A DNA stretch of 64,000 bases from an uncultured Eubacteriales bacterium (GCA_964646425.1 CAZYEI010000002.1:348-64347), one strand, 5' to 3'. Positions 1-64,000 are shown, counted from the first letter of the stretch. Numbers and translations are program-made. Notes: generated by a model from the letters alone, not told the origin.

Positions 1-425
1 CTTTACTTGCTCTTAGACATGCTTTAGAAAATACTAAGATGCTTTCTAGCGATGTTAGTGCAGGTGTTGATCCATTGTATAGTCATGTTAATGATATGAA
101 AAATGCGGCATTTTTAGGAAAGGGTGTTGTATTTAATAAATATACAGGAGCAAGAGGAAAAAGTGGTTGCAATGATGCAAATCCTGAGTTTGTTGCTTGG
201 TTAAGAAATGTAATGGATACTGCTAATGTTAATTATCAAACTGCCGAACTTGGTAAAGTTGATCAAGGTGGTGGTGGTACAATTGCTTTTATTTTAGGGA
301 ATTATAATATGAATGTAATTGATTGTGGCGTACCAGTTTTAAATATGCATGCACCGTGGGAGATTGTATCTAAAGTAGATGTTTATGAGGCATATTTGGC
401 TTATAAAGCTTTTTTAGAGGCATAA
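1..425 (+). CDS. M18-family aminopeptidase, C-terminal fragment; the gene starts upstream of the window
   Basis: The frame is open from position 3 with no upstream stop, so the gene is truncated at the window edge. The C-terminal motifs 'GGGGTIAFILG' and 'LNMHAPWEIVSKVD...AYKAFLEA' resemble the M18 (aspartyl aminopeptidase) C-terminus. Confidence 0.55.
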   Translation, partial: LLALRHALENTKMLSSDVSAGVDPLYSHVNDMKNAAFLGKGVVFNKYTGARGKSGCNDANPEFVAWLRNVMDTANVNYQTAELGKVDQGGGGTIAFILGNYNMNVIDCGVPVLNMHAPWEIVSKVDVYEAYLAYKAFLEA

Positions 426-433
426 AAAAACAA

Positions 434-465
434 AAAGAGATTTTGAGAAAAAATCTCTTTTTTTA
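434..465 (+). terminator. Rho-independent terminator
   Basis: Hairpin AAAGAGATTTT-gagaa-AAAATCTCTTT followed by a T-tract. Confidence 0.7.
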
Positions 466-552
466 TCATAAAGAAATCAATTTCTTTTTATAGTGGAAAA
501 AAGTAAATAGTAATGTTAAAATATATATGTAATATATTTTTGGGAGGTATTT

Positions 553-3500
553 ATGAACCAACAACTTGACTTCTATAAAATAAATAAAGGAAATCCAATC
601 GAAGGATTCAAAGATTATTCCTTAGCTGCTGCAAGAGAGGGAATTGTTTTATTAAAAAATGAAGATAATGTTTTGCCGTTAATTAATAAAAAAATTGCTG
701 TATTCGGAAGGATTCAAAATTCTTATTATAAGAGTGGAACTGGTTCAGGTGGACTGGTTAATGTTTTGCACGTTTCTTCGATCATTGAAGGATTATTAGC
801 TAATCCTCGAGTATCTGTTAATAAAAAATTATTAAATATTTATAATGAGTGGACTGCCGAAAATCCATTTAATGCTGGAAATGGAATGTGGGCAAGCGAA
901 CCATGGTGCCAAAAAGAAATGCCATTGGATGAAAATATTGTTAAAGAGGTTTCTTGTGAATCTGAAGTTGCAATTATTATTATTGGTAGAACTGCTGGAG
1001 AAGATAGAGATAACTTTAATGGTGAAGGAAGTTATTGCTTAACTAAAGAAGAAGATGAAATGCTTGCTGTTGTTACTAGACATTTTAAAAAAGTTGTTGT
1101 TTTATTAAATGTTGGTAATATTATTGATATGTCCTTTATGGATAAATATGCCATTTCAAGTGTCTTATATGTATGGCATGGCGGAATGGAAGGAGGAATA
1201 GCTGTTAGTGATGTTTTAACAGGACTTGTTTCTCCAAGTGGTAAAATGAGTAATACAGTACCTTATTCAATTGAAGATTATCCATGCTTCAAGAATTTTG
1301 GCGGTTATGACAGAAATATATATGTTGAAGATATTTATGTTGGCTATCGATATTTTTTAACATTTGCTCCAAATAAAATTAGATTTCCATTTGGCTATGG
1401 ATTATCATATACAAAATTTGATATTAAAACTCTTAATGTTAATGAAACTAAAGATAGTTATATTTTTAAAGTAAAAGTAACAAATAATGGAAATTATCGT
1501 GGTAAAGAGGTTGTTCAAATATATGTTGAAGTTCCTCAAGGAAAACTTGGAAAACCCCTTCGACAATTAGTTGGATATAAGAAAACTAAAGAATTAGATT
1601 GTCAAGAGACTGAGATTTTAGAAATTGTTGTATTAAAAAGATATTTTGCATCTTTTGATGATATAGGTGTTACCGGAAATTTAAATTGCTTTGTTCATGA
1701 GCCTGGTGAATATAAGTTCTATGTCGATAATTCTTCAAATACAGATAAATTAGCATTTAAAACAATTTATAAAGAACTAATTGTTGTTGAAAAATGTCAT
1801 GCTGCTTGTGAACCGTGTGAAGAGTTTGAACGAATGATTCCGAAAATTGAAAATAATAAATTAGTTGTTTCTTATGGAAAAGTTAGTGCTAAAAAACAAA
1901 ATCAAGCAGAGCATATATCAAGTGAAAAACTACCTTTATATTCTGGAAATAAAAAAGGAACTTTGCTTGATGTTGAAAATGGTAAACTAACTTTAGATGA
2001 GTTTGTAGCTTCTCTAGACATTACTGATTTGGCAATGCTGGCAAGAGGAGAAGGAATGTCTAGTTATAAAGTAACTAGTGGTACGGCTGCTGCATATGGG
2101 GCAGTTAGTCAATCATTGGTTGACAAAGAAATACCTATTGCATGTGCTGCTGATGGTCCTTCAGGAATTAGAATGGATAGTGGCCAACAAGCAACAAGTT
2201 TGCCAAATGGAACATGTCTAGCTTGTTCGATGAATGATGAATTAATAAAAGAATTATATTATTTAGAGGGTAAAGAATTAATTGCTTATAATATTGATAC
2301 ATTATTAGGACCAGGCATGAATATCCATCGTTTTCCTTTGAATGGAAGGAATTTTGAATATTTTAGTGAGGATCCATATTTAACTGGTATGATGGCTACT
2401 GCAATTACAAGAGGATTACAACAAGCTGGAACTACTGGAACATTAAAACATCTTGCTTGTAATAATCAAGAATTCCGTAGATTTGATTGTGATTCTGTTT
2501 TGTCAACACGAGCACTTAGAGAAATTTACTTAAGGGGTTTTGAAATCGCTGTTCGTGAAGGAAAATCAAGAATTATTATGACATGTTATAATCCTATAAA
2601 TGGAATTTGGGGCGCAGGTAATTATGATTTAAATACCTTGATCGTTCGTCAAGAATGGGGGTTTGACGGTATTATAGTAACTGACTGGTGGGCAAAAATG
2701 AATGATGAAGAAAATGGCCCTGCAGAAAGAAATAATTCAAAAGCAATGATTAAATCACAAAATGATATTTATATGGTCACTGGCTGTCCCGAAAAAAATA
2801 GTGCCGATGATAATACAATTGAGGCATATGAAAAAGGATTGCTTTCTAAAGAGCAATTGCAAAGAGGAGCCAAAAATATCTTATCTTTTTTGATGAAAAC
2901 ACCTGCTTGGAAAAGAAAACTTGAAAAAGATGATACTCCAAAACCATTATTTACTAAATATAGTCCAACTATTGAAAATGTTTTTATAGATGGTGAAGAA
3001 TTTAAGGATTTTAATGAAATTATTCATTTCTATTATTTAAATGAAAAAATGGTAAATAAAATTGAGTTTAAATGTAAATATAATTATGATGTTTTTTATT
3101 CAACAGCTGATTGTGAAACTATTATTGTTGTAGTTTATAAAGAAAAACTTAATGAGATATATTATTTTAATTTGAATAGTGGTAATAAAAGAATTAATAA
3201 AAATATATTTGATTTTGAAAATGTATCATTAGAAAATGTGATTAAAGTTTGCAATCAACCGTGGTATACTGCAGAAATTGATTTATCAAAATTTAGTACT
3301 AAAACAAATAAGATTTATGTTGATGAAAACAATATAGTAAAAGATTGTTATAAAAATGAACATATTTCATATCCGATTGATGTTGAAAGTTATGGTAAAT
3401 ATATTATTTCAATAACAATGAAATGTGAAGCACCATTACTTGCTCAAGTTCCGTTCTCGATTTTTGTTGATCAAACTAATAAATCTACATTAACGGCTGG

Positions 3501-3630
3501 CTCTACAAATGGAGATTTTGTTGAAGTTAATTCACATATTATTATTGAAAAAGGAATACATCATCTTTCATTTAAATTTAATACAACAGGCATTGAAATT
3601 TCAAAAATAAAAATTATTAAGCATATGTAA
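553..3630 (+). CDS. GH3 beta-glucosidase-like glycoside hydrolase with permuted domain order and a ~300-aa C-terminal extension
   Basis: GH3 C-domain-like motifs ('GRTAGEDRDNFNGEGSY', FnIII-like 'FGYGLSYTKF') occur at aa ~140-290. The GH3 catalytic-barrel motifs ('KHLACNNQEF', 'EWGFDGIIVTDWWA' with the nucleophile Asp) follow at aa ~600-700. The RBS GGGAGG lies 7 nt upstream. Confidence 0.75.
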   Translation: MNQQLDFYKINKGNPIEGFKDYSLAAAREGIVLLKNEDNVLPLINKKIAVFGRIQNSYYKSGTGSGGLVNVLHVSSIIEGLLANPRVSVNKKLLNIYNEWTAENPFNAGNGMWASEPWCQKEMPLDENIVKEVSCESEVAIIIIGRTAGEDRDNFNGEGSYCLTKEEDEMLAVVTRHFKKVVVLLNVGNIIDMSFMDKYAISSVLYVWHGGMEGGIAVSDVLTGLVSPSGKMSNTVPYSIEDYPCFKNFGGYDRNIYVEDIYVGYRYFLTFAPNKIRFPFGYGLSYTKFDIKTLNVNETKDSYIFKVKVTNNGNYRGKEVVQIYVEVPQGKLGKPLRQLVGYKKTKELDCQETEILEIVVLKRYFASFDDIGVTGNLNCFVHEPGEYKFYVDNSSNTDKLAFKTIYKELIVVEKCHAACEPCEEFERMIPKIENNKLVVSYGKVSAKKQNQAEHISSEKLPLYSGNKKGTLLDVENGKLTLDEFVASLDITDLAMLARGEGMSSYKVTSGTAAAYGAVSQSLVDKEIPIACAADGPSGIRMDSGQQATSLPNGTCLACSMNDELIKELYYLEGKELIAYNIDTLLGPGMNIHRFPLNGRNFEYFSEDPYLTGMMATAITRGLQQAGTTGTLKHLACNNQEFRRFDCDSVLSTRALREIYLRGFEIAVREGKSRIIMTCYNPINGIWGAGNYDLNTLIVRQEWGFDGIIVTDWWAKMNDEENGPAERNNSKAMIKSQNDIYMVTGCPEKNSADDNTIEAYEKGLLSKEQLQRGAKNILSFLMKTPAWKRKLEKDDTPKPLFTKYSPTIENVFIDGEEFKDFNEIIHFYYLNEKMVNKIEFKCKYNYDVFYSTADCETIIVVVYKEKLNEIYYFNLNSGNKRINKNIFDFENVSLENVIKVCNQPWYTAEIDLSKFSTKTNKIYVDENNIVKDCYKNEHISYPIDVESYGKYIISITMKCEAPLLAQVPFSIFVDQTNKSTLTAGSTNGDFVEVNSHIIIEKGIHHLSFKFNTTGIEISKIKIIKHM

Positions 3631-3639
3631 ATTTAAAAA

Positions 3640-3678
3640 AATGATGGTGTCCAAATTAACGGAATGCCATCATTTTTA
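3640..3678 (+). terminator. Rho-independent terminator
   Basis: Stem AATGATGG...CCATCATT followed by TTT. Confidence 0.6.
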
Positions 3679-3824
3679 GTTACTGTTATTTTAGTTTTTG
3701 ATTTAATATTAGCTCACTCTTATATTATAGCATAATATAATTAAATATTACTAGACTAATATTTAGGTAATTTTATGATAAAATATAATTGTAGATAAAA
3801 TCTACAAGAGAGGAGCTATATTAT

Positions 3825-4355
3825 ATGAAATATCAAATTATTGGAAAAAACATAGAAGTTACAGAGGCGATCCGAAACAAGATTATTAAAAAGCTTTCGG
3901 ACTTTGACAAATATTTAATTATTTCTGATGATCAAGAATGTAGAGTGGTTGTTAGCGTTGGACCAAATTATCAAAAAATTGAAGTAACAATTCCTACAAA
4001 AGTAGCTCTATTACGTTCTGAAGTTAAACATGAAGATTTATATGCTGCAATTGACTTGGTGGTTGATAAATTAGAAGATCAAATGAGAAGAGTTAAAACA
4101 AAATTAGATCGTACTCATAATGAAAAATTAAGTAGAGCATTAGTTTGGGAAAAAGTGAAAAATGACCCTGAAGATGAGATCGTATTTGTAAAAACCAAAA
4201 ATATAACACTAGAAGAATATGATTTAGATGAAGCAATAGCTAAAATGGAATTATTAGGACATTCATTCTTTATTTATAAGGATATAGATGATAAGAAAAC
4301 TGCTGTTGTTTATAAGAGATTTGAAGGAGGATATGGTGTTATTTTAGTTGAGTAG
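3825..4355 (+). CDS. hpf: Ribosome hibernation promoting factor, long form
   Basis: The N-terminal 'MKYQIIGKNIEVTEAIRNKIIKKL' is the sigma-54-modulation / YfiA fold. The 176-aa length matches long HPF with a C-terminal dimerisation domain. The RBS is GAGAGGAG. Confidence 0.8.
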   Translation: MKYQIIGKNIEVTEAIRNKIIKKLSDFDKYLIISDDQECRVVVSVGPNYQKIEVTIPTKVALLRSEVKHEDLYAAIDLVVDKLEDQMRRVKTKLDRTHNEKLSRALVWEKVKNDPEDEIVFVKTKNITLEEYDLDEAIAKMELLGHSFFIYKDIDDKKTAVVYKRFEGGYGVILVE

Positions 4356-4362
4356 TTAAGTA

Positions 4363-4392
4363 AAAAGGACAAATGTCCTTTTTATTTTTTTT
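4363..4392 (+). terminator. Rho-independent terminator
   Basis: AAAAGGACA-aat-TGTCCTTTT followed by a T-tract. Confidence 0.7.
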
Positions 4393-4467
4393 GTATAAAA
4401 ACTAAAATTATTAATAGGTAATAGAAAATAAAGATTAGTTTTGATATAATACTAAAAGAGAAAAGAG

Positions 4468-5100
4468 ATGGGGATTATGTCAACAATAATTGGTATTGCT
4501 GGAGGAACAGCAAGTGGAAAAACAACAATTGCAAAAAGATTAGCTGAAAATCAAAATGAAATTGGTTATATTGCTATGTTAAGATTAGATGATTACTATA
4601 AGGATTTGTCGCATTTACCACTTGAAGAACGAAAAAAGATTAATTTTGATCATATGGATATATTTGATTTTGATTTGTTAATTTCTGATATTAATAAATT
4701 AAAAAATGGAAATACAATTAACTCTCCGGTATATGATTATGTTAATCATACAAGAATGATTGGCAAATATCGAAGTGTTGAACCAAGCAGTGTAATTATT
4801 GTTGAAGGTATTCACGCTCTTGCGGAACCGAATTTACGAAATTTATTTGATATAAAGATATATGTTGATACTGCTGATGATATTAGATTTATTCGTAGAT
4901 TAAAAAGAGATATTGAGGATAGAGGAAGAACAATGGATTCGGTTGTTAATCAATATTTAGCGACGGTAAGACCAATGCATTTGCAATTTGTAGAACCAAG
5001 TAAAAGATATGCCGATATTATTATTCCTGAAGGTGGTAAAAATGAAGTTGCCATTAATATTCTAACAAATAAAATTATTGAACTTTGTAAAAATAAGTAG
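4468..5100 (+). CDS. udk: Uridine kinase
   Basis: Contains the P-loop 'IIGIAGGTASGKTT' and the PRK/uridine kinase fold ('DIKIYVDTADDIRFIRRLKRDIEDRGR'). Confidence 0.85.
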   Translation: MGIMSTIIGIAGGTASGKTTIAKRLAENQNEIGYIAMLRLDDYYKDLSHLPLEERKKINFDHMDIFDFDLLISDINKLKNGNTINSPVYDYVNHTRMIGKYRSVEPSSVIIVEGIHALAEPNLRNLFDIKIYVDTADDIRFIRRLKRDIEDRGRTMDSVVNQYLATVRPMHLQFVEPSKRYADIIIPEGGKNEVAINILTNKIIELCKNK

Positions 5101-5108
5101 GTGTAAAA

Positions 5109-6266
5109 ATGAAATTGCCGGATTATAATAATTCAAATTTAAATTTGATTAATTCATTGTTAAAACATTATGGAGTTGATTCAAATAAAAAAGGATTGCC
5201 TATTATTGATAAACTATTAGAAAATAATAAATATAAAAAAGTTGTTCTAATAATTATGGATGGAATGGGACATCACAATTTAGTTGCTACTAGAAAGAAA
5301 GATTCAATTTTGTTAAATAATGAATATGGACCTATATCAACAATTTTTCCTTCTACTACAGCAGCAGTTATGACAATGTATGAAGCTGCAAAACCAGTAT
5401 GTGAAAGTGGGTGGGTAGCATGGTCAACATATTTTAAAGAGATAAATAAGTCAATTGATTTATTTACTGGAAGAGATAGTTTATCACAAGAGATTGTTAA
5501 TTATTCATATAAAGACTTAATTAAATATGAATCTATTTATAAAATGATTAATAAGGTAGCTAAAAATATAGATGTTTATCAAATATATCCTGAAAATGTA
5601 AAAAAAGAACAAGAACCATGTAAACAACAAAAATATAACACAATTGTTGAAATGATAGATATAATCACTAATTTAATTGAAGATAATAAAGAAAAATTTG
5701 TTTTTGCATATTGTAATCAACCTGATTCATCAATGCATTCTACAGGACCAAATTCCAAAGAAGTAAATTTATTGTTGGATGAATTTGAAGATTTAGTTAG
5801 TGTTTTATATAATCGTCTTGACGATGAAACACTTATTATTATAACTGCTGATCATGGTCAAATAGAAATAACTCAAACATATTATTTGAATAAATATAAA
5901 GACTTGATGGATATGCTTGTAATGCCACCACTTTTAGAAGGAAGAGTTAGAAGCTTTTTTGTTAAAAATGGTTATTTATTAAAGTTTAAAGAGAAATTTT
6001 TGGAATATTTTGGAGAAGATTTTATTCTATATAATCGTAATGATATTTTAAATGAAAAGATATTTGGAGATGGGATACCACATAATGTGTTTGATGACTC
6101 AATTGGAGATTATGTTGCAATAGCAGTTAAAAATGCAGTTTTAGATTATATTTCTCCAATTCTTGGGGATGATGGTTTTGTTTTTAAGGGTCATCATGGC
6201 GGATTAACTAAAGAGGAAATGGAAATCCCTTTAATTATTTTGAAAAAAGGTGATATTAATGATTAA
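5109..6266 (+). CDS. Alkaline-phosphatase-superfamily metalloenzyme (type I phosphodiesterase / nucleotide pyrophosphatase-like)
   Basis: Has 'VVLIIMDGMGHH', the 'ITADHGQ' metal-ligand motif and 'KGHHGG' near the C-terminus. Confidence 0.55.
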   Translation: MKLPDYNNSNLNLINSLLKHYGVDSNKKGLPIIDKLLENNKYKKVVLIIMDGMGHHNLVATRKKDSILLNNEYGPISTIFPSTTAAVMTMYEAAKPVCESGWVAWSTYFKEINKSIDLFTGRDSLSQEIVNYSYKDLIKYESIYKMINKVAKNIDVYQIYPENVKKEQEPCKQQKYNTIVEMIDIITNLIEDNKEKFVFAYCNQPDSSMHSTGPNSKEVNLLLDEFEDLVSVLYNRLDDETLIIITADHGQIEITQTYYLNKYKDLMDMLVMPPLLEGRVRSFFVKNGYLLKFKEKFLEYFGEDFILYNRNDILNEKIFGDGIPHNVFDDSIGDYVAIAVKNAVLDYISPILGDDGFVFKGHHGGLTKEEMEIPLIILKKGDIND

Positions 6267-7452
6267 AGTAGGTATAATCGGCGGTGGTGCAACCGGGCTT
6301 ATGTGTGCTGCTAAACTTTCAAAAACTAGAGGTACTATTATAGATATTCTTGAAAAAGAAAAAAGAGTGGGTAAGAAAATTTTACAAACAGGAAATGGCA
6401 GATGTAATTTCACAAATATGAATGTGAAACCTGAAAAATATAATTCTCCAAATTTTGTTAAATCAATCATAAATGAATATTCTCCAAATTTACTTAGAGA
6501 TGAATTTTTTTCTATGGGATTGGTAAGTTATCAAGATGAAGAAGCAAGGTGCTATCCATTAAGTGATAGTGCTACAAGTGTTTTAGATGTCTTGAGAAAT
6601 AAATGTAAGATAAATGGAGTTTTTGAAAAAACTGATCATGAAGTATTACAAATAAAAAAAACAAAATCGGGATATCAAGTTATATGTAAATATAATCAAA
6701 ATGAAGATGTTTCATATGAATATGATTATGTAGTTATTTGTACTGGAGGAAGTGCCAAGCCATTACCTTTTGTTGAAAAACTAAATATAAACTATACCAA
6801 AACTAAACAGTCATTATGTGCGATAAAGGCTAATGTTTCGGGATTAACCGGAATTAGAAGCAATGTTAGAGCTTCATTATACTTAGACGATGTTTTGATT
6901 AAGCAAGATGAAGGAGAAATTTTGTTTAAAGATGGAGCTTTATCTGGAATAGTGATGTTTAATTTATCTGCTTTCGTTGCAAGAAACAGCAATTTTAAAA
7001 ATGGTTATATTGAAATTGATTTATTGCCATCTTATGATGAAAATTCATATTCTAATTTATGGGATAATCGAATAAAAAATTTAAAAAATATTTCACTAGA
7101 ATTATTTATGATTGGTATGTTTCCTAAAATGTTAGCACAATATATTATTAAAAAAAGTGGGCTAAGTCAAGACCTTGTTATTAAAGACTTGAATAAAAAG
7201 AATTTAGAATATTTGAAATATATTTGTAAGCATTTAAAATTTGAAATAAAGCCTAATTTTGCTAGCAATAATTCACAAGTCATACATGGTGGTATTGACT
7301 TGAAAGAAGTAAAAGATACTTTAGAATTAATTAAATATAAAAATATATTCGTTGGTGGTGAGGTATTAGATATTGATGGTGAATGTGGTGGCTATAATTT
7401 GCATTTTGCTTTTTCTTGTGGTTTGAAAATTGCTAATTTAATAAAAAAATAA
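6259..7452 (+). CDS. BaiN/YhiN (HI0933-like) family NAD(P)/FAD flavoprotein
   Basis: Shows the Rossmann motif 'VGIIGGGATGLMCA' and the family-typical 'TGNGRCNFTN'. The ATG at 6259 follows GGTG and is preferred over the tracked GTG at 6250, which overlaps the upstream gene. Confidence 0.7.
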   Translation: MIKVGIIGGGATGLMCAAKLSKTRGTIIDILEKEKRVGKKILQTGNGRCNFTNMNVKPEKYNSPNFVKSIINEYSPNLLRDEFFSMGLVSYQDEEARCYPLSDSATSVLDVLRNKCKINGVFEKTDHEVLQIKKTKSGYQVICKYNQNEDVSYEYDYVVICTGGSAKPLPFVEKLNINYTKTKQSLCAIKANVSGLTGIRSNVRASLYLDDVLIKQDEGEILFKDGALSGIVMFNLSAFVARNSNFKNGYIEIDLLPSYDENSYSNLWDNRIKNLKNISLELFMIGMFPKMLAQYIIKKSGLSQDLVIKDLNKKNLEYLKYICKHLKFEIKPNFASNNSQVIHGGIDLKEVKDTLELIKYKNIFVGGEVLDIDGECGGYNLHFAFSCGLKIANLIKK

Positions 7453-7497
7453 AAAGTCCATATAAAGTTTATATAATTACTTTATATGGACTTTTTT
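7451..7497. terminator. Bidirectional terminator between convergent genes
   Basis: An 18-bp stem AAAAAGTCCATATAAAGT / ACTTTATATGGACTTTTT is flanked by A/T tracts on both sides. Confidence 0.7.
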
Positions 7498-9310
7498 AGT
7501 GTTTGTTTTTTACGTATTGATTGATAAAATCATTTAAAAACGGAATAATCAAATTTTGATAATTGTCATATAAATCATCAAATGCGTTTTTAATTCCCAT
7601 TTTATCAAAAGTTTCGATATCTTCTGCTAATCTTCCTTCTAGTTCTTTAAATAATTCTAATAATAACATTAGCATAATCAAAAATTGTTCTTTAAATGAA
7701 GTTCTATTTTTATATAGTTTAATATTGTTGACCCATGCATATGGAGTTACGTGACTATATGCACAACTTTCTTCATAAAGCCCAAGTACATAATCAATAA
7801 TGTTTATATGAATGTTATATTGTTCTAGTTCTTCATTAATACCATTCATAAGCCCAGTTACTGAAAAACTTAATAAAGAAGGAAGATTTAAAATATAATC
7901 ATTGTCCAATCCTTTTAAATATAAGGCCCATGCATTAAGTCTTACTGCATTATTTCTATCAATATCACGATTATGGAATTTTTTATAATAGTCAATAATT
8001 AAGTCAATTGATTTTTGATATTTTTCAGTTTCTTCTGCAAATGCTTGATTTACTTCATCGTTAATTTTGACATTTTGTGAAGATAAAAAGTTTTTAATCG
8101 TAAATTTTGCTTGGTAACCTTTTATATATTGATGAATATAATATATTTTATTACGTTCATTATCTTCGTTAATTAAAATATTAACAGTCACTACAAATTC
8201 GATTAAAAATCTAATTTGAGTATAGAACGAAAGTAAGTCAAAATCATAGTAGGCTTTAAATAAGTCATCAATTCTAAATTTAGCATCTAAAAGAAGCAGA
8301 GCGATATTTTTGTGAAAATGCGATTTTGATGTTTTTAATATTGATAGTGCTAAAGTATTTAAATTAGTGGATATTTTTGATATGTAAATAGGGTAATTAT
8401 TATTACGCATTTTTAGTTTTCTATCAATATCAAGACGATTTTTAAAGAAATTAGCAGCATCTAAATAAGTGATATCATTATTTACTCCTAAAATATAATC
8501 ATTTACTTGTAAAAAGGTCATTTGTTTATTTAAAATTTGATTTTCATCATTTAAAATTGCATCAAGCATTGAGGAAATCCGAATATTAGAATTTAATTCA
8601 AAAAAGTTTTTTAAAAAATCACTAATAATTTGAATACATTCATTTAAAATACCATTTTTATTAGTTAAGATTTCAATGTCTTGAATGTTTTTTTCAGTAT
8701 TTTTAGAAAGAACAGTACGTGGAATATAGAATGATGGATGCGAAAAATTATCCGCTGATCTTATAAGCATTTCATAATAATGTTTTTTGCTTTCATCATT
8801 AATGTTAATATAGTTTAATAAGTCAGACATGCTTAAAGCTTTTTTTCCTTTAAAACGAGGAAGCCAACCAAATCTTTTTTGTGGTTTTCCTTCTAATGTA
8901 ACATTATAAAATTCTTTATAGAGTTCAAATCTTGAATTTGAAGAATTATTATATACGTTATTAATACGTACTACATCATATGTTAAATTATTCATAAAAT
9001 TTTGAGTTAGATGGGGTCTGACAGAAAGAATATTAATAATTAAGCAAGATTCTAAACAACCACGAAGATAGATTCTATTACTATTGCCTTTATAAAATTC
9101 AATATTATCTGTAGAAACTTCTTCATATAACGAAAGACAGTAATTTGACAGGCGAGTAGCAAATCCGTCTAAACAAATATAATAGGCAATTTTATCTTTA
9201 GCATTTGTCGTTTGTGCTACAAGATTTGTAAAGTGGTGTAATGCTTGGGAATATTGATAATATTTTTTTATGTTATTTTTAATTTCCTGAAGTTTTACTT
9301 CTTTTTGCAT
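7496..9310 (-). CDS. Hypothetical protein (~604 aa), alpha-helical, no recognisable catalytic motif
   Basis: Long ORF with the start chosen at 'MQKEVK', because AAAGGAGG lies 8 nt upstream; the tracked start is 9 codons earlier. There is no P-loop. A weak Rx6H-like 'RSADNFSH' is the only HEPN-type hint. Confidence 0.5.
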   Translation of the reverse strand: MQKEVKLQEIKNNIKKYYQYSQALHHFTNLVAQTTNAKDKIAYYICLDGFATRLSNYCLSLYEEVSTDNIEFYKGNSNRIYLRGCLESCLIINILSVRPHLTQNFMNNLTYDVVRINNVYNNSSNSRFELYKEFYNVTLEGKPQKRFGWLPRFKGKKALSMSDLLNYININDESKKHYYEMLIRSADNFSHPSFYIPRTVLSKNTEKNIQDIEILTNKNGILNECIQIISDFLKNFFELNSNIRISSMLDAILNDENQILNKQMTFLQVNDYILGVNNDITYLDAANFFKNRLDIDRKLKMRNNNYPIYISKISTNLNTLALSILKTSKSHFHKNIALLLLDAKFRIDDLFKAYYDFDLLSFYTQIRFLIEFVVTVNILINEDNERNKIYYIHQYIKGYQAKFTIKNFLSSQNVKINDEVNQAFAEETEKYQKSIDLIIDYYKKFHNRDIDRNNAVRLNAWALYLKGLDNDYILNLPSLLSFSVTGLMNGINEELEQYNIHINIIDYVLGLYEESCAYSHVTPYAWVNNIKLYKNRTSFKEQFLIMLMLLLELFKELEGRLAEDIETFDKMGIKNAFDDLYDNYQNLIIPFLNDFINQYVKNKH

Positions 9311-9485
9311 TTTAATACCTCCTTTACCATATGGCATTATAACATAAATAGACTATTAAAACAATTAAAAATACATTATTTTTAATGTTGAATTATCCGT
9401 GTATCTAAATAAACGATAAATTTTAATACCACAAATGCTAAAACTATGGTATAATAATATTTAGATATTAAAAAGGAGACCAATT

Positions 9486-10403
9486 ATGAATAAACAAAGT
9501 TTAGTTTTGCTACAATTTTACCAACCAATGATTATGATTAGAGATACAATGGAATTTGTTCTTAATGATGGTGAACTAAATATGAATGCAATAAATGCTA
9601 GAAAAGATTTTTTTAAGAAAGCAATTAGTGCTGATAATTTTGTTAAATTTTTTAATTCTTTTGAACAAGGTCCTAAAATTCTAAAACAAATAAATGAATT
9701 ATATACTGATGCTTATGAAAATGGAAAATCAATGGTAGATACTGAAGAGGGAAAGAAAAAAGCAAATTTTGGACTTCGTGTAAAATTATTGGATTTTGTT
9801 ACTGGACTTCATGAAACAATGTATGAAATTATGAAAAATAGTTTAAAACAAGTTGAAAATAATGAAGTTGATCAAATAATGTTTGATTTAGCACGAGCAG
9901 AAGATGAATATTTCCGTTGTTTGATGGCTTTAGGTAATTTTAGAGTTATCATTCCTCATTCTGGATTATTGAATAAATTTATGAATGAAGAAGTTAAACG
10001 TTTATCTGAAGACGGTAAAAAAGCAGTTACTCAAGAATTACTAAAAGAAGCTGTTTCTTCTCAAAAAGTAACTCAAGTTCGTGATATTTTAAAAAGATTA
10101 GTAGGTTTTTTAACATTTACACAACAAAAATATCTTGCTCAATTTAATGAGGGTATTGGAGTTAATGATGATATTAAAATAATGTTTGAAAAATTAGTAG
10201 TAGCTCTAAAGTTTATGGATGGTACTATTAAAGCAAATAACCCTAAAGATATTGAAGATAAAATAAAAGAAGCTCAAGAAGCAATTACTAATAATGTTAG
10301 ATTTTATGAAAATATATGGAAAGATACATATCAAAGAGTTTTAGATGAAGCTAGAGAAGCTCAAGAAAAGTTTAAAACTGAACAGGAAATAAAGAAATCA
10401 TAA
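9486..10403 (+). CDS. Hypothetical helical / coiled-coil protein (305 aa)
   Basis: Has the RBS AAAGGAGACC and diverges from the 604-aa gene. The charged helical C-terminus ('KIKEAQEAITNN...EAREAQEKFKTEQEIKK') shows no known domain. Confidence 0.45.
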   Translation: MNKQSLVLLQFYQPMIMIRDTMEFVLNDGELNMNAINARKDFFKKAISADNFVKFFNSFEQGPKILKQINELYTDAYENGKSMVDTEEGKKKANFGLRVKLLDFVTGLHETMYEIMKNSLKQVENNEVDQIMFDLARAEDEYFRCLMALGNFRVIIPHSGLLNKFMNEEVKRLSEDGKKAVTQELLKEAVSSQKVTQVRDILKRLVGFLTFTQQKYLAQFNEGIGVNDDIKIMFEKLVVALKFMDGTIKANNPKDIEDKIKEAQEAITNNVRFYENIWKDTYQRVLDEAREAQEKFKTEQEIKKS

Positions 10404-10467
10404 AATACTTGCTTTTTATAATTTATTTTGATAAACTTACAATGTTAATTACAAAGGAGATTTAATT

Positions 10468-10821
10468 ATGGAAGAATATTCATATTACGATAAACCTAAA
10501 AAAGAAAAAAAGGCAAAAGCAAATATTGATAAAACAAAAGTTAAAAAAATTGTTGGAAAAGTTGTTTTATGGCTAGTTTATATTGCTTTAATTTCTGCAA
10601 TTATTTTCTTATCTATATGGGGTGTTGGCCTTGCATTAGGAGCTAATTTTGCTGCTGATTTACGTAAAGAATTTAATGAATTAATTAATGCTCAATATTA
10701 TAGTTCAGTAGATATGTATATCTACTTAATGTTAATTGTTGCAGTTGGTATTTTAGTAACTATTTTACTTGTTAGAGATAATATTTCAAAGAAAAAGAAA
10801 AAACCAACACATCGTTATTAA
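10468..10821 (+). CDS. Small two-TM membrane protein (117 aa)
   Basis: RBS AAAGGAG. A Lys-rich N-terminus is followed by two hydrophobic helices ('VVLWLVYIALISAIIFLSIWGV', 'IYLMLIVAVGILVTILLV') and a KKKKK tail. Confidence 0.45.
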   Translation: MEEYSYYDKPKKEKKAKANIDKTKVKKIVGKVVLWLVYIALISAIIFLSIWGVGLALGANFAADLRKEFNELINAQYYSSVDMYIYLMLIVAVGILVTILLVRDNISKKKKKPTHRY

Positions 10822-10849
10822 AATATTTTAGTTTTTATATTTTTAAATA

Positions 10850-10888
10850 AAAAATTGTTATTTATGATTTATAAATAACAATTTTTTC
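10850..10888 (+). terminator. Rho-independent terminator
   Basis: AAAATTGTTATTTA-tgattta-TAAATAACAATTTT followed by TT. Confidence 0.65.
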
Positions 10889-10918
10889 ATTTTAAGCAAG
10901 TAGTTATTATAATTGAAT

Positions 10919-10976
10919 AAAACTCCTTCTAAATTTAATTATTTTAGTTAATTAAACTTTTGAAGGAGTTTTTAAT
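10919..10976. terminator. Hairpin terminator downstream of the P-type ATPase gene
   Basis: A 10-bp stem AAACTCCTTC...GAAGGAGTTT with a large AT loop, followed by a T-tract on the plus strand. Confidence 0.4.
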
Positions 10977-10997
10977 CTTTTTGGTAAGTATTATTAA

Positions 10998-13640
10998 TTA
11001 TTTATTGCTGATAATAGTATTATCATTTTCAATTTTTTTGATTCTAACTTCAATTGTATAATTAAGATTTTTCCTTATAAATTTTTTTACAATAGAAGTA
11101 AAAGATAATGAGAAAATCCAAATTAATGGATATGCTGCTTCAGCAAGAACAATTATTAATAATATTTCAGTAACTGTCAACTTTTCAAAGCCGAAGAATC
11201 CTTGCAATGTTGGATTGAAAATACAAATACCTACTCCAGTTATCATTAATAAACAAAGCACAAGCTTAAATAAATTTAAAGGGAAACAAACTCTCAGTAA
11301 TACTAAAGTACATGTAATTGCAGTAGTCATTGTAATAATTGTTTGAATGTGACTTTGTTGAACAATATAACTTCCTTCAATATCTCCATTAATTTTTGAC
11401 AAAGCATATACTAAAATACTATTAAATAAGATAACTAAAGCACCAGGTAATGCTGTTTTAAAGACATTAAACAAGAATTTACCTGAAATTTTTGCTTTGT
11501 TTGGTAGAAAAGTTAGGAAGAATGATGGAATTCCTACGATTAAAAAGTCAATGATTATTAATTGTGTAGGTGTTAGTGGATATTGATATGGGACAAAATT
11601 AGGATCACCAAAAATTTTGATATTAAAGTAAATTGTTAATAGTGCTAAGAAAAATGAGAAGATATTTTTAGTAATGAAGAGAGTTGCTGATTTTTGCACG
11701 TTATTAATTACTTTTCTTCCTTCAGCCACAACTTTTGGCATTGAACCAAAATCCGAATCTAATAGTACAATTTGTGAAACATTTCTAGCAGCTTCACTTC
11801 CAGAAGCCATTGCGATACTACAATTTGCTTCTCTTAATGCTAAAATATCATTAACACCATCGCCGGTCATTGCTACAGTTTTCTTTCTAGCTTTTAATTC
11901 TTTAACAAGTAGTTGCTTTTGGCTAGGAGTAACCCGTCCGAAAACTGTATATTTTTCAACAATATCTCCTATTTTTTCATCAGGTACTGTAGATAAATCA
12001 ATATATTTATCACCATTTTCAATACCTGCTTTAACAGCAATACTAGAAACAGTTAAAGGATTATCACCAGAGATAACAATACAGCGTACTCCATTATCTT
12101 TGAAATATTTTAGTGTATCAGGAGCATTTTCTCGTATATTGTCTTGAATAACAATTAAGCTTATTGGCGAAATTGTTCCACTTATTTTATTGTCAATAAT
12201 ATTGTGATCGCTATGTGCTAATAGTAAAACACGATTACCTCTTTTCGTTTCTTTATTTACGGTAGATTGAATACTTTTATATATTGTTCTATCAATAAAT
12301 TCAGGGGCACCAATGATATAAGTTTCATTTTCTTTAAAAGTAACTGCACTATATTTTCTAGCGCTAGAGAAAGGAAGGGTACTAATAAAGCGACATCTTT
12401 TAGCTATTCCAAATTTATCGATAAGTGCTTGTGATGTCATATTTTTATCTTTTGTTGCATACATCATATTTGCAATGATTTGTTTTGTATCTTTTGCAGA
12501 TTCTGATAATTCAATAGTAGAGATAACTTTCATTGTACCATCGGTTATTGTTCCGGTTTTGTCTAAACATAAAACATCAACACGGGCTAGCATTTCAATA
12601 CAATACAATTCTTGAACTAAAACTTTTGATTTTGATAAAGTATAAACACTTGAAGCAAGTGCAATACTTGTTAGCAATAATAAGCCTGAAGGTACCATCC
12701 CAAGAATCGCAGTAACTGTTGTTCTAATTTCTTCTTGAGAACTATCTATATTAAAGTGTTCAAACCAATTTGTACTAGTTCCAATAAGTAAAAAAGCAAT
12801 AGGAATAATTAAGATAAAAACAGTCCAAACAAATTTTTTTAAACTTTTTAAAATTTCTGATTGGGGTTTTTGATAAGTCTTAGCTTGTTTAGCAAGTCTT
12901 TGAATGAAAGAATTGTCGCCGACTTCAGTTATTTGAATTTTTGCTTGCCCAGAGACAATATAACTTCCTCCAAATACTTCATTATTAATGTTCTTATTAA
13001 CAGCATCAGATTCTCCTGTAATCATAGCTTCATTAACTTCAAATTTCCCTTGTCTAACAATTCCATCTGCGGGAATTTGTTGACCATTTTCGACAATTAC
13101 AATATCATCAACAACAATATTTTCGGAATTTATTTCATATAATTGGCCATTTCTAATGACTTTTACTTTTGGCATAATGCTAAAAGATAATTTATCAATG
13201 GTATGTTTAGAACGAATTTCTTGGAAAATACCAATTGCAATATTGGCAGTATATGGTAAAACAAACATAAAATCAGAAAGTTGTGATTTAGTAATAATTA
13301 ATAATACTGCTAGTGAAACACAAATTAGATTAAAAATATTAAATAAATTAGAAAAAACTATGCTCAATATTGTTTTGCTGTTTTCATTCTTAACAACATT
13401 ATTTAAGCCTCTAATTCTTCTTTCTTCAACTTGTTCGTCATTTAATCCCTCGTTGATATTAGGATTAATTCTAATAAGCGGAGGTAAGTCCTTAATATTT
13501 ATTTTTTTCTCTTTAGTTTTTTTATTAAAATCATTTTCTTCATTTGCCAAAGAAACTGAATTGTTTTTTCCTTGTATTTGTTCATTAGTAAAAAGCGATG
13601 GAACAATGACTTTTTCAGTTTCTTGTTTTTTCTTAGCCAT
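10998..13640 (-). CDS. Cation-transporting P-type ATPase (Ca2+/Mg2+ type, YloB-like)
   Basis: Contains the 'DKTGTIT' phosphorylation site, the 'MTGDGVNDILAL' hinge, a cation-ATPase N-terminal domain and 8-10 TM helices. Confidence 0.85.
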   Translation of the reverse strand: MAKKKQETEKVIVPSLFTNEQIQGKNNSVSLANEENDFNKKTKEKKINIKDLPPLIRINPNINEGLNDEQVEERRIRGLNNVVKNENSKTILSIVFSNLFNIFNLICVSLAVLLIITKSQLSDFMFVLPYTANIAIGIFQEIRSKHTIDKLSFSIMPKVKVIRNGQLYEINSENIVVDDIVIVENGQQIPADGIVRQGKFEVNEAMITGESDAVNKNINNEVFGGSYIVSGQAKIQITEVGDNSFIQRLAKQAKTYQKPQSEILKSLKKFVWTVFILIIPIAFLLIGTSTNWFEHFNIDSSQEEIRTTVTAILGMVPSGLLLLTSIALASSVYTLSKSKVLVQELYCIEMLARVDVLCLDKTGTITDGTMKVISTIELSESAKDTKQIIANMMYATKDKNMTSQALIDKFGIAKRCRFISTLPFSSARKYSAVTFKENETYIIGAPEFIDRTIYKSIQSTVNKETKRGNRVLLLAHSDHNIIDNKISGTISPISLIVIQDNIRENAPDTLKYFKDNGVRCIVISGDNPLTVSSIAVKAGIENGDKYIDLSTVPDEKIGDIVEKYTVFGRVTPSQKQLLVKELKARKKTVAMTGDGVNDILALREANCSIAMASGSEAARNVSQIVLLDSDFGSMPKVVAEGRKVINNVQKSATLFITKNIFSFFLALLTIYFNIKIFGDPNFVPYQYPLTPTQLIIIDFLIVGIPSFFLTFLPNKAKISGKFLFNVFKTALPGALVILFNSILVYALSKINGDIEGSYIVQQSHIQTIITMTTAITCTLVLLRVCFPLNLFKLVLCLLMITGVGICIFNPTLQGFFGFEKLTVTEILLIIVLAEAAYPLIWIFSLSFTSIVKKFIRKNLNYTIEVRIKKIENDNTIISNK

Positions 13641-13790
13641 CTTATCACCTTCCTAAATTGTAGCTTAATATATTTTATCATTAATAATTGATAATTACTA
13701 TAAACAAAAAATAAAAAATTAGTATATTAATAAAAAACTGTAAATAAAATAGTTTATCTTAATAATTCTATTTTTTTACAGCTTATTGTT

Positions 13791-15497
13791 TTATTCGATT
13801 TCTAAAACCACTGATTCAAAAGGTTTTAATTTTAAATTTTCTAGTGAGAAGTATTGATGCTTATAATTTGAAATAATAACATTTTTAATCTTATATGGTA
13901 ATGAGACACAAGCATCTTTTGCAAAGAAATTAGATATAATTAATAATCTTTGTCCATTATGTTCTCTTATATATGAATAGACATCTTTGTTTTCATAATC
14001 AACTATTGAATATGAACCATATACGATTGTTTCTTTATATATACTGTTGCGGCGAAGTGCAATAACTTTTTTATAATGGCTAAGTATTGAGTTTTCGTCA
14101 TTTATTTGATTTTCCACATTGATTGTTTTATAGTTTGAAACACAATCAATCCAGGGTTTATGAGTTGAAAAACCAGCATATTTTTCACTTGACCATTGCA
14201 TAGGAGTTCTAGCGTTCGCACGACTTGAACGTCTTAAATGTGCTATTATTTGTTCATCGCTTAGGCCACGTTCTTTTGCTACGTTATAATAAGTTTTAAC
14301 CCAGACATCATTAAATTGAGATACTTCAGTATAGTCGACATTTGTCATACCAATTTCTTCTCCATTATAAATGAAAGGAGTTCCCCATAGAAAATATAGA
14401 GCATTACATAAACACTTAGCAGATTCGTTGTGATAATTTTTAGGATCACCATATTGACTAACAACACGAGGATGATCGTGATTTAACCAATATATAGGAT
14501 TCCAGCCTTTGCCAAAAAGTCCTAATTGCCATTTTGTAAATTGGTCTTTTAAAGAAATAAGATTAGTAATTATTTCTTCGTCTTTCTTTGTGTCAGCACC
14601 ATAAGCACCATTTTCCCAACAATGATCGAATGTAAAAGTCATATCGGTTTCATGAGAAGCATATCCAGAATAATTTAATGCTTGTTCAGGTGTTGCACCA
14701 CCTCCGGCTTCTCCTACAGTTACACAATCGTATTTTGAGAAAACCTCACGGTTTAATTCTTTTAAATAATCGTGGATTTCAGCTCTATTTGAAAATTTTG
14801 ACCAATCTTGAGAATATTTATTGCCTGGAGTAATTTCACCATCGCTAAAAGTTAAATCTCTTCCTAAATGTGCAATAGCATCAATTCTAAAACCATCAAT
14901 TCCTTGATCTAACCACCAAGTTGCCATTTCAATCATTGCTTTTCTTAATTTAGGATTTGCCCAGTTTAAATCTGGCATTTTATCAGAAAATATTTTCATA
15001 AAATATTGATTAGTTTTTTCATCGTATTTCCAACAAGAACCTTCAAAAAATGAAGCTAAATTATTTGGGGGTAATCTATTCCCATTTTTATCATATTTTG
15101 GGTCTTGCCAAATATAAAAATCTCGATAGGCATTATCTTTGCTTGAACGAGCTTCAATAAACCAAGGATGTTCATCTGAAGTATGATTTAAAACTAAGTC
15201 CATAATTACATGGATACCTCGTTCATGTGCTTCCTTAATTAATCTTTTAGCATCTGCCATTGTACCATATTCTTTAGCAATATCAAAAAAATCACTAACA
15301 TCATATCCGTTATCATCCATTGGTGATTTGTAAATAGGACACAACCAAATTAAATTTACACCTAAATCTTTTATATAATCTAATTTAGAAATAATACCGG
15401 GTAAGTCCCCAATACCATCGTTGTTTGAATCCATAAATGAACGGGGATAAATTTGGTATCCGACAGCTTCCATCCACCATTTTTTTTCAAATTTCAT
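13791..15497 (-). CDS. GH13 alpha-glucosidase / oligo-1,6-glucosidase family
   Basis: 'YQIYPRSFMDSNNDGIGDLPGI...DLGVNLIWLCPIYKSP' and 'GFRIDAIAHL' are GH13 regions I and II. The start was moved to 'MKFEKKWW' because AAAGGAGAAAT precedes that ATG; the tracked start adds 46 unlikely codons. Confidence 0.8.
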   Translation of the reverse strand: MKFEKKWWMEAVGYQIYPRSFMDSNNDGIGDLPGIISKLDYIKDLGVNLIWLCPIYKSPMDDNGYDVSDFFDIAKEYGTMADAKRLIKEAHERGIHVIMDLVLNHTSDEHPWFIEARSSKDNAYRDFYIWQDPKYDKNGNRLPPNNLASFFEGSCWKYDEKTNQYFMKIFSDKMPDLNWANPKLRKAMIEMATWWLDQGIDGFRIDAIAHLGRDLTFSDGEITPGNKYSQDWSKFSNRAEIHDYLKELNREVFSKYDCVTVGEAGGGATPEQALNYSGYASHETDMTFTFDHCWENGAYGADTKKDEEIITNLISLKDQFTKWQLGLFGKGWNPIYWLNHDHPRVVSQYGDPKNYHNESAKCLCNALYFLWGTPFIYNGEEIGMTNVDYTEVSQFNDVWVKTYYNVAKERGLSDEQIIAHLRRSSRANARTPMQWSSEKYAGFSTHKPWIDCVSNYKTINVENQINDENSILSHYKKVIALRRNSIYKETIVYGSYSIVDYENKDVYSYIREHNGQRLLIISNFFAKDACVSLPYKIKNVIISNYKHQYFSLENLKLKPFESVVLEIE

Positions 15498-15629
15498 AAA
15501 TATTTCTCCTTTTTGTATGAATCCTTTATTATAGTAGCATATTTTAAAAAAATGTTTAAGTGAAATGATTAATCTTTTTTGCATTTTTAATGCTAAAATT
15601 ATATAATTGATAAAGATGGGGGAATTATT

Positions 15630-16607
15630 ATGCAAGAATATAAAGTATCAGAGCAAGAAGAAAATCAAAGAATTGATAAATACATAAAAAAATATCATCC
15701 AAATATCCCTCTATCTTTAATATATAAAATTTTTAGAAAAAAAGATGTTAAAGTAAATGGAAAAAGAACTAATAATATTCAATATATTATAAAAAAAGAT
15801 GATTTAATTCAAATTTATTTTCCATTAAATATCGAAATTGAAAAAGAAAAAAAAATAAAAAATATCCCGATAACTTTTGATATTATATATGAAGATGAAA
15901 ACATATTAGTATGTAATAAACCAGTTGGACTATTGGTTGTTGAAGATAGTAGTGAAAAGAATAATACTTTGGCCAATCAAGTAATTTCTTATTTAGAAAA
16001 AAATGGCGAGTATGACCCTATGAAAAAAGGTTTTGTACCTGCTCCCATTCATAGAATCGATAGAAATACAAGCGGTCTTGTATTAGTGGGAAAAAATTTA
16101 TCTTCAGTTCAAACACTTACAGCTTTATTTAAAAATCATAATCAAATTCAAAAGGAATATTTAGCACTTGTTTTTGGAAAGGTTAAGAAAGAAGGTAGTA
16201 TAACTAGTGCATTGATTAAAAATGAAAATACTTCCTTAGTGAGAATAGCTAAAGCAAATGAAAAAGGACTTACAGCGATAACAAAATATAAGCCAATTCA
16301 AGAATATGAAAATACTACTTTATTATCTATAAAAATTGAGACTGGAAGAACACATCAAATCAGAGTACACATGTCAAGTATTGGATTTCCGCTTGTTGGA
16401 GATGCTAAATATGGTGATTTTATAGGTAATAAAATAATTAAGCAGAATTATGGTTGGCAATTTCAATTTCTTCATGCTCATAAAATTAGATTAACTGGCT
16501 TAAATGGAGAATTATCTTATTTGAATGATAAGGTGTTTGAGGCACCACTTCCATTTGAAAATAAAAAATTATTAGAAAAATTAAGTAAAAAAAATATTGT
16601 TAGATAA
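15630..16607 (+). CDS. RluA-family 23S rRNA pseudouridine synthase (RluD-like) with an S4 domain
   Basis: Has the catalytic 'HRIDRNTSGLVLVGK' motif and an S4-like N-terminus. The RBS is GATGGGGGAA. Confidence 0.8.
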   Translation: MQEYKVSEQEENQRIDKYIKKYHPNIPLSLIYKIFRKKDVKVNGKRTNNIQYIIKKDDLIQIYFPLNIEIEKEKKIKNIPITFDIIYEDENILVCNKPVGLLVVEDSSEKNNTLANQVISYLEKNGEYDPMKKGFVPAPIHRIDRNTSGLVLVGKNLSSVQTLTALFKNHNQIQKEYLALVFGKVKKEGSITSALIKNENTSLVRIAKANEKGLTAITKYKPIQEYENTTLLSIKIETGRTHQIRVHMSSIGFPLVGDAKYGDFIGNKIIKQNYGWQFQFLHAHKIRLTGLNGELSYLNDKVFEAPLPFENKKLLEKLSKKNIVR

Positions 16608-17420
16608 TTAATTATTTAACAATATTTTTTCTAATATTTTACTAACTCCACCTTCTTTGTTAGTAAAATCGGTAACAATGTTTGCTGCTTTTTTTGTCTC
16701 CTCATCACTATTTTTCATAGCAATACCTAATCCACACATTTTAATCATGTCTAAATCGTTATCAGCATCACCAATGGCAATAATTTGTGAAAGAGGAATA
16801 TTATAATAGTCAGCAATATAGCGTAATCCTTCAGCTTTATTTGTTTTTTCAACGAATAATTCAACGACAGTAGGATAATTTCCACCCCAGTAACGATAGA
16901 TATAATTTTGATGATTCGCCATAAAATTATTGAAAATCGAAATATCATCTAAACTTTTTAATTCAATAATGATTGTATTGACATCTTTTGTTAAAACATC
17001 TTTCATTTTTCCTTCATGAATTGGTATACCGTCTTGCCAAAAATAAGCACTTAGTTTAGGATTGTTATTATGAACAAAAACTTCATCTTCAGTTTCAGCC
17101 ATTATAGATTTAAAATGATTCCCTAGGCTATTTTCTAAATCAATTATAAAGTCTTTATTAATTGTTTTTTTCAGGGGAATAAAATTATTATCATTTGGAT
17201 TATGAATATAAGCTCCATTGTAATTAATCATAGGAGTATCTAATTTTAATTGATTATAAAATTTTTTACTTGCTCTAAATGGTCTTCCAGTTGCAATAAC
17301 AATTTTGTAATTCATATTTTTTAATTTTTCGATTGTCTTTATGTTATCTATATGAATTGTAGTAATTGAGTCAAGTAAAGTTCCATCACAATCAATGGCT
17401 ATTAATTTATATTTATTCAT
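16608..17420 (-). CDS. Cof-type HAD-IIB phosphatase
   Basis: Contains 'LIAIDCDGTLLD' (motif I) and 'IAIGDADNDLDM' (motif IV). Confidence 0.8.
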   Translation of the reverse strand: MNKYKLIAIDCDGTLLDSITTIHIDNIKTIEKLKNMNYKIVIATGRPFRASKKFYNQLKLDTPMINYNGAYIHNPNDNNFIPLKKTINKDFIIDLENSLGNHFKSIMAETEDEVFVHNNNPKLSAYFWQDGIPIHEGKMKDVLTKDVNTIIIELKSLDDISIFNNFMANHQNYIYRYWGGNYPTVVELFVEKTNKAEGLRYIADYYNIPLSQIIAIGDADNDLDMIKMCGLGIAMKNSDEETKKAANIVTDFTNKEGGVSKILEKILLNN

Positions 17421-17421
17421 A

Positions 17422-18408
17422 CTAAATTAATCCTATCTTTGATTCGACTTTTAATAATTTTTTGCGTGCTATAGCTCTGGCTTTATTAGCACCTTCTTCA
17501 AAGATTTGCTTTAATTTATCTGAATTTTTAATCTTTTGATATTTTTCTTGGATTTCAGAAAGAGTTGCTACCACTTGATCGGCAACAGTTTTCTTAAATT
17601 CACCATAATTTTTACCAATGAATTCATTTTCGATTTCTGATAATGATTTACCACTTAGTGAAGCATATATTTGCATTAAGTTAGAGATGCCAGGTTTATT
17701 TTTTTCATCATAATGAACAGACATTTCACTATCAGTTACAGCTGACATAATTTTTTTTCTAGCAACATTTAAATCATCAAGTAAATAGATACATCCCTTA
17801 TCGTTTTCATCATCGGATTTTGACATTTTTTTACTTGGATCTTGTAATGACATGATTCTTGCTCCAACTTTTTCGACAATTGGAGTTGGCTTTACAAAGA
17901 CATCGCCATATTTGTTATTAAAACGGTCAACTAAATCTCTTGTTAATTCAACATGTTGCTTTTGATCATCACCGACAGGTATATATTTAGCATCATATAA
18001 AATAATATCAGCAGCCATCAATAGTGGATATGTAAATAATCCTACGGTAATATTGCCATCTTTGCTTTTAGTTGATTTATCTTTGTATTGAGTCATTCTT
18101 GATAATTCACCCATGTAACCATAACAATTTAAAATAAATCCTAAGTTAGCGTGCTCTAAAACATCACTTTGAATAAAAAGAGTTGTCTTTTCTGGATCTA
18201 AACCACAAGCAATATATAAAGCTGCTATATCATTAATGTTTTGCTTTAATTCTTTTTTTTCGATTGGTACAGTAATTGCATGTAAGTTAGCAATAAAAAC
18301 ATACATCTCATATTCATCTTGATATTTAATAAAATTTCTAATAGCGCCAATATAATTACCTAAAGTAAGTTTACCAGATGGCTTAATACCACTTAACATT
18401 CTATCCAT
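17422..18408 (-). CDS. trpS: Tryptophan--tRNA ligase
   Basis: 'LSGIKPSGKLTLGNY' is a HIGH-like motif and 'KMSKS' is present, on a class-I TrpRS fold. Confidence 0.9.
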   Translation of the reverse strand: MDRMLSGIKPSGKLTLGNYIGAIRNFIKYQDEYEMYVFIANLHAITVPIEKKELKQNINDIAALYIACGLDPEKTTLFIQSDVLEHANLGFILNCYGYMGELSRMTQYKDKSTKSKDGNITVGLFTYPLLMAADIILYDAKYIPVGDDQKQHVELTRDLVDRFNNKYGDVFVKPTPIVEKVGARIMSLQDPSKKMSKSDDENDKGCIYLLDDLNVARKKIMSAVTDSEMSVHYDEKNKPGISNLMQIYASLSGKSLSEIENEFIGKNYGEFKKTVADQVVATLSEIQEKYQKIKNSDKLKQIFEEGANKARAIARKKLLKVESKIGLI

Positions 18409-18411
18409 AAT

Positions 18412-18650
18412 TTTTCCTCCTTAAAATAAAAAAAACACCTTATTTTTTGGGACGCTTAAAGCGTGGTGCCACCCAAATTTATTAGAATTTAATAACAAAT
18501 TCTAACCTCTAATGCGATAACGGGCTTCCGTCGATTTCTCGAATAAAATGTAATACCATTTCTTGCTTTTATTACGTTTATCTTGCAGCAACCGATAAAT
18601 TTCTTATTTCCCATAAAAGTAATACTTAATTTTACAAGTCCATTTAATTA
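18412..18650 (-). ncRNA. T-box riboswitch leader (likely Trp-specific) controlling trpS-cof
   Basis: The minus-strand 'AAATTTGGGTGGCACCACGC' matches the T-box consensus AATTAGGGTGGNACCGCG. It is followed by a terminator/antiterminator hairpin (ACGCTTTAAGCGT) and a U-tract just upstream of the trpS start. Confidence 0.65.
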
Positions 18651-18661
18651 TAAAAAAGTAA

Positions 18662-19324
18662 ATGAAAACTGTCAATAAACAATTGAAAAAAACAAAGAAA
18701 AATTCTATAATAATTCTATTGAAAGATGGTGAAAATATGAAATTTAAAATCATTCGACATTTTATGACTATTGTAAAACATAAGCATTATGTTTTTTTGA
18801 ATTGCATAAAATGTGGAATACCTTTTAGAGGATTTTTACATGATTTTTCCAAATTTTCACCGACAGAATTTATAAATTCTTGTCACTATTTTGTTGGTAC
18901 AAGTTCGCCAGTATATGAACAGCGAAAAGATAATGATTTAGTTAGTACAATTGCACTTCATCATACAGGTCGAAATAAACATCATTGGGAATATTGGGTT
19001 GATTTTCATAGAGGAAATATTATTATTTCAATGTTTCCTTATAAATATGCAGTAGAGTATTTTTGTGATATGATAGCAGCAAGTAGAGTTTACAATGGTA
19101 AATTTTTTAAAAGAGAAATGGTAATTGAATATTGGAATGATAAAAAGCAAAAATATTATTATGTACATCCTAAAATGATTGAATTTGTTACTTGGGCATT
19201 ACAAGAATATGCTAATAATGGTTTTAAATATTTGAAGAAAAAAGATACTAAAAAAAAGTATAATGAGTTGATGAAAGATTCAACTACAGTTGTTAAATAT
19301 AAAGTGGGATTGGAGGAATTATAA
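18662..19324 (+). CDS. Hypothetical HD-motif protein (DUF5662-like), His-rich
   Basis: 'KHKHYVFLNCIKCGIPFRGFLHDFSKFSP' is an H...HD-like motif and 'ALHHTGRNKHHWEYW' follows. Its stop overlaps the spx start (TAATG), so the true start may be an internal ATG. Confidence 0.4.
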   Translation: MKTVNKQLKKTKKNSIIILLKDGENMKFKIIRHFMTIVKHKHYVFLNCIKCGIPFRGFLHDFSKFSPTEFINSCHYFVGTSSPVYEQRKDNDLVSTIALHHTGRNKHHWEYWVDFHRGNIIISMFPYKYAVEYFCDMIAASRVYNGKFFKREMVIEYWNDKKQKYYYVHPKMIEFVTWALQEYANNGFKYLKKKDTKKKYNELMKDSTTVVKYKVGLEEL

Positions 19325-19752
19325 TGTTGACAGTTTATGTATCTCCTAGTTGCTCGTCATGTAGAAAAGTAAAAGAATGGTTAACAGAACATAATATTGA
19401 ATTTAAAGAAAAAAATATTTTTAATGCTGTTTTAAATGAAAATGAATTAAAGGATATTTTGGCTAAAACAGAAAATGGAACAGAAGATATTATTTCGACT
19501 CGTTCAAATGCTTTCAAAAATCTAAATAAAAGTATTGATGATTTTACTGTTAAAGAACTGATAAATTTTATTCAAACTAATCCATCTGTTTTAAAAAGAC
19601 CAATTATCGTAAGTGATAGAATTGTTCAAGTTGGTTATAATGCAGAAGAAATTAGAACTTTTATCCCACCAGAATTAAGAAAATTAACTTCAAAAACTTG
19701 TGGGGAATGTTTGTGCTCAAATGAAGATTGTAATTGTAATAAATGTAAATAA
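19324..19752 (+). CDS. spx: Spx/ArsC-family redox regulator with a Cys-rich C-terminal tail
   Basis: The N-terminal 'VYVSPSCSSCRKVKEWL' CxxC motif sits on an ArsC/Spx fold. The additional 'CGECLCSNEDCNCNKCK' tail is not present in canonical Spx. Confidence 0.65.
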   Translation: MLTVYVSPSCSSCRKVKEWLTEHNIEFKEKNIFNAVLNENELKDILAKTENGTEDIISTRSNAFKNLNKSIDDFTVKELINFIQTNPSVLKRPIIVSDRIVQVGYNAEEIRTFIPPELRKLTSKTCGECLCSNEDCNCNKCK

Positions 19753-19846
19753 AATTTAATATCAATTTAGGTATTTAAATTTTTAAAACTCAAAATTATT
19801 ATTAATATATTTACTTCAAAATAAAAAAATATATATGAATTTATTA

Positions 19847-19921
19847 AAAAAGGAACTATAATTCCTAGAAATAAATAATTTTGTTGATTTATTTCTTTAT
19901 AGTTCCTTTTAATATTTGTGT
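19847..19921. terminator. Compound bidirectional hairpin between convergent spx and CYTH genes
   Basis: An outer stem AAAAGGAACTATA / TATAGTTCCTTTT encloses an inner stem AGAAATAAAT / ATTTATTTCT. Confidence 0.55.
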
Positions 19922-20494
19922 TGCTCTATAAGCTCTTGCCCTTTTACCCATTTTATTTACAATATAGTCAATTCCGATTTCATGTAAAAGATTCTTTATT
20001 GTAGTTACACATTGAGCCATAGTTTCGCCTTCAAACTCAAGTTCGTAATCGATAACATTTGCATAATGATTTTCGTCGATTGCAAGTAATCCATCATCAT
20101 ATTCTACCTCATATCTATATGTTGTAAGGGTAGCTATATGATTAACTTTTTTGTTGTTTAATAATAAGTTTAATCTTTCTTTAACTTCACCATCAGGTAA
20201 GTTTCCATATGCTAAAGTTATTACAAAATCACGATATGAAATATTTTGATTTAATTCGATTGAAGATCCATCTTTTTGGCGTAGTTTTGCAGTCATTTCA
20301 TATATATCATTTTTTTGTAAATGACGAATTCTAAATGCAATTTTATGTGATTGAAACATCATGTCTTCGGTATCAAAATAGTAGTTAATTTGCTTAATTT
20401 GTTTCTCTTTTAGAAAGGAAAAATAATTAATAATCCTTTCATAATCATTTTTAGTTAATAATGCTTTTGCTTCAACTTCCTTATTTATTGTCAT
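19889..20494 (-). CDS. CYTH-domain protein (CyaB / triphosphatase-like; YjbK-like)
   Basis: 'EVEAKALLTKNDYERI' is the CYTH N-terminal motif with EXEXK-like acidic/basic residues. A YjbK-type gene beside spx matches Bacillus synteny. Confidence 0.6.
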   Translation of the reverse strand: MTINKEVEAKALLTKNDYERIINYFSFLKEKQIKQINYYFDTEDMMFQSHKIAFRIRHLQKNDIYEMTAKLRQKDGSSIELNQNISYRDFVITLAYGNLPDGEVKERLNLLLNNKKVNHIATLTTYRYEVEYDDGLLAIDENHYANVIDYELEFEGETMAQCVTTIKNLLHEIGIDYIVNKMGKRARAYRATQILKGTIKK

Positions 20495-20624
20495 TCTATA
20501 TCACATCCCTAAAATATAAATATATATTACAATAAATTTATAATGTTTTAAAGTGTATTTTAACTAAAAAAGATATATTTTTTTCTTATTATAGGAGCAA
20601 AAAAATATTTAGAACTTTGATTTC

Positions 20625-20653
20625 TTGATTTGCATTTTTTTTTTTGCTATAAT
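20625..20653 (+). promoter_or_regulatory. Sigma-70-like promoter
   Basis: TTGATT, a 17-nt spacer, then TATAAT, ~25 nt upstream of an RBS AGGAGATG. Confidence 0.45.
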
Positions 20654-20678
20654 TAAAATATTGTTAGGAGATGATGGC

Positions 20679-21062
20679 ATGCTTGCGATTGATTTGCAGG
20701 ACCCCAAGACCTTGATTTTTTTTGGAATAATAATAGTTGCAATGCTATTTTTAATTATTGCTTTAACTATTTTTATAATTAAAAAGAATAGTAAAAAGCG
20801 TAAAGCCAAAAAAGAACTTGATAATATAAGTAAAACTATTATAGAAGCTTTGGGGGGGATTGATAATATCATTAGTTGCAACGTTTCAATGTCAAGATTA
20901 AATGTTGCTTTAAAAGATTATAAATTGGTTGAACCTCAACAACTTACTGATGTTGGAATATCCGGTACCGTAAAAACAAGCAAAAAATTAACTTTAGTTA
21001 TTGGTAAACAACTTAGCCAAAAACTTTGTAGTAGTATTAATGAACAGTTAAAAAAAGACTAA
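20679..21062 (+). CDS. Membrane-anchored PTS EIIB-like domain protein
   Basis: An N-terminal TM helix is followed by 'GIDNIISCNVSMSRLNVALKD', which matches the glucose-type EIIB Cys motif. The start at 'MLAIDL' follows AGGAGATGATGGC. Confidence 0.5.
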   Translation: MLAIDLQDPKTLIFFGIIIVAMLFLIIALTIFIIKKNSKKRKAKKELDNISKTIIEALGGIDNIISCNVSMSRLNVALKDYKLVEPQQLTDVGISGTVKTSKKLTLVIGKQLSQKLCSSINEQLKKD

Positions 21063-21070
21063 TTTAAATA

Positions 21071-21102
21071 AAACTGTTGACAAAATAGGTCAGCAGTTTT
21101 TT
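21071..21102 (+). terminator. Rho-independent terminator
   Basis: AAACTGTTGAC...GTCAGCAGTTT followed by TTT. Confidence 0.6.
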
Positions 21103-21234
21103 GCTAATAAAGCCAATTGAATTATTTTAGTTGCTTTTTATATGATTTAGGTAATATAAATTATAAATATATTTTTTATTTTAAATAATTTTATTTAGTG
21201 GTAAAATAATAAAAATAAATGAGGAGATTAAATT

Positions 21235-24123
21235 ATGGAAATAAATGAAATTAAATACGGTTTTAAACTTATCGAGAAAAAGGAATTACGAGATATAAAC
21301 TCAGTGATGTATCGTTATGAACATTTAAAATCTGGTGGTATGGTCGTACATTTAGCAAATGAAGATGATAATTGTTGTTTTGCAATAGGATTTAGAACAC
21401 TTCCTCAAGATAGCACAGGAGTTTGTCATATTATTGAACATTCATTACTTTGTGGCTCGAAAAAATTCCCACTTAAAGAGCCTTTTGTTAATTTGCTAAA
21501 AACATCGTTAGCTACTTTTTTAAATGCTTTCACTGCATATGATTGGACAATGTATCCTTTTGCTTCTCAAACACCTAAAGATTTTGATAATATTTTAGAA
21601 ATATATTTAGATGCAGTATTTAATCCAATTTCAATGATTGATGAAAAACCGTTCTTACAAGAAGGTTGGCATTTAGAACTTTTTGATGAAAATGAATTAC
21701 CTTCATATAAAGGTGTAGTTTATAATGAAATGAAAGGTGCAATGTCAAGCGTTGATGAAGTATTAGTACAAGCAACACTTGAAGCTATGTATAAAGATAC
21801 TTTTTATAAGTATAATTCTGGTGGTGATCCGGAAGTTATCCCTTCTTTATCTTATGAAGCATATAAAGATTTCTATAAGAAACACTATACACCTCAAAAT
21901 GCAATGACATATTTCTATGGAAATATGGATATAGAAGAAAAACTAAAATTTTTAGATGAAAATTATTTTAAAAATTATGATAAAGTTGCAGAAGAAATTG
22001 TTATTATTCCTCAAAAGCCGTTAATAAACACTAATTATGAAATTGATTATGAAATTGGCAATGATGAGAGTATTAAAGATAATACATATATGAGTTTATG
22101 CTATGGTTTAGGAAACTATAATAATTTTGAAGAATTTTTAGCAATGAATATTTTAACAGATGCATTGCTTTCTAAAAATGATTCTCCTTTAAAAAAGGCA
22201 TTGTTAGATGCTAAACTAGGACAAAATATCGAAGCAAGAATTGATGATGACAATATTGTTCCAGCATTACACATTTATCTTCAAAAATCAAATAAAAATA
22301 AAAAAGAAGAATTTAAAACAATATTTATTGATGAAGTAAAAAAACTAGTAAAAAATGGTATTGAAAAAGATTTACTTTTAGCGTCAATTAATCGTTTTGA
22401 ATTTAGAGATAAAGAATTGGATATGGGTAGAATGCCTAAAGGTTTGATTTTTGCAATGAATATGATGGGAAGTTTTAATTACAATGGTGATTTAGCGAGC
22501 CATTTGGAATTTAGCGTTCATTATAAAAAGTTTAGACAAGAAATAGATAATAAATATTTTGAAAATCTTTTAGAAAAATATATTTTAAATAGTAATCATT
22601 TTGTTCAAGTTGTTATCAATCCATCAAAAGAATTAGCAAAAATTCGTAAAGAAAAAATGGATTTATTAATGAAAACAACAAAAGAAAAAATGTCAGATAC
22701 TGAAATTAAAAATTTGATTGCTAAAAACAATGAATTATTGAAATATCAAAATCATATTGATACGAAAGAAGAATTAAAAACATTACCTAAATTAAAACTT
22801 CGTGATGTACCGAAGAAAGTTAATTATCTTGATTCAAAGAAATTTTCAATTTCAGGTATGAAAGGAATAGAACATACAATTAATACTAATGATATTGCAT
22901 ATTTGAGAATGTATTTTAATATGAATAAAGTTAGTTATGATGATTTACCATATGTACTATTGCTAAGAAGATTATTTTTAAATGTTGCAACACATAAGCA
23001 TACTTCATTAGAACTTAGTAATTTGGTTAAAACATATCTTGGCGAATTGAGCTTCTCCCAAATATGTACGTCTAAATCACAAGAAGATTACACATTTATG
23101 TTTAAAATATCTGCAAGTTCTTTAAAAGAAAATATAGAATATATGCCAAACATTATTAATGAAGTCTTATTACATTCTAGATTTACTAAAAAAGAAACTT
23201 ATCAAATTTTAAAACAATTAGTTAATGATTTAAAACAAGATATTATTGAAAATGGTATGAAAGTGGCATCGCTAATGGCAAAAAGCCATTATTCAAAAGA
23301 AGCGGCTTTAGCAATTCAAGGTTTAAACGGTCCTAAAATTTATGAGATATTAAATAATATGATTAAAAATTTCAATTTCACAGAAATTAATAAAAAATTA
23401 AAAGATATTTCAAATAAATTATTTAACAAGAAGAATGTTTTAGTTTCTTTATCTGGTGATAGCGAAATAGTAGCTAAACTTAAAATAGCAGTTTCTAAAA
23501 TTAAATTGCCTAGAAAAGAATTTGTTGATATTTTGAAAGTTGAATTAGCTAAACCTTCAAAAGAAGCTCTAATTATTCCTGCTGGTATTTCTTATAATGC
23601 ATATGCAAATTCGTTAGATTCATTAAATTTAAAATATAATGGAAAATATATGGTTTTAACACAAATTGTTAACTATGATTACTTGTGGTCTGAAATAAGA
23701 GTTAAGGGTGGAGCATATGGTTGTGGCTTGAATGTTTCTAGAAGCAACGATTTTGCTTTGGGGAGTTTTAGGGATCCTAATGTAACTAACACATATACAG
23801 CATTTAAAAATTTACCAAATTATTTAAAAAATTTAAAAATCTCTAAAGAAGAGTTTGTTTCATATATAATTGGTACAATGTCAAATTTTGATATTCCTTC
23901 ATCTACTCCTTTGACAATTGATTTGAGTGATATTAATTATTTGTTAGGCATAACTAAAAAATCTAAACTTCAATTTAAAAAAGAAATAATGAATACAAAA
24001 TTAGAAGATATTAAAGAATTAGCTAATGTTTTTGAATTGCTTCAAAAAGGTGCAAGTGAATATACAATTGGTAATGAAGATAAAATTAAAGAATATGATT
24101 TTGAAGTTATAAAAAATTTATAG
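21235..24123 (+). CDS. M16C (pitrilysin/PreP-like) zinc metallopeptidase
   Basis: Contains the inverted zinc motif 'HIIEHSLLCGSKKFP' (HxxEH). The 962-aa, four-lobed architecture fits M16C. The RBS is GAGGAG. Confidence 0.8.
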   Translation: MEINEIKYGFKLIEKKELRDINSVMYRYEHLKSGGMVVHLANEDDNCCFAIGFRTLPQDSTGVCHIIEHSLLCGSKKFPLKEPFVNLLKTSLATFLNAFTAYDWTMYPFASQTPKDFDNILEIYLDAVFNPISMIDEKPFLQEGWHLELFDENELPSYKGVVYNEMKGAMSSVDEVLVQATLEAMYKDTFYKYNSGGDPEVIPSLSYEAYKDFYKKHYTPQNAMTYFYGNMDIEEKLKFLDENYFKNYDKVAEEIVIIPQKPLINTNYEIDYEIGNDESIKDNTYMSLCYGLGNYNNFEEFLAMNILTDALLSKNDSPLKKALLDAKLGQNIEARIDDDNIVPALHIYLQKSNKNKKEEFKTIFIDEVKKLVKNGIEKDLLLASINRFEFRDKELDMGRMPKGLIFAMNMMGSFNYNGDLASHLEFSVHYKKFRQEIDNKYFENLLEKYILNSNHFVQVVINPSKELAKIRKEKMDLLMKTTKEKMSDTEIKNLIAKNNELLKYQNHIDTKEELKTLPKLKLRDVPKKVNYLDSKKFSISGMKGIEHTINTNDIAYLRMYFNMNKVSYDDLPYVLLLRRLFLNVATHKHTSLELSNLVKTYLGELSFSQICTSKSQEDYTFMFKISASSLKENIEYMPNIINEVLLHSRFTKKETYQILKQLVNDLKQDIIENGMKVASLMAKSHYSKEAALAIQGLNGPKIYEILNNMIKNFNFTEINKKLKDISNKLFNKKNVLVSLSGDSEIVAKLKIAVSKIKLPRKEFVDILKVELAKPSKEALIIPAGISYNAYANSLDSLNLKYNGKYMVLTQIVNYDYLWSEIRVKGGAYGCGLNVSRSNDFALGSFRDPNVTNTYTAFKNLPNYLKNLKISKEEFVSYIIGTMSNFDIPSSTPLTIDLSDINYLLGITKKSKLQFKKEIMNTKLEDIKELANVFELLQKGASEYTIGNEDKIKEYDFEVIKNL

Positions 24124-24299
24124 TGCAAAAAGGATAATAATATTATTTTTTAATATTGTTATCTTTTCTTTTTATATAAAAAATTTTAAATTGTTTATTT
24201 TTAATGGTAAATATTAAAAAAATATATATTTAATTTCGCTTTTCCTTTTATTTATTGACTCAATATGATAAAATTTACAAGATATAGGGGTGAACTTTA

Positions 24300-25490
24300 A
24301 TGAAAAATAGTAGAGTATTTGTTAAATTTAGTGCACTGATTTCTACTTTGTTGCTTGCTTCGTGTACAAACAATATTTCAAGTAGTTCTTTAAGGAATTC
24401 TACAAATAATATCTCAAGTGAAAACAATAGTTCAATTGTAGATATTAATGAAAATAAATTGATAATTAGCGAATATATTGAAGGACTATCTTCATTTGCT
24501 ATTGAATTATATAATTTCAGTGATGAAGTTGTTAATTTGCAAGATTATAAAATAAATGTTTATGGTACAAAAAATACTACTCCTACAAGTGTTGTAAATC
24601 TTTCTGGTATGCTTGAAGCTAAAGAGACATATGTAATTGTCGGAGCAATGAGTGTTGATAATTCATTGAAAGAAAAAGCAGATTTGATATCTGATGAATT
24701 AATTTTTAATGGTAGTCAAGCATTAGCACTTACATATAAAAATGTAAATGTTGATGTATTAGGCAATATTGGTTATAAACTTGATTATGCTAAGGATGTT
24801 ACATTAGTAAGAAAAATGAATCATACAACTCCTACGATAATTTTTGATGAGTATGATTGGATTAGATACTCTTATAATGATTATCAATATTTAGGAACAT
24901 TTGAAGCTTCGATTACTGAAGAAGAGTTACTAGCAGGACCAAAACTTACTGATGAATTTATTAATGCACCATTTTTTAAAGAAAATAGTAATAATGAAAT
25001 TGGTGGTGGAGGACTTGCAAAAGTTCAAGTTTCTTCGTATGTTGATGGCGATACAACTCGTTTTTATTATCCTGAAGAATTAGGGATTACCCAAGGTTTA
25101 AAAGTTAGATATCAAAATATTAATACGCCTGAATCATATACTGGTAATATTCAAGAATGGGGAATACCTGCTAAGGATTATACTAAAACTCAATTATCTA
25201 GAGCTAAAGAAATTTATGTTCAATCAATTAAAGATGGTTCAATATATGAAACATATGGCAGATTACTTGGATGGGTTTGGATTGATGGTGAATTATTGAA
25301 CTTTAAGATTGTCAAAGAGGGCTATAGTGGTTTTGAGTTTGAACCCATAGAAACAATGACATATAAGGGAGTAACATATTCTAATTATCTATATCATGCT
25401 GAATTATATGCTAAACGAAATAAATTAAAAATTCATGGAGAAAAAGATCCAACATGGGATTATGAAAAGTGGGAAAGTAAATATAAATAG
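24300..25490 (+). CDS. Lipoprotein nuclease: lamin-tail domain plus staphylococcal-nuclease (SNase) domain
   Basis: The lipobox is 'LLASC'. An LTD-like segment ('LIISEYIEG...FAIELYNFSD...YVIVGA') precedes SNase motifs 'VDGDTTRFYY', 'QNINTPES' and 'GRLLGWVWIDGELLN'. Confidence 0.7.
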   Translation: MKNSRVFVKFSALISTLLLASCTNNISSSSLRNSTNNISSENNSSIVDINENKLIISEYIEGLSSFAIELYNFSDEVVNLQDYKINVYGTKNTTPTSVVNLSGMLEAKETYVIVGAMSVDNSLKEKADLISDELIFNGSQALALTYKNVNVDVLGNIGYKLDYAKDVTLVRKMNHTTPTIIFDEYDWIRYSYNDYQYLGTFEASITEEELLAGPKLTDEFINAPFFKENSNNEIGGGGLAKVQVSSYVDGDTTRFYYPEELGITQGLKVRYQNINTPESYTGNIQEWGIPAKDYTKTQLSRAKEIYVQSIKDGSIYETYGRLLGWVWIDGELLNFKIVKEGYSGFEFEPIETMTYKGVTYSNYLYHAELYAKRNKLKIHGEKDPTWDYEKWESKYK

Positions 25491-25502
25491 GGAGGAATTA
25501 AT

Positions 25503-26402
25503 ATGAATAATAATGTTAGAGGCGTTAATAAACCGGCAGCTGTTTCAAAAAGACTATTAAGTGGAACTATTGATGTTTTATTAGTTTTTCTTTTTTCATA
25601 TCTAATATTTACATTTATTGCAACACCAATAGCCAATAATAATTTTGAATTGAATTTAAAAAATTCTTCATTAGCTGATTATCAAGAAGAATATTATAAA
25701 ATTGCTAGGGATGAATATAATATTTTAGAATCTTATGAAAGAGATGGAAATTCTTTTGAAATAGTTTATACAGATGAATATAATGATTTAAGTAATGAAA
25801 AAAGAGAAGAACTTGTAAATAAATTTCATGAGAATGAAGATGTTAAAGTTTTGGTAGATAATATCAATAATCTAAGTAATGAAATAAATGGTATTTCGAA
25901 TATGATGGTTATTTTTTCTACTTTTATTGTTGAAGTTATATTTTGGTTAGTTATTCCATTAGCCAATAAGAAAAAGAAATCTTTAGGTATGATGATTGTT
26001 AAATTGGAGATTATTCATAGAGACGATATGGAAGTTTCGAAGAAACAAATTGTTTATCGTTTTTTATCACTATATATATTGCAAACAGTAATTTTTTATT
26101 TCATATTTGGCGTTACAGTGGTCTTTATTTCTCCATTGATTGGTTTATTAACTATTTATGCATCTGTAAATAGATATTCAATTCATGATATGATTGCTAA
26201 GACTAAGGTTGTTGGTGAAAATCCAATTCTATTCCAAAGTATAGAAGAAAGAGATAACTATGCATTATTTAATTTAGCTAAGAAAAAGAGCGCTATTGAT
26301 GCTGAAATAGTTTCAAAGAAAGATAATGATAAAATTATTGAAGAAGATTGTGCTAAAGTAGATGATTCAACAGATGATAAAGAAATAAAAAATGAGGAAT
26401 AA
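25503..26402 (+). CDS. RDD-family membrane protein (paralogue 1)
   Basis: 'KRLLSGTIDVLLVF' is followed by four TM helices with 'HRDD' and 'HDM'. It lies 12 nt after the nuclease gene. Confidence 0.5.
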   Translation: MNNNVRGVNKPAAVSKRLLSGTIDVLLVFLFSYLIFTFIATPIANNNFELNLKNSSLADYQEEYYKIARDEYNILESYERDGNSFEIVYTDEYNDLSNEKREELVNKFHENEDVKVLVDNINNLSNEINGISNMMVIFSTFIVEVIFWLVIPLANKKKKSLGMMIVKLEIIHRDDMEVSKKQIVYRFLSLYILQTVIFYFIFGVTVVFISPLIGLLTIYASVNRYSIHDMIAKTKVVGENPILFQSIEERDNYALFNLAKKKSAIDAEIVSKKDNDKIIEEDCAKVDDSTDDKEIKNEE

Positions 26403-26404
26403 GT

Positions 26405-27283
26405 ATGAATAATAGTATTAATAGACCTGCTGGGCTTGGTAAGAGATGTTTAGGAGCATTAATTGACATATTTATAATCTTGTTTTTAACTATACTTATT
26501 AATACATATATAGCTACACCTTTGGCAAATAATGTTTTTGATTTGGAAGTAAAAGAAACAAAATGTGCTGATTATCAAGAAGAATATTATAAAATTGCTG
26601 AAGAATATGAAATAGGAACATATAAGCGAGAAAATAATTCAATTTCTTTTACATATTTAGAAGAATTTAGTAAAAAAACTGATGAAGATCAAGAAAAAAT
26701 CGTTGATTTATTTAATGCTGATAATAGGATTGTGGAATTATCAGATAAATATATAAAACCTGCTGTTCAAGAATTAAATAAAATCTATTTTATTTTAGTT
26801 GCATTTAGCGTTGCAATTCCTGAATTGATAATATTCTTGATAATACCATTGTTCGTAAAAAGAAGTGCAACGCCGGGACAATTAGTTATGAAAATAGGTA
26901 CAATTCATAAAGATGATTTTGAAGCAAGAAACTTCCAATTAGTTTTAAGATTTTTAACAGTATTATTGATTGAAACATTATTAGTTTTCTACTTTTTTAA
27001 CTATATGGCACTGTTATTAACTCCGACAATTTGCTTAATTATTATGGCACTAAATTCAAATAGAAATTGCTTGCATGATATTATGTCTTCAACGAAAGTA
27101 GTTAGTAACGATGCAATTGTATTCAAAGATTACAATGATAAACTTGAATATCTAAATCAAAAAGAAAAATCTAGTAATGTTAAAAAGAAATATGATTTAG
27201 ATACTCAAGAATTAAGAGATAATTTTAAGTTTATTGATGAGCAAGAAAAAAGAATTTTAGAAAATCCTGATTCAGAAAAGTAA
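26405..27283 (+). CDS. RDD-family membrane protein (paralogue 2)
   Basis: It has the same architecture as the upstream gene ('KRCLGALIDIFIILF', 'ADYQEEYYKIAEE', 'HKDD', 'LHDIM') and sits 2 nt after it. Confidence 0.5.
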   Translation: MNNSINRPAGLGKRCLGALIDIFIILFLTILINTYIATPLANNVFDLEVKETKCADYQEEYYKIAEEYEIGTYKRENNSISFTYLEEFSKKTDEDQEKIVDLFNADNRIVELSDKYIKPAVQELNKIYFILVAFSVAIPELIIFLIIPLFVKRSATPGQLVMKIGTIHKDDFEARNFQLVLRFLTVLLIETLLVFYFFNYMALLLTPTICLIIMALNSNRNCLHDIMSSTKVVSNDAIVFKDYNDKLEYLNQKEKSSNVKKKYDLDTQELRDNFKFIDEQEKRILENPDSEK

Positions 27284-27311
27284 AAAAGTATTTCTTTTGA
27301 AATACTTTTTT
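27283..27311 (+). terminator. Rho-independent terminator
   Basis: AAAAGTATTTC-ttttg-GAAATACTTTT followed by TT. Confidence 0.7.
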
Positions 27312-27394
27312 ACTTATAAATTTACTATGAAAATATAATAATAAAATAAAAAAAATCTTGATATTCTATAAATCAAGATTAATTTACTATGAAG

Positions 27395-27470
27395 TGGTGG
27401 ACCGTGAGGGATTCGAACCCGCGACCCACTGATTAAGAGTCAGTTGCTCTACCAACTGAGCTAACGGTCC
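27395..27470 (-). tRNA. tRNA-Lys (anticodon CUU), with the CCA encoded
   Basis: The minus-strand sequence folds as a cloverleaf: GGACCGT-TA-GCTC-AGTTGGTA-GAGC-A-ACTGA-CTCTTAA-TCAGT-GGGTC-GCGGG-TTCGAAT-CCCTC-ACGGTCC-A-CCA. The T-stem has one C:U mismatch. Confidence 0.7.
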
Positions 27471-27647
27471 ATCTCGCTTATGCTTAAATATAATACACTA
27501 AATATTTAGGCTTTTCAAGTGAAAATAAAATCTTTTTTGGCAAAAAATAAACAAATTATAAAAAATATTATTATTCATTGAAAATATTTGACAAAACGAT
27601 TATTTTATTTATAATTTAAAAAAGAATTCTATTAGGGGGATGCATAT

Positions 27648-29072
27648 ATGAAAAAAATAAAAAATATTGCATTGTTGGCTACGCTTATGAGTTTAATTGC
27701 TGGATGTAATACGGTTGGAACAAGTACGAAATCGACAAATAGTACGCCATCTAATATTTCTGGTTCGAGTTCTAATAGTGTAAATACTATTTCATCGAGT
27801 ACAAATAGTTCTGCAAAATTACCATTAGACTATAAAGTTTCATCTTATTATGAAGCAATGGAAATTCTAAGTAAATTAAAAAATTATACTATTGAAGTAA
27901 CTTACATGGAAGGTTCCTATAAAATGGTCAATAATGTATTTTTCACTGAAAATGCAATTTTTGATGATTATGTTGGTGATGAATATGGCTATGTTTTAAC
28001 AAATGATGGAGTGGTTCGTGTTGATTATTACGAAAATAAATTAGTTTCGTCAGAAGTTTATACTAAAGAAGATGGTACTTTATATGATACTGTTTGGGAC
28101 AAGACTTTTTTTACATCTTTTGCTGATATTAACTTAAAAGAATTTGAGAGTGCTGGAAATAGTGATTATTTTGATATAACTGGAAAGGTTAATAAAATTC
28201 AATTTATGAATTTAGTTCATGCTGAACAAACTGATTATGATAAATTAATTGCACTAACAGCATATTTTGATGAAAACATTTCTAATTTAATGTTTTCTCT
28301 TGAATTTAGTGATGGTTTTGGATATAGTATCGAAATTAAAGATATAAATAATACAAAGATTAAAGTTATTGATGATTTTATCAATGCCGGAAATGGTGCT
28401 GCTCAAATAAGTTCTGATTTATTAAGAGTTCGTGAATTATTTTCTGGTTTCAACTATAAACGTGTGATGTATTATGAGGATGAAAACTCTGAAATTAAAG
28501 TTTCAGGATATGAATATTTTAATCCTGATTATTTCTTTGTTAAATTTACAAATGAATATAAAATGTTTGATCCAGCTTCAAGTTTTGATAGTGGTTATAT
28601 TGGCTTTAATCACAAGATAATTGAAGGAAGCGAAAGGCACGGAACATATTTAACATATTTTTATGATGGCCAAGTAATTATTTTCCCTCAAGTAGCTTAT
28701 TACAATCCGGATATAACTAAATTTTATAACTATCCTACTTATATGACGCTATTTAATGGTCTTCAATATTTTGATTTAGTAAATGGAACAGAACATAGTT
28801 ATAGAACAACAAATTTTGAATTAACTTTAGATTTTGTAGAAAATATGCAAATTACAGAATCATTGGCTGGTTACTACATTGATGGTTTAACAATAACATT
28901 GGAAGATAATATTGAAACAGAAAATGCGAAAGTTACATTTGTTCTTGAATATTCAACTGATGGAGTTGCTGGTGGTGAAAATTCAGCTATTGCTGAATTT
29001 GAATTTATTGAATTTGGCTTAGCGAATATCCTTGAATTTGACAAAATTTTAGAAAATGCAATTGATGCTTAA
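27648..29072 (+). CDS. Surface lipoprotein (474 aa) with an S/T/N-rich linker
   Basis: Lipobox 'LIAGC' followed by a poly-S/T/N region. The RBS is GGGGGATG. Confidence 0.6.
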   Translation: MKKIKNIALLATLMSLIAGCNTVGTSTKSTNSTPSNISGSSSNSVNTISSSTNSSAKLPLDYKVSSYYEAMEILSKLKNYTIEVTYMEGSYKMVNNVFFTENAIFDDYVGDEYGYVLTNDGVVRVDYYENKLVSSEVYTKEDGTLYDTVWDKTFFTSFADINLKEFESAGNSDYFDITGKVNKIQFMNLVHAEQTDYDKLIALTAYFDENISNLMFSLEFSDGFGYSIEIKDINNTKIKVIDDFINAGNGAAQISSDLLRVRELFSGFNYKRVMYYEDENSEIKVSGYEYFNPDYFFVKFTNEYKMFDPASSFDSGYIGFNHKIIEGSERHGTYLTYFYDGQVIIFPQVAYYNPDITKFYNYPTYMTLFNGLQYFDLVNGTEHSYRTTNFELTLDFVENMQITESLAGYYIDGLTITLEDNIETENAKVTFVLEYSTDGVAGGENSAIAEFEFIEFGLANILEFDKILENAIDA

Positions 29073-29075
29073 TGG

Positions 29076-29106
29076 ATAAAGGAGATTCTTCTCCTTTATT
29101 TTTTTC
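29076..29106 (+). terminator. Rho-independent terminator
   Basis: ATAAAGGAGA-ttctt-CTCCTTTAT followed by TTTTTT. Confidence 0.7.
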
Positions 29107-29228
29107 ATTTTAATTGAAAACGCTTTCACCTTAAAAGTTAAAAAAATATTATCTATAACAGGAAAAAAATATTGACATAGTTACTTTTTTTGGTAAAATT
29201 ATGTTAATTTATTATAGGGGGGGTTTGA

Positions 29229-30080
29229 ATGCAGAAAGTTAGCAAAAAAATTTATGGTGCTTTGTTGTTGATACTTTTAACTGGATGTGTATCAAATAAT
29301 ACTTCATTAACATCATCAAATAGTAGTTCACCTGTAAATTCGACAAATACGGTATCTACAAGTAATAATAGTACAAGTACTAATATTGTTACATCTTCAA
29401 GTGTGATTTCTAGTACAAGCACAAATAATTCATCATCAGATGATTTTCCGTATTATTCTGAAATATCATCTGATTGTTCAACAAGAGATGGATTAATTGA
29501 TATTGATTTAGGATTAGCGGTGGCTACTAATACTGAATTACAAATTGGTTTTGGCTTTAGTGATATTACTACTGAAGGTGCTATAGTAACTACGTCTCAT
29601 CCAGATGTTTTACAATATGAATATAAAGGTGGAAAACATATTTTAAAAGGATTAAAGGAAGGTAAATCTTATCTAATAATTAAAGATTATGAAGGTTATA
29701 TTCATTATCGAAAGGTTGTTAATGTTAAAGATGAATTAAGTGAGGAAGAAATCTATAATCATTTATTTGAAGTTGATACATGGTATTCTTGGTTTAGTGC
29801 TAGTACTTTAGTTTTTTTAGAAAATAAAACTGGAATTTACAAAGAATCAGATGGTTTTTCTGTTACTGGATCATTTGAATTTAAATATGAATTAGAAAAA
29901 ATTGATAGAGATAAAAATGAATTTGTATTTACTTTTACTGAGGTTAGTGAAAAAACAATTGATTATACACCTACTGGATTTAATGTATCATTAACAGGAG
30001 ATATTATTCATTTGCAAGATACTAATATGACATCAGATATTTTGCAAGCTCATAAATCTAATTATGGTTCATGGAACTAA
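29229..30080 (+). CDS. Surface lipoprotein (283 aa)
   Basis: Lipobox 'LLTGC' followed by an S/T/N-rich linker. The RBS is AGGGGGGG. Confidence 0.6.
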   Translation: MQKVSKKIYGALLLILLTGCVSNNTSLTSSNSSSPVNSTNTVSTSNNSTSTNIVTSSSVISSTSTNNSSSDDFPYYSEISSDCSTRDGLIDIDLGLAVATNTELQIGFGFSDITTEGAIVTTSHPDVLQYEYKGGKHILKGLKEGKSYLIIKDYEGYIHYRKVVNVKDELSEEEIYNHLFEVDTWYSWFSASTLVFLENKTGIYKESDGFSVTGSFEFKYELEKIDRDKNEFVFTFTEVSEKTIDYTPTGFNVSLTGDIIHLQDTNMTSDILQAHKSNYGSWN

Positions 30081-30104
30081 ATATAATATGAAAGGAGAAT
30101 AATT

Positions 30105-32696
30105 ATGAAATTAAAAAATTTATTGACAATGACCTTTGCTGTAGCATTATTAGCGGGTTGTACAGTTGAAGGTAATTCATCAAAAAATTCAAATAAAAAT
30201 AGTTCGTCTACTCCAAGCATAACAAGTACTTCAACAAATAGTTCTGATAAGATAAGTACTTCATCGGTAGGCGATAAAACATCATCAAGTTCATCATCAA
30301 ATTCGAATACAAGTATCAGCAGTTCATCGACAACACCAGTAGCTGAAGAATATTTGGTTCGTATAAAGGCAAGTAATGGTGTTACAATAACTCCTAGTGC
30401 TGAAAAAGCTGTAAAAGATACGAAAATTACATTAACTGTAGTCGTTGATGCAGGATATTCGCTAAATGAATTAACTGTAAATAATCTTCCAATTACAGGT
30501 ACTATTACTGGTGATAATTCTTATATTTTTACATTTACAATGCCTGATGCTGATGTTACTGTTAAAACAACTGTTTCTGTCGAAGGTGATGTGACTTTAA
30601 CAGGAGATATTGCTGTTCCAATGATTCTTCAAGCTGATGGAAAAACATATGCTGCATTTAATGTTGAATTAACTTCAAATTCATATGTTGCTTTTACTGT
30701 TGGTGGAACAAAATTAAGTATTACTCAAATTGATAGAACAAAATCGCTAGCAAATATTGATTTAGCATCTGGACAAGGTGGAGGTTTCACTTTAGCTGGT
30801 GGTGCTAAATATGATTTCTTCTATAACCCTGATTTAGGCGAAGAATGTTGCTATATTCAAAGAAGAGAAGTAACACGTTTGCCTTCTGATTCTAATAGTT
30901 TGTATTCATTGTTTGATGGAAGAGTAAAATCAGATCCATCTACTTATCCAGAAAATTTAGTTGGAGTTAGATATTCAAGTACTGAGTCAAATACTCAATA
31001 TGAATGGAATTTATATGATGATAATTCATCTTATGCAGTTGTTAAACGTTTAGGTACTAATACTGTTACTGCTAATGTTTATAAATCATTGAATAATGAT
31101 GTTTATGAAGTTGTTGATACATACTTAGAGGGACAATATGATTCAACAAGGCATGATGATACGACGGCATATTCGGCAAAATACAAAATTGTTGATGCCG
31201 TTGCTAATGAATATGGCAATCATCAAATAACAGAACATGATGCTTTATTTGAAATTAATAATCCATCACATGATACTACATCTATTGATTTTGATATTAT
31301 GTATGGATATCGTACTGGGTTTAATATGGAATGGAATGATGAGTTAAAGGCTTATACTCAAAGTGTTAAATCTACGAAAAATAATGATGGAACATTTGTT
31401 GTAAATGTTGATTCATCGAAAACATATGAATATTCAGATACAACTATTTCTCCAAAACATATTACATATAAAATTGAAATTACTTTTAGCAAGGCTGGGG
31501 AATTATTAAATGGTTCTTATGTTGAAAAAGAATATAGCAGTGGGGAATATGATTTTTCTAAATATGAATTTTTATCTGGAGGAGAATATGGTGGTCAAGA
31601 AGTAAAAGCTCTTGAATTTGAATATATTTATGGTGATAAAAAAGAAAAAGAAGATGTTGTATTTGATACAACTCCGTATTTTGCAAAATCTATTACTGCA
31701 ACTGTTCACAATAGTAAGGTTTATCCAAATGAAACAAATACATTAAATCAAACTGATTTAGTTGATAACTATATTGATATTAAAGCCGATCCAGCTACTG
31801 CTATTGATTTGTGGCAATATCGTGTTATTAATTCATCAAATTTAAATGTAATTGCTAAAAGAGATTCTTTTGAGACTAGATATTATGCTAAAAACTTAGG
31901 TACATCTACTTTAACAATCGGAAATGATGCAACAAATGATGTAACAACAACGATTGATGTTACAGTATCAAATATTAAAAAAGTAAGAAGTTTCTATATG
32001 CAAGGTGAGAAAAATGGAAAGCCTACATATGATGATAATGTTTATGCGGTTTATGCTGATGTTTTAGCTAAAACTGTTAAAAATGTATATGTGGCACCTA
32101 GTCCTAGTGATGCTCCTGTAGCATTTACTGCAGTTTCTTCAAATGAGGATTTGTTAAAAGTTACTGTAAATGGTCAAGTTATGACTCTTGATACAACAGG
32201 TGCTTCAAATATTACTGAGATTACTACTGTAACTATTACAATTTATTCTGATTATTATGATTCTACATATTCGCCAACAACATTTAGAATTAACATTCAA
32301 CCAAATGGTGTTCCTTCAACTGGAGCAATTGGTACATGGGCTAACTTATCAGAAGGCGTTTCTGTAACATTTACTGATGAGCAATCAAAGTATGCTAGTA
32401 CAGGATATAAAACTGCTTATGTAACAACTACATCAGAATCAAATGTTGAATTTGCTTATTTATTTAATGAGTCAACTGGAACAATTACAGTTTCTGGTAC
32501 TTCAATTAATGGCAATGAATTTGTTGGGATGTTCTATTTCACAAGTAATGGAAAAATAAATGGATGCTTGGCATATTCAGAATTTAGTTATGATTCAGGA
32601 GTCTTAGTTTCTGATATTTTCGGTGAATATTATCTTGATGAAGAAGGATATTTTGATGACGTAAATTCTGTATTTGTAGAACTTACACGACAATAA
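30105..32696 (+). CDS. Large surface lipoprotein (863 aa) with Ig-like segments
   Basis: Lipobox 'LLAGC' followed by a poly-Ser/Thr linker. Big_2-like beta-rich segments are present ('NVIAKRDSFETRYYAKNLGTSTLTIGNDAT...VTVSN'). Confidence 0.6.
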   Translation: MKLKNLLTMTFAVALLAGCTVEGNSSKNSNKNSSSTPSITSTSTNSSDKISTSSVGDKTSSSSSSNSNTSISSSSTTPVAEEYLVRIKASNGVTITPSAEKAVKDTKITLTVVVDAGYSLNELTVNNLPITGTITGDNSYIFTFTMPDADVTVKTTVSVEGDVTLTGDIAVPMILQADGKTYAAFNVELTSNSYVAFTVGGTKLSITQIDRTKSLANIDLASGQGGGFTLAGGAKYDFFYNPDLGEECCYIQRREVTRLPSDSNSLYSLFDGRVKSDPSTYPENLVGVRYSSTESNTQYEWNLYDDNSSYAVVKRLGTNTVTANVYKSLNNDVYEVVDTYLEGQYDSTRHDDTTAYSAKYKIVDAVANEYGNHQITEHDALFEINNPSHDTTSIDFDIMYGYRTGFNMEWNDELKAYTQSVKSTKNNDGTFVVNVDSSKTYEYSDTTISPKHITYKIEITFSKAGELLNGSYVEKEYSSGEYDFSKYEFLSGGEYGGQEVKALEFEYIYGDKKEKEDVVFDTTPYFAKSITATVHNSKVYPNETNTLNQTDLVDNYIDIKADPATAIDLWQYRVINSSNLNVIAKRDSFETRYYAKNLGTSTLTIGNDATNDVTTTIDVTVSNIKKVRSFYMQGEKNGKPTYDDNVYAVYADVLAKTVKNVYVAPSPSDAPVAFTAVSSNEDLLKVTVNGQVMTLDTTGASNITEITTVTITIYSDYYDSTYSPTTFRINIQPNGVPSTGAIGTWANLSEGVSVTFTDEQSKYASTGYKTAYVTTTSESNVEFAYLFNESTGTITVSGTSINGNEFVGMFYFTSNGKINGCLAYSEFSYDSGVLVSDIFGEYYLDEEGYFDDVNSVFVELTRQ

Positions 32697-32702
32697 TAAC
32701 GA

Positions 32703-32738
32703 AAAAGATTATCAATTTATTTTGATAATCTTTTTTGT
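32703..32738 (+). terminator. Rho-independent terminator
   Basis: AAAAGATTATCAA-tttatt-TTGATAATCTTTT followed by TTG. Confidence 0.7.
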
Positions 32739-32890
32739 TTTAAAATATAATCAAAAAAAGTGATGTTAAAAATAGACTTTTATTTTTTATAAAAAATAAT
32801 AAATAATTAAAAAGTATTAAATTAATCTTGAGTTTTAATATGAATAAGAGTAAAATATAGAAGCGATATTTATTTTATTAAGGAGGTTAA

Positions 32891-34834
32891 ATGTTAATGA
32901 AAAAAAGTATAGTTATGTTAGCTATTGTTTTAGTAGCTTTATCATCATGCGATAAAAATAATTCTAGTTCAAGTTCAACGACAAATAGTTCTGGAAATTC
33001 ATCTACTAATTCGATAGTTTCAAGTGATATATCTACAAATACAAGTTCGAACAGCAGTACTAGTTCTTCTATTACTACGCCTGTAACATATATTTCTCAA
33101 GCTGCGTTAGATTCATTATCTGGTTCAATGAAGATAGTAGGAAGCTATAAGATAGATGCTGTAAAGTATGGTTCTGATTATGATTATGTTGGATCAACGG
33201 TTCAAATTTATGAAGATGATTTATATTATTGCTTAGAAACTTCAAGTGGCACGAAGGTTCAAGAACTAAATTTATTTGATGATGACGGTTTGGCATCTGC
33301 AAGATATTTAACTGAAAAGAATCAAATTGCTGAGGAATTACTTGAAGATAGTGACGGCAATTATCTTTTCTGGGAAGATTTTGAAAATAAATTAACAAAT
33401 TTAGTAGTAACTGATTTTGTTTATCAAGAAGATGGGACATATTTATGCGTAAATGATGAAGTTAGTAAAACTATTGGTCATCATTTATATGGATATAACG
33501 AAGATATGGCTAAAGTAACCATGGTTGTTGTTGATGAAAAAGTTGTAAAAATAGACTTTGCAACAAAAAGATATATGTATGATGGAGTTATGTATCAAGA
33601 CTCTGGCACATTTATCATTAGTGAACATGGTAGTGCTAAAGTTCCTACTATTTCGGTAAGAGAAACAACTGAAGAACATGAAATTCTTGCTACTGCTTTA
33701 GAAAAACTTGGCTTGAATTACACAACTGAAGTATATGCTGAAATTACTCCTTATGGTTATAATACAAGTACAGGTGGCTATACATATTATTTTGTTGATG
33801 ATTATGTATATGTGGATAATGGTGAAGAAGAATCTGAATCATTTGGCTATTATTTTGACGCTGGCACATTATACCAATTCGGAGTTTCTGATGGCGAATC
33901 ATATTTTGTTGATTCTACTGAAGGAGTTAATGGAGATTTAAGTGCGATTGCTTTTGATTTAACAACATTTGCTACTGAAATGTTTACATATCAAGGTGAT
34001 GGTGTTTATACAGTTGAAGATGATTTTGCCCCAGTTATTGGTTCTTTAATTTCAATTGATAATTATGGTGGATATTCAACTAAAGTAACAATAAAGTTAA
34101 ATGAGCAAAGTGAGCTAGATTATATTCAATATGATTTCTATGTTGATGGCTCAAATGGTGGCTCAGGTTTTTACAAATATACATTTAAAGATGTTGATAA
34201 AACAATTTCTCCAATTACGCTTGATGGTCTACTAAAAACAGTAGCAATTATCGAGAAAATTCCTGAAAGCATTAAAGGAAAATGGACAGTTAATATTGGC
34301 GATACTGCTAAAACAATTAGAATTAGTGGAAAGAAAGTTTATATTGATACTAATCAAGCTCGTTTGGTAAATTGTGATGGTGAAACTCTTGTTGTTTCTC
34401 TTGATGATGAATTATATTCGTTTAAAGTTGTAGATAATGGTAATTCAATAACTGCTGAACTTACATATAATTCTGCATCATATGTTCTTTCAAAAATAGA
34501 TGATAGTAAATGGCAATATCAAACAATAAAAGATTTTGTTGGCAGTGATATTATTCCAGCATTTACTAGTGGTACAAATTATGGATTTGGAACTTCTGAG
34601 GCTGGAGATGGCTCTGAAATTTTAGCAATTGAAGTTAGTGGCGATAATGCTTCGACTGCATGGGAAGATGAATATATTGTAGATTTAACGGTTGCTGGAT
34701 TTGTACAAGATACAAGTTATGATTATGATGATGGATATGGTTATATTTTTGTTGCTCCTGATTCATCTTGTTTTGTTCAATTTTTCTACAATGCAACATA
34801 CAATGTGTTTGCAATTTATGTCTATAATATTTAA
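32891..34834 (+). CDS. Surface lipoprotein (647 aa)
   Basis: Lipobox 'ALSSC' followed by a poly-S/T/N linker. The RBS is AAGGAGG. Confidence 0.6.
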   Translation: MLMKKSIVMLAIVLVALSSCDKNNSSSSSTTNSSGNSSTNSIVSSDISTNTSSNSSTSSSITTPVTYISQAALDSLSGSMKIVGSYKIDAVKYGSDYDYVGSTVQIYEDDLYYCLETSSGTKVQELNLFDDDGLASARYLTEKNQIAEELLEDSDGNYLFWEDFENKLTNLVVTDFVYQEDGTYLCVNDEVSKTIGHHLYGYNEDMAKVTMVVVDEKVVKIDFATKRYMYDGVMYQDSGTFIISEHGSAKVPTISVRETTEEHEILATALEKLGLNYTTEVYAEITPYGYNTSTGGYTYYFVDDYVYVDNGEEESESFGYYFDAGTLYQFGVSDGESYFVDSTEGVNGDLSAIAFDLTTFATEMFTYQGDGVYTVEDDFAPVIGSLISIDNYGGYSTKVTIKLNEQSELDYIQYDFYVDGSNGGSGFYKYTFKDVDKTISPITLDGLLKTVAIIEKIPESIKGKWTVNIGDTAKTIRISGKKVYIDTNQARLVNCDGETLVVSLDDELYSFKVVDNGNSITAELTYNSASYVLSKIDDSKWQYQTIKDFVGSDIIPAFTSGTNYGFGTSEAGDGSEILAIEVSGDNASTAWEDEYIVDLTVAGFVQDTSYDYDDGYGYIFVAPDSSCFVQFFYNATYNVFAIYVYNI

Positions 34835-34860
34835 TTTGAAAATTAGATAAAAATTTTAAT

Positions 34861-34892
34861 AAAGCTAGACAATTTATTTGTCTGGCTTTTGG
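34861..34892 (+). terminator. Rho-independent terminator
   Basis: AAAGCTAGACAA-tttatt-TGTCTGGCTTTT. Confidence 0.6.
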
Positions 34893-34928
34893 TGGGTTTA
34901 TAAGTATATATAAAAAGGAGTTGAGAGT

Positions 34929-36014
34929 GTGAAGAAAATATTGATATGTTTCTTATGCTTGCTAATTTTAACTGGGTGTTCTGGTGGAAATGCTGAACCA
35001 AATTATGCTGCTAATGGTTATACGGTAACAGTTAATTATTTTATGGGTGAAGGTGCATGGCGTGGTAGAAATGAAGCTGTGTTCCAATATAAACCTAATT
35101 CTCCAGTTGCTCAAATTGGAGTGGATTTTGCCAAAGGTGAAGAACCAGAGTTGGCTGGCCATAAACTAGAAGGTTGGTATTTAGATCAAGACTTTACACA
35201 AAAATTTGATTTTGAAAATACACTAACTATAGAAGGCGAGACGATTAACTTATATGCTAAATGGATGCCTAATATTTCTTATACATATAAAGTTATTACA
35301 TTTGAGGATAATCAAGAAATAGTAGTTGATGAAATTGCTACTATATCAGGCCATATATTTGAAAAAAATTTAGTTAGATATAATGGATATGTTATTATTG
35401 GTTATTACCAAGATAAAGATTGTTTAATACCATGGGATGATTCTCATGTTATGAGAGAGGCAAATGAGGGTGAAACCGAAGTAATAGAAAAGGTTTATTC
35501 TAAATGGATATCGAATGATTTTAATGTTGTTGCAACACCAGAAGAATTTAATCGTGCTCTTGCTAGAAATAAAAGTATCTATTTAACTTCAAATTTAGAT
35601 TTTTCAAATACAAAATTTAATTATTGTTCTTTATATGATGGCCAAATTTTGGGAAATGGATTTACTATTTCAAATATCAATCTTAATAGTTTAGATGAGC
35701 TTGCTTCTGATAAGAGGCCTCAATTTGGATTGTTTGGTACTCTATATGGTGCAACAATTAAAGATTTAACAATAGAGAATGTAAACTTGCTTGTGGAAAC
35801 TAGAGTTCAAGCTGAAATATATATTGGTACTTTGGCTGGTACAATTCAAGATTCAAAAATTGAAAATGTCACAATATCAGGTAATCTAACAATTAGTAGT
35901 GTTCAAGTTAAAATTAATAAATTAGAGTACAATATTACTGATTTAGGAAATACAATTACAAATTCTGAAATTAATAATTGTAATGTTAGTTTTACAGTTG
36001 AAGATTTAAGATAA
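34929..36014 (+). CDS. Lipoprotein with two Listeria-Bacteroides (Flg_new/InlB B-type) repeats; GTG start
   Basis: Lipobox 'LILTGC'. Two repeats each end in '...GWYLDQDF...TINLYAKW' and '...VYSKW'. The RBS AAAGGAG is followed by GTG. Confidence 0.55.
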   Translation: MKKILICFLCLLILTGCSGGNAEPNYAANGYTVTVNYFMGEGAWRGRNEAVFQYKPNSPVAQIGVDFAKGEEPELAGHKLEGWYLDQDFTQKFDFENTLTIEGETINLYAKWMPNISYTYKVITFEDNQEIVVDEIATISGHIFEKNLVRYNGYVIIGYYQDKDCLIPWDDSHVMREANEGETEVIEKVYSKWISNDFNVVATPEEFNRALARNKSIYLTSNLDFSNTKFNYCSLYDGQILGNGFTISNINLNSLDELASDKRPQFGLFGTLYGATIKDLTIENVNLLVETRVQAEIYIGTLAGTIQDSKIENVTISGNLTISSVQVKINKLEYNITDLGNTITNSEINNCNVSFTVEDLR

Positions 36015-36024
36015 TAAGGAGGAA

Positions 36025-38577
36025 ATGAAAATGAAAAAGAAAAAAGTTGCTATTAGTGGTACGCTTCTTGCCATTCTTGCTGGAGTAGTCGGATGTGGCG
36101 GAAATAATACAAGTAAGCCAATTAAAAACTCTAATTCAACAAATAATGGAGTAGTAAGTAGTGTAGTTAGTTCTAACGCAAATAAAAAATACGATAACGA
36201 AAAAACACCATTGGTTTTATCTACTCAAGAATTAGATGGAGTATTTAACCCATTCTATTCTTCTTCTGGTACTGATTCAACAATGGTTGGTATGACTCAA
36301 TTATCAATGTTGTCTACAAATAAAGATGGTAATTTAGCATATGGAGAAAATGAACCAACAGTAGTTTTAGATTATGATCAAAAAACAGAAGGAACTGGTG
36401 ATAATCAAACTACAACTTATACATTTGTTTTAAAAAATGACATTGTATACTCTAATGGTTCTCCATTAACTATGAAAGATGTTCTATTTAATATGTATGT
36501 TTATTTAGATCCTGCTTATACAGGCTCTGCAACAATGTATTCTACTGAAATTGTTGGATTAAAAGAATATCGTACGCAAACAGGAAATGAAAATGAACAA
36601 GATTCATTTGATGAAACATTCCAAAACAAAGCGCAAGAACGTATTGATAATTTATGTTATGTAATTGATGAAATAAATGAAGAAACAGGAAATCAAGTTA
36701 ATATTTCAGATGTAAATATACTTAAGGGAAAGCTAGAACAAAAAGAAAAAGAATACGCTGATTCTTTTGAAAATGCTGATAAATTTGTTGAAGACTTTGA
36801 AAAAGCTGGCGAAGAATTTTTTAAAGAATTAACAAGTGATTATAACAATAATGTTGGCACATATGAAGATTTGGGCTTATATAATGATGTTGAAACTTTC
36901 TTATATGTAGAAGGATATATAACTATTGATTATGATAAATCAGAAAATGATCCAGAGAGAATTGATTATGCGTTTGGTAAGGATTTTGGTAGAAATGCAA
37001 CACAAGAAGAAGCAATTCAAACAGTTTATAATGCAATTTATCCTGCTGATGTAACAACAGTTTTACAATATTATATGACTGCAACTACTTTAAAAACTGA
37101 ATTTGCGGCTGAAGCTAAGAGTGCTTATTTCGAAAATACGCAAATGGAATATAAAAATATTGAAGGTATTAAAGTTTGCACTAGTGATGTAACAATTAAT
37201 AATAAAACATATCCAAAGGCTACTTTAGATAGCAATGGAAATGTTACTTCTGGATATGAAGCATTAACAATTACAATTGAAGGAGTTGATCCAAAGGCAA
37301 TTTGGAACTTCTCATTCTCTGTTGCTCCAATGTATTATTATTCAAGTGAAGAATATATTAACAAATTTGATTATGTTGAAAATTTTGGTCTTAAATATGG
37401 AAGTACTGAATTTATGAATAATGTAATCAAAGATAATGATAAGATTGGTTTACCTGTAGGAGCAGGTCCTTATCAAGTATCAAATATGAATGGTGAAACA
37501 ATGGCAACTGCAAAAATTGAATCAAGAGATTTCTGGAAAGACAATGTTGTTTATTTCCATAGAAATGAACACTTCTGTATGGGAGCACCAAAAATTAGAT
37601 TAGTAAGATATCAAGTATTCCCACAAGAAACAATTTTAGATTCTCTTTTCCAAGGACAAGTTCATTATTGTGAACCAAATGCTACTGCATATGTAATTAA
37701 TCAATTAAATGGAAAAGAAAAAGATGGATTTAGTTATACATCAACAAAAACTTTAGGTTATGGTTATATTGGAATTAATCCAAAATTCGTTGAAAATATT
37801 TATGTTAGACGTGCAATTATGCATGCTATGAATACTAATTTAACTGCTGACTATTATCCTGGAACTGCAGAAGTTATTCATCGTCCAATGTCAAAAGTTT
37901 CATGGGCATATCCAGAAGGTGCTACTGCATATTATGAATACGATTCTACTGGTACAACATCAAAAAAATTATTTGAGAAAGCAGGATATCGTGTTCAAAA
38001 TGGAGTAATGGTTGATTCAAGTGGCAAAATATTTGAAATGAAATTTACAATTGCAGGAGAAAGTTCAGATCACCCAGCTTATAAAACAATGAGAAAAGCT
38101 GCTGATATTTTAAATAGCATAGGCTGTAAAATTACTGTTGTTAATGATACACAAGCTTTATCAAAATTAAATTCAGGAGATTTAGCTGTTTGGGCTGCTG
38201 CATGGTCATCAACAATTGATCCAGATATGTATCAAGTATATCATAAAGATTCAACTGCAACTTCAACATTAAACTGGGGATATAATGTTATTAAAAATAA
38301 TGAAAAGAAATTTCCTACTGAAAATGCATTAATTAATGATTTATCTGATTTAATTGAACAAGGTCGTTCAACATTAATTCAAGAAACTAGAAAAGAAATA
38401 TATGCAGATGCTCTTGATTTAGTTATGGAATTAGCTGTAGAACTTCCAACATATCAAAGAGATGATTTATTTGCTTATAATACTGAAGTTATTGATATTA
38501 AATCAATGACACCTAAAGCTGATATTTCTCCATATAATGGACCAATGTCAAAACTTTGGGAAGTAAGCTTTAATTAA
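36025..38577 (+). CDS. oppA: ABC transporter substrate-binding lipoprotein, family 5 (oligopeptide), extended 850-aa form
   Basis: Lipobox 'VVGCGG'. The SBP_bac_5-like core ('GAGPYQV', 'YGYIGINP') leads an operon of OppBCDF-type genes. Confidence 0.65.
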   Translation: MKMKKKKVAISGTLLAILAGVVGCGGNNTSKPIKNSNSTNNGVVSSVVSSNANKKYDNEKTPLVLSTQELDGVFNPFYSSSGTDSTMVGMTQLSMLSTNKDGNLAYGENEPTVVLDYDQKTEGTGDNQTTTYTFVLKNDIVYSNGSPLTMKDVLFNMYVYLDPAYTGSATMYSTEIVGLKEYRTQTGNENEQDSFDETFQNKAQERIDNLCYVIDEINEETGNQVNISDVNILKGKLEQKEKEYADSFENADKFVEDFEKAGEEFFKELTSDYNNNVGTYEDLGLYNDVETFLYVEGYITIDYDKSENDPERIDYAFGKDFGRNATQEEAIQTVYNAIYPADVTTVLQYYMTATTLKTEFAAEAKSAYFENTQMEYKNIEGIKVCTSDVTINNKTYPKATLDSNGNVTSGYEALTITIEGVDPKAIWNFSFSVAPMYYYSSEEYINKFDYVENFGLKYGSTEFMNNVIKDNDKIGLPVGAGPYQVSNMNGETMATAKIESRDFWKDNVVYFHRNEHFCMGAPKIRLVRYQVFPQETILDSLFQGQVHYCEPNATAYVINQLNGKEKDGFSYTSTKTLGYGYIGINPKFVENIYVRRAIMHAMNTNLTADYYPGTAEVIHRPMSKVSWAYPEGATAYYEYDSTGTTSKKLFEKAGYRVQNGVMVDSSGKIFEMKFTIAGESSDHPAYKTMRKAADILNSIGCKITVVNDTQALSKLNSGDLAVWAAAWSSTIDPDMYQVYHKDSTATSTLNWGYNVIKNNEKKFPTENALINDLSDLIEQGRSTLIQETRKEIYADALDLVMELAVELPTYQRDDLFAYNTEVIDIKSMTPKADISPYNGPMSKLWEVSFN

Positions 38578-38628
38578 GATTAAAGTTTATATTAATTTAA
38601 ACATAAATGATAGAAATGGGGCTGTTTT

Positions 38629-39615
38629 ATGTTAAAGTACACTTTAAAAAGATTATTTTTATCAATATTCATATTACTTGGTGTTTCCATCATCATTTAT
38701 GCTCTAGTAAGATGGATGCCAAATGACTATGTTGATACAAAGTTTGCATCACAAGTTGCACAAGGAACTGTAAAGCCGGAAGATTTAGTCGCTTTAAAAG
38801 AATTGTATGGATTGAATGATGGTATTATTGAAGGATATTTAAAATGGTTAGGAAATGCTGTACAAGGTGATCTTGGAAAGTCATTCATGTATGGTAAAGA
38901 TGTAGCTGTTGTTATTTCGGAAAATATGTGGATTTCATTTGTTATTGCAGCAATAGCAATGATATTTGAATTTGCAATTTCTATTCCGCTTGGAATTTCT
39001 TCTGCTACACATCAATATTCGATAAGAGATTACTCAGTTAGCGTTTTAGCTATGATGGGTATCTCTTTGCCATCGTTTTTCTTTGCTGCAATTTTGATTA
39101 GAATTTTTTCTGTTCAATTAGGTTGGTTTCCTGTTAGTGGATTAGTCAATTCTACAAAAGTATTTGAATCAGGAAGTTTAGCTTATTATCTAGATGTTTT
39201 GCATCATTTAATTTTACCAATGATTGTACTTGTTGTTCTTTCAATCGGAGGATTGATGAGACACACAAGAACAAATACGCTTGAAGTATTAAATGCTGAT
39301 TATATTAGAACTGCTAGAGCAAAAGGTCTATCAGAAAAAACTGTTATTTATAAACATGCTTTTAGAAATACAATGATTCCACTTGTAACAATGATGGCTG
39401 GAATTATTCCATCATTATTTGGAGGAGCAATGATTACCGAACAAGTATTTGCGATTCCAGGAATTGGTCAAATTGCTTATAAAGCATTAATAAATGGAGA
39501 TGTTCCGTTTATTATGGGATATAATATGTTTTTAGCTGTATTAACTATTATTGGAACTTTCTTATCTGATATTATGTATGTAATAGTTGATCCACGTGTT
39601 AAATTAGAAAAGTAG
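38629..39615 (+). CDS. oppB: Oligopeptide ABC transporter permease
   Basis: BPD_transp_1 signature 'YIRTARAKGLSEKTVIYKHAFRN', with six TM helices. Confidence 0.8.
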   Translation: MLKYTLKRLFLSIFILLGVSIIIYALVRWMPNDYVDTKFASQVAQGTVKPEDLVALKELYGLNDGIIEGYLKWLGNAVQGDLGKSFMYGKDVAVVISENMWISFVIAAIAMIFEFAISIPLGISSATHQYSIRDYSVSVLAMMGISLPSFFFAAILIRIFSVQLGWFPVSGLVNSTKVFESGSLAYYLDVLHHLILPMIVLVVLSIGGLMRHTRTNTLEVLNADYIRTARAKGLSEKTVIYKHAFRNTMIPLVTMMAGIIPSLFGGAMITEQVFAIPGIGQIAYKALINGDVPFIMGYNMFLAVLTIIGTFLSDIMYVIVDPRVKLEK

Positions 39616-39626
39616 AGGTGGCGAAA

Positions 39627-40712
39627 ATGGAAGAAAATAAATTAGAAAATTCACAAATTCAAACCTCTGTTGAGAATGAAGAATTATTAATTGAAGAGAA
39701 TCACCATTATAAAGACATGTCTCCTATGCGTTTAGTAATGCGTAGATTCTTTAGATCAAAATTGTCCGTGGTTGGTTTAGTTATATTAATTGCATTATTT
39801 GCATTTAGTTATTTAGGACCAATTATAATGAACGGATTAGAGGATTTAGGAGTTATTCCTCATGCTTGGGGTGAGATAGAAGTAGATAATACTCCAGGAA
39901 AATTACAATTTATTGAAACAAAATATGATTTTCAAATTAATGGTATCGATTTTAGTACTTATTATACTGCTGAGTTGATTCCAGAACAAAATATAAAAGC
40001 TTTACCATCACTAAGCCATTTTCTTGGTACTGATGAACAAGGAATGGATGTGTTCATGCGATTGATGTATGGTGGTAGAATTTCCTTAATGATTGGTTTT
40101 ATTGTTGTTATTCTTGAAACTGTATTAGGTATAATTTTAGGTGGTATTGCAGGCTATTTTGGTAAATGGGTAGACCAATTAATTATGAGAATTGTAGATA
40201 TTTTTAACTGTATTCCTACTTTACCGATTTTGCTAATTGCGGCTGCTGCTTTAGATGCTATGGAGATTGATTTATCAATGCGTATATATTATTTGATGGC
40301 ATTTATTACATTATTTGGATGGTCTGGTGTAGCTCGTATGGTTCGTGGACAAATATTATATTTAAGAGAACAAGAATATATGGTTGCTGCAGAAGTTATG
40401 GGACTTCCAACTGGAAGAAAAATCTTTAAGCATTTAATTCCCAATATTATGCCACAATTAATTGTATCAATGACTTTAGGTTTAGGAAGCGTAATTTTGT
40501 ACGAAGCTACGTTATCTTACTTAGGAATTGGAGTTCCAATGCCATATGCTGCTTGGGGAACTATGATTTCTTCTGCTAAATCTACTGAAATATTATTGAA
40601 TTATCCTAACTTATGGATTCCTGCAGGTGCTTGTATCGTTCTTGCAGTTTTAGGATTTAACTTTGTTGGAGACGGTCTTCGTGATGCGTTTGACCCTAAA
40701 ATGAAGAGGTAA
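39627..40712 (+). CDS. oppC: Oligopeptide ABC transporter permease
   Basis: Has the OppC-type N-terminus and an EAA-like loop ('EYMVAAEVMGLPTGRKIFKHLIPN'). The ATG at 39627 follows GAGGTGG; the tracked GTG lies 9 nt upstream. Confidence 0.75.
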   Translation: MEENKLENSQIQTSVENEELLIEENHHYKDMSPMRLVMRRFFRSKLSVVGLVILIALFAFSYLGPIIMNGLEDLGVIPHAWGEIEVDNTPGKLQFIETKYDFQINGIDFSTYYTAELIPEQNIKALPSLSHFLGTDEQGMDVFMRLMYGGRISLMIGFIVVILETVLGIILGGIAGYFGKWVDQLIMRIVDIFNCIPTLPILLIAAAALDAMEIDLSMRIYYLMAFITLFGWSGVARMVRGQILYLREQEYMVAAEVMGLPTGRKIFKHLIPNIMPQLIVSMTLGLGSVILYEATLSYLGIGVPMPYAAWGTMISSAKSTEILLNYPNLWIPAGACIVLAVLGFNFVGDGLRDAFDPKMKR

Positions 40713-40717
40713 TTGTT

Positions 40718-51264: not shown

Positions 51265-51729
51265 ATGATTGAAGATAAACTATATACATTGAAAGAATTG
51301 GCAGAATTAACTAAATTAACTGATAGAACTTTGAGAAATTATTTATCAAGTAATATTTTAAAAGGACATAAAATTGGTGGACAATGGAGATTTAATAAAG
51401 AAGAAGTCTCTGCATTATTTAAAAATGATGATTTTTATGTTGAAAGGAATAAAATTGCTAATTCTGCAATTAATCATTATATTGAAAATAAATATACATT
51501 TATTAGTGATTTCACTGGATGTGTTGTTATGGACTTTAAAATTTGTGATAAAGATAAAAAGAAAGCTTTTTTTGATAAAATTGAACTTATTGGGAAAAAT
51601 GATGATATTAAGGAAAAAGTTTCTTTTTTAGAAAAAAATGGACATATTAGAATGAATATAGTTGGTCCTATTGCTTATATAAAAAGGGTAATTGATTTGG
51701 TAGAACAATTTGCAATAAGTAATGATTAA
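51265..51729 (+). CDS. Excisionase/MerR-like helix-turn-helix DNA-binding protein
   Basis: Contains the HTH_17-like 'YTLKELAELTKLTDRTLRNYLSSNILKGHKIGGQWRF'. The C-terminal domain is unknown. Confidence 0.55.
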   Translation: MIEDKLYTLKELAELTKLTDRTLRNYLSSNILKGHKIGGQWRFNKEEVSALFKNDDFYVERNKIANSAINHYIENKYTFISDFTGCVVMDFKICDKDKKKAFFDKIELIGKNDDIKEKVSFLEKNGHIRMNIVGPIAYIKRVIDLVEQFAISND

Positions 51730-51767
51730 AAATACTTAAATATGAGTATTTTATGAGGAGGGATAAT

Positions 51768-53531
51768 ATGATATTTGGAAAACACATAAATAAATATTAC
51801 TTGAGATTTTCATGGGCATTAATAATTGGACTAGTTGCTTTAGCTTTAGTTGACATTTATCAACTGAAAATTCCCGAAATTTATAGTACCATTATTGATG
51901 GATTAAATGGAACTAGTGCTATACCTTTAAGCAAAGAACTTTTACTTGACTTAGTAAAAGAGATGTTTGGCATTGTGGCAGTTATGGTAATCGGGAGAGT
52001 ATTATGGCGTGTTTGTTTTTATGGAAGTGCAATAAAAACAGAAACGAGTATTAGAGAGAAAATGTTTAATCACTGTAAAGATTTACCACAAGAATTTTAT
52101 AGTCAAAATAAAGTTGGCTCACTTATGTCATTATTTACAAATGACTTAGGAACTATTCTAGAGTGTTTTGGTGATGGTATCTTAATGTTTTTTGATGCTT
52201 TGGTATTAGGGGGATTTGCTATTTATAAAATGTTTAGAGTAAATATTACTTTAGCTGCATTATCTATTATTCCACTAATTATTTTACTTTTAATTGGAAT
52301 TGTCGTTGGGGGATATATGGAGAAAAAATGGGAATTGCGTCAAGAAGCATTTTCAAATTTATCTGATTTTTCACAAGAGAGTTTCTCTGGTATTTCTGTA
52401 ATAAAGGCCTTTGTTAAAGAGGGAAAAGAATTATTTTATTTTAAAAAATTAAATAAAGATAATGAAAATGCAAATGTCACATTTGTAAAAGCATCTACCT
52501 TATTGCATATTTTAATTACATTATTAGTAGGTACTGTTATGTGTTTAATATTGGGAGTAGGTGGTTATCTAGTATATATTGGCGTTGAAGGATTTACTAT
52601 TGGTAAATTAATAGAATTTATGTCATATTTTAATTCAACGATCTGGCCAATGATGGCAATATCAAGTCTAATTGATATGACATCTAGAGGAAAAGCATCA
52701 TTAGGACGTATTTCCAATTTGTTAAATTATAAAAATAATGTTTGCGATTGTAGTGATGTTGAAGACATTTCTTTTATAAAAGGGGATATTGAATTTAAAA
52801 ATTTAACTTTTAGATATCCTGGAACTGAACATGACATTTTAAAAAATATTTCATTTAAAATTAATGCTGGAGAAAATATAGGGATTGTTGGAAAAACAGG
52901 TTGTGGAAAAACAACATTAGTTGATTTAATTTTACGATTATATAATGTTGATGATGGAAGTTTATTTATTGATAACAAAGATATAAACAAAATTCCAATC
53001 AAAACTGTTAGAAAATATTGTGCATATGTTCCACAAGATAATTTTTTGTTTAGTGATACGATAGAAGCTAATATAGCTTTTGCTTTTGATAATGTTGATA
53101 AGAAAAAAGTAGAAGAAGTAGCGAAGCTTGCTGATGTTCATTCTAATATTGTTGAATTTGAAAAGAAATATGAAACAGTTCTTGGTGAAAGAGGTGTAAC
53201 AATTTCCGGAGGTCAAAAACAACGTACAAGTATTGCTAGAGCTTTAATGAAGGACTCAGCAATATTAATTCTTGATGATTCGGTAAGTGCAGTTGACACA
53301 AAAACTGAAGAAATTATTTTAGGGAATCTTGCTAAATCTCGAAAAGGAAAAACAACTATTTTAATTGCTCATCGTATTTCTACAATTCAAAGTTTAGATA
53401 AAATTTTGTATATGGATGCTGGCAGAGTTGTTGCTTTTGATACTCATGATAATCTTTATAAGAATTGTGAGGATTATCGTAAAATGGTAGATTTACAAAA
53501 ATTAGAACAAGAAGATGGAGGTAATGCATAA
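51768..53531 (+). CDS. ABC exporter, fused permease/ATPase (heterodimer subunit A)
   Basis: Six TM helices precede an NBD with 'GKTGCGKTT', 'ISGGQKQR' and 'LILDDSVSAVD'. The start at 'MIFGKHINKYY' follows AGGAGGG; the tracked start includes the RBS. Confidence 0.8.
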   Translation: MIFGKHINKYYLRFSWALIIGLVALALVDIYQLKIPEIYSTIIDGLNGTSAIPLSKELLLDLVKEMFGIVAVMVIGRVLWRVCFYGSAIKTETSIREKMFNHCKDLPQEFYSQNKVGSLMSLFTNDLGTILECFGDGILMFFDALVLGGFAIYKMFRVNITLAALSIIPLIILLLIGIVVGGYMEKKWELRQEAFSNLSDFSQESFSGISVIKAFVKEGKELFYFKKLNKDNENANVTFVKASTLLHILITLLVGTVMCLILGVGGYLVYIGVEGFTIGKLIEFMSYFNSTIWPMMAISSLIDMTSRGKASLGRISNLLNYKNNVCDCSDVEDISFIKGDIEFKNLTFRYPGTEHDILKNISFKINAGENIGIVGKTGCGKTTLVDLILRLYNVDDGSLFIDNKDINKIPIKTVRKYCAYVPQDNFLFSDTIEANIAFAFDNVDKKKVEEVAKLADVHSNIVEFEKKYETVLGERGVTISGGQKQRTSIARALMKDSAILILDDSVSAVDTKTEEIILGNLAKSRKGKTTILIAHRISTIQSLDKILYMDAGRVVAFDTHDNLYKNCEDYRKMVDLQKLEQEDGGNA

Positions 53532-55408
53532 TGAATCCATTGTTAGTTATCGGAGCGATTCTTGGCACATTATCAATAATATTTTTAATTGCATTTTTAT
53601 CGATTAAAAATAAAAAGGAAGTATTAGGCTTTGAACGCAATATGAGTGATACATATATTATAAAAAGATTATTAGCGTATGCTAAGCCACATTTAAAATC
53701 ATTTATTATTGTATTTTTATTGATGGTATTTTGTGTTTCTGCTGATATTATATTGCCTATTATTACTGGTGGTGTAACTACCGTATTAGGCAAAGAAGAA
53801 TTTAAGTATTATGAAGTTTTAAGACTGGTTATATTGTATTTAGTATTATTAATATTATCAGTGATTTGCAGTTATTTTCAAGCAATTATTCTCCAAAAAA
53901 CAGGTCAAAAAATAATTTCAAAAATTAGAGAAGATGTATTTATTAATATTGAATCATTATCACATAGTCAATTAAACAATATACCAGTTGGAAAATTAGT
54001 AACTAGAGTTACAAATGATACTGATGCAGTATCAAATATGTTTACAGGCTTAGTTGTCAACTTAGTAAAGAATATATGTACAATTTTAGGTGTAGTAATT
54101 GCAATGTTTATTGTTAATATTCAATTATCACTAATGGTTATGTGTTTTGGACCATTTATTGTATATTTTACGATTATCTTTAGAAAATTTTCTCGAAAAT
54201 CATATCGAGAAGTTAGAAATAATATTACTGATATTAATACATTTTTATCAGAAAACTTAAGTGGCATAAAAATAACTCAAATTTTTAATCAAGAGAAAAA
54301 GAAATTAAATGATTTTATTGAAAAAAATAATCGTTTAAATAATTCAAGTATAAAACAAATATTTGTTTTTTCGGTTTTTAGACCATGTATTTATATGATT
54401 TATATTTTTTCGATAATTGCTTTGTTTTGGATTGCAGGTACTGCTGCTATTGATAAAGTAAAAGTTTTTGGACAAATTATTACATATTCAACAATTGTTA
54501 TTTTTTATCAATATTTATCTTCATTTTTTAATCCGATTCAAAATTTAGCAGAACAATTTAATAGATTACAATCTGCATTTGCATCTGCTGAAAAAATATT
54601 TACAATTATGGATATGAAACCAGAAGTTATAGATAGCGAAGATGCAATAGAATTGGAAAATATTAAAGGAGATATTGAGTTTAAAGATGTATGGTTTGCA
54701 TATATTGAAAATGATTGGGTATTAAAAGGCGTTTCATTTAAAGTAAAAGCAAAAGATACAGTTGCTTTTGTTGGCTCAACAGGAAGTGGAAAAACGACTA
54801 TTTTATCATTGATTGTCCGAAATTATGATATTCAAAGAGGACAAATTTTAATTGATGGTATTGACATTAAAAAAGTTAAGATTTCTTCCCTAAGAAAACA
54901 CTTTGGTCAAATGTTGCAAGATGTCTTTATTTTTAGTGGGACAATTAAGAGTAATATTGTTCTTAGAGAGGAATCGATAACAGATGAAGAGATAAATAAG
55001 GCTTGCAAGTATGTAAATGCTGATTACTTTATCAATCAATTAGATCATGGATTAGAAGAAAAAGTATTGGAAAGAGGAAACAATTTTTCGGCTGGACAAA
55101 GACAATTATTATCTTTTGCTAGAACTATTGTTCATAAACCGACAGTTATGATTCTAGATGAAGCAACGGCTAATATTGATACGGAAACTGAATTATTAAT
55201 TCAAGATTCATTAGAAAAGATGATGAATATTGGAACAATGTTAATTGTGGCACACAGATTATCAACAATTCAACACGCTGATAATATTATTGTATTATCT
55301 CATGGTGAAATAATCGAGCAAGGGAATCATCAACAATTATTAAAATTAAAAGGACATTATTATAATCTATATCAAATTCAGTATAATAAAGAATTATTAA
55401 GAAAATAA
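53531..55408 (+). CDS. ABC exporter, fused permease/ATPase (heterodimer subunit B)
   Basis: The NBD has 'GSTGSGKTT', 'FSAGQRQL' and 'MILDEATANID'. It overlaps the upstream stop (ATAATG). Confidence 0.8.
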   Translation: MNPLLVIGAILGTLSIIFLIAFLSIKNKKEVLGFERNMSDTYIIKRLLAYAKPHLKSFIIVFLLMVFCVSADIILPIITGGVTTVLGKEEFKYYEVLRLVILYLVLLILSVICSYFQAIILQKTGQKIISKIREDVFINIESLSHSQLNNIPVGKLVTRVTNDTDAVSNMFTGLVVNLVKNICTILGVVIAMFIVNIQLSLMVMCFGPFIVYFTIIFRKFSRKSYREVRNNITDINTFLSENLSGIKITQIFNQEKKKLNDFIEKNNRLNNSSIKQIFVFSVFRPCIYMIYIFSIIALFWIAGTAAIDKVKVFGQIITYSTIVIFYQYLSSFFNPIQNLAEQFNRLQSAFASAEKIFTIMDMKPEVIDSEDAIELENIKGDIEFKDVWFAYIENDWVLKGVSFKVKAKDTVAFVGSTGSGKTTILSLIVRNYDIQRGQILIDGIDIKKVKISSLRKHFGQMLQDVFIFSGTIKSNIVLREESITDEEINKACKYVNADYFINQLDHGLEEKVLERGNNFSAGQRQLLSFARTIVHKPTVMILDEATANIDTETELLIQDSLEKMMNIGTMLIVAHRLSTIQHADNIIVLSHGEIIEQGNHQQLLKLKGHYYNLYQIQYNKELLRK

Positions 55409-55412
55409 AGCA

Positions 55413-55458
55413 AAAGAATGCTATTAACGATGTTTAATGTTGATAGCATTCTTTTTGT
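55413..55458 (+). terminator. Rho-independent terminator
   Basis: GAATGCTATTAAC...GTTGATAGCATTC followed by TTTTTG. Confidence 0.65.
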
Positions 55459-55530
55459 TTGGGTAAAAATTTCTAATAATTAATAAAATATTGCTTGACA
55501 AACTATTAGATTTAATATATATTAAATATG

Positions 55531-55566
55531 GTTAGCGTTGACTAACAAGATAGGGTTAAATATTAT
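55531..55566 (+). promoter_or_regulatory. feoA promoter with an overlapping palindromic operator
   Basis: The palindrome GTTAGcgttgaCTAAC (55531-55546) overlaps a -35 TTGACT. A 17-nt spacer leads to a TATTAT -10. Confidence 0.45.
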
Positions 55567-55612
55567 TCTATTTATTGTTAGATGATTTATGCCAAGTGAA
55601 AGGGGGATTTAT

Positions 55613-55825
55613 ATGAATTTAAGTCAAGCGGAAATTGGAAAAGAATATATAATTCGTGAAATTAATACAGATGATGAAGAATTAAATGCTTTTTTATTTT
55701 CGTTAGGTTGTTATTCTGGTGAACCTATCACTGTTATCAATCGCCTTAAAGGTGGTTGTGTAGTGGCAATTAAAGATGGAAGATACAATATTGATTTACA
55801 ACTTGCACAATCCATCATTATATAG
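55613..55825 (+). CDS. feoA: FeoA-family ferrous iron transport protein
   Basis: 'MNLSQAEIGKEYIIREI...GDPI/EPITV' is the SH3-like FeoA fold. AAGGGGGAT lies upstream of the ATG at 55613; the tracked start is 8 codons earlier. Confidence 0.7.
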   Translation: MNLSQAEIGKEYIIREINTDDEELNAFLFSLGCYSGEPITVINRLKGGCVVAIKDGRYNIDLQLAQSIII

Positions 55826-55882
55826 TAATAAAAATTTTCTTTTTGCCAATCTAGTGCAATAAGAATTATTTTTTATTAATAT

Positions 55883-55898
55883 GTTAGCGTTAGCTAAC
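55883..55898 (+). promoter_or_regulatory. Perfect palindromic operator GTTAGC-gtta-GCTAAC upstream of feoB
   Basis: A 6-4-6 perfect inverted repeat, 20 nt upstream of the feoB RBS. It shares 'ATGTTAGCGTT' with the feoA site. Confidence 0.45.
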
Positions 55899-55918
55899 TT
55901 TGAAAAGGGGGAATTTAA

Positions 55919-57916
55919 ATGAAAATTGCTTTAACTGGTAATCCAAACAGTGGAAAAACAACAATGTATAATGCATTAACAGGGAGAAATGAAAAAGTAG
56001 GAAACTGGGCTGGAGTTACTGTTGAGAAAAAAGAACATCAAATTAAAAAAATATTTTACGATCGTGATGAACGTTTAGTTGCCGTTGACTTACCTGGAGC
56101 TTATTCAATGTCTCCATTTACGTCAGAAGAAAGTATTACAAGTTCATATGTTAAGAACGAAAATCCTGATGTTATTATTAATATTGTGGATTCTACAAAT
56201 TTAAGCCGTAGTTTATTTTTTACTACACAATTATTAGAATTACATATTCCAGTTGTTGTTGCTTTGAATAAGTCCGATATTAATAAACGAAAAGAAACGC
56301 AAATAGATGTTGCAAAATTATCTGAATTGTTAGGATGTCCTGTAATTGAAACTATTTCAACTTCTGCTACAGGATTAAATACTTTGATTGAAGCTGCTGT
56401 AAATGTCTATGGAAGAGGCCAAAAAGCGCCTTATTCACAAGGAAATATAGATATCACTGATAAAAAAGAAGTTGAAAAAGCTGACAGAGCAAGATTTGAT
56501 TTTGTTAATAAAATTGTTGCCGAAGTTGAAAAAAGAAAAATATTAACTAAAGAAAAAAATGTTCAAGATAAAATTGATGCAGTATTAACAAATAAATGGA
56601 TTGGTATTCCAATATTTGCTGTTGTAATGTTTCTAGTCTTTCAAATTTCTCAAGCATGGGTTGGTCCTTTTATTGCTGATACATTGTGTGATTTATTAGA
56701 AATATTTAAAAACTGGGTTGCTGATAGTCTTGCAAATTCTGCAGGAGAATTAGATATTTGGAGTTCAATATTAGTCGAAGGTGTAATTGGTGGCGTTATT
56801 GCTGTCTTGGGCTTTTTACCATTAGTTATGATTATGTATTTTTTAATTGCTTTATTAGAAGATTGTGGTTATATGGCCCGTGTTTCAGTGGTTTTAGATC
56901 CAATCTTTAAAAAAGTTGGTCTTTCAGGTAAATCAGTAATTCCGTTTGTTATTGGAACTGGCTGTGCAATTCCTGGTATTATGGCTTGTCGTACTATCCG
57001 TAATGAAAGAGAAAGACGAGCTACTGCAATGTTGACACCATTTATGCCATGTGGTGCTAAGTTGCCAGTAATTGCTTTATTTGCGGGTGTTTTCTTCGCT
57101 GATTCTTCATGGGTAGGTACTGTAATGTATTTTGTGGGAATTTTATTGATTCTTGCATGTGCACTTTTAATTAATCTTCTTACAGGATATAAAAATAGAA
57201 AATCATTCTTTATCATGGAACTTCCTGAATATAAGGTTCCAAATTTCTGGAAAGCTTTCTTATCTATGTGTGGCCGTGGTTGGGCTTATATAGTTAAGGC
57301 AGGAACAATTATTTTAGTTTGTAACTTTGCAGTTCATGTAATGCAAACATTTGATTGGAGCTTACATGTTGTTGACGCTAGTGATTCAATACTTCATGAT
57401 TTAGCGACACCATTTGCTTATATACTTGCACCAATTGTAGGAATTTGTGCATGGCAATTAGCTGCAGCTTCAGTTACAGGTTTTATTGCCAAAGAAAATA
57501 TTGTTGGAACATTAGCAGTTTGCTATGGAATCACAAATTTTATTAATGTAGATGATCTAATCTTAGAAAGTGGAGCAGAAGAAGTAGCAGCAATCTTTGC
57601 TATTACAAAAGTTGCTGGATTAGCATATTTAATGTTTAACTTATTTACACCACCTTGTTTTGCAGCGATCGGTGCAATGAATTCAGAAATTAAAAGTCGA
57701 AAATGGTTATGGGCTGGTATTGGTCTTCAATTTGCCGTAGGTTATACAGTTGGATTCTTAGTATTTTTCTTTGGTACATTATTTACAGGTGGCAGTTTAG
57801 GTGCACCATGGATGCCAATTGTAGGTTGGTTAATTGTTATTATAATAGCAGTGATTATTACTTCGCTTATTATCAAGAAAAATAGACATTTAAAGGAAGA
57901 ATATGCATTTAATTAG
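55919..57916 (+). CDS. feoB: Ferrous iron transporter B
   Basis: G-protein motifs 'GNPNSGKTT' and 'DLPG' are followed by the gate-motif membrane domain ('CAIPGIMACRTIRNERER'). Confidence 0.9.
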   Translation: MKIALTGNPNSGKTTMYNALTGRNEKVGNWAGVTVEKKEHQIKKIFYDRDERLVAVDLPGAYSMSPFTSEESITSSYVKNENPDVIINIVDSTNLSRSLFFTTQLLELHIPVVVALNKSDINKRKETQIDVAKLSELLGCPVIETISTSATGLNTLIEAAVNVYGRGQKAPYSQGNIDITDKKEVEKADRARFDFVNKIVAEVEKRKILTKEKNVQDKIDAVLTNKWIGIPIFAVVMFLVFQISQAWVGPFIADTLCDLLEIFKNWVADSLANSAGELDIWSSILVEGVIGGVIAVLGFLPLVMIMYFLIALLEDCGYMARVSVVLDPIFKKVGLSGKSVIPFVIGTGCAIPGIMACRTIRNERERRATAMLTPFMPCGAKLPVIALFAGVFFADSSWVGTVMYFVGILLILACALLINLLTGYKNRKSFFIMELPEYKVPNFWKAFLSMCGRGWAYIVKAGTIILVCNFAVHVMQTFDWSLHVVDASDSILHDLATPFAYILAPIVGICAWQLAAASVTGFIAKENIVGTLAVCYGITNFINVDDLILESGAEEVAAIFAITKVAGLAYLMFNLFTPPCFAAIGAMNSEIKSRKWLWAGIGLQFAVGYTVGFLVFFFGTLFTGGSLGAPWMPIVGWLIVIIIAVIITSLIIKKNRHLKEEYAFN

Positions 57917-58139
57917 TTTTTTAGCACTATTTATTTCTGGACAAATAATTGCAATTATAGCGATTATATTGATTATTGGCAGTGCATTACTTTATATAGT
58001 TAAAGCTAAAAAAAGTGGAAGAAAATGTATTGGTTGTCCTGATGGCTGTACTTGTAAAGTGAAAAAAATGCAAAAAAACTTAAAAAAAGCAAAAGGATAT
58101 TGTAGTTGCTGTTCGAATAACGAAAAAGAAAATAAATAA
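57903..58139 (+). CDS. FeoB-associated Cys-rich membrane protein
   Basis: One TM helix is followed by 'CIGCPDGCTCK...CSCC'. The gene overlaps the feoB stop. Confidence 0.6.
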   Translation: MHLISFLALFISGQIIAIIAIILIIGSALLYIVKAKKSGRKCIGCPDGCTCKVKKMQKNLKKAKGYCSCCSNNEKENK

Positions 58140-58145
58140 ATTTTT

Positions 58146-58177
58146 AGGTTGTAATAATTTATATTACAACCTTTTTA
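58146..58177 (+). terminator. Rho-independent terminator
   Basis: AGGTTGTAATA-atttat-ATTACAACCT followed by TTTTT. Confidence 0.65.
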
Positions 58178-58339
58178 TATAGATAATAAATTTATTATAT
58201 TATGTGCAATAAATAAAAATAATGCACAATTAAATACCTTTCTTCTTTAGAATTAATATAATTAATTATTGTAAAAAATGATTAAAAAATTATAAATAAG
58301 TCATACTAAATATAGAAATACTGAAAGGAGTTTAATTAT

Positions 58340-58498
58340 ATGAAATATGTATGTGATATATGTGGCTGGGTTTATGATGAAGAAGAAGGAAATATTGAAA
58401 ATGGAATTAAACCTGGAACAAAATTTGAAGATTTACCGGATGATTTTGCTTGTCCATTATGTGGAGTAGGCAAGGAAAATTTTAGTAAAGTAAAATAA
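58340..58498 (+). CDS. rd: Rubredoxin (52 aa); absent from the ORF track because it is under 60 aa
   Basis: The translation [52 protein letters not shown] carries the two rubredoxin motifs CxxCG and CPxCG. The RBS is AAAGGAG. Confidence 0.85.
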
Positions 58499-58527
58499 AA
58501 ATTTATTCATAGTATTAGATAAAATAA

Positions 58528-58576
58528 AAGTAGACTTTGTACAAAAATAAAAGAACTGTACAAGTCTACTTTTTAT
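58528..58576 (+). terminator. Rho-independent terminator
   Basis: AAAGTAGACTTTGTACA...TGTACAAGTCTACTTTTT. Confidence 0.7.
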
Positions 58577-58693
58577 TGTTTATTTTAAAATATACTTTTA
58601 ATTATTTTTTGTCAAAAAAAGATATTTCTTTTTATAAAAATATTAATATAATTGGTTAATTTCATTGATATACATTTGATATTTTGCTAAAAT

Positions 58694-58708
58694 GCTAACC
58701 ATGTTAGT
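58694..58708 (+). promoter_or_regulatory. Putative MarR autoregulatory operator
   Basis: GCTAAccatgTTAGt inverted repeat, preceded by a direct TGCTAA-aa-TGCTAA. It lies 20 nt upstream of the marR start. Confidence 0.4.
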
Positions 58709-58728
58709 TATTTGTGGAGGTGTTATTT

Positions 58729-59184
58729 ATGGATAAAAGAGAGCAAGCAATATTTTTGATGGATGAATTTAAAAAATGTCGTCCTCAAATGTTTTTTGAA
58801 AAATTTAATATAACTGAAAAAGGAACACATTTTGTTTTAGATTATTTGGTTCATCATAATGATGAAGTTATTTCAGCAGATTTATCTAATTCATTAGGGG
58901 TTTCAACTGCAAGAATGGCTAAATTGCTTAATAATATGGAGAAAAAGGGACTAATTAGGAAATATTCATCTAATATTGATGCTAGAAAAACGGTTATTGT
59001 TTTAACTAAGGAAGGAAGAACTTTAATTAGTAAACATCAAGAAGCATTAATAATTGCTATAAGTAAATTAATAGAAGAAGTTGGGTTTAAGGATATTAGT
59101 GAGTTTATTAGAATATCTTATAAGATGAAAAATTCAATGATTTTTGATGAAACAATTATTGAACAATTAAAAATTATTGAATAA
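58729..59184 (+). CDS. MarR-family transcriptional regulator
   Basis: Winged-helix region 'LSNSLGVSTARMAKLLNNMEKKGLIRKYSSNIDARKTVIVLTKEG'. The ATG at 58729 follows GGAGGTG. Confidence 0.75.
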   Translation: MDKREQAIFLMDEFKKCRPQMFFEKFNITEKGTHFVLDYLVHHNDEVISADLSNSLGVSTARMAKLLNNMEKKGLIRKYSSNIDARKTVIVLTKEGRTLISKHQEALIIAISKLIEEVGFKDISEFIRISYKMKNSMIFDETIIEQLKIIE

Positions 59185-59200
59185 AAACTTATAGGTAATA

Positions 59201-59215
59201 GCTAATATGGTTAGC
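59201..59215 (+). promoter_or_regulatory. Palindromic operator GCTAA-tatgg-TTAGC upstream of the ABC exporter pair
   Basis: A perfect 5-5-5 inverted repeat. It shares the 12-mer AATATGGTTAGC with the feoA site. Confidence 0.45.
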
Positions 59216-59240
59216 AAATAAATTAAAAGGAGGAATTATT

Positions 59241-61016
59241 ATGTTACATCTATTTAAGTATTTAAGGAAAAAAGATTGGATATATATGTTAATCGCTTTA
59301 GTTTTAATAGTCATACAAGTTGCGCTAGAATTAACAATACCAGATTATACAAAACAATTAACTATTATTGTTCAAAGTGGAGCAAATTCAATGGATGAAG
59401 TTTGGAAAAATGGTGGCTTAATGCTTTTATGTGCTTTGGGGAGTTTAATATGTGCGGTTATTTGTTCATATTTTATTTCTAAAGTTGCTAGTTCTTTTTC
59501 TAAAAATTTGCGTGAAAATTTATTTAATAAAATAACAAATTTTTCAAATTCAGAAATGAATAATTTTTCTACACCTAGTTTGATAACTAGAACTACAAAT
59601 GATGTTATGCAAATGCAAAATTTTATGGCTATCGGTGTTCAAATGTTATTTAAAGCACCGATAATGGCTATTTGGGCAATATGTAAAGTTGCTAAAACAG
59701 ATATAAGATGGACTACTGCTACAATTATTTGTATTTGTATAATTGTAATTTGTGTTGCTATTTTGGTTGCGATTTGTTTGCCTAGATTTAGAAAAATTCA
59801 AAAGTTAACTGATGAATTAAATGATGTTACACGAGAAAATGTAACTGGAGTTCGTGTTGTTAGAGCATTTAATGCAGAAAACTATCAAGAAAAAAAATTT
59901 GAAAAAGTAAATGATGAAATAACTAAAACAAGTTTATTTTCAAACAAAGCAATGGGGCTTATGTCACCTATAATGAATGTTTGTATGAATGGTTTAACAC
60001 TTGCTATTTATTGGATTGGTGCTCTATTAATAAATGAAATTTCGATTGCTGATTATTCAGGAAATATCAAAGATTTTGTTTTGGCTAAAGCAGATGTAAT
60101 TGCCAATATGACAGTTTTTACATCATATGCAATGCAAATTGTTATGTCTTTTATGCTTTTAATAGTTGTATTTATTATTTTACCTAGAACTATTATTTCT
60201 GGAAATCGTATTTGGGAGGTATTAAAAACAAATCCTAGCATTAATGATGGTATTAATGATGTAACTACAAATCAAATTGGTACAATTGAATTTAAGAATG
60301 TTTCATTTGCTTATTCTGCAGAATCTGAAGCTTCTATTAAAAATATCTCATTTAAGGTTAATAAAGGTGAAACACTTGCTATAATCGGAGCTACTGGTAG
60401 TGGCAAAACATCAATTATCAATTTAATCCCAAGATTTTATGATGCAACTGCTGGTGAAGTGTTTGTTGATGGAATTAATGTCAAGGATTATAAAATTAAA
60501 GAATTAAGAAATAAGATAGCAATTGCCTCACAAAAAGCTGCCTTATTTAAAGGAACTATTAAAGATAATATAGTATATGGATCTAAAAATAAGATAAATG
60601 AAGAGAAAATTGCTTTGGCAATTGATGTATCTAAATCTGATTTTATAGCTGAACTTGAAAAAGGTATTGATAGTGAAGTGGCTCAAGGCGGAACAAATTT
60701 CTCTGGTGGTCAAAAGCAAAGAATAAGTATTGCTAGGGCTTTATATAAAGATGCTGAAATTATGATTTTTGATGATACATTTTCAGCATTAGATTATAAA
60801 ACAGATATGCTAGTTAGAAAAGGAATAAAGGAAAATTTAAGGGAAAAAACAGTTATAATTATTGCTCAAAGAATTGGAACAATTATGAATGCTGATAAGA
60901 TTATTGTTTTAGATGAAGGAGAAATAGTCGGAATAGGAAGCCATGAAGAACTATTAAATAATTGTGCAGTATATAAAGAAATTGCTTTATCTCAACTTTC
61001 AAAGGAGGAATTATAA
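59241..61016 (+). CDS. ABC exporter, fused permease/ATPase (subunit A of the MarR-linked pair)
   Basis: TM domain plus NBD with 'GATGSGKTS', 'FSGGQKQR' and 'MIFDDTFSALD'. The RBS is AAGGAGG. Confidence 0.8.
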   Translation: MLHLFKYLRKKDWIYMLIALVLIVIQVALELTIPDYTKQLTIIVQSGANSMDEVWKNGGLMLLCALGSLICAVICSYFISKVASSFSKNLRENLFNKITNFSNSEMNNFSTPSLITRTTNDVMQMQNFMAIGVQMLFKAPIMAIWAICKVAKTDIRWTTATIICICIIVICVAILVAICLPRFRKIQKLTDELNDVTRENVTGVRVVRAFNAENYQEKKFEKVNDEITKTSLFSNKAMGLMSPIMNVCMNGLTLAIYWIGALLINEISIADYSGNIKDFVLAKADVIANMTVFTSYAMQIVMSFMLLIVVFIILPRTIISGNRIWEVLKTNPSINDGINDVTTNQIGTIEFKNVSFAYSAESEASIKNISFKVNKGETLAIIGATGSGKTSIINLIPRFYDATAGEVFVDGINVKDYKIKELRNKIAIASQKAALFKGTIKDNIVYGSKNKINEEKIALAIDVSKSDFIAELEKGIDSEVAQGGTNFSGGQKQRISIARALYKDAEIMIFDDTFSALDYKTDMLVRKGIKENLREKTVIIIAQRIGTIMNADKIIVLDEGEIVGIGSHEELLNNCAVYKEIALSQLSKEEL

Positions 61017-61018
61017 TA

Positions 61019-62820
61019 TGCCAGGTCCTATGAGAAGAAATGGTCCAATAGATTCTAAAGAAAAAGTAGATATTCAATCAATAAAAAAATTAATTGGCTA
61101 TTGTAAAAAATATTTATTGGCTATAATTATCGCTTTAATTTTTGCTTGTGTTTCTGCAGTAATTCAAATTATAAGTCCTGATAAAATATCTGATTTATTG
61201 GCTATAGTTCAAAAGGGAATTACATCAGTAGATAAAATAGATATGTCTAGTTTTTATGATGGTTGTGTTTTTCTTATTTCTATTTATGTAATTGGTGCAA
61301 TTGTGAGTTATTTACAACAATTTATCATGGCAAATGTTACCCAAAAGACAGCTAAAAAATTAAGGACAGATATTAATGATAAAATTAATAAATTACCATT
61401 AAGTTATTTTGATAAAACAACTAGAGGAGATATTTTATCTAGAGTAACTAATGATGTTGATACAATTTCTCAAACATTGGGTAGTACTATTGCAAATTTT
61501 GTAAATGCAATTACTTTATTAATAGGAGTTGTATTTATGATGTTTTATGTAAATGTAACACTTGCATTAATTACAATTTGTTCATCATTGTTGGGATTTG
61601 TCTTAATGTTTACTATTCTTGGTTTATCACAAAAGTATTTTAATAAAAGACAAAAAAATCTTGGAGAAATGAATGGACAAATTGAAGAAATATATACAAA
61701 TCACAATATTGTTAAATCATATAATGGTGAAAATCAAGCACGTCAAAAATTTATGGTAATTAACAACGAACTTTATCAAAATAACTTTAAGTCACAATTT
61801 TTATCAGGGTTTATGCCACCGATAATGACTTTTGTTGGAAATCTTTCATATGCATTAATTTTTATAGTAGGTATTGCTATGGCAATAAATGGTAATAATA
61901 GCGTTACTTTTCCAATAATTGTTTCATTTACAATGTATGCTAGATTATTTTCTTCACCTTTACAAACAATTGCTCAAGCTATGAGTTCAGTTCAACAAGC
62001 TTCTGCTGCGTCTAAAAGAGTTTTCGAAATGTTAGATGAAAAAGAAGTAGAAGATGAAACAAATAAAAATGTAGTTTTACCAAGTGTTGAAGGAAATGTT
62101 GAATTTAAAAATGTGAGATTTAGTTATGAAGAAAATAATCCTATTATTCATAATTTTTCTGCAAATTTAAAAAAAGGACAAAAAGTTGCTATTGTTGGTC
62201 CTACTGGAGCAGGAAAGACAACAATTGTAAATTTATTAATGCGTTTTTATGAAGTGGACTCTGGAGATATTTTAATTGATGGCGTTTCAATAAAAGAAAT
62301 GAAACGAGAAACAGTTAGAGATTTATTTGATATGATTCTTCAAGATACTTGGTTATTTAATGGTACAATTAGAGAAAATTTAGTTTATAATAAAAAGAAT
62401 GTAAGTGATGAAGAATTAAATACTGTTTGTAGAGCTGTGGGATTACGTCATTTTATAAAAACATTACCAAATGGATATGATACAAAATTAGATGATAATT
62501 TATCGCTTTCCGAAGGACAAAAACAACAATTAACAATTGCAAGAGCAATGATTAAAAATTCACCATTATTAATATTAGATGAAGCTACTTCAAGTGTTGA
62601 TACAAGAACTGAAATGGTTATTCAAAAAGCTATGGATAAATTAACTGAAGGAAGAACTTCATTTGTAATTGCTCATAGATTATCGACAATTAAAAATGCA
62701 GATGTAATCTTAGTGATGAAAAATGGTGATATTGTTGAGCAAGGAAATCACCAACAATTGTTAAGCAAAAAAGGATTTTATGCTGAAATATATAATTCTC
62801 AGTTTGAAATTATTTCATAA
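61019..62820 (+). CDS. ABC exporter, fused permease/ATPase (subunit B)
   Basis: NBD with 'GPTGAGKTT', 'LSEGQKQQ' and 'LILDEATSSVD'. The start at 'MPGPMRRNGP' follows AAGGAGG; the tracked start overlaps the upstream gene by 53 nt. Confidence 0.75.
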
Positions 62821-62884
62821 TTATTCTAGAAAAATATCGAAAAAATACTATAATTAGTGTGTATTAGTTTAGGGGGAGAGAAAA

Positions 62885-63148
62885 ATGGACAAACCAAAAA
62901 TTAAAATAACGCTTATAGATAGAAAAGGTGATATGCCATGTCATAGAAGGCATAAAATAGGAGATAGTTTTGATTTTGATACTGAAAGAGGAAAATTATG
63001 TCCAATGGCAATGCATGTTGCTTTTGCATATGTAGAGATATTGAGATATGGTGGTAGCATTCCTACATCGAAAGATAAAATTATAAAATTTTCATGTCCT
63101 GATGCTGATACATTGAATATTTTTAAAATTGAAGTTGAAAATAATTAA
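62885..63148 (+). CDS. Small Cys/His-rich protein (TIGR04076-like)
   Basis: An 87-aa protein with 'MPCHRRH', 'KLCPMAMH' and 'FSCPDAD' as candidate metal ligands. The RBS is GGGGGAGAG. Confidence 0.45.
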   Translation: MDKPKIKITLIDRKGDMPCHRRHKIGDSFDFDTERGKLCPMAMHVAFAYVEILRYGGSIPTSKDKIIKFSCPDADTLNIFKIEVENN

Positions 63149-63177
63149 ATGATTAAATATGATTCGAGGTTTTATAT

Positions 63178-64000
63178 ATGTATAGTATTGGATTAGATAT
63201 TGGATCGACAACGATTAAATATGTTGTTCTTGATGATAAAAACAATATAGTAAAAAAAGATTATTTACGTCATATGTCATTTGTGGCATCAAAGGCAAAA
63301 GAGATTTTAATTAAATTACAAAAAGAGTTTGGCAACGAGTGCTATTTAGCAATATCTGGTTCTGCTGCTTTAGGATTATCAGAATATTGTAAAGTTAGCT
63401 TTGTGCAAGAAGTATATAGTGAAAAAATAGCATGTGACAAACTTTCTCCAAATACTGATGTTATTATTGAACTTGGTGGCGAAGATGCCAAAATAGTTTT
63501 TATTTCTAATGGATTAGAAGTAAGAATGAATGGAAGTTGTGCAGGTGGTACTGGTTCTTTTATTGATCAAATGGCATTGCTTTTAGATGTTGATTTAGTA
63601 ACGATGAACGAACTAGCAAGTAAGGCAAATAAGATATATCCGATTGCTTCTAGATGTGGTGTTTTTGCTAAAAGCGATATTCAACCATTAATAAATCAAG
63701 GAGCTTTAAAAGAAGATTTAGCAAAATCAATTTTTTATGCCATTTGTAATCAAACGGTAGGTGGCTTAGCTCAAGGTAGAGAAATTAAGGGGAATATTTT
63801 ATATTTAGGTGGTCCATTAACTTTTAACTCTGAACTTAGATTATGTTTTGATAAAACGCTTGGATTAAAAGGAATATGTCCAGAAAATTCATTGTATTTC
63901 GTTGCAATTGGTGCTTCATATGCAAGAGAAAAAATTTGTAATCTTAGTGAAGTAATTAATTTATTGGATAATTATCAAAAAGAGACAACATATAATTTTA
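63178..64000 (+). CDS. BadF/BadG/BcrA/BcrD-type ATPase (2-hydroxyacyl-CoA dehydratase activator-like), N-terminal part; the gene runs past the window end
   Basis: The ASKHA fold shows in 'MYSIGLDIGSTTIKYVVLD', 'IIELGGEDAKIVF' and 'NGSCAGGTGSFIDQMA'. The frame stays open to position 64000. Confidence 0.7.
   Translation, partial: MYSIGLDIGSTTIKYVVLDDKNNIVKKDYLRHMSFVASKAKEILIKLQKEFGNECYLAISGSAALGLSEYCKVSFVQEVYSEKIACDKLSPNTDVIIELGGEDAKIVFISNGLEVRMNGSCAGGTGSFIDQMALLLDVDLVTMNELASKANKIYPIASRCGVFAKSDIQPLINQGALKEDLAKSIFYAICNQTVGGLAQGREIKGNILYLGGPLTFNSELRLCFDKTLGLKGICPENSLYFVAIGASYAREKICNLSEVINLLDNYQKETTYNF

Follow-up and report, generated by a model that had tools for sequence, protein, structure and literature searches.

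Control of feoAB by Fur is the usual arrangement in many bacteria, many Firmicutes included, and operons in which an autoregulated MarR-family repressor is combined with efflux genes (MarR/OhrR/SlyA type) are likewise familiar. Regulators of the DtxR/IdeR family occur mainly in GC-rich Gram-positives and archaea (PMC11672702). For IdeR of Saccharopolyspora erythraea, a single-dimer 'half' site with the consensus TTAGGNNNNCCTAA has been described, in which one dimer occupies repeats 1 and 3 of the 19-bp box (Marcos-Torres et al. 2021, PMC8464063); reports of this binding mode are so far confined to one actinobacterial promoter (PMC8464063).

We have examined a 64-kb stretch of DNA (the window) in which a feo operon lies near a marR gene and a pair of ABC exporter genes. 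A first-pass annotation had noticed four TTAGC/GCTAA palindromes in the promoters of these genes, and had proposed that they form one family of operators through which MarR controls feoAB, a rubredoxin gene, its own gene and the exporter. The sequences and positions of the four palindromes were correctly given, and are as follows.

55531-55546: site 1, feo-type, GTTAGCGTTGACTAAC (TTAGC-N4-aCTAA); 7 nt after the feoA -10, at about +1 to +16 of feoA
55883-55898: site 2, feo-type, GTTAGCGTTAGCTAAC; 20 nt before the feoB ATG
58694-58708: site 3, MarR-cassette type, GCTAACCATGTTAGT (GCTAAC-CAT-GTTAGT); abuts the marR -10
59201-59215: site 4, MarR-cassette type, GCTAATATGGTTAGC (GCTAAT-ATG-GTTAGC); between marR and the ABC gene

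The four do not constitute a single palindrome family. Sites 1 and 2 have the form GTTAG-N6-CTAAC, whereas sites 3 and 4 have the opposite, everted geometry, CTAAC-N3-GTTAG. Moreover, the loose family as first defined occurs at or near chance frequency in the window (9 matches to TTAG-N4-7-CTAA vs 7.3 expected, and 13 to CTAA-N4-7-TTAG vs 7.4), and these counts therefore lend no support to a family. Specific words are strongly non-random: all 3 occurrences of GGTTAGC in the 64 kb (both strands) fall inside these promoters, and GTTAGC/GCTAAC is found 6 times in the 744 bp of five intergenic regions, where 0.23 would be expected (Poisson P=2e-7). The 12-mer that had been reported as shared by two sites is also real; AATATGGTTAGC is present exactly at 55525 and 59204, and the minus strand has, at 58694, a further copy with 1 mismatch. 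The 12-mer common to sites 1 and 4 runs 6 bases past GTTAGC, and we attribute it, without a full explanation, to chance plus AT-richness, the probability of such sharing being roughly estimated at ~1e-3 per comparison, or ~1e-2 allowing for ~12 comparisons. We think it likely that the window contains two independent repressor circuits, side by side, one in which sites 1 and 2 serve a DtxR/IdeR-family repressor and one in which sites 3 and 4 serve MarR.

The feo operon and its signals are listed below.

55495-55500 and 55518-55523, plus strand: feoA promoter, -35 TTGACA and -10 TATATT with a 17-nt spacer; 11/12, the best promoter-like site of the region
55613..55825, plus strand: feoA, 70 aa from an ATG after a GGGGG ribosome-binding site; Pfam FeoA, E=3e-13
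55858..55874, plus strand: weak AT-only hairpin, AATAA-gaa-TTATT, and T-run after feoA, read from the sequence; ends 8 nt before site 2
55919..57916, plus strand: feoB; Pfam FeoB_N, Gate and FeoB_C
57903..58139, plus strand: final gene of the operon, for a FeoB-associated Cys-rich membrane protein; Pfam PF12669, 25.8 bits, just below the cut-off
58146-58172: terminator-like hairpin after the Cys-rich gene; 11 pairs plus T-run

Site 1 had been described as overlapping the feoA -35. Most likely it does not, the best promoter placing it downstream of the -10. The layout in which the palindrome comes just after the feoA -10, with TTGACA-17-TATAAT upstream of it, is conserved in ~20 relatives; the gap between the -10 and GTTAG is mostly 6-8 nt in relatives and is 7 nt in the window. 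The feoA start is shared as well, the relatives' proteins beginning at the same MNL... residues. The hairpin and T-run between feoA and feoB were not called by a terminator scan of the window. A T-run is present in 56/57 relatives' feoA-feoB spacers; in 37 of these 56, exactly 8 nt separate its end from GTTAG.

For the wider comparison we used 79 FeoB loci from diverse gut Firmicutes with genomes of 26-62% GC. In the 855 kb that these loci and the window make up together, exact GTTAG-N6-CTAAC was counted 101 times, compared with ~1 expected, and nearly every copy falls between -30 and -110 or between -310 and -510 relative to feoB. The two main spots are after the feoA -10 and in the feoA-feoB spacer, in the latter usually 8 nt after the T-run; a homologue of site 2 is found in nearly all of the 79 spacers, and homologues of site 1 occur in the -310 to -510 range. 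A matrix built from relatives only scored 55528 (site 1) at 24.1 bits and 55880 (site 2) at 23.5 bits, the top two positions of the window, the next being 8.4 bits. The operator so obtained is sharply defined, (T/G)GTTAGC-N4-GCTAAC(A/C). We found no published description of this feo operator in Firmicutes in the literature searched, and an earlier description elsewhere is possible.

An alternative is that the two feo copies, both of which lie within predicted transcripts, act in the RNA: folded into GUUAGC-loop-GCUAAC hairpins, one at the start of the feoA message and one ahead of the feoB ribosome-binding site, they would control mRNA stability, processing or translation. The fixed spacing after the T-run is consistent with this, as are two loci (L021 and L027) that change both arms, to GTTCGC...GCGAAC, and an apparent covariation of the flanks, positions -1 and +16 being complementary 58 times vs 31.6 expected. 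However, the flank complementarity was lost in a within-genome permutation (p=0.21) and none was seen further out, most degenerate copies are altered in one arm only, and a conserved stem sequence around a free loop is what one expects of a DNA site bound by a dimer. Position 6 of the motif is asymmetric, C..A occurring 19 times and T..G once. Such asymmetry is not predicted by a purely symmetric DNA site, but in sense RNA the C..A combination is a mismatch and only the single T..G is wobble-compatible. A comparison of 55380-59300 with 4227 Rfam covariance models returned only a chance-level match to U7 (E=0.44). Since the motif also conforms to the single-dimer consensus of IdeR and occurs in linkage with a gene of the DtxR family, we rejected the RNA hairpins as an improbable explanation of the feo palindromes.

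Considered as DNA operators, site 1 (TTAGC-GTTG-ACTAA) and site 2 (TTAGC-GTTA-GCTAA) have the geometry of the IdeR single-dimer site. The sole regulator that recurs near feoAB is a ~120-aa two-domain protein (PF01325+PF02742), present at 28/79 FeoB loci, whose gene is located either in the operon after feoB or divergently, sharing the motif-bearing spacer. Among proteins of solved structure it is closest to DtxR (6e-10) and IdeR, and residues Met10, Cys102, Glu105 and His106 are conserved among the relatives' proteins; Met10 and Cys102 are Fe-selective ligands (PMC11672702). In a reciprocal test, for which loci were chosen by the regulator gene, the feo motif was found <=350 bp upstream in 22/79 loci vs 2/239 control windows (P=8e-13), and the enrichment was also seen at loci with no detectable feo gene. 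The linkage is strong but not universal, since in 51/79 FeoB loci a regulator is lacking within 6 kb, and the majority of the loci selected by the regulator have no motif directly upstream. In the 64-kb window, searches by Pfam on small ORFs, tblastn and a custom HMM detected no gene for DtxR, Fur or another metalloregulator; the HMM, of 28 DtxR-like proteins, matched only the MarR wHTH, weakly (E=3.5e-4). The feo repressor of this genome is therefore inferred rather than seen, and we assume that the genome encodes a cognate DtxR-family protein.

That absence from the window, and from within 6 kb of the same 51/79 loci, could instead mean that the feo operator belongs to a non-DtxR regulator, such as a diverged Fur or a factor not yet recognised; Fur commonly controls feo in many Firmicutes. 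We consider this improbable also, however, inasmuch as the feo promoters have no Fur box, no other regulator family recurs near feo, the geometry of the motif is that of IdeR, and the upstream region of the DtxR-like gene is itself enriched in the motif. The best match at the feo promoters to a 19-bp GATAATGATAATCATTATC-like Fur box was 13/19, a score that 63 window positions equal or exceed. One PerR-like match, a weak one, was noted upstream of the rubredoxin gene.

The second group of features begins downstream of the feo operon.

58665..58693, plus strand: marR promoter, TTGATA-17-TAAAAT with TG extension; 10/12 with TG
58729..59184, plus strand: marR, 151 aa, ATG after GGAGG; Pfam MarR, MarR_2 and HTH_34 above cut-offs, SarA/Rot
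59241..62820, plus strand: heterodimeric ABC half-transporter pair, Pfam ABC_membrane plus ABC_tran in both; first gene 59241-61016, second probably from the ATG at 61018 to 62820

In NCBIfam, marR gave weak, sub-threshold matches to several MarR subfamilies, and the ABC pair gave generic MsbA/multidrug-like matches only, below cut-offs. Among the ORFs tested, this marR is, as had been stated, the sole MarR gene of the window. Before the window's other ABC pair stands a different HTH gene (51265-51729), of the HTH_17/excisionase type. The marR clade is small (14 homologues in 5.8 billion proteins), with orthologues 37-62% identical, and the gene order marR-ABC-ABC is conserved in relatives, in which 0 such cassettes lie beside feo.

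All orthologous cassettes, even at a protein identity of 37%, contain RCTAAC-N3-GTTAGY both after the marR -10 and before the ABC gene; in the orthologues the operator reads ACTAAC-N3-GTTAGT at both positions. The window shares with 6 distinct orthologous loci an operator that abuts the marR -10; in L001, L011, L093, L095 and L097 this operator comes immediately after TTGAYA ... TAAAAT, and a second operator at the position of site 4 was observed in the first four of these. All exact MarR-type copies in 89.6 kb of MarR loci (36/36) are at those two positions. A relatives-only matrix, built from 9 relatives' sites, gave its two best scores in the window at 58693 (site 3, 20.8 bits) and 59200 (site 4, 13.1 bits).

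That one MarR dimer reads all four palindromes, and represses feoAB, rubredoxin, marR and the ABC exporter together, appears to us very improbable. The genes are adjacent, the window offers no other candidate regulator gene, the pentamer GTTAG/CTAAC is common to all four sites, with AATATGGTTAGC exact in sites 1 and 4, and the MarR wHTH weakly resembles the DtxR-like wHTH. Yet a rigid symmetric dimer cannot read both N6 inverted and N3 everted half-sites, and the relatives-only matrices do not cross over: near sites 1 and 2 the MarR matrix gave 4.2 and -0.7 bits (rank below 74 and below 404), which is background, and at sites 3 and 4 the feo matrix gave below -19 bits. There is no feo-type site in the 89.6 kb of MarR loci and no MarR-type site at feo in 853 kb of relatives' FeoB loci; the 4 exact MarR-type matches in those 853 kb are far from feo, and the one inspected is inside a coding region. 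Furthermore, the feo motif is kept in ~75 genomes without a linked MarR, the relatives' MarR cassettes are away from feo, and neither motif occurs at the rubredoxin promoter. Of the original proposal, then, it holds that all four palindromes are probably operators, but not that they form one MarR family; MarR control of its own gene and of the exporter, through sites 3 and 4, is plausible, and its extension to feoAB and rubredoxin is unsupported.

Because the feo and marR cassettes are neighbours here and a DtxR gene is not seen, one may imagine MarR in contact with the GGTTAGC half-sites within the feo operators, and such contact would account for the exact 12-mer in sites 1 and 4. We would give this little credence, and no more to the accompanying notion that MarR and the DtxR-like repressor recognise the same pentamer, GTTAG, via related winged-helix modules, everted in one case and inverted in the other. 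If true, iron import would be cross-wired with efflux, a reduced form of the regulon first envisaged. In our preferred reading, that of two independent circuits, both happen to use GTTAG/CTAAC, in opposite arrangements, by coincidence. The two motifs occupy conserved positions, are mutually exclusive, and are linked in relatives to their respective regulator genes.

For both circuits we infer the binding protein, its dependence on a metal or a ligand, and the sign of its regulatory effect, as follows. When iron is plentiful, the metal-loaded dimer of an Fe2+-dependent repressor of the DtxR/IdeR family would occupy TTAGC-N4-GCTAA as a single-dimer operator at sites 1 and 2, and might there block initiation, read-through or a weak internal promoter; at low iron the repressor would be released, and feoA-feoB and the Cys-rich gene would be turned on. 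The adjacent MarR-family dimer would bind sites 3 and 4, where it would repress the downstream ABC exporter pair and, because the operator abuts the marR -10, its own promoter. A ligand that releases MarR would derepress the exporter pair.

It should be noted that a shared 5-mer is not a regulon, tempting as that interpretation was; geometry and phylogenetic footprinting cleanly separate the feo and MarR systems. For many uncultured gut Clostridia and Bacilli, in which iron regulation is usually assumed to be Fur-based, the analysis provides a candidate repressor of feoAB, a two-domain DtxR protein of the Fe type. It also defines the operator of a rare MarR-ABC exporter cassette.

Compared with the single-dimer IdeR/DtxR site (TTAGG-N4-CCTAA), sites 1 and 2 are similarly composed of inverted TTAGS/SCTAA pentamers 4 bp apart (TTAG-N6-CTAA), lie at the promoter of an iron-uptake operon in a position conserved in relatives, and are linked in those relatives to a regulator with the DtxR N-terminal wHTH, the dimerisation/metal domain and an Fe-type primary site (Met10, Cys102, Glu105, His106). 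They differ from the 19-bp two-dimer box in that the feo operator is one dimer site, and appear to be natural single-dimer IdeR-type sites; the fifth base of the pentamer is C (TTAGC) and not the G of IdeR. The linked regulator, at ~120 aa and two domains, is without the SH3-like domain and does not conserve the ancillary Glu83 and His98; the motif is found in low-GC gut Firmicutes, unlike the hosts of IdeR/DtxR, and the feo operon holds a second, internal operator after the T-run. In common with Fur-controlled feoAB, the circuit has the same target genes and, presumably, repression when iron is sufficient, but it has no Fur box, and its motif and linked regulator are of the DtxR family. The marR cassette resembles the MarR/OhrR/SlyA type in having the wHTH gene first in the operon, a short palindromic operator overlapping its own -10/+1 region and an exporter downstream, and differs from it in an operator specific to a small clade and in a second operator between marR and the ABC gene. 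Both circuits are ordinary regulation, new only as members of their families.

The first-pass annotation had described four palindromes, before feoA (site 1), feoB (site 2), marR (site 3) and an ABC-exporter pair (site 4), as one TTAGC/GCTAA family under MarR control. We confirmed all four at their reported positions, and observed that the 12-mer AATATGGTTAGC is indeed present in exact copies at 55525 and 59204, and that the minus strand carries a copy with 1 mismatch at 58694. The features concerned, and those surrounding them, are as follows.

Features of the region and its surroundings (window coordinates)
27398-27470, minus strand: single tRNA gene (Rfam, 70 bits)
43399-51120: very large ORF (2573 aa), just upstream of the cassettes
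51265-51729: HTH_17/excisionase-type (MerR-like) protein, 154 aa, second cassette
51753-53531 and 53531-55408: ABC half-transporter pair of the second cassette
55531-55546: site 1
55613-55825: feoA
55883-55898: site 2
55919-57916: feoB
57903-58139: FeoB-associated Cys-rich protein
58340-58498: rubredoxin, monocistronic
58694-58708: site 3
58729-59184: MarR-family gene
59201-59215: site 4
59241-62820: two ABC half-transporters
62885-63148: TIGR04076-family small Cys-containing protein (87 aa, E=2e-22), directly after the MarR-cassette ABC pair

The sequences are thus real, but their unification was wrong: they fall into two geometries, GTTAG-N6-CTAAC for sites 1 and 2 and CTAAC/T-N3-GTTAG for sites 3 and 4, and these most likely belong to two circuits. 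As one loosely defined family the palindromes were not significant in pattern counts (TTAG-N4-7-CTAA, 9 matches vs 7.3 expected; CTAA-N4-7-TTAG, 13 vs 7.4). GGTTAGC occurs just 3 times in the window, always within these promoters, and GTTAGC/GCTAAC is enriched 26-fold across five intergenic regions (P=2e-7). The 12-mer gives sites 1 and 4 six extra bases in common, for which a chance origin is unlikely (by our own estimate, ~1e-3 per comparison and ~1e-2 after multiple comparisons); these bases find no support in the MarR matrix described below. A second regulator and exporter cassette (51265-55408) lies directly upstream of feoA, and its promoter carries neither palindrome type.

A scan for FeoB, limited to one genome per species, yielded 80 loci (58-81% identical) from gut MAGs of Clostridia, Christensenellaceae, Oscillospiraceae, Lachnospiraceae, Erysipelotrichaceae/Bacilli and Anaeroplasmataceae, ranging from 26 to 62% GC. 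With few exceptions, their feoA-feoB spacers contain (T/G)GTTAGC-N4-GCTAAC(A/C), either once or twice. Exact GTTAG-N6-CTAAC was found 101 times in 855 kb, where ~1 is expected, and nearly every copy falls in one of two intervals relative to feoB: -30 to -110, which is the spacer, and -310 to -510, which lies upstream of feoA. At the latter position the relatives have TTGACA-17-TATAAT followed after 6-8 nt by GTTAGC, and the window has TTGACA(55495)-17-TATATT(55523) followed after 7 nt by site 1. Because of this shared layout, the TTGACT inside the palindrome, which had been taken as the feoA -35 element, is probably not part of the promoter. A weight matrix built from 95 of the relatives' sites scored site 1 at 24.1 bits and site 2 at 23.5 bits, the next match in the window at 8.4, and sites 3 and 4 below -19. 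In two FeoB loci (L021 and L027), one operator copy in the spacer reads GTTCGC-N4-GCGAAC, with both arms symmetrically changed, and the second is a hybrid, GTTCGC-N4-GCTAAC; these loci may represent a lineage with shifted repressor specificity.

Symmetrical changes of this kind would also be expected if the feo palindromes acted as RNA hairpins, and the flanking positions -1/+16 were complementary in 58 cases vs 31.6 expected. That flank signal, however, disappeared in a within-genome permutation (p=0.21), and complementarity did not extend further outward. Moreover, the stem sequence is fixed and the loop free, degenerate copies are mostly altered in one arm only, and Rfam gave no match. Among 97 aligned sites, the sixth position read GTTAGC...ACTAAC 19 times and its mirror, GTTAGT...GCTAAC, once, and the prevalent C..A pair is a mismatch in the sense RNA. 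On this evidence we favor DNA operators. The strand asymmetry at position 6 is not predicted by a symmetric dimer site, and may reflect sense-strand A-richness or an overlapping signal.

A T-run, often preceded by a small terminator-like hairpin, is present in 56/57 feoA-feoB spacers; in 37/56 loci precisely 8 nt separate its end from GTTAG, and the same 8-nt distance is seen in the window (55869-55898). We noted a candidate internal feoB promoter at site 2, TTATTA-16-TAACTT, whose counterpart in the relatives, read by eye, is TTGNNN-16-TAACAA. The fixed succession of T-run, 8 nt and operator suggests either an internal promoter, in which the -35 would start in the T-run and the right operator arm (TAACAA) would serve as the -10, or a terminator combined with a roadblock, which would uncouple feoA from feoB. 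Site 2 would either block read-through past the T-run or sit within a weak internal promoter.

The MarR protein of the window has only 14 homologues in a large protein collection. Loci were fetched for 5 of these (37-62% identical, several contigs each); gene order was marR-ABC-ABC in four and marR-degV in one, no fetched locus had feo beside marR, and the cassettes were neighbored by a xanthine/uracil permease, a PemK toxin or another ABC pair. In every fetched locus RCTAAC-N3-GTTAGY directly follows a TTGAYA-17-TAAAAT promoter. In the loci with an ABC gene (L001, L011, L093 and L095), the motif recurs between that gene and marR. These loci (89.6 kb) hold 36 exact MarR-type copies, every one at one or other of the two positions, and are free of feo-type sites. 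When 128,000 window positions were scored with a matrix from nine relatives' sites, the window being left out, 58693 ranked first (20.8 bits) and 59200 second (13.1 bits), with just 4.2 and -0.7 bits near sites 1 and 2. Because of this conservation and these top two scores, we read sites 3 and 4 as the MarR cassette's predicted operators. Site 3 directly adjoins the -10 of the marR promoter, a classical position for autorepression.

The rubredoxin gene had also been assigned to the MarR regulon, yet its promoter contains neither motif. Upstream of it are an inverted repeat, TGTGCA-N14-TGCACA, and a weak PerR-type box match, TTAGAATTAATATAA (12/14, among the window's 8 best), at 58203-58228 and 58247-58261. 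The PerR-like match may be due to chance in AT-rich DNA; the upstream elements could also constitute a separate redox-stress operator.

As to the repressor of the feo sites, no Fur box was found at the feo promoters. When the complete set of ORFs up to 6 kb from feoB was clustered, the only recurrent regulator was a DtxR-like protein of ~120 aa (28/79 loci), encoded in the operon downstream of feoB or divergently from feoA with the motif-bearing spacer in common. It has domains PF01325 and PF02742 and lacks the SH3-like domain; among solved structures it is closest to DtxR (6e-10), then to IdeR and then to MntR. Met10, Cys102, Glu105 and His106 are conserved in the alignment, and the ancillary-site residues Glu83 and His98 are not; Met10 and Cys102 are ligands held to confer selectivity for Fe over Mn (PMC11672702). 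In a reciprocal test, 80 metagenome loci were picked by the regulator gene alone, and the motif, with ≤1 mismatch and within 350 bp upstream, was present in 22/79 loci vs 2/239 control windows (P=8e-13). The positive loci include some with no detectable feo gene: in L104-L106, L137, L143, L161 and L173 the motif lies 125-235 bp upstream of DtxR-like genes, and neither feoA nor feoB was detected by tblastn in their contigs; several of these contigs are short, and short FeoA genes may have escaped detection. This arrangement hints at autoregulation and possibly at further, non-feo targets. Within the 64-kb window tblastn detected no DtxR-family gene, and a custom HMM matched only, and weakly, the winged helix of MarR (58708-59181, E=3.5e-4). 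From the relatives, we infer that the feo repressor of the window's genome would be of the DtxR family. Operators of both regulators use the pentamer GTTAG/CTAAC, everted with N3 for MarR and inverted with N6 for the DtxR-like protein, which could reflect convergence or a shared recognition-helix solution.

In the aggregate, the proposal of a single MarR regulon across feo, rubredoxin and exporter unified real sequences wrongly, and the matrices separate the two pairs of sites. The most useful products of this work are the operator definitions and a candidate regulon in gut Firmicutes, in which a two-domain DtxR protein of the Fe type would control feoAB. The classical box TTAGGTTAGCCTAACCTAA (PMC7762939) accommodates two dimers, which occupy opposite faces: the first uses pentamer repeats 1 and 3, the second repeats 2 and 4. 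For TTAGGNNNNCCTAA a single dimer suffices (PMC8464063), and the feo motif, TTAGC-N4-GCTAA, matches this single-dimer geometry exactly. By sequence comparison, then, the region appears to hold two circuits of known kinds, an IdeR/DtxR-type pair of single-dimer operators on feoAB and an autoregulated MarR exporter cassette, which are adjacent and share a pentamer, oppositely arranged in the two; neither kind is new, and what is new are these members.
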